Positions 1 to 64,000 are shown, counted from the first letter of the stretch. The stretch: 64,000 nucleotides of DNA from Ascidiella aspersa (GCA_963924565.1 OZ004607.1:11532001-11596000), one strand, 5' to 3'. Made by a program: numbers and translations. Notes: a model not told the origin generated them from the letters alone.

Positions 1-12600: not shown

Positions 12601-15600
12601 AAGGGTTTAGCGCAACATTTTTCTAAAAAAACATGGTTTGCTTACGATTGTTGAGGAAAATATTGCGGGAGAAAAAAGTGTAAGATTTGGTTGATCTTAA
12701 TTGGGAGCTTTAGGAGTAAGTAAATGCATATAGCTATAATAATTCGAAATACATTATGAAAACATGTCAACCAGCAAAGCGGTTTGTCGCTTGCAACTTA
12801 CTGAAGTATTTAACCAATTAAAATAGCCCATATACTACCCATTTTATATGACAGAAATAACAACAATGCTATTTCCCATATGAGGCAATATCTCATTTCA
12901 CTTACACGTAATTTATTCTATAAATCATTGGGCTCGAATCTGTGCGCCGTAACGTCCTAGTAATTTTTGTTACGCCGCCCTATATTTTGCCTCCTATTGA
13001 AAACTCTGTTCCCACGGAATGAAATCGGGAACAAAACCGACTTTGCATATGGGATCTTTAGGAGTAAGTACAGGAGAACCTACGGAAATCAAAACACATA
13101 ACAAAAACTTGTTCACCATCAAAGCGACTTGTCGATTGCAAATCACTAAACTATCCAATAAAGAACCCATCTAGCTCCCTATTTGTCATAAAATGTTCAA
13201 GGCTGTATATTGAAATAATAGCCCATATACTACCAATTTGATATGGAAGAAATTAGTACGGCTGTGTGCTTACCTCGTCGTGAGTCTCTTTCTGCACGTT
13301 GACCCCGTCCACCTCAATGATCTCGTCGTTTTCCTTGGCTCCCGCCTTCGCCGCCGGTCCTCCGCTCTCCACGCGGCTCAGGAAGTGGCCTCCCTCATCA
13401 CGGAGAAAGAAACCAAATCCTCCGTCGTCCTTTTCCAGTTTCACCAGCCTCGGCTTACGGATCTGCGAAGTATCAAATAACTTTAACGCAGGGGTTTTTA
13501 AATGGGGTCCATAGAGTTTAAACTGGGGTCCATAGATTGAAATATTAGTGTATGTATAAAAAGTAATCAATTTTTTTTAAAGAAAACAGTTTCTTAAAAC
13601 GGTTTTGCGCTGACTACATTTCACTTTCACATTTTTGGACCGAAATCAACAGATTTATTAAGTTTCTTGTATTGTGACGACAATTTATGACGTGATCTCT
13701 GAAAAACTCTTGCCCATTGTGGTCCACGCGAAGCCAAAACAATTTTAGGGGCCCGCGGTAATAAAAGTTTAAGAACCCATTGTTTAACGAAAGTATTGCG
13801 CCGTTGCACATATAAGAAAATTAAGGCTTCAGTCATACGTGAGAAACTTGGGGTGACTAATCGTAATTAATCGACGATATCAACAAAGCTACGCGTTGAC
13901 GAGCAGCGAAGGCCAGACTGTTGTTATATATAGAATATGTGTGTTAGAGTTTATCGGGACAGGGCTTATAGTGCTGATGGCAAATGTAATATACATGTGT
14001 TTGTATTATATTTAAGGCATAATTTATAACACCTTTTACCCTCGAAAGGAATAACGGGTTAACGCTTCACAGGTTTGTTTAATTTAGTGTGGCCGATACC
14101 GATTTGAATAAACGCATTCGTTCATTATAAATTAAGACAAAACATGTTCAAGCAACTTTGTTAAATCATTGAGAAAAGGTAACTGAGATCAATTAGAACG
14201 CAGCTTTCAACACCAGTCATGGCGACAGTGCCTTGGTACTTCTTTTACCTCTTCAGCAACATCCTCCCTCTTTTCTTCAATTGCCTGCTCCACCAGCTCC
14301 TCCTTGATTCGCCCGAGAGCAAAGTCCTCGAATCTCGGTATCCGGAAGCAGGACTCGGCCGGCCATGACCGGATAAATTCCTCGTTCACCTTGACTCCGA
14401 GCTTCTGGAAGAGTTCCATGACTGGACGCGCGACAACGGTGAGCTTGACTTTGGTCGGGTCTTCCCTGCGTTAACATCAACTTATTAAAAAAAAGATTCG
14501 CAATTGGTTTATGTAGAAGCTGGAACAAACTTTCGATTTTGTTCGAAGCTGGTCGCGACCCACATTTACAGCGGGGTTTGTCAGCTCTGTAGCGATCAAA
14601 GTAATGTATAAAGCCTGGTGAGAAGAATATTAAGACTCTTTTAGGGATTCTTAAACTTTTTTTTACCGCGGACTCCTAATTTTTTTTTGCTTCGCGTGGA
14701 CCACGGCGGGCGAGAAATTTTCAAAAATGACATCATAAATTGACGTTACAATCAAATAGATTTTAGAAATATGCTGATGATAAAATGAAGTCTAAATACA
14801 TTGCTGAAACGTTATATTTTTAATTAAACTTTTTTTTATTTGAAAATCGATTACTTCTTAAATACACTAATATTTTCATTAAGACATCATGGACCCCCTA
14901 AAATTAGGTTACGGACCCCCAAGGGGTCCATGGAAGCCAGTTTAAAAAACCCTGCTCTATGTGAATTCCGATGTCTCAATTCCGCGGCCTAATCGCACCT
15001 CTAATGAATTTACCATCACACATCAAAATATTTTTAGACTAGCGTATTTGCTAAAACCCTTACAATATTTTTTTCACGCATTCGTCGTGCGTAGCTTTTG
15101 TGACGTCGTGTCCGTTGACGCAGGCAACGGTCTCCCCGTTAATGAGGCCGGCCCGCTTGGCAGCTGAATCGTCGTCCACGTCGGACACAATATGGAAAGG
15201 CTTGCCCTGGACAGACGGTTATTGTGATATCTTAACGAAGCGACTTTAAAAAATATATTTCCAGCAAAACAATATATGCTTCGTAATAAGAATACCAAAG
15301 CCAAAACAAAAGTTATTCGAAACTTTTAAAATGATGCCTACTTCTGTATGGGCTTTGATATTCTTATTACGTCTTACTACAACCTCAAACCATTATGCCC
15401 AAATAATATATATTTAGAATGTTAAAATAACTACTTCTAAAAACATTATTGCTCAAAACGTGATTAAGTGCTAAATTTTGTATTTTCAAATTATCACGGT
15501 TTACTATTATTGAAAGCGTATATCGTATTTACCTCGATAGCATAACAAAAATATATTTTAAACAAAAATAATTTCAACAGAACATTTCACTTAATATGAC

Positions 15601-18600
15601 ACATAACACACCTTGTCCATCTTTAGAAAGAAGCCGTAGCCCCCGTCGCCCTTGACAACCTCAACCTCGCGAGGCTTCTCAAGCAGTAGCTCTTTAGCAT
15701 CCCCAACGGCCGCTGGCATTCCGTTGGTTCTTGCATTCCTGATATGCAATCGAGATTAAATATAATCCCCACGGGTGTATGATATTTGCGTTCTAAAATA
15801 TCAACGTATATAAACGGGATACCACTAATATATGACACAAAAAAATAAGTCAAATTTTTATATTTATGTTTATAGGACCTTTGATAAAAACAATAGTCGG
15901 TCTTAAGTTATACGAACTCAAAAACTGTAAGTTTAATCTTTGTTTAAAACAAAAACGGTAATTGTCACTAAACAAGAAACACCGAATCTGGAATTTTGAA
16001 ACTTTGTAGAATCTTTGATATCAGGGTTAAAATAAATAATCTAGGGTTTACGCTTCCCAAAAACACGCAACAGATTTTTTTTAATACTTCTAATACAAGG
16101 AAATTGGATTAAGTACAACCGGAACGTAACGGTAAACGATAAGAGAACTTTACGTGTCAACTAACTTTTCAGCCACGGGCCCAAGCACAACCAGCACAAC
16201 GTGATTGGGAATAGACTTGACCTTGCCAACCACGTCGGCGTGGTCCAGTCCAATGACCAGGTCTCCGTTGATGGCGATCACGAGATCTTCGTCTTTTAAA
16301 CCGCACCAGTCAGAAGCTCCACCCTTTTCGATGTCGCCGGCATATTCGCCTGAAACATGCACAACATGCTGATTAACGGTTGATGATTCTTCGTTTAGAA
16401 TTTACCTATGCGTTTTGAGATAAAAAGCGTTGATTAGAGTTATTACCGATGATCAGAAATTTGTAAGTTGGATCTTCTTTGGAAGGTATGTGAAGAAAAA
16501 ATGAATAAACGGATATGTTTTTAGTTGGAACATTCTGGCCTTACTAATGCTTAGTTACTGCACTTAGTGGTTTATTATTTTTGTAGTACACTGGTATTTG
16601 ACTTGTGATTAAATTAAAGTATCCTAAAGATTCTGGTTGACATCATTTACTACAACCGAAAAAATATTTAATATAAACCGTTTTTACATGTAGTTCAACT
16701 ACTTTGGCAATGCTGTGTGGTGGATTCATTTCCTTTAAAAGTTAGGTATCTGTTAAAAGTTAAAAAAGTAAGAGTGTTGAATGTAAAGTACGCATTCTGG
16801 AGTTAAAGTTTATCATTCCGTGTCTATGTTTATTGCTAATTTCGTAAAAAAATGAAACACAATTTTGAGTCTTCAAAAGATCATGGTTTGCTCATTGAGA
16901 CTAAGTTATGCCTTACTAGTCAAAAGGCACCCTCCAAAAGTTATTCTTCCTTCCAAGCAGACTCAGTCTCGTTTGTGTTGCAACTACCATTTAAATCGAG
17001 TCACAGTTCGAGCATTTTATTAACAAAAATGCATAAAAACGTAGTTGCTACTTTGGAGACGCCTCTCAGTTTCCCATTCTCGTGATGCAAACAAGTTGAG
17101 AATAAGAAATTATAGAGCGTTAAGATTTGGAACGAATTTTTTATCAGTGTATTAAAATATTAGCATGTGTATGGCTCTATACCGGCGGTTCCCAAAGTTT
17201 TCTAAAAATTTTGCATGGTGGACCCGTTGCAAATATTTCGATATTTCGTGTCCCTATAAAAATTCAAGGGTCAGACCCATGTTTCTTGTAGTACACTACT
17301 ACAGTCTAATGTAACATCTTTCTAATTAATGCGAACGATTCGCTGATAGCAGGTAGTGTAGCACAATACATCACAAGAGACATCATAAAACACGCTATAT
17401 GATCAAATAATAAAGCATAACTAAAGACTAATAATGATGACAGATAATGTTTAACAACATAGTCTAATGTTTAAAAATATTCGCTAAAGCCTAATTTTTT
17501 AAAACTAAGCTACTTATTCTCCTTGCAGACCCTCTGATACTGCTGTACGGACCACAGTTGGTCCGCGGACCCCAATTTGGGAACCGCTGCTCTATACGCT
17601 CTACACACCTGACTTTCCCTTCTTAACTCGCAGGAAGAAGCCGTAACCGCGTTCCTGGCCCTTGACGATGTGAATGATGCGAGCCACTTGATCCGAGTTG
17701 GTGGTGGAGGAGCCGGAGGTGGACTGGCGAGCAGATGAGTCGGAGGAAGTGGAGCGGGAGTGGGAGACCACCTGCTCAGTGCTGCTGTAGGCGTACTTCT
17801 TCTTAATCTTCTTCTTCCTATAGTTATGACACACGAGTTGGAATTGTTAAGAAAACTGATGTGTGAGATTTAGTAAGAAAATTTATGAAAATCATTTTCT
17901 AGGAAACGTTTAACTAATTGTGATTTCTTGATATAGTTTATTGCAAATATTTTCAAACCGCGATAAGTTGTTATACTATTACATCAAATTAGAGCGGTAG
18001 TCCTTTAAGACAGTGGTCGGCAAAACACCGGTCCGCGGACCGGTACCGGAGGAGTTGGTTACCGGTCCGTAGCAGGGTTGTCAGATTAAAATTTTGTTTA
18101 AACACGAACTGTACGTAAAAACCTGGTAAAATAATTAAATGTATTTTTATATTTAACACATTTACCTTCGTTTTAATATAGCCTACTACTTCATTGTTGA
18201 TTGGTCTAATAAAAAATCACAATTAGTATCAAGCTCTCGTTAGGTTCAAAACAACTAGTGTGTTAATGTCGCTATATGAGTTACATAGCACGTTCACAAC
18301 ATCCATAATTCACATTTTTATTACAAAATCTAACTTCTAGTACTTACAATATGTCGAAAAATGGGCTAAAATATCATGTGTTTTGATTTTAAGCGTGCTC
18401 ATCTTTAAGTGCAATAGAATTTCATGTAAACAATGTGTAAAAACTATATCCCATAATGAAATAATTTATTATTTTGATTAGGCAGGAAAGGTTTCGAAAA
18501 AAACGTATGTATATTAATTAGTTTTAGACTCTATAAAAATGACAAAAAAGCCAAATGGTTTTTATAACATCCACCATGTTAAAAAAATGATTTTTGTTGT

Positions 18601-21600
18601 CAAAAAAGCCATTCTGGCAAGCCTTGTCTATCCCATGCCTTTCAGGTATTGGTAATATTCGTATACAAGTATAATTTAAGAAAACACGTAAGGGCCTAAA
18701 CTTTTATTGAAATGAGCCGCGGGCTGGGTTAAATTAAATTGTTTGGCTGGCCGAATGCCGCCCGCGGGTTTCAGTGAGTTCAATAATTCCTAGATGGGAG
18801 CCTCACTTTGCGACAAAAAAAGCATAAAGTTCGCATTGAAAGTTGTAATAAATTTCCTTGAACATTTGTTGTTTTTAAAGGTCGGTCCGCGACAAAACTT
18901 TAGTTTTAAACCGGTCCGTAGTGCAAAAAAGGTTGCCGACCCCTGCTTTAAGAGGCTCAATAGATTAGGAAAGTACTTAATTAAGAAATATTTGCCACAC
19001 ATATTTAAAATTTGCTGATTCCAGTTTTTAATGCAAGCAAACCGTTTTTTGGCCTTAATTGGTCCTTACAGTGATTAACGATAAAAAGTCGGCACACCGA
19101 ATCCCGCATATCGCTAATTACCTGGCTGCAAAGTGCTTGTAGGTCGCTTCGTTGGCCACCAAAAGTACCACAGTACCTTCGCTCTTCGATACCAGGGAGA
19201 CAACCTTGTTGTGGCTCAGTTTCTCAACGTTGGTCGATCCCACTTCGATAATACGGTCGTTAGTTCGAAGTCCACTCTCACTGGCCGGGCCACCTTCTAC
19301 CACTTCGCCGATAAAGTGACCTGTGAAGTGGACAACGTGTTAGAACTTGAAATATGTCAGTTTACTACTAAACAACATATGGTGAAATAAATATTTAGCG
19401 ATTAGCAAGCTCCGTTTAATGTCAAAAGATCCAAAACTGCTGCCTTATGCATCCCGTTTGAATTGCGTGATGATTGTTAACCAGTATACACATACATATT
19501 TTTTACTTGTAAACGGGTAAAGCAAAATTAATAAAATAAATACTAGAGACGAGACAAATAGATTTCCTTAGTAAATTGAGGAAAAAAAACCCTTTTCAAC
19601 ATAACGTTATTTAACAAAAGCACTCAATAAAAGTAAAGACAATCAAACAACCTAATTTATACCATCTTGTCGCAAAAACATCTATTCCAGGGGTGGCCAA
19701 CACGCGGCTCGCGAGCCGCATGCGGCTCTTCACCCAGTCATGTGCGGCTCTTACGTTCCTGTTGCACTTATGATTTTTTAGAATGTTTCGATTTTTATGG
19801 ATTATTGCCGGTTCCGACTGTTTGCCTTAAGGCTATTGTATTTTGGTAACACTTTTTATACGCAAAAACTATACCCAAATAGTATTGATAAATAACACTA
19901 TATCGAGAAATGTGTATTTTTTTATCCAGTGCGTTGCGTCTGCTTTTAAATCAAAATGTTGTCTGTTTACAAATGCACTTTTTTCCCGCTTCGTGGGAGT
20001 GAATAATAAACGGAGTTGTAGGCTATTCGTTACGTTTCATGTGTGTAAAGTGTGGCTCTTTGTGGTTAATCAAGTATCAAATGCGGCTCTTGGTATCTGA
20101 TTGGTTGGCCACCACTGAATTCTATTGTATAGTTTTATAAATACCTAAATATAATATTGGATCCTTAAAAGACAAATCCTTCGGGATACAATACTGGTTA
20201 ATGGTTTAATTTAACGCGATACGTGGCACAGGTGTGCAAGACGGATAAATACCTTTATCTTTACGTCAGCAAGGGTAGACAAATGTTTACCAGTGGCATG
20301 CTTCAGGTCGGTGTTGGACACATATATTAGTCATGCAAAAGCACTTCGTTGGAAGTACATCTGACACTGTGCAAACAAAGCTACTACAGCCTATAGATAC
20401 CTCTCAAACGACATTATAACGTGAGTTTCCTCGCTGTTAAAAGTTTTAAATATTAGTATTGCCCTTCACTAAATTAAAAGTACGTATACAGTTGTACAAT
20501 TATTGCATGTTGTTTGCGTGTTCGTGTGTGAGCTTTGAGGGCGACCTTAATATCAAAACTAGAAGTATCGTCGAAATTGTCGTTTTAAGTGACTGTTAGC
20601 TTAAAATGCTTTAGGTGACTTATATTCCTTAAAATGACGCTTAATTTCAACCCAATTGCTTTAAGCAATTTTTTAAACTTAAGCGGAAAATGACCGCTGT
20701 TGCACACCTGGTTTGCTTTTTCCGTGCGCCTGGAGATTGAAACCGAACGTTCCTCTCTTTTTAGTGATTTTACAGATCCGGGGTCGGAGGTCAACCTCGT
20801 CAAGGCTCGCGTGTCCATTAACCTTCGGCTCGGCACGGTTGGTGGCGACACTGCAGTAACAAGGTAATAAAACGTGGTGACTTTTGTTTGACCCATTTGG
20901 TGGACTATTGCTGGTTTTGTTGCAGGAAAAGCGGTTTGAGACGTTTTTGCGCTATTTGGAAGATAAACCAGGTGATAAAAAACCCTTGGAATTTATGACC
21001 ATGGTTTAATAAACATTTGAAACAGCTAGTTAATTGGTCCTCCATCAGATGCTTAAGGACGATAAAGAAAAGTTGTCATCCGGCAAAGAAAAATACTTAA
21101 ACAAAGTGTCTTAACGAGAACAATATAATATAGTAGGAATTGTATGTTAAAATGATAATTCCCTGATGAAGGTTTCTAAGTATAAAGTATGTGTGATTTA
21201 TTATGCGTGACTGAAAAAAGAGAAAATTGATTTATTTTTTATAGAATAATGGAAACAATCCATGAAGAAAAAAAATAAAGGAACGGTAAACAGTTTGCCT
21301 ATTTAGTTGAGTTCGAGTATAGGTATTCGTTGATCATAGAATTTATTTTCAAGGGTAAGAAAAATGGTGAAAAACAACGCATCAAGGGGCAGGGGCGTAT
21401 CCAGAAATTTTGTTGTTTAAGGCAGGGGCGTGGAAATTTTCTGGGATGACGTCACAAAGTTAGTTATAATTTGAAGTCACAAAAAAAGCAATTTTAAAAC
21501 ACCTGTCGTCTCCAGTGAACTATTTAAACATACCAAAACTTGTCTTTACATGCTTAAAATTGAAAAAAAAAGCTTGAATACATTTTTAGCATTGAAAAAA

Positions 21601-23696
21601 CAAACAGAAGTTCGCGCAAATCGTAAAAACAAATTGTGTTTGTAGGGGTGATCATTCCCCTGGTGTCAAAATCAGTGCTCCGATGGATTCGTCTTTGTCA
21701 TGAAAGTAGCCTAAAGTAAAATAAGGTAAAGCGGAGGAGAATAAACTCACGCAACGGCCGGAGTGTCTTTCTGCTTGGCGTCGCTCTCCGTATCGATCAA
21801 CTTGAACTTAATTTCGTTCTTCGGAATGCATTCGCGGATAATGTCGACGATCTCCTGGTGTGACTTCTTCTCCACATTCTTGCCGTTGATCTCAACGATT
21901 CGGTCCCCGTCCTTGACCCCGGCTCGGGATGCGGGACCACCATTGGTAAGGTTGGTTATTACCTGTAAATGTAGTGGGAAGGTTCCGTTTAATCAAATTA
22001 TTATATATTATAGGGCAAGCGTAAAGTGGGAGAATATCTACTTCTGTTGTGACGCAATAATGGAATGGCAAAGCAACGGTGACTTATGTTATTTTCTCTG
22101 TCCTTTTTCTTATTTTCCTCTCTCTCTTATCTTTCTCTTTTTTCTCATTGTGCGTCTCTCTTTCTATGTTTCACCGTGGATATAAGTTGGGTTTGTCCGT
22201 TAAAGGGCCAAAGGATTGATTATACTTCTGTAAATAAGGTCCTGTTGACCACAATTCAGCCATTCTCATAAACCTTTAGAGAAATCACAAAGGTGCAAAA
22301 AGGGCGATGAAAACTTATTTTCAGTTAAACCGATAAGTCTAATTTAAGTTGTAACTTCATTGAGACATCAGCGGATAGATTGTCGCTTCTAAGTGAATCC
22401 AAACCTCCTTATTCCTGTTTTCGCGGCCTTAACCCAACTACAACAAATGTTCAAAGGTAGCCATGTTGTAACGCGAAACAGTACTCTAACGGTCGCAATA
22501 TTTTGTTTTTAATTTATATTTTTAGATAGATACCATACGAAAAACGTTGTTGGATAACTGAATTTGCCGTTAGCTGTGTTTAACTTTAAGCTCCTCACAT
22601 ATCGGGTGCAACAAATTAATCAGAGACGTATAAAATGGTTGGTCACAGGAAGCCACAGTAAATTTACTTGTAATCGCATATAAGTCCACATACTAAAATT
22701 TATTTGGGCCTTCAGTTAGCACCAATCATTGGTTAAACCATCACGGGAGACGTCCACGCACCTAGCACGTGTGTTTGAGTTATGGGAGAACCGGACAGTC
22801 GGCAAACAGAGCACTCCTTTAAGCTTTGGTCGACTGACGACCCTTTGTGGAAATCATTACGCAATTATTTTTAGGTCAAAGTTGACTAACTCTTACTGGC
22901 CTATTTTTAACAAAAGGCAAGTCACAGCACATAGCTCAAACACTTAAAACTATACGTTTGTGCGAGTCTGTAATAGAACGACTTGTTATCACTGTTTTAT
23001 AAGTGTTGCAACTTGTCGCTTTATAAGAAATCTGTCTTGTATGATATATGCCATTATCCTGATGAAGGCGTATTGTATAGGACGTCGAAATGTCGATTGA
23101 TTATAATAAACTGCTGGAAGAGCAACACTCGGTTATAATAAACTGCTGGAAGAGCAACACTCGGTTATACTTCATTTAATAAAACTCGGTTGTACTTCAT
23201 TTAATTGGAAGAGCAACACTCGGTTATATCGCATTTAATAAGGTTTGTCACGCAAACTACTCTCACACATCGGGCTCTTATAAAATTATGCTAAAATTGT
23301 ATGCAACTTTTCAACTTCCTTTGCACAATTAAAACAGGGACCCAGTCTAGTCAGATGGATCTATATGTTCACAAACTTCTATTTTTGCTACGTCATCATC
23401 AAAAAGTTTAATAGATGTGTACAGAAGTAACACTTTCACAACACTTTGTTCTCGTACTACACGGTTTCGTGATATTCTTAAAAAAAAATCAGTTTTCTAC
23501 TGATTAAAATGCGTAATCCGTTCTGCGTAACTCCGTAACACCAAAATGCATACGTTTTGTTTATTATGGCGCATTTGCCGTACAAACATCCTTACCTGCC
23601 CACTCCTGCTCTTGTCCACCTTGAGAAAGAATTCGAATTCCTCATCCTCTTTCTTGATCACGTGACAGTCACGGATTCCTGTATTGGCGCTCATCT
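6655..23696 (-). CDS. Multi-PDZ scaffold, NHERF/PDZK1-like: six PDZ domains, acidic EEIK-repeat tract, Pro/Ser-rich C-terminus
   Basis: Phase-consistent GT-AG exons: 23696-23596 (ATG 23694), 21962-21751, 20850-20708, 19320-19122, 17817-17609, 16349-16154, 15738-15612, 15206-15064, 14465-~14249, 13462-13274, 12209-12083, 11550-11383, 10017-9929, 9517-9409, 9003-8927, 8459-~7871, 7154-6655. NHERF-type motifs recur ([55 protein letters not shown]). Confidence 0.9.
7362..7637. mobile_element. hAT-like MITE
   Basis: TIRs CAGTGATTCTCAAA ... TTTGACAATCGCTG; TSD ATCTAAAG / ATCTAAAC. Confidence 0.75.
7871..8459 (-). repeat. Coding low-complexity acidic 4-residue repeat (EEIK/EDIK/DEIK) exon of the PDZ gene
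   Basis: ORF 7830-8471 reads [30 protein letters not shown]...; bounded by an acceptor (ttcaccag) and a GT donor in phase with its neighbours. Confidence 0.85.
12700..13245. repeat. Diverged local duplication (~350-bp period) in an intron
   Basis: CTTTAGGAGTAAGTA...CAAAGCG..TTGTCG.TTGCAA...ATAGCCCATATACTACC blocks occur twice. Confidence 0.55.
13489..13781. mobile_element. hAT-like MITE (family B)
   Basis: CAGGGGTTTTTAAATGGGGTCC ... TTTAAGAACCCATT; TSD CTTTAACG / GTTTAACG. Related to the inverted copy at 14641-14955. Confidence 0.65.
14641..14955. mobile_element. hAT-like MITE (family B, opposite orientation)
   Basis: TAGGGATTCTTAAAC ... GGACCCC..GGGGTCC ... GTTTAAAAAACCCTG; shares internal blocks with 13489-13781. 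Confidence 0.6.
15282..15404. mobile_element. Internally deleted copy of the palindromic Penelope-like tail at 24969-25170
   Basis: AGTTATTCGAAAC...ATGATGCCTACTTCTGTATGGGCTTTGATATTCTTATTACGTCTTACTACAACCTCAAACCATTATGC is nearly identical to 25074-25162. About 20 bp of the left arm is retained. Confidence 0.75.
17183..17589. mobile_element. hAT-like MITE
   Basis: TIRs CGGCGGTTCCCAAA ... TTTGGGAACCGCTG; perfect TSD CTCTATAC. Confidence 0.85.
18011..18945. mobile_element. Non-autonomous hAT element
   Basis: TIRs CAGTGGTCGGCAAA ... GGTTGCCGACCCCTG; perfect TSD CTTTAAGA; subterminal CCGGTCCG motifs. Confidence 0.88.
19688..20117. mobile_element. hAT-like MITE
   Basis: TIRs CAGGGGTGGCCAAC ... GTTGGCCACCACTG with repeated TGCGGCTC subterminal motifs; no clean TSD. 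Confidence 0.75.
21390..21692. mobile_element. Degenerate MITE (CAGGGGCGTATCCAG family)
   Basis: Begins CAGGGGCGTATCCAGAAATT and ends ...TGGATTCGTC. Shares TGACGTCACAAAGT-type blocks with 32869-33260 and ~51803-51980. Confidence 0.5.
23056..23240 (+). ncRNA. Minimal type I hammerhead ribozyme relic with tandemly repeated tail (Penelope-like element end)
   Basis: ATC-CTGATGA-AGGCGT...ACGTC-GAAA-TGTC-GAT: hammerhead core, stem II, GUC triplet and a short stem I (ATC/GAT). It is followed by 32-bp tandem repeats containing AATAAA. Confidence 0.65.
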
Positions 23697-24968
23697 CTGT
23701 GGTTGCGTACAACAGTGGAAATGTCAGTTATAAATTGATACACGCAATGCAAAGAGATGATTCTAACTGATTTACACCAAAAAGAACAAAAACGTTATTT
23801 TAAGGTAAGTTAATCAAGATAAGCTTTTGAAGTTTACATAAACTTGAGGCTTTGTTTAAAACAATTTTTACATCGTATAAGCTGATATTTCTTGACGAAA
23901 TCTGATTTTGCCTTGTAAATCATGCGCAAAGGTCTAATCGCTTCAAAACACATCTTAAAGAAGCCATCAATGTATTGAATTCAGGTGCAACATGTCTTTC
24001 CAGCGAAGCCAAACATACTTATCGATCATAACGAGCACCCGAAGCAGAAACGCACTCATGGCGCCCCAAGCCGACGCTGGCAACTTTTGGTAAAAGAGCC
24101 ATAAAGCGCACGTTAGGCCTTGTTGATATTTACAAGGCAAACCTGGGGAGAGCGTTGTACCACTCGGTGATTAATTCTACAGGGGGCAAAGTCTCTTAAA
24201 GTCGGCCACTCGACATAGCTGGGGCGCGAACCGCTCGACTATTCTGTTTGCGTCAAACCGTGTGATAATAAGCGCCGCACGATTGCTGGTTAATAATTAG
24301 AACTTTTTGTAAAATCACGCTAAATGAAATGCCGATGTTGCTGCTGTTCCTTTTACGTTGTTGCTGCCGAATGAACTATAGAATATATCACTTAAAAGGC
24401 ATCTAACGTACGATTCCTCGGTCTTTTTCAACGAATTGTCGCTGCTAAAGGAGTTGTAATTCGCTCTTTGGCGTAATTTAAAAACACCTCGCTTCAGTTA
24501 AGTTTTATAAAACAAGATAGATAAGCGCATTTCATAAAATTTTCTCCACTGAAATTAAACGTATTCCCTAATTATATCCACGGAGCGTACACCTAGGCTG
24601 CCAAACGTTCTGACCTGCCTCGAGCCTCCAATGCGACGAAACGTTTCCCAGGCGAAGTTATATGTGGAAATCGCCTGTTCGGTAAACAAGCCGACTTTTA
24701 AGTCAACAAGTTAACAGTAGATGTCGTTTACGCGGGGTCGCGGGCATTGCCTCGCCAAGATAAACGTACTGCAAGTTCTGTGTGCTGCCAGTTTCCTTTG
24801 TTGCACGAAGTTGGAATCCAGTCGTTTTTAGCTTTTTTTCTGTCGTTACTCAATATCAACTTAACACTTTGCCGTTACCCTTTCAAAAAACTTGTGGTAT
24901 TACATGCATGCAATTGGTGGATAAACAACACCAGGGCTACGTTGCAAATTTTGTAATCAATTTCAAAC

Positions 24969-25139
24969 TAAGACGTAATAAGAATATCAAAGCCCATACA
25001 GAAGTAGGTATCATTTTGAACGTTTCGAATAACTCTTTATTCATTTTCATTGCTATGTTGAAAATGAATAAAGAGTTATTCGAAACGTTCAAAATGATAC
25101 CTACTTCTGTATGGGTTTTGATATTCTTATTACGTCTTA
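24969..25139. repeat. Near-perfect palindrome (81-bp arms, 9-nt loop); each arm carries a degenerate hammerhead-like motif
   Basis: 24969-25049 is the reverse complement of 25059-25139 with one mismatch. AATTTCAAACTA occurs on both sides of the larger unit. Confidence 0.9.
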
Positions 25140-28100
25140 CTACAACCTCCAACCATTATGCTCCAAAATTTCAAACTAAATTTCAAACTTTAAGCAACTG
25201 TAATATTGGATAAACTTTGGCGCCCAGCGGTCGAAGGTGGCATTTTAAATAATTTTGAAACGTTCAATTGTATAAGTTGTCAAACTACGCCTTCCCGAGT
25301 TATAGTAACTTGTTAAGAACCACTGATCTGATTAACCTGAAAATCAAACGTGTGCTTGTGCAAGAAACGTACAAATTATATTTTTTTCAATGTTGGTGAC
25401 GAAGTCTTTTTAGACAGGCGTGCTTTGTTACCGCATTTTCTGAACTGACTTGGCAAAAGGGGCGGGTTTAAAGAAAACCAATGGACGATCGCACTTCGTC
25501 AAGTTGAGGAAAAGTTCGAATGAAACGCTTCTTGTTCGCAATATTGACCCGAGATAATATTTGGGAAAGATAATACGGAGCTCAATTATGTGCATCAGAA
25601 CAACCAAGCTACACGGCCGCTTCCGCAGTAAACGCGATAAGGGTATACATATGTTTACCTTGTAACTCTTGACGCGTCTCGTTAGAATTCACAAAAGTTA
25701 ATCGACCATATCGAAACGACGCAATAAAGGTCAAGGTGTTTTGTTCCCAAATAAAAACGTTAAACTGATCCGTTTTTTTGAGTGATTACACGTGTGACAC
25801 AATGTGCAGTCAGTTAGCACTAACAATTTGTTGTATAGTGATTTGTTGAAGAAAAGTATGCCGAAAAATGTTTATTTTTGTCACTTTCTGTATTAAAACG
25901 TAAAATGTTAGGTGAATGCCGTTCCTTTATTGCAATTCAGTTTTCTCGTTATAATATATACGTTAAATTGAGGTTAGACATTGCAATGAATTGACGAATC
26001 CAGGTTTTTGACTACTTTCAAAAATCGGACTTTGTAGAGCGTCCCTGCGTACATTTGTTTGTTATTGGGAGCAATATAGGCTCTCTATTGTCGTGGAACA
26101 ATAGCTTCATGAGCGAGGCAGTTTGCAGTGTGCGGTGAATAAACGTTGGGCGCCGAAAGACTTTGGGATGACGGACTTGTGCACGACTTTATAACTTAAG
26201 GCTCTTCAAAGGCGCATTCGACTCCCGCTTTTTGTAAAGAGCCGAAACGCCGTTTTGTGCATTCAGCTACAGTTTAATTGACTGCAAAGCCAATAGGATG
26301 TTTGATGAATGAGGCGACGAGTATGCAAACCCCCGCTGCGCGTGTTGTCCTAAGGTGTGATTGCGTAACGATTGCAATTTATCAAGGGGATGCTTTTTGC
26401 AAACGACTCTCAATCCAAACTAACTTTCGTATTATATAACGCCCACCAAAAAGCAGACCGCACTTTTTGAAGTATAGATAGATGGCACTATAAAGACGCC
26501 TTTTAAAACCCATTGATTTTGTTTTAAAGGAATAACTTAATTCTGTTTTTATGTCGTTTTGAATTTGTTGTTGAATTCGTTATACCGACCACATTTCTTT
26601 ACAAATAAACTGGACTGATATATTTGTAAGTAAATAATTCTACAAATTGCATCCAACGCACGCTTACAACCATATTTTCTTGCGTTTAATAGAGCATTTC
26701 ATAATTTCGATATATCATAAACGTCGTCCCAACTTTTATAACTTTCCTACGGTAACTTTACACCTTAGTCATGAACCAATGAGTCATAAAATAAAATGTT
26801 ATTTATGAGTTCTGTATACAGGGCGTGCCAAAGTGGCGTTGAATGTTAGCTAGGAAAACACAAGCCCTGCCTAAAGTGAACAATACTAAGATGCTGTAAG
26901 CCTATAAGCACAAAAAACAAGTTACCGGCAAAAGTATACTGTTTGTATTTACACAGGTAGGCTGGTTTAACTTAGTTAAAACTCAAACGTTTTTGACACC
27001 ATATAGAAATCACAGAAATCACAGGGTGTTGCATTGTGGTGCAACGTCTATCAAAGAGAAGGCTTTTCTGTGATAAATGTGAACATGCAATTTTTGTGAG
27101 GTGCCTGACTATGTGAATTGATTTTTCCCGACAGCTGTAAATTTTCGAAAACCGTGGCAATATGGCTAATACATCGTATAATAATCTTAGTTAGTGAAAA
27201 TAGGCCTACACGATTACGTACATTGGGTCGTATTAGGCCCACTTGGCAACATTATATCGAATATAAACTCTTTGGTATTGTGTTATAATCTGTCTTTATT
27301 ATAGTTAAACTATTATGTTAAATAACCAAATCCGAGCGTTTTTGAATATTTCGATTATTTTTTGCACAGAAACTTTAATAATTGGTAAATAAATCATTGT
27401 AAACTTAACTAAAAAACAAGTATCACCGGCCTTTAGCTTGCGGGCAAAACTATTCAAGCTGACATATCCATTCCTAAGAAGTTAAACACTTGGCTTTTAA
27501 AACTAAACGAATACAGTCTTTGTATTGGCGCGTGCGCGACAATTCACATTACAGGTTACGAAATGCTAAATAACAAGTTAGATTCAACAACTTTTTTTAA
27601 TTTCCAAAACGTATTTTAATCGCACAACAAAACCATCATTTAGCTAGCACTGTTTCAAAACAGGTCAAAAGTTTAATTGAATGATACAACTCTATCAAAT
27701 CCAGATAACCTCAACGAGACCCAAACAAGTTCGTGCATCTAAAATTCCAATACTATTGCGACTTTTTTTATTGACGGCTTATATACCTGTTGCTTTGGTT
27801 TCTCTCTAAACTCACAATTCATCTGCAGTAAGACGTACAATTAAAAATATGTTGGGCACCGTTTCTCGCTAAGTACAACACGACTATAACTGTCTGCTGC
27901 ATAAAGTTTCACCAACAAGTAGCCTGTGGAGAGTTATATCGTCCAGGTTAATTATTACTCTCCTGTAATTATAAAGTAACCGACCGCCTAAGTACACAAC
28001 GGAAAAGTTTGCGACACGAAATCTACCAAGGAACTCGATACCGTATGTTTGCTCTCTCCCAACACTCCGAAGCCTATGCAACCGCTCGGCTTTAGAGAAC

Positions 28101-29691
28101 CGAGCCTGTTTTTTTTATTCGAGGTTGCCTAAAATTTACGACGTTACTTCTTCAAAGCTTTCACGGCGGTCGTAAAATACACGTTGAGCTGGCCGAAGCT
28201 GCTCAAATTCAAGATCTGTCAATTCCTGTTCTGTTGCTAACCCGTTGGTAGCCAAACTTCTCAGAACTTTGTTGTTAAATACTGGCGGCGGTGTGGAAGG
28301 GTGTTGAAAAAGCCAGAAATCGTAGAGACGACCAAAATCGTCTTTATACTGATTTCAGATGGTATTGTCGGTATGCGATAGGCCAATTGCATTGCACGCA
28401 AAAGGGACCTGCAATGTTATAGGGGTCTTTGACAATTCCGAGATGGTATTTCGATGGAAACGCACTCCTATTGATATCTATAGCGTATAGCTGGCCGTCG
28501 CCGTTTAACTGAGAAACAGGAGTAACTTCGTATCCGCCGTTTTCGTGAAGTCACGAAAGTCTGTTTTGGCGACCGCCACTTTCAACAACACAAGCAGTAT
28601 TCTTAGGCCCAAACCTCCCGGCTTAGGAAACAGCGAAATACACGCTCAACCTGAGTTAAAACTTTAAAAGCGATAAGCTTCGTTTGATGCCCTTCTTTAG
28701 TGTAATTTTGTTACTGGTAGATGTGCACCTAACATCTTTATAAACGTACACTTGTTTAAAAACGTTTACCGAAATCCTTCGGTTTACCTAGAATTTTCAT
28801 GCAAGCATTGGCATGCGTTTCTAAAGCAATGCAAAGCAGACAGGGATTCTGTTTTTTTAGACAAATCGAAAGCCAGAAAAAATACTATTTAAAAAATTTA
28901 AAAGTCTAATTGCGACGTCTAAAAGTTCGGGTGACCGTCTGCAGGTTTGAAACTCCCAAGTTTGGAAAAATTTGGTGTATGTCATAGCACAACCTCAGAA
29001 TGGACAGGAAATAGATGTTTTGTAGGGGAAACTGTTTTTTTAAGCTGGTTAAGTTTGGCAAAAACAAGGTACAAGATGTTATACATGTGTATAGTGTTTT
29101 ACCTTGTTTTATTGATCGAAACATTCTTTAAAATTTATCCGCTTTCTCAAATATAGCCTACTTCTGAAAGTACAACAAATGATTTTAAGTGTTAAAAAAA
29201 GCAAATTGGTGTTATAAAAAGATAAAAACGTGGCGTTTTTTCCCAGTTATGTGTCATTTTAGGAGCGTCAGTTAACCGAGTATTGCGACGGGATCATGTG
29301 AATGGGGCATAATTGAAGTTATGTTTTACCCATTATTTTTTCACCAGTTGTCTGATTAACATGATGTCGACAGTTCAGTAAGTAAGTTAGCGTTTTCTGT
29401 TGCAACGAACAAACACTCGTATTGATTGGGTGACGCACGCGCACGTTCTTTGGGTAAATACCAAAAAACTAACAGGCTGCGTGGGCTTTTCGACGATCCA
29501 ATTGCATTCGTCACGATGGCGTAACACCTATAATGGCCTTAGGCTTATTAACTAAAAATAGCAACAATTCATTCTTTAACTATAGTCGACTTATGAGATA
29601 GTTAAACCCACACCAATGCCAGTCTTTTATTAGTCAACTTGTAAGTCGTTATCGCTTAATTATATTTTATATTGAACTCAATTTATTTTAC

Positions 29692-30142
29692 CTGAAAAAG
29701 GGTCTTGTTCGTCTTCCACCAGAGCGGGATTTTCATATCCGAACAATACTTTTATGTCTTTAGCCCTGCAACGAAACAAAATCTAAAATAAAAGTTGGGC
29801 ATTAACAGTAAGTATAACATTAAAAAAATAAAAAAGTTCATGTCATTTGTTTATGTGTAAGAGGAGGAAAAATCTACTCATCTCTAAATCTCATTTTTTA
29901 AATTGAATAAAAATGCATTAAATAAATTTTTCTTAATAGAACTAAGTGAGTAATATTGAAGAAAATTACATATTTTTTAGTATAAATATTTTGATTAGCG
30001 GTGCATATTAAAAAATAAATTTTAATAAAAGCCTTTAGAAGCTGTAAGAAATATGATTAAAAGGCAATTAGTTTAACGTTTGAACAAGATAATTGGTGAA
30101 AATCGTACCTCAATGGGGCTTCTTCATCTGAACGGCGTCGCA
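29692..30142 (-). CDS. Two small coding exons, probably a 5' extension of the multi-PDZ gene (RRRSDEEAPLR / AKDIKVLFGYENPALVEDEQDPFS)
   Basis: Exons 30142-30109 (phase 1 to 2) and 29765-29692 (phase 2 to 1) have good polypyrimidine-AG and GT sites. The phase-1 end joins in frame to the acceptor 2 nt before the PDZ ATG (G+AG ATG). Confidence 0.55.
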
Positions 30143-32868
30143 CTACAAACACAAAGCAATTTATAAGTCCTAAGGTTGATTTAGTTCTGCACAAAAACAA
30201 ATTTATGGGAATGACAGACACTAGATGCTCAACATATTTTATGCGAGATTAGTTTTGTGCGGATACTGTATGGTGTTCATCGAAATTCGACATTTCAAAA
30301 TTGCGCTACAGTACTCGATAGATTTATTTACCGGGTATATTGCAACATTTAGATGGTTTTCAAATTGGGGTCCGCGGACCTCTAAGAAAAAGTTTTAAGG
30401 GTTGCGCAGCATGTAGAGTTGATGGTATTATTTCAATCGTAAGTTTGTCACGCGGGAATCATGGAAAATATTTCATAAAAGCTGTGGTGTTTGTTGCGAA
30501 CTGTAGTCAAAATTATCTAGGGGTAGGTATGATTTAAATATTTTAAGGCCAGTGCATGTAAAACTTAAGACGGAGGAAGGTAATCTACCACCCCAACCCC
30601 AACAGTCCTAAATAGTAGCAATGCTGTCTTAGATATTCCAATGACAGGTGCGCAGGGCCGGTACCTCCGAGAATGATTCCTTTTCGGTTCGACGGGTACT
30701 TATAGCAGGCGCTGTTTGCTCAAGAGTCTTGTGGCGGTGGAATACAAACAGTACAAGAGACCTTGTGTTTACGCCGACGGCCGCAGTGCGTAATGAAAAT
30801 TAATATATCTAATGCGTAATGAAAATTAATATATCTATTCGGTAGGCGCTTCAGACAATGGTTAACATGTTCTGCGATATTGGATGATGGAGAAATTGCC
30901 GAACTGAAAGTTTAAATTTTTTTTAAGACACAAAATTGTGTTTTTTATACTCAATCTATAGAAGGGGTGATGTTAAATCTTAGGCCACAATTCTCAACCT
31001 TTGCAAATAGCATTTCAGTAATTTATCATTTAATCAAAGGAACATTTTGACCGAATAATTTGCTTCACAAAAAGGCAATTTGTTTACTCAACATGACTAA
31101 TGCGAACAAATGTATTTTTTCATTGATGGTGCTAAACTAATTGACGGCATTGGCCTATATCGCTCCAAAGTTAAAATAAAATCAGATATATATTTTGAAA
31201 ATATTTTAGAACCTTATCAAAAGTAAAAAATACAAAATAAAGTAAAAACACGCGCATAAATTAAATAACAAGGAAAAACAAGAAGATCAAAAGTATTTAA
31301 GATCTTCTGTTTTACCACAAAAGCATTTAGAACCCGGACTCAGTGTCCTAAATTAGGTCTTACGAAGTCTTTTTCCATTAAGCGGTAATCGAAAGTGATT
31401 TTTATTGGACATGCAATTTCGGTCAAATCGATTTGTTGCCTTTGCCTATTTCCTAGCACAAAAATAACCTTTGGAGATTTGACTTTTGACCTTACAAAGC
31501 GGCCGACAGAAGTTGTCAGCGACGTAATTAGATCACCTTCGCAAATTTAAAGACCACCGCTGTCAAAAAGGCTGTTTATTGGTATTTTATTTATTGCTAT
31601 GGGTTTGATGTGAATGTCGGACGAAACGTTGAACTAGAAGATGTTGCTTTAATAACTATTATAGCACATCGATTAGCAAGACAGTTTGTCGAAACTCGTC
31701 ACTCTGCATATGTGCGTTGAACAATTATTGTTTGCGCATAAGCATTGGTATTTAGGACACGTGTTTACATGCGTAATACCTTATATAACATGGAGATAGC
31801 GCATCGGTCAACACATCTAAGACATGTGAACCAATCATTAATGACTTAATTGACAAAAACGTTAAAACATTTGCAGAAGACGTAATCGTTAAATCAATAT
31901 TGGTGTAACTGGCATCATGCACAAATGATTTGGCATACTGAATAAGACTTCGTTAAGTATTTCCCCTAATTGCAACAATGCGCGCTTCATGCCGACCCTT
32001 TTTTGTCTGCTATTCTTTGTTGGAACACTGTACTCTTAAATTTCCTTTGTATTGTTTTGCTGTCGATCTCGGTTAAGAATTTTTGTTAACTCAACTAATT
32101 TTCTTTCGAAACAAATGTTATTGTGTGCATTACGAATATTTCGTTCGACTGACTACACAACCAATAAACAGCCTAAAAACTGCTTAGTAATTTAAATATG
32201 CTTTTCACACATACTTTGTCGGTTTTAAAGTTCCAGCTGACTAGTGGTTCAACTAAAATTGCTCAAATGGCGTATTCGTGTTAACCAGCACATATTCCAC
32301 AAAACTTTTCGATTTCTCAAGGCAAGGCACAGTGATCGTGGGACGTTCAACCTTAAACATGCCTTAACAAGCAGGCGGGCATTTGTGACAAAACGAAACG
32401 GCGGACCTTGTCAGTTCCTACATTTCCAACGCGCCTACTCCCAAAATCAATAAAAAGAAAACATAAAAATATACGGCGCGATAACAAAAACCACCGGCCA
32501 CATGCGAGCCGCTCTCCGCTTTGCTTTTGCGCGCGTAAATCCCGCTCACAATGAACCCAGCATGACAGCAACAAAACAGAAAATCAAAGCGGAATCGGGT
32601 TAAAGGGCCCTAAAGCGACGTGCTTTGCTGATTCGCCGAGGGTGCACTCGAACCTTCTCGAAAGGGCCTTGGCGCGACGTTTCCATAAAGAAGTCAAGCT
32701 GCGGGCCGGAATGTCGAGCGACTCTTCAACTGTGGCGTGGAGATGTTCGACACCGTGCGATACTCGCCGTACTACAGTTATTGGTCAGTTTACATGAACG
32801 CTTAATAAGGCGCGTCCCTTCACTATCTGTTGCTTTCTTTCACTATACTCTTGAGCAACTTTTGTTTT

Positions 32869-33260
32869 GGCGCGAATCCAGGATTTTTGTTTGGGGGAGC
32901 CATCGGTGTTTTTTTCAGACGTGACGCCACAAAGTAACATCTTACCGTGACGTCATGAATAAGTAACCTTACGAAAACCAAACTGTTGGTTTAATTTGTA
33001 AAGTTTAAACGTTAGAGATGTGTTAGTTCAATACAAAAGCTTCATTATAAAGATGCTACCGAATCGCACAAAGCGAAAAACTCTTTAAATCGTTTAACTT
33101 GACAACAAAAAATAACGCCTTTGGGCTAAAACGATTTTTTTAAATTAGGCTTTTTGGCATTGATGTAGGGACATTTTTGTTTATTGATGTAGGTGAAATA
33201 GTAAAAAAAATCCAGTGTTATGAGGGGCATTGCCACGTGCCACCCCTGATTCCGCCACTA
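32869..33260. mobile_element. Degenerate MITE (GGCG.ATCCAG family)
   Basis: GGCGCGAATCCAGG ... CCTGATTCCGCCACTA; related to 21390-21692. Confidence 0.5.
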
Positions 33261-34724
33261 GCCAGGGTTATTCTACTCATGCTTTGCTGTGTTTGGTATT
33301 TTATTAAACGCAATGTGTTTACTTTTAAAATATTCCGTTACCTTTACTTTTTGATGCAAAGTATTGTTAAAATTAAGGGCCTCATTAAGAAACAGACTAT
33401 AGAGTTCTAAAGATTTAGTTCTTTTTCTTAAAAGGTAATCTGGGTTAACGAAATATAATCGCTCCATTTAATTCACTTCAGCTCACAGAAAAAATGTTTA
33501 CACAATTTTATTTACTCGCTCGAGTGGAACGTGCGAATTGTGCCCGAATATAATGTAGAATAACTGATTGGATCGAAATCTTGTGGGTGGACAGGAGATT
33601 TTGTATAAATTTATTATAGCTATAAAATATTTTAACTGCATTTAAAAATACACAATTTATTTTAAAAAAATCGACAAATGTCAATGCAACAGTCAACCGT
33701 GTACGTTCTTTCTTAAAAGATACGCTTTGTTCGTTATCTAAACAAGTCGAGAACTTTTACCACAATTATGTCAAATAGAAAAGGGGTTGCAATTCAAAAA
33801 ATGGATCCTTTCTTAAAGTTTTCTAAAAAGTGAGAGATAAGCCGGTTTAAGACACAAAGCAATTGAAGAGCAGTATTTGCTTTATGCTTAGGACCCGCTT
33901 TTATAGCAGCTGGAAAAACTAGCTGGCAAGCACTTCTCTCGCCAATATTTGTTCGCCGAGATCATGAGATGGGCGCAAAGGAATCACGGTTGACTCTTGG
34001 ATCAAACGGATAAGTCGATGTACAGGGTGTGGTAGACAAACCAACGTTGCATAATAAGGGCCTCTAGTAGGATATTGAGTTGGGCGCAACGTTTTTTTGC
34101 GTTGTCATTTCAGGCGAAATAAATTATTGATTTGTCAACCGTGTTTTGCGTGATGGTTACACATTATATGATTGTTTGTGAATGATTATATGGTTTCTAG
34201 CACCTTTGTTTTTAGCAATCCGTAAAAAACGCTATTTGAACACTTTATAAGTAAATTCAACACGCGAATTTATACAGTGGTGTATAAAAGTTTATTAAAA
34301 ATGACAGTTTAAGAAGAAGAGACAAATACAAAGTACACGCTAATAACTATATACATAGATTAAGACTTTATGTTAGTGAAATGAATGCGTTTGAATTGCA
34401 TTGCTTTTGTAAAGTAGGTCACCACATTTGCTCTTGCCAAGTATCCAACCAACGCTAATCTCACACTGTGCACACATATTTACGACATTGTTACTTGGCA
34501 AAAGTCAACACTTCCGACGCTTTATCGATTTATAGCATTTTTAGGCAAGCTCAATTCTCAAAAAAGCGCAACATAATCCTTGCACGATAAGCAAACAGCC
34601 GGCCCAAACGAGCCATAATTCTGCCTCTGTCGAAATACCTTACGTTGTCCACAGAGGGCGTTTATGATCAAAAGAAATTTGCCCACGACATCAATTGTAA
34701 AATAAATATGCAGTGTGTTGGAAT

Positions 34725-37700
34725 TTAGATCGCGTTCCATCTTCGAGAGGCATGGCCCGGAAGGCTGTAGCTCTTGCGCGCCACCGCTGGGGGGCGCAGT
34801 TGTCCGAGTCTGCAAGAAAGGTAAAAGCTATTGCATTTTTCATAGAGGTACATAATGTTGCGCAAGATTTAATCACGATCTATAGGAGAACGACAGCACA
34901 CCTTAGTTCTAGACTTCGGCAAAATCTAACATTTGAATAAGCCACTGATCTATAAATGTTTTTGTGTACTGGGTATATTTCGCTTATGCTAACTCTGCAT
35001 CACAACTGAAAATACACTTATCTATAAAAAAAAAAATCCTGGAATATTTGACATGCTTAATCTGTACCGTAATCGTATCTCTATTTCACAAGCTTATAGT
35101 TTTATAATTTTTTTAGGTTTGCGATGCAACTAAACCGCTTTTACATTTTATATTGGTAATTACTGTTACTGTAAATGCTTTATCTTTTCACGCTATTTAA
35201 ATTAAAACTAAAATCTATACTCTGTCATTGTTTTAGATATAAACTACACTGGAAACAAATATTGTTCCACGAAGAAAACAGTGTGATAAGGTTATGCAAG
35301 TAGCAGCTAGTCACTACCATTGTAAACGCATGTTTCTCGATAAACAGACAACAAGACTTCGAAATTAATTAACTTAACTTAATTGGAAAAAAATGTTTCA
35401 CGGGTTCGACAATAAACATCGTCTTACAACTCTAGCATTAATATGAACGCCAAAAAAATACTATATAAGATCTTACCTTAAGCAATCGATGCTGGCTTGA
35501 AAGGCCCTCGCTTGTCTTCCAACAGTGTCGTCCTGTAACATCCGACTCCGAACCGACGGATTGACTCTTTCGCGCGCCCGTCCATACACGCCTGTACAAC
35601 AAGGGCAAGCCGACATTACCGAAAGACACCGACAACGTAACGTAACTGAAGTTAACGTTTTCTAGGCTTTTATTAGATGAATCCAAACACAGTATGAGAC
35701 TTAAGATATACAGTAAATAGCATCATAGTGGTGTTTCGTTCGGTAATGTCAGCCTGCCCAAGTTTCCTTATAGCGTCCCTATAATTCCACAATTGGAAAC
35801 TTGCTTTATTCAATAGGAAACGTTTTGCTAAAGTTGGTGGTATTTAGGGCTTTATGCGATAGGAAGTATTTAGACTTAACACCGCGAAAAGTATGTTATT
35901 TTCTGTAACTGTTTCGTCGAAGATATTGCGCCGATGTTAATACTTTTGGAAATGCTGAGGTTGTGTCTTATGTTTTTCTTGGCAAAGAAGCTCGTAATGA
36001 CGGTTAATTTGGTAAAATACAGGTTATTCAGTAAACAGGATGCAACCATAAGAAGTCCTTCAACAAGCACCGAAATTTATAGTGACACATAGGAGAGCAA
36101 TCAACAAGACCAAACAAAACGGCCGTGCATTGTGTGGTTTGCTTGTGCATACTGGTCACCGCTGGTTAATGTTTGACCTCCGAACGACAGGCAATGCAGC
36201 GCCGAAAATCGGCCTACGTTGCACAAATGTATGCTTTGACGCATGCGACTGTCGTAATGGGCCACATAAGCTTTGTCAAGCCGGCGCCGAGATTAATAAA
36301 TATACCGTTGCACTCACTGTACGCTTGCAGGTCCTTTACAAATATACGTTAACGGCGTGTTAACGATAACGTGTTACCTAACAGCTTACCTCTCGCAGCT
36401 GTTTTAATTTCCCTGCCCTTACAACAAATAGCTAAGTAGTTTTCAGCTAATGGTCTAAGGTTGTAAGTAAACGCGGAATATAATCATAACTCATTGCCGA
36501 TTTTCCTTAAAAGCTCTGTAAAACAACCTAATGCGGTCACACGTTTTACAGTGTTATAGCAGAGCAGGGTTGAAGTGCATCACAAACACCAACGCCCAAT
36601 AAAAAAACATACACGAACCCATGTTCCGCCGTCGATTCCTGAGATGCACGTAAGTGATGACGTAGACAATGAGCACTGACGTCACGGCGAGGAGGGCGCC
36701 AGCAATTGCGAGAGCAGGAAATTGGGGGTCGGCGACCTCGTCGTCGTTTTGTGGGGTTGGTGGAGTGCTGTTCTCGCCAGCTTCAGTTAAACACACACAG
36801 GCCGTCGGTTTTGGTAAATCGTTCTAGCGCACCAAACTAGACAAACGCTGATGCCTAAAGCACACACTGCAATGCTGACACAGCCATTGCTTGCTTCGGG
36901 AACGTAAGTATACCCTTTGGCTATGCCTCATAGTTCCTATTGTCCAACATTTTATGCAGTTATAAATAACCTTCGGCGGTAACACATTACATTGTCCCAT
37001 TCTCAACGGGGTCAAAACCCCTGGTTTACGCCTATAACAAGTGTGTATTCTTATGGATTGTTTTTGAGGACGCAACATATTTTAAAGTTGGGTTGCTTTG
37101 CAACACCCCGTCATAATCATAGAGTTCTGCCAGGTAACCTGGAAAGACTCGCAGGATCCCACGTGGCGTTATTAACAAGCCAAATTCAATAAATCGGATC
37201 ACACAGTTAGAAAACTGAGATGAAAATACATCTGATGCCTTATCAATGTGAGCCAATCTTAGTATAGATCCTCCTGATCACCAAAACCGTGGGAAAGCTG
37301 ACAGGATGGATCTTTGAAAGTCCCTCTACTTGAACCACCAATATTATCCAAGGCAGCGTAACTTAAAGGCCTGTGTAATGTGTAGACTAAACACGTACCC
37401 AGTTGTCCAACAGTGTCGGCGGTGATGGCCTTTCCGCATCCCGTGTTGAAGCCCCAGCAGAGGTAGACTCGCACCATCCAGGGTTGGGCGGATGGTGGTT
37501 GGCGGACGCGACAGGCCTCGGCCCAAACTGCGACGCACCAGGCCACGAGGCGCCAGTTGCTACTGCAAATAACACGCAAAAAATTGTCAGGTTATCAGGT
37601 GGAGGATCAATACCGTGCAAACAACAGGATAATTTTGTGAGACTTTTTTTGACTGTATTGCACAAAAAAAACAAAATTTAAACCGTTTCTTTTATAAACT

Positions 37701-40700
37701 GACTTATTTATTTAGAAATGTTTATATCATCATACATAGCAGTGCTGTAACAACTTAAGTCAAAGACTTGACTTAAGTCACTGTTTTCAATTGACTTAAC
37801 TTAAGTATTTTCGGACAAATAATTTGGGTTGAAATGAGGGTTTTGTTTAAGTATTTTTTTAAACAAAATTGAGCTATTCATCCAAAATTATGCACCTAAA
37901 AAAATTTGCTTGCTATATTGCGTTTTTCCTATTTTTAGTTGAGTTATTGCTTATAATCCTACGAGTTGTGTAAAACACTCCTAAGCAGTTTACGGTTTGG
38001 GTGCGTCCTTATTTCCCAAAAAATTGCAAGTAGACTATTTGCGACTGTAATGAGTATCGAACTATTAGTAAAATGTCACAAACGTAAGGCTTTTTAAAGG
38101 CAAGAAATGCGTGGTTCACTTTAGCGTGGTGTGCTTTACCTATTCTCGCGTTTCGCTTCCACTTTCACGCATTGACGTAACAAGCTCGAATTCCATAACG
38201 TCAGCGCGTTCTCTAGCGAGGCGTCGATTCGCCACGTCACCCAGCCTCCTGTGACGTTGTATGTGACGTCAGTTACCCCCATTGTCGGGGCGAGTTTGGC
38301 GAAGGTGGATCTCGCTGCTGTGGCCTGGGTTGTGGTGGGGGTCGTTGACCGGGGCCTGGGGCTGGTTTGGGGTAAGGTTGGCGAAGGACTTTGCTTTTCG
38401 CGGTGAGGATTGCCTGAACGGAATAAAAATCTTTGTACACAATTGACCAGGAATTGTTTTTGTATTTTACCAAATACTTTCCATCACAAGTGTATAATTT
38501 TCGCTGTAGGGCAGTTCAGAATACGTATACTATGGTATATTTGGATTGTGTTCGAACTTAAAGTTTGCACGGTTTGTTTCTCTTTGGATAGAAAGGTCCG
38601 GTAGGTATACCAGACTTTTTATTGTTGCAATAAAAAAATGATAGTTTTTAGCTTGTAAATATACTAATATTTAAACCGTGCCATATGTTAACAACAAAAT
38701 TAATTGCATAAAGAAATATTTTGATTTGCGGTTTGCACAACTTTCAATGTATTCAATTGCAATTTTATTTGCGAATCTATAATTTACGTATATTATGCAA
38801 GTGATTTCTTGAAATAAAAAAGGCTTAAAATGATTTTATCGACTTTAAGGGTCATCTTACTGTTAGTGGAGAATTTTGATTCAGCATAGTTCCCCTTTCC
38901 TGCCGAGTTGACACCAAACACTCGCAACCTGTACGCTGTGCTTTCATTCAGTGACGTAACATGACATGACGTCATATCGCCTGCCATCACTTTCGGTTGG
39001 CCCGTATCGTTTACTTTCGCGACGGAGCAGTAGAATTGCTCACCGTTCGGAATGTGAGGTTCGAGTCGCCATTTCACCGTGACGTCATAACTGCTGACTT
39101 GAAGTATTTCGACGTCTTGAGGTGTTTGCGGCAAATCTAAACATTGTAACACTGTTAGTTGCATATTGCGAGGATAATATATAATTATATATAGGTGTTT
39201 GCTGGTTGTATAAAACGTTGTATGGCTGAATGACAGTATAAAGACCGAGGGGCAATATATAGTCATTATTTAATAATATACTATTTAATATTTAATTATA
39301 CAAAAAAAAAAGTTTGAAACAATTTTGTGGGATACTCTGTGGCATTGTTCGAAAACCTTTTTCAATTAAGTCGACTTGCCTTAAAAGTGCACTTAAGACA
39401 CCACCTAAATAACCCATAATCTTGGTAAAGTCGCATTTACAGCGCCACATATAACAGAAAAGCTATAACATGATGATTTTGATAATTAAGGATATAATAA
39501 ATTTTGAATATAGATTTCGGTTACAGTCACACTTTACATACCAATGCAACGAAGTTCAGTGTAACCCTTGTCTGTTCCAAGAATGTTGCTGGCCGAGCAG
39601 TAATAGAATCCGCAGTCCTGCAATCCCACTCGTGTCAGCTGCGCGAAAATATTAATAAAGCATATAATAAACAACAAGAGGATCAATTGAAAGTTCACAT
39701 CAAGAGATAGCGTACAGGTTTTATACATTCAATTGGAAGTCGTACATTTTTAAAACGATAAAAGTAGAGTTCACGTAATTCGTAATTTATTAGTTTACAT
39801 TTAAAAAAAAAACGACAATCGTGTTTTGTTTTGTTTTGATTCATGTTGATGAATTGAACAATTTTTCAATGACAAAAATTGGCCAAGTATAGTTGCATGA
39901 TCTGCAATTTGACATTAAACTTGAAAAAGAACGCCGTTGACTAAGCTTAAATACCGTTAGCGATCACCATACCATCAAAGTACTTCTTCGACTACTGAAA
40001 TCAATATCCTTGGTAAGGACAACGGTTCTGCCCCGGGTACCGTTTCGGATGACACCTGCGATACCAACGTCCGATGAGCGAAACGCATGTGACCACTCTA
40101 GCGCCGGCAGTGGCCCACCGTGGACAAGACACGTGATGTTAATGTTGTCTCCGACCAGCACCCTGCGCACTTCGGAAAGGTGATGAATGACTGCTGCAAC
40201 TGCGATAAAATGGAGGGGTTGATAATATGTCAATTAGAAATTACTCGCGCTAAAGTTAAGTCATTTAGTTATATAAGCGGCGCCAGCCCGCGAAGGGATT
40301 TTGAGTGGCCGCAGACTGTTTTCGGTCTTACATGATAATGTCGCCACATTCTGCCGAAATCCCCCATTCCTTGCTTACCACGTCAAATAATAGTGACTGT
40401 TCGTTTTTAGATCTTTGTTTTTTTTGTGTTTTTAGATTCTCTGTTTTGGGTTAAAATTAGATTTAGAATTTACAATAAATATTTCGTCATAAAAAAGTTG
40501 AGAAGGAGTGTTCACTCAATTCAGCCAAAAAGCAGTAGGCCTATATGTTTGCTGTGCAATGAAAATGTTGCTGTGTTCAAAGAGTACAACCAAATACGAT
40601 TTATTTTTTGTATAGGTGGATAAATACACGATTAATGTATCAATTCAGGAATACGGTCCGCCAAGTATACTTAATTTTACCATATCCGGCCCGCTGACTG

Positions 40701-43700
40701 GAGAAGTTGCCCGCCCCTGATTTAGGCTATAAGTTAAGAGAAATTTTGTAACAGTGAGATGCATCAAGTCTATAGTCACAAAAATAACTAGCCGTTCACT
40801 AAAGCAGAGAGAACAGCAACTTGGAATTAAAACAAACCATATAAAAATACTTTGTTTCATTTCCTCATTACCTTTCTGCCATAGATTTCGCAAATTACCA
40901 AGATTACTCCCAGCGAAAAGACACAGCTTTAAACTATTTAAATTTGATTTAGCAATTTTGGTTAAGCTATACGAGCCCGTCCTAAATAATTCTGTCGTCC
41001 AGTTTCACGGCTTCCATCACCTGTATGGTACAAAATCAAATATGACCATGGACGATTGGGTTTAATATCTGTAAAAAACTTACACTGTACTCTAACTTGA
41101 AACTCGTTGAAAACCATTCCGAGATGGTTCTCGGCCTGACAGCGGTAAATTCCCCGATGGTGACTAGTGACGTTGACAAGGTGCAGTGAAGTCAAGGAGT
41201 TTCCCAAAGTCAGGCTGTCGTTGTGTGCTGTAATGGGCTGCCTATCCTTGAACCTTAAAAGACATAGAATTTTAAGTTTTATCGGTCCCTTGCATTAGAT
41301 AATCCATCCTTATGCTTAGGTTTTTTTTAAACTCATTTAAAGTCATTCTTTATGGCTTGTAAAACAATAAAAATTGACGAAACACGAAACTGTAGGAAAA
41401 ATAGATAAGAATGTAAGCTGCCGGTATTCGGATTTGTCAAAGTTATTGGTAAATTTAAAGCTAAGTACTTTCAAAAATATACACTAAATTATTTAAACAA
41501 TGTGAAAAATATTCCCCATTCTACATCAGAATAGTATGTACTGCTTTACATTTATTCCCTATGGCATAATCGTAGCTATAGACATAAATCGTATCTGTAA
41601 GTGTAACAACACAACGAATCCATATTAGAGTACCAAATAAAAACGTACCGAGGTGATCAATTACGTCACGCCAACAAAAGTTACTCTTTCCCTATTAGTT
41701 CCATACCAAGTGTAGGTTGGAGAAGGAAGGGCGGTCGATGAGCAATCGAACGTGAGGTTCAAGCCAGCCTTCACTACATAACGACTTCTGGTACGATGAA
41801 GGAACACTGGAGCATCTGTTACAAAAATATAGTCTTATCTTAAAATATAGTTGAAACATGCTCACCGGACAATGGGACCCGACAGTAATACTTTTACTGT
41901 AGGGTCGTTAAAGATGTTAATATGTTTTAGTAGTTTAAAATGCTTCCGACGACATTCTGCTACCAACACATTGTATAATTCATTTCTTTAAGAATTTCTA
42001 TCATAATTAAAGTTAAACAAGCTTTGTTGCTATATTGTACACCTGGTTATGGTATCCTTCCTGGCATTTAAACCGTAAAAAAATAGCTTGAGAATGAGGA
42101 GAGATAGTAAAAACAACGAAAGCTGTATAGATTGTGTAACTTTTTCGCAATAATGTCGAGTGTTAAACGACCAGTCTTACAAGCAAACAGCAACGAACAA
42201 AACTGTTGCTCCGGTTACACATACACTGAACGGTGAGATTAGTTGTCGATTCCTGATCGTCGCCAATCCCGTTGAAGGTCTTGCAGCGAAACACTCCGGA
42301 ATCGTTGCGATAAACGGGGTCCACGGTAAGATTTCCCGAGGGGCTGAGACTAAACCTGTCGCTGGTCCGACTGTCTGGGATTGACGACACAGTTTTGAGC
42401 AGGGGAGTTTCCCACACGAACCAGGGACGGGGATTTCCCTTTCCACCACACGGAAGGGTCACTGACCCGCCTTCGAAGGTCGTCGCAAGGCTGGTGAGTG
42501 CGTAACTAGCGGTAGCCGGATCTGAAGCGATGCGAAATAAAACAAAAAAACAATGAGAAATATTTTTTACTGCAATTTTTAGCATGCCAGTTTTGGAAGT
42601 GGTTACAAAGATCTTAAGAATCTTCTTACAACATTTGTAAAAAGTAATTTGTGATTTTAAAACGTTTATTATTTCGTTCAATCGTGTAAAGATGGCTAAA
42701 CGGAAAAGTATGGACTTTTTTTACTTGGTTAAATTGGTATGAGTAGTTAAACTATACAAATTTAAACTTTCACCTATATATATCTACAACCTATAACACT
42801 ATAAAATGATTACATGAAAATCAATTTTTTTGACGAAAATTCAACTCTTTTTGTTAAACATACAAATAAGCCTTAAAAATAATATTAGTTAAAAACCGAA
42901 AAATTTCTCCACTGACAGTGAACATCCAAGGTGATGTTGACGCGTGTAGGTGTTCCTACGTCATTGCTGATGACGCAAGCGTATACTCCCGCTACTTTCC
43001 GAGTGACGTCTTTGATTTCCAGACGACTATCCATGCCTGAATTAATTATCCTAGAATACAAAATCGTAAAAAAATGGTAATCATGTATTCACATTACACC
43101 AATTAAGTAGAAATATACAATTTTCTTACCTTAGATACGGATACACTTCACTTTGATCAAATCCAAATACACTAGACCTGAAAACAGTTTATAAAGCAAA
43201 ATGAGAAATGTCTCGTTGTCGTTGAATGCGGTGTACTAGTAAATAACTTACCATCCGAAAAGGTCGATTGGTTGCTCCTTGTAGACCCACTTGAATGTGA
43301 CATTGTCGGGTACAGCTTGTGTCGTCACCATCATTGTGACGTCATTACCTTCAGTGACGGTTACCGGTTGGTCGGGGTAATCGATGAAAACGGCTGGACC
43401 TACATGAAACGTGTCGTTTTATCAATATTCTTAATGAACGGAGCATATAAAATTTGTTATGGTCGTAGCATTTAAAGGTTAAAAACAAAACAAATCTGAT
43501 AATTGTTGCACTTAACTCACAGACAATGGAACCCAGGTCTTACTTTTTGTATCATTTTACTTTGGAGGAAGCAACATTTTTTGACAAACCTGTTACGACT
43601 GACAGGCAATCTAAGGACCACGATAGCTATAACTGGTAAATGCTTTTTACAAAGTAAAACGTTATGACTATTGTTGATATAGGACCTGCAAAAGTTACAT

Positions 43701-46700
43701 TATATTTATAGGCTACAACATTCTTTTTCAAACTTAGCTTTTTTAATGCCTTTATTTAACAGTCAACTATCTAAAAGTAATTAATAACACCACTCTTTAT
43801 GATTTAGTTAACGTATATATTCGGCATAAAATTAGATACTATATGCAATTCTAACATGCTGGATTGCTGGTCTTACGTTTAAGGTAAAGCTGAAAATAAG
43901 AGTTTCTTGTTCCGACTTGATTAGTCACCTGACATCGATACAACCCCTCCAAAGATTGAGAGAAATCTAAAAAAAATCGATTTGATTTTTAGTCATTTTT
44001 GGAGTCATTATTAGGTATGTAATTACCGTAAAAGTAAAAGGAGGTGAGACAAATAAAAATTCATCTTATTAGATTAACATCCTAACCTGAAATATGGATG
44101 CTTTTTCCCTGCACGAACCAAATACGCTTATCGTGATGAACGTTTAACGCGGATTCCATATCGCGTTCATTGCCGTGAAAGTACCTGAAGCAAAAACACG
44201 AAATACATTAATTACGAACAAAATCAAAATTTAAATCGCCTGGCAAAATCACAAAAGCATTACCAAATGTAGACAATATCCCCGGGAAGTGCAGTTGCGC
44301 GACAGGGTAAGTTGACGTCAGCATTTTTGTCCAGGTATATGGTGGAGTTCGTCGGAGTCTCAAAATGGGGCGGGTCTAAAACGACATTAGATTTGGTGAA
44401 ACCTCTACAAGACAGAAACCTTAAATGTACCGTTTTCATATCACGGTATAAAAAGCGGTACGGTATAGGTAATATGAAAATTATTTCTATAAACATTATA
44501 AAATAAAGATAACAATGGAATACTTCATGATAATTATACAATCATATTAGATGGCCTGCAAGGCGGTGGTAAACAGTAAAGTGTCAATGTCATTGAAAAG
44601 CATAGTCATGCTAAACTCGGGATTTAAAATCGAAGAAACAAACAAAAGCAGTTATACAACCCCAAACCATCGTTAATTTCGAAAACTTACACGTTACTAC
44701 AAGTTCGGTGAGGGCTTCCCCTTGTTCGAAACTGGGCAGCGGTGTGACCTGGCACCGGTACTTTCCCGCGTCCGATTTGAGAACAGGGGATATCTCCAAG
44801 GAAGCACCTCCTACCTGCTTAAGTCTGCCTCCATGGTGCTTTTGGTCGAGCGAGTTCTGCGAAAGAACAATGAAAGAAATTACATTTGCTATGAAATAGT
44901 CTCCTTAGTCGACAGAAATGAAAAACGTATTGTCATCTGTAAAGTCTTCTTGTACTGTTTAATAGTCGCTGTATGTTCTGCTATAGGTTCTCTTAATAGC
45001 TGCATCCTCTTCCGCGAATTGTTAACTTCCAAAAGGTAATACGCAGGGTTATAAAAACGTTAAAAAATTTCACAAATAGGCCACGTACCAACCAGCAAGT
45101 TGCACAAACTAGAACTGGTTTTGCCTTGTGACTCCAACCAGCATATGAAAGCAAATAAATAAACTAATTCAATTTACCTTATTGTTACACTTACGTTTAT
45201 GGCCACATTCTCGAACTGCTTACCAGCAATGTGACGTAACAAAACATTTTTTCAGACGAATCAACATTACCACTGAACTGCTAAATTAAATTTCATGTAA
45301 AAGTTAAATTGGCATGGTTTCAAAGTATATCCGAAAGTTACAGTTATTTAGTGTTACTGTTAACAGTAAACTGCGGTTGACATCGCCAAGTGGCAAATAT
45401 TGCCATGAAATTCTGGCCAAAGTGGCTATAATTACCCACTCTTATTCCAATATAAATTCTAATCACTATATAGAAGAAAACAACGCGGGTAAGGGTTCCA
45501 GTGCAAAAGTAACACACCCCAAACTGTACCTGGGAATTGTAGACGGTAGTGGCCGAACCTAGACTGTCCAGTTTTTGCCAGAGTACGACAAAAACTGTGT
45601 CTAGCGGTTGCTCGTCAGCGTAGGAACAACGCAACACAAATCTGTCACCTTCTATCGCCTCCTCAAACAAAGGTGTGATGACACGAAATGTCGAACCTCC
45701 TGTGAAATAGTTGGATGGAAGTTGTTAGACATCAGTTGTTATTCAAGCAGTGGACTTGAGGGCTTTGTAAGATTAAAACATTTCAAGGCGAAATGAAAAA
45801 GATTTGGTTTCATTATTAGTAAAATCTAGGGCGCTCTTCCGCAATCCTGACACAACGTAGGCTGATACATTATTTGCGTTGGGGTGTTAGTGGACCAAGT
45901 TGTGTTAAAATAATGATGCTTCACCCACCCAAACCCAGACACTAACCCGTACCCTAACCCAGATGTGCGTCGATTTAATAGTTGTTTTGAAGGCTGTGGT
46001 AAGATTTTAGACCAGCGTCATCTAGACTTTTTCAAAAATCGAAATGACGATCTGCGCTATACGAACGTAGACTATTTGGCGTCTTAAACACCAGATTTAA
46101 AGCTAATTGTTAAACACAATGGCATGGTATTTAATTTAACTTGGTATTACTAAAAGCGGGGACGACAAATTCATAGAATACTTAACACATTTTTTTAGTT
46201 ACTCGTCTGATAACATCAAAATAAACTTTTAGTTAAACCTTAAGCAATTTTAACATATAAATTGGCATAAATATTATAGTAACTAATATATATAATTTCA
46301 ACTCAGTGTTTCAAAAAATGTGTAAAGTATTTACCAAATGGAATAACTGTGTAGTGTTTTTCATAACGTTTGATGCTGTATATTCTTATTTTTTGATAAC
46401 TTAGGGAAGTGACAAAATAACAAGTTTGTTCAACAAATTAAATAACCATTATGTATAGTCTAGTGTTTAAACTGCCAAATATATAACAACAAATGACCTA
46501 ACCAGATTAAATATTTAATGCTGTGGTACGATGTGTCTAAATCCTCTCACGATACATTTGGCCATATGCGAAATGTAGGACAACTGAGATTAAGACGGGC
46601 AAAACCCAATGAGTATAGCAATAACAAAACAAGCGAAATTTTGGTTTGCAGTTTTAGACGTAAAGTTATTTATTGCCGCAATATTTTTTTGTTCAGTTAA

Positions 46701-46820
46701 TTGTCTTTTAATGAAGACTAAATAAACATTAACATAGGCCTATTCAAGTTATCTTGACTTACCGTGGAAGCAAATTAACGAATGAATTAACCAAAAATGC
46801 AGCAAGCCAAGGTTCAACAT
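34725..46820 (-). CDS. Ig-superfamily type I membrane adhesion protein (signal peptide, 6 Ig, FN3, Ser/Thr-rich stalk, Cys-containing FN3-like domain, TM, short basic tail); Turtle/IGSF9- or echinoid/nephrin-like
   Basis: Approximate exons: 46820-46763 (MLNLGLLHFWLIHSLICFH), 45700-45529, 44856-44691, 44375-44264, 44184-44087, 43966-43877, 43399-43252, 43177-43130, 43050-42917, 42521-42225, 41816-41707, 41253-41084, 40201-39972, 39636-39538, 39137-38861, 38414-38140, 37562-37399, 36780-36620 (TM ALAIAGALLAVTSVLIVYVITYV-HLRNRRR), 35591-35478, 34809-34725. Ig motifs: DAGKYRC, EGLYRC, AGVYAC, DSGVFRC, RGIYRC, DCGFYYC. FN3 motif: LNESTAYRLRVFGVNSAGKG. Confidence 0.88.
37740..37810. mobile_element. 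End of a hAT-like element with GACTTAAGTC subterminal motifs
   Basis: CAGTGCTGTAACAACTTAAGTCAAAGACTTGACTTAAGTCACTG; a related opposite end lies at ~60400-60750 (...GACTTCGTCACAACACTG). Confidence 0.45.
40275..40719 (+). mobile_element. Buster/SPIN-type hAT transposon remnant with N-terminal zinc-finger fragment
   Basis: Translates SRPICLLCNENVAVFKEYN, matching the GTF2IRD2/SPIN-like BED-finger motif. Right TIR is GAAGTTGCCCGCCCCTG. Confidence 0.7.
45820..46035. repeat. Small interspersed element with (TAACCC)-like internal repeats
   Basis: AAAATCTAG ... CACTAACCCGTACCCTAACCC ... TCTAGACTTTT, with short inverted ends. Confidence 0.35.
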
Positions 46821-48067
46821 CTGCTTTTTCTACACACTGCCAATCGTCCTAAACAGGGCATTTCAGAACACTGCCTATTCGAGTTCTCTGTAAACTAGGC
46901 TTCTGTAACAACACAAAAGCCGGTAAATATTATATCTAACAACTGATCACCCTTGATACAGAATAAGCGCATGTTAACGTCATCATCCAACATTTATTGC
47001 TAAATTAACAAAACCAATTTGTTTTAATGCTGTTGGCTTGGACAATTTGAAGCATTTTAGCATTTCTAAATTGCATTAAAATTGAATCAAAGCTTTCATA
47101 TTCGCGTAAAGAAAATCTAAATTAAAATCTAAACGAGAAATGGGCCTACCATAATTAAGTCACAATTATTGTTGATAAAATTGCATTTCTATACCAACTA
47201 AAGTTGACCTAAACTAGCAGCAAACTAAGTCTGCCTGTAGCTAAAGCGTAATAGAACAACCATGTTCTAAAACTAAATTTATAATTTCGGTATGTAATAA
47301 ATAAACTTTTCTTTCTACAGCTTTTCCAAAGATTACGGCCTAACGAAGTTATTTTAAACTGATATGAATTTTACAGATTTATCTTTGTTTTTGCAATCAA
47401 AAAACGTATTCTGTACTCAACAGGCGTTTTACTTTATTTGAAACTCAGAAGCTGCCGAACATAGTATTCAGCGCTCTGCAGAAGGTTTGCCAGAACGTAA
47501 ACCAGAAAATGCCATATGTCAATGTAGGGCCAAGTCGCTATTAACAAAGGTCTTAGTGCAAATCTAAGGATGTTGCGCTTGGTTAAGCAAATCCACCCTC
47601 GAATTAGGCAAGTGTTAATCAGAGCTTTTTAAGGTTTGTCCCGTCATGCAAATGCTATCCCTGGCAAGTATAAAATTAAGAAAGCGGTCATTGCATTAGC
47701 CACATTAATTCTCTATAAAGTTAATTGTGGTTTATTAGTTTAATTCTCTGTAAAAAACAATTGTTTGTTTGTTTAAAAGGTTTTTGATGGCCATTTAAAC
47801 GAGGCCATTGGCCAACTAAAATATATCCATTTCTCTCGTGCTTGGCCAAGAGGGTTTAAGAGAGAATTACGAAGATTTTGGTATTTTTTGCAGCTTACTA
47901 TACAGATGAGTGCCAATGGCAACAAACAACAGCGACCAACAAATGATGCTATTATCACAAGCAACTTAATGTATTATAAGGCAAACAAAAACTTTGAAAA
48001 CTGGCGCTTATTGCTAAACTCATCCGCCATCGAAATAAAAAGCAGATCAGAAATAATCAAAAACAGT

Positions 48068-51000
48068 TTATGTTTTTTTCGCTTTTTTCTTAGGCGGGGC
48101 TTTGCCCTTTGCGGCTGCGCTTGTTTCTTTCGTCTTTTTGGTGGCTGCTTCACTGGCCGCCTTCGGCTGGTTCTTCTTTGGTTTGGCTTCCGCCGCTTCT
48201 TTCTTTTTCGCCTTTGCTGGTGAACGTGCAGCTGTAAAAGTGATTTTAGCGCCCATTCAAAAATCATAACAAAAACCAAACTAAAAAGCAGCAAGACCGC
48301 GGTTTATTTCGCTAGAGTAGGACTATGGTTTGGAGTACGGCTACGCGAAACTAGTCCCGAGTCCCCCGACGTGCGCATGCGCAGTTTCAAATTCGAAAAA
48401 TATAAGGCTAAAAACTGCTCAACTTGCTGTAAATTGTAAAGGTGGTATAGTCATTATTGGTGTAACATATTTACTACTTATTGCGGGTATAGGTGAACTA
48501 GCTACTTGTTGTGGGTAGGCGAGTTGCATGACACCCCCATGAGTGGATTGCTGTATATATCCACCCTATTTTGGTTACTTAAATGGGTAGATCCAGGCTG
48601 TATAGTCAGTGCCAAACTCGGAACTTTGACTTTATGTTTTCCCACGGGGACGCCTCGGGTGTTGGGTGGTTTCTAACCGACTCCGCAGCCATGGATAGCT
48701 GGCCCTTGTGTAACAATAGTCACGTCACTTGCACTTGCAAAGTACATGTTTTATGGACACAAACATCTGCGTTAAAAACGTAGACAAATACATGGACATC
48801 TGTATTTAATATTCTGAAAGACGCTTAGGTTTACATAACGGGTTTTGCAACATCTACTATAAAAATAAAACATCAAAATTTTAGTTCATAATTCAATAAA
48901 TGAGTTAAACCTGTTGGAGATTTTTTGATGGCTTTTGTTTGTTTGACTGCTTTCTTGGTTGTGGCAGTCTGAAAAAAAAAAACAATTACTGTTTAAATAT
49001 TGTAGTCGAGGATTTGGTGGTCTACATGAGAAAATAATTTTGCTGTTATCATATTGAGGTTTTATAACTTAAAAAAATGTTACTGTTTAACTAGTCTAAC
49101 ACAACGAAGTCCAGTCCCATTTTGAGCATATACTAGAAAATTCATAATTAACATTGTGGAATTTAAGGTAAGCTGAACAACTTCTTGGAAACATGTTTGC
49201 GTCCATGTCTTTTTCAATTCTACAATGTTGAAAAAGTGTAGGTGTTGTGGCCCGTATAGTACAGGGGTCGGCAACCTTTTTATAGTCGCGGGACAAAACC
49301 AAACTCGGAAAGGTCTCTGCGGGCCGCACAAAATGATAACTAAGAATTGTGTTGTTAAAATGTTAGAACTACTGTGAATCAGGCGGGCCTAGGATATTTT
49401 TGCAATTAAAATGTGTTTAATTACTTTTAAGGAGGCAGTAAAATGTTGGCGCAGAGCAATAAAAGCGTTTGTTTGTTTTAAAATTAGAGTTCACACGTCG
49501 TCATCCATACTACTAATGAAAAGTGTAATAAAACTACTTTGAGGGAACACGATAACATTTAAAGTTAATCTAGTTCAGTGTTTGTTAACCTTTGAACTGA
49601 GGGCACACCTGGCGAGCGAAGCGAGCACGATTTTTCTTTAGTTTACCGGCATTACTTTTAAAGTTTACCGGCATTACTTTAAGCCGTTTACCGGCATTAC
49701 TTTTAAAAGTTTTTATTACATTGCCGAAAAAAAAATGTTAAAAAATATATGTTCAATATTTTGAATACGTTTTTGTCCGCGACGCACTTGGCTGCCTTCC
49801 ACGGCGCAACGGTTAAGAAGCGCTGATCTTAGGTGAAAACACAGCATCAAACGTAAACAAAGCGGACGTAAAATGATGATTCGCGCAAAGTGCGAAAATT
49901 TTTTGCAATTACCAAGTTAAAATAGTCAAAATGTACAGTATGTTAAATGTACAGTATGTTAAATGGACTCGTGTGTAATTTGTCAAAGAGGCGGCGGGCT
50001 GGATGTATTACATCAGCGGGCCGTACGTTGCCGACCCCTGGTATAGTGTGTCGCCATACCAATAAAATTAGCTAACGACTAAAACACGTTACTAATATCG
50101 TTCAACAACCATAGTTTTAACGTTAAGTAAAGTAAGTATACAAAAAAAGTTTGAAATCAACCCAACTGACTGATCATGGATCGATAAGGACAAAATATTA
50201 AACTGCGCAACAAGGTAATAATTCTAAGCGCGTGATCAAATCATGTGTTGCGACGCCAAGTTTTTTTTATGATCAGGGGTTAAATCTGACTGTTCACTTG
50301 CCTAATAGTCGAAAGCAGTTTATTTAACACTTTCTTCGCAAAAATTAACAACAAAGATATTAATCGGACGAAAAGTTCAGTTCAGAAGCGCACGTCTAAG
50401 TCAACGTAAAAAGCGTACCTTTGCGGTTTTTGCTTTGGCAGTTACAGTTTTGACAGCTTTCGCTCCGGTCGCTGATTTGACTTTCTTTCCAACTGCAGGC
50501 GACATACCCAGCGACATTCGCGCTTGCTTCACCTTGTCCTGAGCCAGCTGCAAAAAGTTAACAAAAAATAAGGCCAAAGATTAAGTGCTTTCATTTCAAA
50601 ACAGGAAGCTGGTCTATTACTTAAAAACTTAGTTCTTACCTTTACAGAATAGGGTTTCTCCTTCAGGCTTTTCAGCTTGTCGCTGTCTACCTTGGCAGCT
50701 GTTTTCTTCGCAGCAGCCTTGGCCTTGGCACTTTTGTCGCTGGTCTTTTTCTTGACTTTGGTTTTTAACTTTTTCTGCTGCTTCAGCCATTGTTGGTTGA
50801 GTTTGAAGCGTCCCTGCAGGCCTGGTGGAATTAGGATGATGTCAGCGTAACATATACAAAACAACTCATGAATATAATTTAAACAGTAAACTCTTTAGTC
50901 TTAACATAGTTACAAATGTACAAATCAACTCTAAAAATAAAAAAAAATAATTTTAACTTAGATATTTTGCATTTTTACGTCATAATAACCAGGCATAAAG

Positions 51001-54000
51001 CATTTCGTTACAACGTTCAGAAAAAATTTAACCTAAAATAGACAGCAAAAGAGAAAAATTTGTAATGACAAGTAGGCCTACATTAACTGCACTTTAACAA
51101 ATCGGTTCTAAAAACCGTGGTTAAACCAATAAACCATGCTGAAAAGCTTTCTGCTGAACTCCTGTAATCCAATAAAAATGCTGCAGCATTTGTTAACTAT
51201 TTAGCTTCTTAATGTTTGTGGGATTTAGAGTTTGGAAATCATCGAAAAACCTTGAATTACCAACCCAGACAATAATACTTAAAACGACGCAGCAGAGTTT
51301 CGCATAAAATTAGCAAATAATTAAATGTATGACCATTTTGTAAGGATTACACTTTGTAAGCATTTTGTATGGATTAAAGTCGTGTTTGTGACCCTCGCGA
51401 TGAAAAGGTTCGCCATCCCTGACTTAGGCCCATCATATTTTCATTCCTAGCATATTTATCGAAATAGTAATTGGTATTATTGCAAATCACCACCAAAAAA
51501 GACACAACTGAACAAATAATGTTCAGTACTATTGTCTAAATGAGAGATATATATTATACAACTATTTCGAGCAAAAACGCAGTTCGAGCTGAACCTATAT
51601 TGCGATCATCTGTAAACTTTGATTATATTTTAACTGAACAAAAATTTCAAAATATCACTGCAGATTTTGTTAATTTTGTAAACAGTGTTTTTGCCTTTTG
51701 TAATAGGTTGGCTATTTTTTTACCTAACGTGTAAATTAAAAACAAATTATAGGCTAGTTATAACTAAGTTTTTTTATCTTTTTTTATCACGGTAGTCAAA
51801 ATCAGGAGCGGTTCTAGTATTTTCTTTGGAGGGGCGATGAAACAAAATAAAAAATTACGTTACAAATTTACGTCCTTACGTTACGTAATAAAATTGATCT
51901 CACAAAGTTGCATCTAAACGTGACGCCATCAAAAAGTGATCTTAAGAACAATACACCGTTAGTTTATTTTGTTAAAGATTTAGGTTGAAATGCTTCACAC
52001 CTGAATCCTGACCATAATATAATAGGGCGGGTCAAACCGTTAACAAGGAATCCCTTCTAATATTGGTTTATAGTCATATTTGAATTATTCAAAAACTCAA
52101 AACATTTTTAAATTGACCAGGTTTTGTATTTTTAAGTTCACTAGCTTTCGCACGACCGTGCTTCATCAGGTCAGAGTAAGAATAAAAAGCGCACAGAGTA
52201 AAAGGCGATAAAACGTATAGAGTAAAATAGTAACTCGCTGATACGAGGGCCAACGCAAGAGTATGCGAAGCATCGCGTAACTGTTGATTGCAAATATTAA
52301 ATTGGGTAATGTGCAATGAAACCAACATCAACGTAATTTTACTTTTTTAACGCGATGAAGCACGGTTGTGTGAAATTTCGTCAATCTAAAAATGAAATTT
52401 GCCAACAGTGCCACTTGTGTCCTTTTTTGTAATTTGCCTTAAGCGCCGATTTTGGTATAACTATAGGTAGCTTAGTTTATTACAGTTATTGCAAATTAAC
52501 AAATTTTGTCCTGTTCAACGAAGAAAACATTAGGGTAGTAGTTGTACTTATTTTCAACACTGTAAGCTTTGAAAATTAGGTGTCCGTTTAGGGATGCAGA
52601 AAGTCAATTAACTATTTCTGTAGCATTTGCTTCAAGCTTTTTCGATTACAATAAGATCAAAAGACTAAAATATACGTTTGGTTACCGACACTCTCTTTGG
52701 CTCCAGCCTTGGGCTTAGGTCGAATAAGCATTCCACACTCAATCCCCTTGGCCATTTGCGTTTTAAAATTTCGCTTGATAACTGCCTGCAAAAACAGTAG
52801 GATTAGGATAGAGCAGTTATTTGTACTCACAACTAATAACATAGGTCAGGGGTTGTCAAACTTTTTGAACCAAGGCTATGTTTGAAAAAATATTTGATTT
52901 TCATTAAATTTAGCTCATCCAACCAATTCCGATATCGTCATTTGTGGATCGCGGAAAATGACAATGCGTTCAAATTTCTGGCTTAAGTTTAACCCCTTTT
53001 TTGTTAAGTTAGTGAAGAGTGGTAGGTTATGTGTGTTTGTACTTCCTTGCGTTAAATGTGAATGTAATTGGTACGTCACTATGGTGTGTAATTGGTCCAG
53101 AGGTTAATTGCTTGGGTTTTAACTAGTATAGGAGTTGTCTGTGTCGCAGACTAGTACGGACCACAATACCCAAACTAATGTTTCACTTTACTTTCTCGAG
53201 CAAGAAAACTTTCGTGAAACTGTGATCGTTTACAAGAAGAACAACAGTCAGTAAGACAAAGACACGTGCACACTAAGTGGTCACATTAAGCTATAACTTG
53301 TCTCTAATCATGAGATTGTAAGCTTCGCTCAAGATGAGTCCGATCCGCTCGGTCTCCTTCCGACGAATGCCGAGACTGCAATACAAAATAGCCAAAATCG
53401 CACACTTGCAGCGCCGATTGAGTTGGCGGGTGGACTGAAACAGCGGTTTCTCGGCCAAACGCGCCATAGTTTGGCACAAAATAAATACATTCAGAATGTG
53501 TGTTTCCATAGTAGTCTAGTAGTAGAAGATATTATTTTTTGCAGTGTTTGCAATCAACTCAAGACCTGTCTGTATGAGCAATGAGCCTACATTAAGTCCT
53601 ATTTTTAATTGCACATTCGCGCGAGATTTGACTAGCAACAAAGGGCTCTAAAGTTATAAGTTTGGTGACGTGATGCTATGCCCTATTTTTGTGACGTTAA
53701 TCTTAAATGGCCACAAAAAATGCTGGATCTGGTAACTACTATTTGGAAGTGTCCCGACTTAATCCCCAAAAGTGTAGAAACCCTAACTATTAGACAAAAA
53801 TGGAGTGGTATTAACTAATGGGGTGGTATTAACTAGTCGCGGGCCAAAACCAAAGTCAGAAAGGTCTCTGCGGGCCGCACAAAATGATTAAGAATTGTGT
53901 TATTAGCATTTCAGCAACTGTGAATCAGGCAGGCCTGGGATCGTTTTTGCAATTAAAAACGTATTTATTTAAAACGCAAAGCGAGAAAAAAGGCGTTTGT

Positions 54001-57000
54001 TTGGTTAAAAAGTCGAGTTCGCACGTCGTCATCCATAGCCTACTACTAATGAAAAGTGTAATAAAACTACTTTGGGGGACGCGATAAAATTTAAAGTTTT
54101 TTAAGTCAAGGCACAACTAGCGAGCGAAGCTAGCGCGATTTTTTTTTGGTAAACCGGCATTTCTTTTAAATTCTTGCAAGTTTTTATTAAATTGCTGAAA
54201 ATAGAAAATTATACGTTTTCCGTTTTTCCGCAACGCACTTTGGCAGGCTGTCCATCGCGCAACGGTAAAGAAGTGCTGATCTAGTTGAAAAGACAGCATC
54301 AAAACGTCAACAAACGGGATGTAGAAAGATCATTCGGGCGCAGCGTGAAATATCTTCGCACTTCTATAGTTAAAATAGTCAAAAAAGTATGTAAAATAGC
54401 TTCTAATTTGTCAAAGAGGTGGCGGGCCGAATGAATTACATCGATCCGGCCCGCGGACCGTAGGTTGCCGAGCCCTGCTATACACGTGCGGTATAATATA
54501 GAAATTTACAATAATACTTTAGTTGCTAAATCCGCGTGTTATAAGGCCGCAGCATTTAAACATAACAAAACTACATATTTTTAGAAAAAAACAATTATAA
54601 ACTAATCGGTAGATTTAGTTATTATTAATAACTTATTAATAATAATTTCACACTGTTTTCAAAACATCTGCATCAGGCGACATAAAAGTCTTATTTTGCA
54701 AAATTGTATTATATTTTTATGCATGCGATGACTTTTAATTTGTTTTTATGGTCACGTTGAAAGTGAAAATTGCTTACTGTTAAAACCGCTGCAATAAATG
54801 AGATATTTGGCGTACTTTGCTTAAAATTTTGCGTGATTAATAAACATACTGCAAGAAGTCATTCAGCATAAAAGTCTTAATATCGCAACATTACATTTTT
54901 GTTTTTTACCAAGGCCATGAAGGATGAACCTAATTTTTTGATTTTACGGTCACGCAGATTATTGCGCTAATGGTGTTTGAAAAAAGTTTTGAACTAGGAG
55001 GTTTTGAGTTGTTGAGCCAGAAGTTTTTGAGAAAATGCCCCTCAGGCACTTACAAAAAGGAAAAGTCGCGCCCTCGCTGTGGGCCCAGTGTGACGCCGCT
55101 GCTCCTATTGTTCGGCAAGCGCTTTACTCAAGTTCCGAGGTATGCCCACACCACTGCAGGAAGCCAGAAGCGAACATCCTGACTTATGTACTAACACCGT
55201 AACTGGTAGCAATCCTCATTTATATTTTTTATAGTGATAAAGATTGAATAAAGCTTGGGTCGGAGCCCTAAACCACAGCAGCAACGAACAAAATCGTTAA
55301 TGGACATTTGGCAAGAGTTTGGTTTGGTCAGCGACTGCATGGCAAAAGGTTGTAGAAGTTATATGGCATATTTAATATTGTAAGTAAAAATCGCTTGTGT
55401 AAGACATTTATGTGTTTATGTGCATGTTATCATGATCCAGATTTGTTTGTGAAGCTTTCTTAGAATATTGACAGTAATGCCGGTAAAGTTTCTGATGTTG
55501 AAAATTGATTTTGACCAGTTGTGGTAAGAGCATAGAATGAGACTTGAGTGCCAAATTATTTCCAAAAAAAAGACATATCAGCATATCAGCATGATCTAAG
55601 AGCATGATCTATCAGCATGATCTAAGAGTTGCAATGTCAAGTTTTGCAGTGCAGCAAAGCATATTGTATTTTTAGAATTTTTATAAACAATTCATATGAA
55701 GGACAAGAGTCATTTCAATTTCATTGCAAGATGCAATACAAATTGATTGAACAAATGTTTGGTACAAACTTTAACTATAAATTTTTAGACTGCTTGAAAC
55801 ATGACACAACATTGTTTCCAGAAATACCTTATTAGCTAATACAATACCTTTCAAGCAAAATTCCCATAAAACAGCTACACTACTTTACGGATGGTGCAGC
55901 ATTACAAATGCAAATATAAAATAATTCATTGATTTAAATCAGTGTTTCCCAACATGGGCAAATGTATTGAAACTTAATTTAAGTTATTTGTTTTATGGCA
56001 TAATTTTTCAACGATATGTTTTAAAGTTATTTTGCCACCTCCCAATCTAGCATCTTAAATTAATTACCAGGTTTGTTGCAACAGGGGGGCATTACAAGAA
56101 TCTGACAAGCCCAAAAAGTGCTATTACAAAAAAGAAACACTGATTTCAATTATCATAGGAAAGATATTCAATTTGATGTAGTTTTCAACTTATTTGCTGC
56201 AACTTATGCAAAGAGACCATGCATTTGGCTGGGTAGCGGCAGCTTACAGATGTCCTATGAGCAGCAAATTATAAATTAAAGCAAATTCTGTGTGAATTTG
56301 TAAAAGCACACATTCACCAACTGTCATTTTCTCATGGTAAATAAGCATTCCTTTTTAAGTAAAAATCAAAAAAAAAAAGCGAACTTGTATCTTACTTAAC
56401 TTGTTCACAAAAAAATTCTTGTTAAGATATAGCTAGATATTTAACAGTAGACTTTGCTAACAAATGGTTGGCATTTGTTATACATTCCGACTATTAAACA
56501 TATGACGTCAAAGTAATGTTTTTGCATCCTAGTGGTCTATTTGCTTCTCCATTAACTGGAGATTCTTTACGATTACAAATGCAATCATTTTACAATGTGT
56601 CAATCCTAAACCTGCAACTGGCAGAATATACATTTTAACCCAGAAATGACAATAGCAAGCAACAGTAGCCCTTTTGAAGTTAAAAAAAATAATTTAAGAA
56701 AAATACATTTAATATACACCATTCCGTTTTTATTGTTTTCAGTTGTATATTGCATATTTTTAGTGCCACATTTGCTACTGTATTATATGTGTGAACTGAA
56801 AATGTGGCAAAATAAATGGGGATGAGTCTTTGTATGATATAGTTCAAGCAATATAGCAAACTATACCAAGCATAAAATATTACTATTGCCACAGAAACTG
56901 TCCTTAAATTTTCTCCATAATTTTGCCACTTCGCTCTTTGGTGTTATGCTTTATGGTATATTTAACATTTTGTTCAAATTAGTGTTTTCTGGGCTTAATA

Positions 57001-60000
57001 TATATTTTCGTTATGAGCCCTAAAAGTGTTAAATGTTGTATATTTGGTTGCAATTAAAACATTTTTAGTGTACCTCTGTAAGTAACAGCCAAAATCAGTT
57101 GCCCAACTTTAACAAAATTTGAAAATAGAGTTGGTGTTTGGGCTTTAATAAGTGTACCAATCCCTCGCGATTAAGTTGTATCACCACCCCATCAATTGTT
57201 AGGTTTATAACAATTGATACATTGATATTTACATTGGTTTCTTTTGATTTTAACTTTTAAACTGTGTATGATACTATACGTTTTGTTTCAAAACCAACCA
57301 CTATTTGTTAATAGAAATGCCACGGAAAAAACATTCTACCCCTTCTACTACACCTGCTGCAAAACGCATGAGGGCTTTAAGGGCGGCAGAATCTGAAGAG
57401 CAGCGGCGAAATCGGTTGCAAGCGTATGCAGCACGTAAAATACTGGAGACACCAGACGAGCGTAAGAATAGGCTTCAACAAGAATGCGCAAGACGAGCAA
57501 TGCGAAAACAACGGGAGACATCAGAGGAACGTAAGGCCAGGCTTCAACGAGATGCCACAACGCGAGCAATGCGAATAAAACTAGAGACACCAGAAGCACG
57601 TAAGGCCCGGCTTCAACGAGACGCCGCAATGCGAGCAATGCGAAGACAACTGAAGACACCAGAAGAGCGTACGGCCAGGCTTCAAAAAGATGCCGAAACG
57701 CGAGCAATGCGAATAAAACTGGAGACACCAGAAGAACGCAAGGCCCGGCTTCAACGAGATGTCTTAACCCGAGCTATGCGAAGACAACTAAAGACACAAC
57801 AGGAGCGCACGGCCCGGCTTCGAAAAGATGCGGCAACGCGAGCAATCCGAACACAACTGGAGACACCAGAAGAACGTAAGGCCCGGCTTCAACGAGATGC
57901 CGCAACCCGATCAAGGCAAAGGCATATGAAGACACGGGAGGATCTTTGGGCTCGGCTTCGACACAGAGCTGCCCAAATGAGCGCGATGGTGTAACATTGC
58001 GAAGGTTAAATAAAATATTTGCAAGTGTAATACGGATATTGCCAGTGTTAAACTTGTTCACGACTACCGGCGTTGTCGTGGCGATGTAAATTTATTACCA
58101 CTGCTTAAGGGCGAGAATTTGCGCAATCTACCGAATTTTCCGTGGTAAAGCAGATAATAAAATCATACTACTATCACTGAATGACATTATAAAGCAAAAT
58201 ACACAGTAATTTCCACGACAAGAACTTAGAGGTCTGAATAAGAACCTGTCGGAATAAGTCCTGAATTCTGCGGAATAAGGCCTAAATAACGCCTGAAACT
58301 GTAGGTATTAGAGGGTACTGGACGATGGGGGGCCATGGGTCTGGCATAGGCCGTTTCGGTGTCGACGTTTGGACGCCCTGGTTTAAATGGCGCCTTTGGG
58401 ACGCCGCTGTTTTGGCACCGGATTTTTTTATCCTGTTATGCGTCCTTGTTGGGTAATGGTTGTGGTTAGAAAATTGGTTAGAATTGAAATTATTAGGGAA
58501 GTTTGTTATGTACTTAGGGGTGGGGTTTGGGGTTAGGTAAATTGTTGTATAGGCCTCATTCTGGCCATTAATGTTACGACTATTGGATATTCGTCCTAAT
58601 TTGGTTCAATTGTAAAATGTTTTATTCCGACGTTGATTTTGGTCTTATATCGGCCCTATGGCTGGATTGTGCTGTGTATCGCTATTGTATGTTACGTTTT
58701 ATATTGCCGTGCAAATTTGGCAACCTTGCGTTATAACCGATAATTCTAAAAAAATAATATGGTAATGGTAATTTGAATGGAACCAACAGGCAACAAGATC
58801 CGTTACGGATAGCGTACAATGTACATCTTCATGCATTAGAAGGCTAAATTATTCATTAAATGTTGTTTAAAATGCAATACCATTTTTATTTATGCCAAAA
58901 CGATGTAAAGCGGGGCGTTACACGTTTGGTAATAGAAGTTAAATAACATTAACTTTTCCGGTGATCAATAAGCATTGTTAAACTGCAAAGACGCTGGTAT
59001 TGATTAATCCTTCCCTAGTCCCAACCCCACATATGAGTAACACCTTTTAAGTAAGCGGCATTTATTCGACTTAAAATGTAATAAAATTTATTTACTGTGC
59101 TCGTTGTATGCAATTATCCCATTTTCTATTTCGATAATGAGGACTTTGTTATTCTTCTACAATTATTTTTACCTTGAATGTCAGCTAAACTGTTTTATTA
59201 CACCATTTTCTAAAATAACAAGCGTCCTGTTTTTCTTTGGTCTTTTTGATATGACTTGTATATCAACGAAACATTTTTAGGAATTTGCTGAAATCCGAAA
59301 CAATAACTGATTCGTATTCAACCGGTCGTTAGATGCAGTTCTAATACAGTACTTCATAAAATGCGTTGTTTAAATTAATATATTTTAATAAGTCAAATAT
59401 TTGACTAAAATATTTTTTTAGATCAAGGTGAATATTTCAAAGTTTTCAAGTGAAAAAAAAATAATCGCTCTATTAATAACGCACCTTTTTAGCTTGTTGC
59501 GTTACACATTACTGCATGGCATCAAGTTATGCAGTCTAAGACCACAAACTATTTACTGGATTCGTGTGAATCAATGCAGCAATTGATACATTTCTAATAT
59601 TATTTCGTTTGTAAATGCCAAGTGTAATGCCCGAATAAAACCGAACCTAGGAGGACAAAAGTGTCTTTATACATTCATTTAATATTAGAGCTTTACCAAC
59701 ACACAATTACCGAACAAGACTTTCGAGAATGAGATTATAAAGGGCCACTGAGCTTTCAAGTTCGACTTGCATAAATTGAAAAACACGAAAAGTCTGCTAA
59801 AAACCAAGTACAAAGTCACTTACATCTGAAAGCAAGTAGTTGGCGATCAGGTAGGTTTTGATGGCCTGAGCCGCTGCTCCTTTTTTATCGGCAATGTTGG
59901 TGATCGCGTCTTGAATCATTTCGAGGAAGGGCGGGCGTTTTTTTGTCCCAGCAGCCGCTTTGTTAGAGACAGCACCTTTTCCGGTAGGTGGCGCTTGGTG

Positions 60001-61855
60001 TTGGTCGTTTTTGGTCTCCTCGTCGCTTAAGTGAAGTTACAAAGGCAAATTACAGTGTAACGATTTGTTGGTTGACTGGCATTTTCTGCGAAGATTTCGC
60101 TCCAACCGATATTTCGGCATCGGTAAATTTCAGCAGATATTTTAAAGTAGTGTTCTTGAAAACATATATTTTATAGAAGTGTTTTATCGCCAGTAAAAAA
60201 CATCTACTTTTATTAAAAAAAAACGAAAGTAATGCAGTGTTTTTCTTGAATAGGAAGCAGTTGTGTATGTTACAATCTGTATTATACAAGTAATAAATAC
60301 TCAATATTCATATTGAATAGGTTTGTAAAAAATCCTTATCGGCCAACGGCAGCGTTTTAAACTAGCCATTTTAAAATAAAAATGACGAAAATAGCAAGAC
60401 CCAGTCCAAGTCATCAGTTACCCAATTTTAGTACTAATACCAAAATAAAACGTTAAACCGTTAAAATCGGTAAACTCGTCTGATTTGGAGCAATAAGTCA
60501 AAACGAATAGAAAAAATGCTACAACATGTAGGCCTAGCAGTCGGATCGTTTTACTGTTAACAAATGAGCTAGATAGCTCAATTTTATAACAAAATGTTAA
60601 ATAAAATAACTTAATTTCAACCCAAGTAATTTTACTCAACGCCTTAAATCCAATTCAAGTCCATTTTTAAAAGACTCAAGTCAATCTTTTTACCAAAACG
60701 ACTTAGGTTAAGTCAAGTCATTTAAAAACAGTGACTTCGTCACAACACTGGGTAACAGTAGGCAACGAAACAAAATATAGGATATAGGTATTGGTACGAA
60801 AATTGAAATTGGTTAAATTACATAAGCAAGATTGATGATAGTCCTTGTTGCTGCAGTACACAGTTTAAATTTATACACGACTAAGCTTTTCAGTATTTAA
60901 TACAATTTAAAAACAATTATATGTGCACAAACTGTTCTAATGTTGGCAAAAAAAAAATGCCCACAAAGGCACCTGCAAGAAGGCCTAGCGTTAGGAGGTT
61001 GATTGACAAGTCATTTTGCCCGGGAATATACTGTAATAGTTCCTGACTGTTAAGTACGATCCGTTTATAAGACATAAACGTGTTTTCCATTGGCGCTTTT
61101 TGATTCGTTAAGTCGGCTCTGACTTGATATTTCATTACTGTACATACACTATTATATTAAATTCCGTATGTCATGTTTGTTGTGCGCTCAATGCATCACG
61201 CTTATTTGTAATTTACTTTTTGTTAATTTAAATAAAAATTGCATTTTTGTTATATAAAATGTAGCGCTTGCAACATCTGATCCTGGCACATTAACGCAAT
61301 GGATAACGTACTCGATTGTAAGTCTATAGATTTTGTGGACGGTACTCTCAAAAAAACTTTTGTTAGTTAACAACGCAATTTGTGTACGTGGCTCAATTAG
61401 TAAATTTCGTACATAAAATACCGAAAAGGGTTATGCTGTGAGGGGGGCCAAATACATTCACCTTCGAATGCGAACTGTTAGGTTTACATAACGCTAGTGC
61501 ACCTTGGAATGTGTACCGAACCGTTTTTTACAAGAAAAGCAAGGCGCCTTGAACTAGTCGCATGGAAAATACCTGCATTTAGTTTTTCCTGTACGGGTTT
61601 TTTTTCACCACACTTTAAATCGTGAGATAAATAATTTTTGTTTTATTTAAACATTAGCCCACTGGCTGGAAAAGTAGGGGAGGGGGTAATTTGCACAAGT
61701 GTTACAACTCACAAAGTTACAGCCCTGGCTAACACTAACCTTTCACCGCCTTCTTCGAATTGCAGTTTCAGAGGCGTTGCTTCCATTTCGCTTTCATTTT
61801 CGGTTCCACTCCCTTCCTCAGCACTACTCCCCGACTTGGTGTAGGTGTCATTCAT
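48068..61855 (-). CDS. Intron-containing oocyte/cleavage-stage type linker histone H1 (B4/H1M/H1.8-like)
   Basis: Phase-consistent exons: 61855-61740, 60025-59824, 52785-52686, 50821-50640, 50547-50419, 48968-48911, 48231-48068. Acidic N-terminus; H15 domain RPPFLEMIQDAITNIADKKGAAAQAIKTYLIANY...GIECGMLIRP...GLQGRFKLN; Lys/Ala-rich tail with SP motifs. Confidence 0.88.
48480..48715 (-). mobile_element. Possible degenerate tRNA-derived SINE in the last H1 intron
   Basis: A GC-richer island whose minus strand begins with an A-box-like TGGCTGCGGAGTCGGTTAG; no clean B box. Confidence 0.25.
49262..50040. mobile_element. Full-length non-autonomous hAT element (family A)
   Basis: TIRs CAGGGGTCGGCAAC ... 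GTTGCCGACCCCTG; TSD GTATAGTA / GTATAGTG; internal GTTTACCGGCATTACTTT x3. Confidence 0.9.
52141..52390. ncRNA. Head-to-head pair of minimal hammerhead ribozyme relics (Penelope-like inverted ends)
   Basis: Minus strand 52175-52136: TGAC-CTGATGA-AGCACGGTCGTGC-GAAA-GCTA-GTGA. Plus strand 52351-52386: CGATGA-AGCACGGTTGTGT-GAAA-TTTC-GTCAA. Confidence 0.6.
53837..54477. mobile_element. hAT family A copy with the left TIR lost
   Basis: Colinear with 49285-50040; right TIR GGTTGCCGAGCCCTG. Confidence 0.85.
55640..56260 (+). pseudogene. Decayed DNA transposase (Sola-like DDD motifs), interrupted by a MITE
   Basis: Frameshifted peptides FLDCLKHDTTLF, IKQLHYFTDGAALQ..YK and FNLFAATYAKRPCIWLGS resemble the recalled SDCLKHD / FSDGAASQYKN / FFATSHGKGPCDGIGG motifs of invertebrate transposases. 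Confidence 0.55.
55940..56142. mobile_element. Small hAT-like MITE inserted in the decayed transposase
   Basis: CAGTGTTTC ... GAAACACTG; TSD ATTTAAAT / ATTTCAAT. Confidence 0.65.
57317..57994 (+). CDS. Nested antisense gene: 225-aa basic protein made of ~9 STPR-like 23-aa repeats
   Basis: Intact ORF starting MPRKKHS..., with repeats ET(P/S)EERKARLQRDAxxRAMRxxL (69-bp unit). A splice-acceptor-like TTAATAG lies 2 nt before the ATG, and AATAAA lies ~15 nt after the stop. Confidence 0.75.
   Translation: MPRKKHSTPSTTPAAKRMRALRAAESEEQRRNRLQAYAARKILETPDERKNRLQQECARRAMRKQRETSEERKARLQRDATTRAMRIKLETPEARKARLQRDAAMRAMRRQLKTPEERTARLQKDAETRAMRIKLETPEERKARLQRDVLTRAMRRQLKTQQERTARLRKDAATRAIRTQLETPEERKARLQRDAATRSRQRHMKTREDLWARLRHRAAQMSAMV
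58345..58560. repeat. Interspersed repeat remnant with GGCGCC-type subterminal repeats and GGTTAG-like microsatellite
   Basis: CCGTTTCGGTGTCG/TTTGGACGCC/TTTGGCACCG repeats followed by GGTTAG...TTAGGGG...GGGGTTAGG. Confidence 0.4.
60395..60750. mobile_element. hAT-like remnant with GACTxxAGTC motifs
   Basis: Repeated CCAAGTC/GACTCAAGTC/GTTAAGTCAAGTC motifs, ending in CACAACACTG. Confidence 0.45.
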
Positions 61856-64000
61856 GTTTCTGTTCTAACGACTTAAACAGCAGGCGGGCTCATGTCTTTT
61901 GTTACCACAAGTCTTTAGAAAACGGAACACGTGCAATAAAGTATGTGTTGCTGTCATTAAGTTTACAAACTTGAATGTGTAAAAGATGTGTATCTAAACT
62001 AACAACTACAGGTTAACAAAGAATTGCGTTTGTATAGGATTTTTACAATTTTACAAGTGAAGTGTATGGCTGAAAATAGCAATTGATTTACTAGTTTTCT
62101 CCTCTAATAACCTCTGTTTACATGGGTTCAGCGGAATGAGCTATCTTAAATGTATAACTACAAGCAATCGACAAATGGCAAAATAAAAGGGTTTTCGCAA
62201 CCAACCAAACAGTGTAGCCATACGGACAAATGCAATAATGTTCTGAAATAACGTGGTACTGTCATGCTCCACAAGCTATCAAAAGTTCAAACCGCAAACC
62301 GACAAAAACGTGTTTTGACAACTTTGTTTCCTAACTGAGGGAGAAAAACGCAAAACGCAGCCTCGCTTGCCCAAAAGACACGAAATGCTGGCTCAAAGTT
62401 CAGTCATATGCCTTTAGCACCGACGCCGTCTCTCAAGCGTAGCAGTTAATCAACGCCGGCCTTGTCTGTCCCGTGTGTTACATAACAATCAGTTTTATTT
62501 CGAAGGGCGCAAAGCACGTTGTGTGATGTGGTACTAGTTTGGTGTGGATTTGTATATAATATTTTAGGTTGTTATTAACGTTTGTGTTTCAGTCAACGGA
62601 AGCAGCGATGAGCGCCTACGCAAGACTGTAAGTAGTGTGCACTTAATGTTTATTTTCATTAAAAATTACTCAGTTACATGCTACTGCGCTATTGTTTTTT
62701 AAACCCCTAATCGAGGTCAAATAACATAAATCAACTCTTATAGTATATACTTCCGCAAGAAAAGGACAGTTTGCTTCAGTTAGCACTACAAACAATCCGT
62801 TACATAATAGTCTCGGTGCGGCGTATAGCGTTGTGCGGTTGTATAGTACTGGTATTAGCATATCGCGTATCCAGTCAGCTGACGGCCAGGTAACTGAGTT
62901 ACGTAACATGTATCCTTTGGTTTAGTAAAGCATTGAACTGCTACAAGCTAGAAATCTTCGCGTTGCCGATTTGTGCATGTCTAAAAACACTAAAGTGTTT
63001 AAACACCAATTTTCGTATGTTTGTTTAAAAGTTTGATAGATGCATATCGTTTATTGCGTCTATATTTGTTATGTAACGAAACCTGTTGGCACTGGTTGTA
63101 AACTTTTGTGTATCAGTCGCATATAGGCCTATACTGGGACTTGTGCTAAACATTAAGCAAGGAAAATTGCGGATATATCAGTGGTATTCAAACTATGCAA
63201 ATTTCTTATAATAATTGGCAAAGTTTACACCCCGGTCTATTGCCGTCTTTTGAGAGAAAGTCGCGTATCTCAAGCGAGCGCCGTCGCAAACCGGTCACGG
63301 GTAAGCAATTTTTATTTATAAGTTTTTTTTTATATATGACGCAGTTTATTTTCGGCATTATTTGGTTGAATATCACGCAAGTCTAAACAATTACTGTTAC
63401 ATCTTAAAGCTTTACGTTTGTTAGTAATTCTGGACCGATAAATGTCACGGATTTTCGTCACTTAAAACTTTTATGGCACGCTTAACACGCTGTAATATGC
63501 AATAGTGATCAGGAGCCCACATCGTAATAAAATATTTTTTGTATAGACCTAACCACCCAAAATTTACATAGATTTCACAAACTATAACGTTTTTGTCGTT
63601 GTAATTGGTTTACATAGACGGAAAAAACGCCAACAATCCTTTACCAGGTAGAATTAAACGTATTTGCGGCATTTAAAAAAATTTAAACGGGATTATTTTT
63701 ACGTTGGATGCTGTCGATAATAGTAATTCATAGCACGCCAGTCGATTCAATGTAGCTTTAACACAGTTTTTTGAAATGTTTTTTGTGGGAAAGTATTAAG
63801 GTTAACCCGCAGACACAATCAGGGGCAAACAGTCAAATGACGACCGGCACCACAGTGACGAACTATAGGCTACGGTACACAGTCAAGGGACGACCAATAG
63901 GCTATACAAACACGCAAAAAATACATCACATATGTATATATTTATGGTTACAGACTACAGTGTGACGACGTAAAATTTAGACAGGGTTCTCAAAATGTCG

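Follow-up and report, generated by a model that had tools for sequence, protein, structure and literature searches.

A linker-histone gene with an STPR reading frame in its second intron

The window analyzed here is a stretch of 64,000 nucleotides from Ascidiella aspersa. On its minus strand lies a linker-histone H1 gene, and within intron 2 of that gene (59823-52787, ~7 kb) we find, in antisense orientation, an open reading frame (ORF) built of STPR repeats. The nested arrangement had been proposed in an earlier note on this DNA, and the minus-strand gene recognized by Pfam Linker_histone (matching exon 2) bears it out. The seven exons of the host gene, which were joined by their GT/AG sites and frame rather than by reads, form one frame of 951 coding bases. 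The features of the locus are as follows.

48068-61855, minus strand: linker-histone H1 host gene, likely of the B4/H1.8 type; the inferred splicing gives 316 aa
61855-61740, 60025-59824, 52785-52686, 50821-50640, 50547-50419, 48968-48911 and 48231-48068, minus strand: H1 exons, with putative joins
54908-57312, plus strand: region upstream of the ORF with weak transcription and 52 ATGs; an intron, a leader that is discarded or a long 5' UTR
55435-57159, plus strand: decayed transposase-like relic, unrelated to Helitron, 65-76% identical to other copies
57274-57316, plus strand: stretch resembling an acceptor, with a terminal AG (57313-57314) two bases 5' of the ATG; common to the C6 and C4 copies
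57317-57994, plus strand: STPR-only ORF of 225 aa, pI 11.7, by homology the 5' part of a Helitron RepHel gene
57317-57388, plus strand: basic leader (aa 1-24) that begins MPRKK and aligns colinearly with the Helitron leaders
57389-57445, plus strand: first unit (aa 25-43), shortened to 19 aa, common to the Helitron family
57446-57928, plus strand: seven exact 23-aa STPR units, W1-W7, in which T2, R6, R9, L10 and R17 are invariant
57929-57994, plus strand: tail unit of 21 aa followed by the stop; homologous to the last Helitron unit, and the point where Helitron homology ends
57995-59419, plus strand: transcribed 3' region with AATAAA at 58009, 58156 and 59080; depth peaks at 58718-59068
58146-58666, no strand assigned: old dispersed repeat within the 3' region, with many other copies at 72-82% identity

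The ORF, which contains no internal stop, is one of two stop-free frames of at least 200 codons in the whole window. In Pfam, STPRs (PF21107) is the only family to pass its cut-off in the ORF, scoring 45.5 bits where 27 are required (E = 1e-11). Translation and the HMM match thus confirm what had been read from the sequence, namely about nine tandem units, seven of them exactly 23 aa, with no domain besides STPR; the acceptor AG said to stand just before the ATG is likewise present. Each unit carries a net charge of +3 to +5. Among W1-W7, T2 and R9 occur in all seven units and E1 in five, with K at position 1 of W4 and W6, and the units differ from one another at 10-21 of 69 nt without any stop or indel. 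A 46-aa higher-order pairing of units had also been claimed, and it proves real but modest: over 57442-57942, Tandem Repeats Finder reports periods of 138 bp (3.6 copies, score 650) and 69 bp (7.2 copies, score 566). Of the 10 distinct ways to divide W2-W7 into three and three, the odd/even one fits best (2/20 when counted both ways); W2 is a mosaic unit.

B4/H1.8 genes are multi-exon, with introns within the globular domain. The seven-exon host gene has this multi-exon layout, and the eight other H1 loci inspected, of 15, are all uninterrupted in one frame across the match. The best PDB match of exon 2 is Protein B4, a weak one (E = 0.24), and a database search with exon 2 returned 80 candidates, none of which was scored; the accessible part of a paper on Oikopleura histones holds nothing on oocyte H1 in tunicates (PMC3156773). 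The host is likely an oocyte-type H1. A germline role of the STPR ORF would follow solely from this likely type of its host gene, and the position of the ORF inside H1 is probably incidental.

Other elements surround the host gene. A short first exon on the plus strand, at ~62578-62628, faces its start head to head across ~720 bp (within 61855-62630), and the two may share a promoter. A very abundant repeat, whose ends look like those of a cut-and-paste miniature element, occupies H1 introns at 53833-54485 and 49270-50040; at 53833-54485, the summed contig depth in X1 exceeds 50,000. Elsewhere in the genome, H1-like genes at C1:14486946, C2:36889556 and C2:36891711 have very Arg/Lys-rich tails, which we take to resemble sperm protamine-like proteins.

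Helitron relatives of the reading frame

We searched the genome (308.6 Mb in 75 contigs) with the ORF protein and obtained 13 further matches at seven arrays, copy counts from such searches being lower bounds; the best other protein matches are 39-58% identical to the window ORF. Six other STPR places are related to it at the DNA level. At four of the six (C7:17391196, C7:17398958, C6:18218657 and C7:15582721), the array runs on into Helitron_like_N and/or PIF1, and all four are broken. At one of them, STPRs and Helitron_like_N lie in a single 653-aa frame. The C6:13279204 copy is cut after the STPR array and keeps an intact frame of 211 aa, and the C4 copy is a broken relic with deletions, frameshifts and a stop. 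The window ORF and the Helitron family have the leader, the shortened first unit and the last unit in common at 70-80% DNA identity. The alignment with young copies is gapless from the ATG, and the acceptor region 57274-57316 is common to the window, C6 and C4 copies. Helitron homology of the window is limited to 57274-57963. By this homology, the ORF represents, on its own, the 5' end of the RepHel gene of the Helitrons in this genome, so that its MPRKK-type start and acceptor are inheritances from the element and not host innovations.

The Helitron link drawn in the earlier note thus holds, in that four decayed Helitrons carry the same leader and array ahead of Rep/helicase. Its remark that the ORF has about twice the usual repeat number does not, because copies of the Helitron family here have from 7 to >24 units. 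A range of 5-7 is given in the part of PMC4856987 that was available, and 11/156 other proteins have at least six units in register by a conservative pattern. Given both the family copies and these proteins, nine units are not special.

Neither the enzyme nor the element ends are recognizable at the locus. Elements of the HLE1 type start with TC and sit between A and T. No Rep or helicase remnant was found in the window plus 10 kb (best tblastn E = 0.52), nor any colinear Helitron 5' family sequence upstream of 57274, the 5' end of the family not being fixable from its decayed copies. Exact copies of the hairpin-CTAG 3' end of the family occur 328 times in the genome (control, 0), which might suggest that a non-autonomous Helitron, still mobile, carries the ORF as a passenger. 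Several results make this extremely improbable. The window holds five matches to that 3' end at 3 mismatches against 3.4 expected, none of them near the ORF; the flanks match unrelated repeats only; read depth in X1 is ~50 across the ORF and equal to that of the flanks, as for a single copy; and the locus is present in runs of three further samples. The several dispersed, near-identical copies typical of a non-autonomous Helitron were not seen for the window ORF. Lacking a 3' end above chance and having single-copy depth, the mobile passenger is largely refuted. Many near-identical, untranscribed copies had been named in advance as the outcome that would speak against a domesticated gene; the ORF is instead single copy and transcribed. 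In being single copy, having an intact frame and having lost the element ends, it resembles domesticated transposon genes.

Several observations on repeats were made along the way. Six of the 328 Helitron 3'-end loci, when compared, revealed no single shared non-autonomous element; they share little upstream, which suggests short or heterogeneous non-autonomous elements. Two decayed Helitron copies at C7:17389800-17400300 are 95-98% alike over long stretches and lie tail to tail. In the copy at C7:15582717-15584712, the STPR array has grown to >24 units with frameshifts and appears minisatellite-like. The 5' region of one Helitron copy is cut by a decayed insertion (C6:18218939-18224013), which from its motifs is presumably retrotransposon-like. 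The relic at 55435-57159 matches no Pfam family above cut-off and has better-preserved copies on C7, C2 and C9.

The seventh of the arrays is an older STPR-only frame, at C6:13277368-13278120 (minus strand), with nine exact 23-aa units, the same leader and 40% identity to the window protein. Its GC3 is 0.67 versus 0.33 in the Helitron; it has no ATG before the repeats, and a search for orthologues found none. This frame, which is probably a host exon that is spliced and has been kept for a long time, offers a stronger case for domestication than the window ORF. It suggests earlier retention of the same STPR module. The intact young C6 copy (C6:13278572-13279255, minus strand) is situated ~450 bp upstream of it on the same strand; the adjacency of the two frames looks non-random, and they may be spliced together.

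Transcription and signs of retention

Transcription was assessed in one RNA run (X4; 7.8 million records, ~6% of the run), with read numbers estimated from bin depths. The ORF received ~13 strand-specific reads (2.4 per kb per million), the unique single-copy bin 58718-59068 received 17 (6.3 per kb per million) and the region upstream of the ORF received 10 (0.6 per kb per million). Reads in bins 55559-59419 are almost all first-mate-minus, whereas those on H1 exons 1-2 (~4 reads) are first-mate-plus; the ORF strand is therefore transcribed independently of H1. The RNA runs past the AATAAA at 58009 and peaks ahead of the one at 59080. Thus, the polyA signal previously noted after the stop does exist, but because reads continue to ~59.4 kb it is probably not the main site.

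The 5' end of the transcript is less sharply defined. A contig of X3 begins exactly at 57313, hinting at use of the acceptor, and X3 coverage extends over 54908-59643 with none over H1 exons 1-3; this RNA-like pattern is a hint only, X3 being assumed to be RNA by pattern. Among the 15 listed of 49 read joints, none falls at 57315, and depth falls from 1.8 in the bin just upstream of the ORF to 0.78 in its first bin. If unspliced, RNA of the ORF would carry the 52 upstream ATGs.

The evidence on whether the ORF has been retained by selection points both ways. Over its first 228 bases, it is 19-23% different from five young copies, and its branch carries 19 private sites of 201 versus 21 in the C4 relic, which is broken while the window ORF is intact. 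Between 4.6 and 8.2% of point changes in the ORF would create a stop, and the probability of finding no stop after 60-100 neutral changes is 0.06-0.0002 with indels uncounted, a figure that assumes a branch spent as a fixed insertion and applies to a copy selected for its intactness. Some of the divergence may have arisen in an active-element phase, which weakens the argument from age. The units of the window ORF group together in a clade of their own (support, 0.94). Eight scaffold positions (1, 2, 5, 6, 9, 10, 16 and 20), as named in the available portion of PMC4856987, hold 5/33 amino-acid variants in the ORF against 11.1-13.4 expected (p = 0.015-0.002), variants being counted per column and hence lower bounds. 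In decaying Helitron inner units, no such sparing is seen (9/26 against 8.8-10.8 expected). A smaller set of five scaffold positions gives p = 0.003 but was partly picked post hoc; without CpG weighting, the phosphate-contact positions taken by themselves reach p = 0.07-0.08; and five invariant columns, as seen in W1-W7, are reached by 73% of simulations. The sparing of the scaffold could itself date from the active-element phase.

Substitution ratios are close to neutrality. Against the five young copies, dN/dS over codons 2-66 is 0.60-0.96, with all intervals including 1, and among the units of the ORF it is 0.73-1.16. Private synonymous and nonsynonymous sites number 7:12 in the window and 6:15 in the C4 relic (Fisher p = 0.74). 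Among the 40 listed of 105 variant rows, 5/6 allelic changes in the ORF are nonsynonymous; T8S and K50R are conservative, and S69P yields the residue usual in the units. Contigs from X2 (57351-58007) and X3 (57532-58303) each show six substitutions and no gaps, so the frame is open in other individuals. Protein, representative-library and metagenome searches found no orthologue of the ORF. On balance, the evidence tilts slightly toward retention. The proposal of a domesticated modular DNA-binding protein thus stands as far as a single, intact, transcribed copy that has lost its element ends is concerned; overall dN/dS of 0.6-1.16 does not indicate purifying selection.

We put at about even odds the reading that the ORF, which is transcribed from its own strand, is a young, co-opted STPR-only gene; the basic protein that it encodes is predicted to form tandem helices tracking the major groove. 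A well-preserved relic is nearly as likely. According to this somewhat less probable account, the ORF is nonfunctional although transcribed, a shortened copy left by an older Helitron subfamily; its heterogeneous array came from the active element, no stop or frameshift has struck it so far, and its RNA is leaky or noncoding. It would account for dN/dS near 1 in most comparisons and for the excess of nonsynonymous allelic changes. The whole architecture is inherited from the element, the repeat region is also open in 3/6 related copies, reads are few with no listed joint at 57315, and the scaffold sparing could stem from the active-element phase. Yet close sister copies, such as recent activity of the subfamily should have left, are absent; the equally diverged C4 relic is broken; and survival without a stop is unlikely if the branch was mostly neutral. 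The RNA, moreover, is strand specific and denser over the ORF and 3' region than upstream.

It is improbable that the ORF is instead one exon of a longer plus-strand protein, spliced at 57315 to an upstream coding exon. Donor-like sites do occur at 55139, 55379 and 57077, and with two bases between AG and ATG, an upstream exon of phase 1 would be in frame with the ORF; the older C6 frame, without an ATG before its repeats, seems to need such an exon. However, plus-strand RNA is absent from 52400-53803, X3 contigs run unbroken across 55139, and no plus-strand stop-to-stop frame in 50000-57271 exceeds 95 aa.

Predicted DNA binding and comparison with known STPR systems

An AlphaFold2 single-sequence model (mean pLDDT, 87.5; pTM, 0.31) places helices at residues 46-66, 69-89, 92-112 and 115-135, that is, 21-residue helices with 2-residue breaks, the break being absent at W6. 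At this pTM, the overall shape of the model is not determined, and the lack of any Foldseek match in the PDB at E = 0.001 is expected. The only PDB sequence match is FMBP-1 (5d23; E = 4.9e-8). According to PMC4856987, STPR domains conserve Glu1, Thr/Ser2 and Arg9, each BmSTPR unit spans 4 bp, and DNA shape dominates the readout, with positions 14 and 16 making base contacts. By analogy, the ORF protein is predicted to lie along the DNA major groove. When aligned to 5d23, the ORF lacks the residues of an FMBP-1-type AT reader (M13, S14, Y16, A17 and L21). Because these methyl-pocket residues are replaced, its binding preference would differ from that of FMBP-1.

Variation had been said to concentrate at the residues after RD/KD (positions 14-16), and these had been proposed as repeat-variable specificity residues. 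Neither claim is borne out by closer analysis, and a TALE-like programmable reader with its specificity at these positions appears very unlikely. Positions 14-16 do hold 9/33 variants (nominal p = 0.02), and 14 and 16 are the base-contact positions of BmSTPR. But some three-residue window reaches nine in 33% of simulations (post hoc p = 0.33), 24/33 variants lie elsewhere, and the full methyl-pocket set is not enriched (9/33 against 7.1 expected). Position 15, the most variable, is absent from the listed BmSTPR contacts; W6 is polymorphic at 14-16, its other allele being equal to W4; and BmSTPR reads mainly shape.

For the co-opted gene, we envisage the following course. The repeat-coding front of a Helitron transposase gene has stayed by itself in H1 intron 2, with Rep, helicase and element ends gone, and its own strand is transcribed. 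After splicing at 57315, it would be translated from the ATG, and the basic leader could carry the protein into the nucleus. There, by analogy with BmSTPR, the protein may cover ~28-36 bp, at 4 bp per unit, through a conserved scaffold (R6, R9, L10 and R20), presumably reading DNA by shape rather than by a code and with a preference unlike that of FMBP-1. Its role would most likely be that of a weakly constrained binder of chromatin or transposon DNA.

If functional, the ORF represents domestication caught early: one genome contains the source family, a broken relic that is equally old and a further, older frame of STPRs only, so that the path from a transposase arm to a host DNA-binding protein is traceable. 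It also bears on the direction in which STPRs have passed between hosts and Helitrons, which the available text of the HELIANO study reads as capture (PMC11417382). If a relic, it is an ordinary Helitron stub. A bolder and rather unlikely idea is that this lineage tamed the Helitron STPR arm at least twice, in the old C6 frame and in the H1-nested gene, that STPR-only proteins outcompete the transposase for germ-line Helitron DNA, and that we see here a snapshot of how FMBP-1 and ZNF821 arose from Helitrons and were not captured by them.

Searches for other STPR proteins place the ORF in a diverse family. A protein search with it gave 4 matches among 7997 scored candidates, three of them lepidopteran (222, 218 and 209 aa), and no orthologue. 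A representative library yielded 162 matches, the best 150 of which are 21-54% identical to the ORF, apart from one 57-aa fragment at 70% (P0019, Logan); a metagenome scan gave 330 pattern matches, none confirmed. By Pfam, with six long proteins left out, STPRs is found in 125/144 library matches, DUF6570 in 9 and Helitron_like_N in 3. A Helitron-type cysteine motif is present in 13 of the 150, and 3 of these 13 have an MPRKK-like start. One library protein (P0158, Logan; 283 aa, 3 members) has STPR repeats fused to a CDK2AP domain, possibly another host fusion. In the literature searched, which left most subscription journals outside, no title or abstract opening reports a Helitron as the source of a host STPR gene.

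The ORF can be compared with three known kinds of system. Like the FMBP-1 STPR domain (PDB 5d23; PMC4856987, in the part available), it has basic 23-aa units in register with a T2/R6/R9/L10/R20 scaffold, and it is predicted by the model to share the 21-residue helices and 2-residue linkers. It differs from FMBP-1 in having nine units instead of four and no other domain, in the replacement of E1 by K in two units, and in its methyl pocket, where M13 is replaced by D, S14 mostly by A, Y16 mostly by T, A17 by R and L21 by I, R, T or K.

The second comparison is with Helitrons. In HLE1 elements, as far as the accessible text of the HELIANO study goes, STPRs occur in ORFs separate from RepHel and are read as captured domains (PMC11417382), whereas in this genome one copy has STPRs and Helitron_like_N in the single frame noted above. 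The ORF resembles the HLE1 STPR-Helitron family here in its homologous leader, acceptor, shortened first unit, array and last unit, but it is without the cysteine motif, Rep, PIF1 helicase and hairpin-CTAG end. The Helraiser transposase needs its N-terminal region to bind DNA, according to the part of PMC4778049 that was available, and for that reason an STPR-only product could compete for Helitron DNA. By this analogy, such competition could occur here, although the units of the ORF have diverged from those of the family.

Host genes built from transposase DNA-binding domains are known, namely those of the THAP, BED and CENP-B types. Like them, the ORF is single copy and transcribed, keeps the DNA-binding part and has dropped the catalytic part; unlike them, it is young, and its source family is still in the genome.
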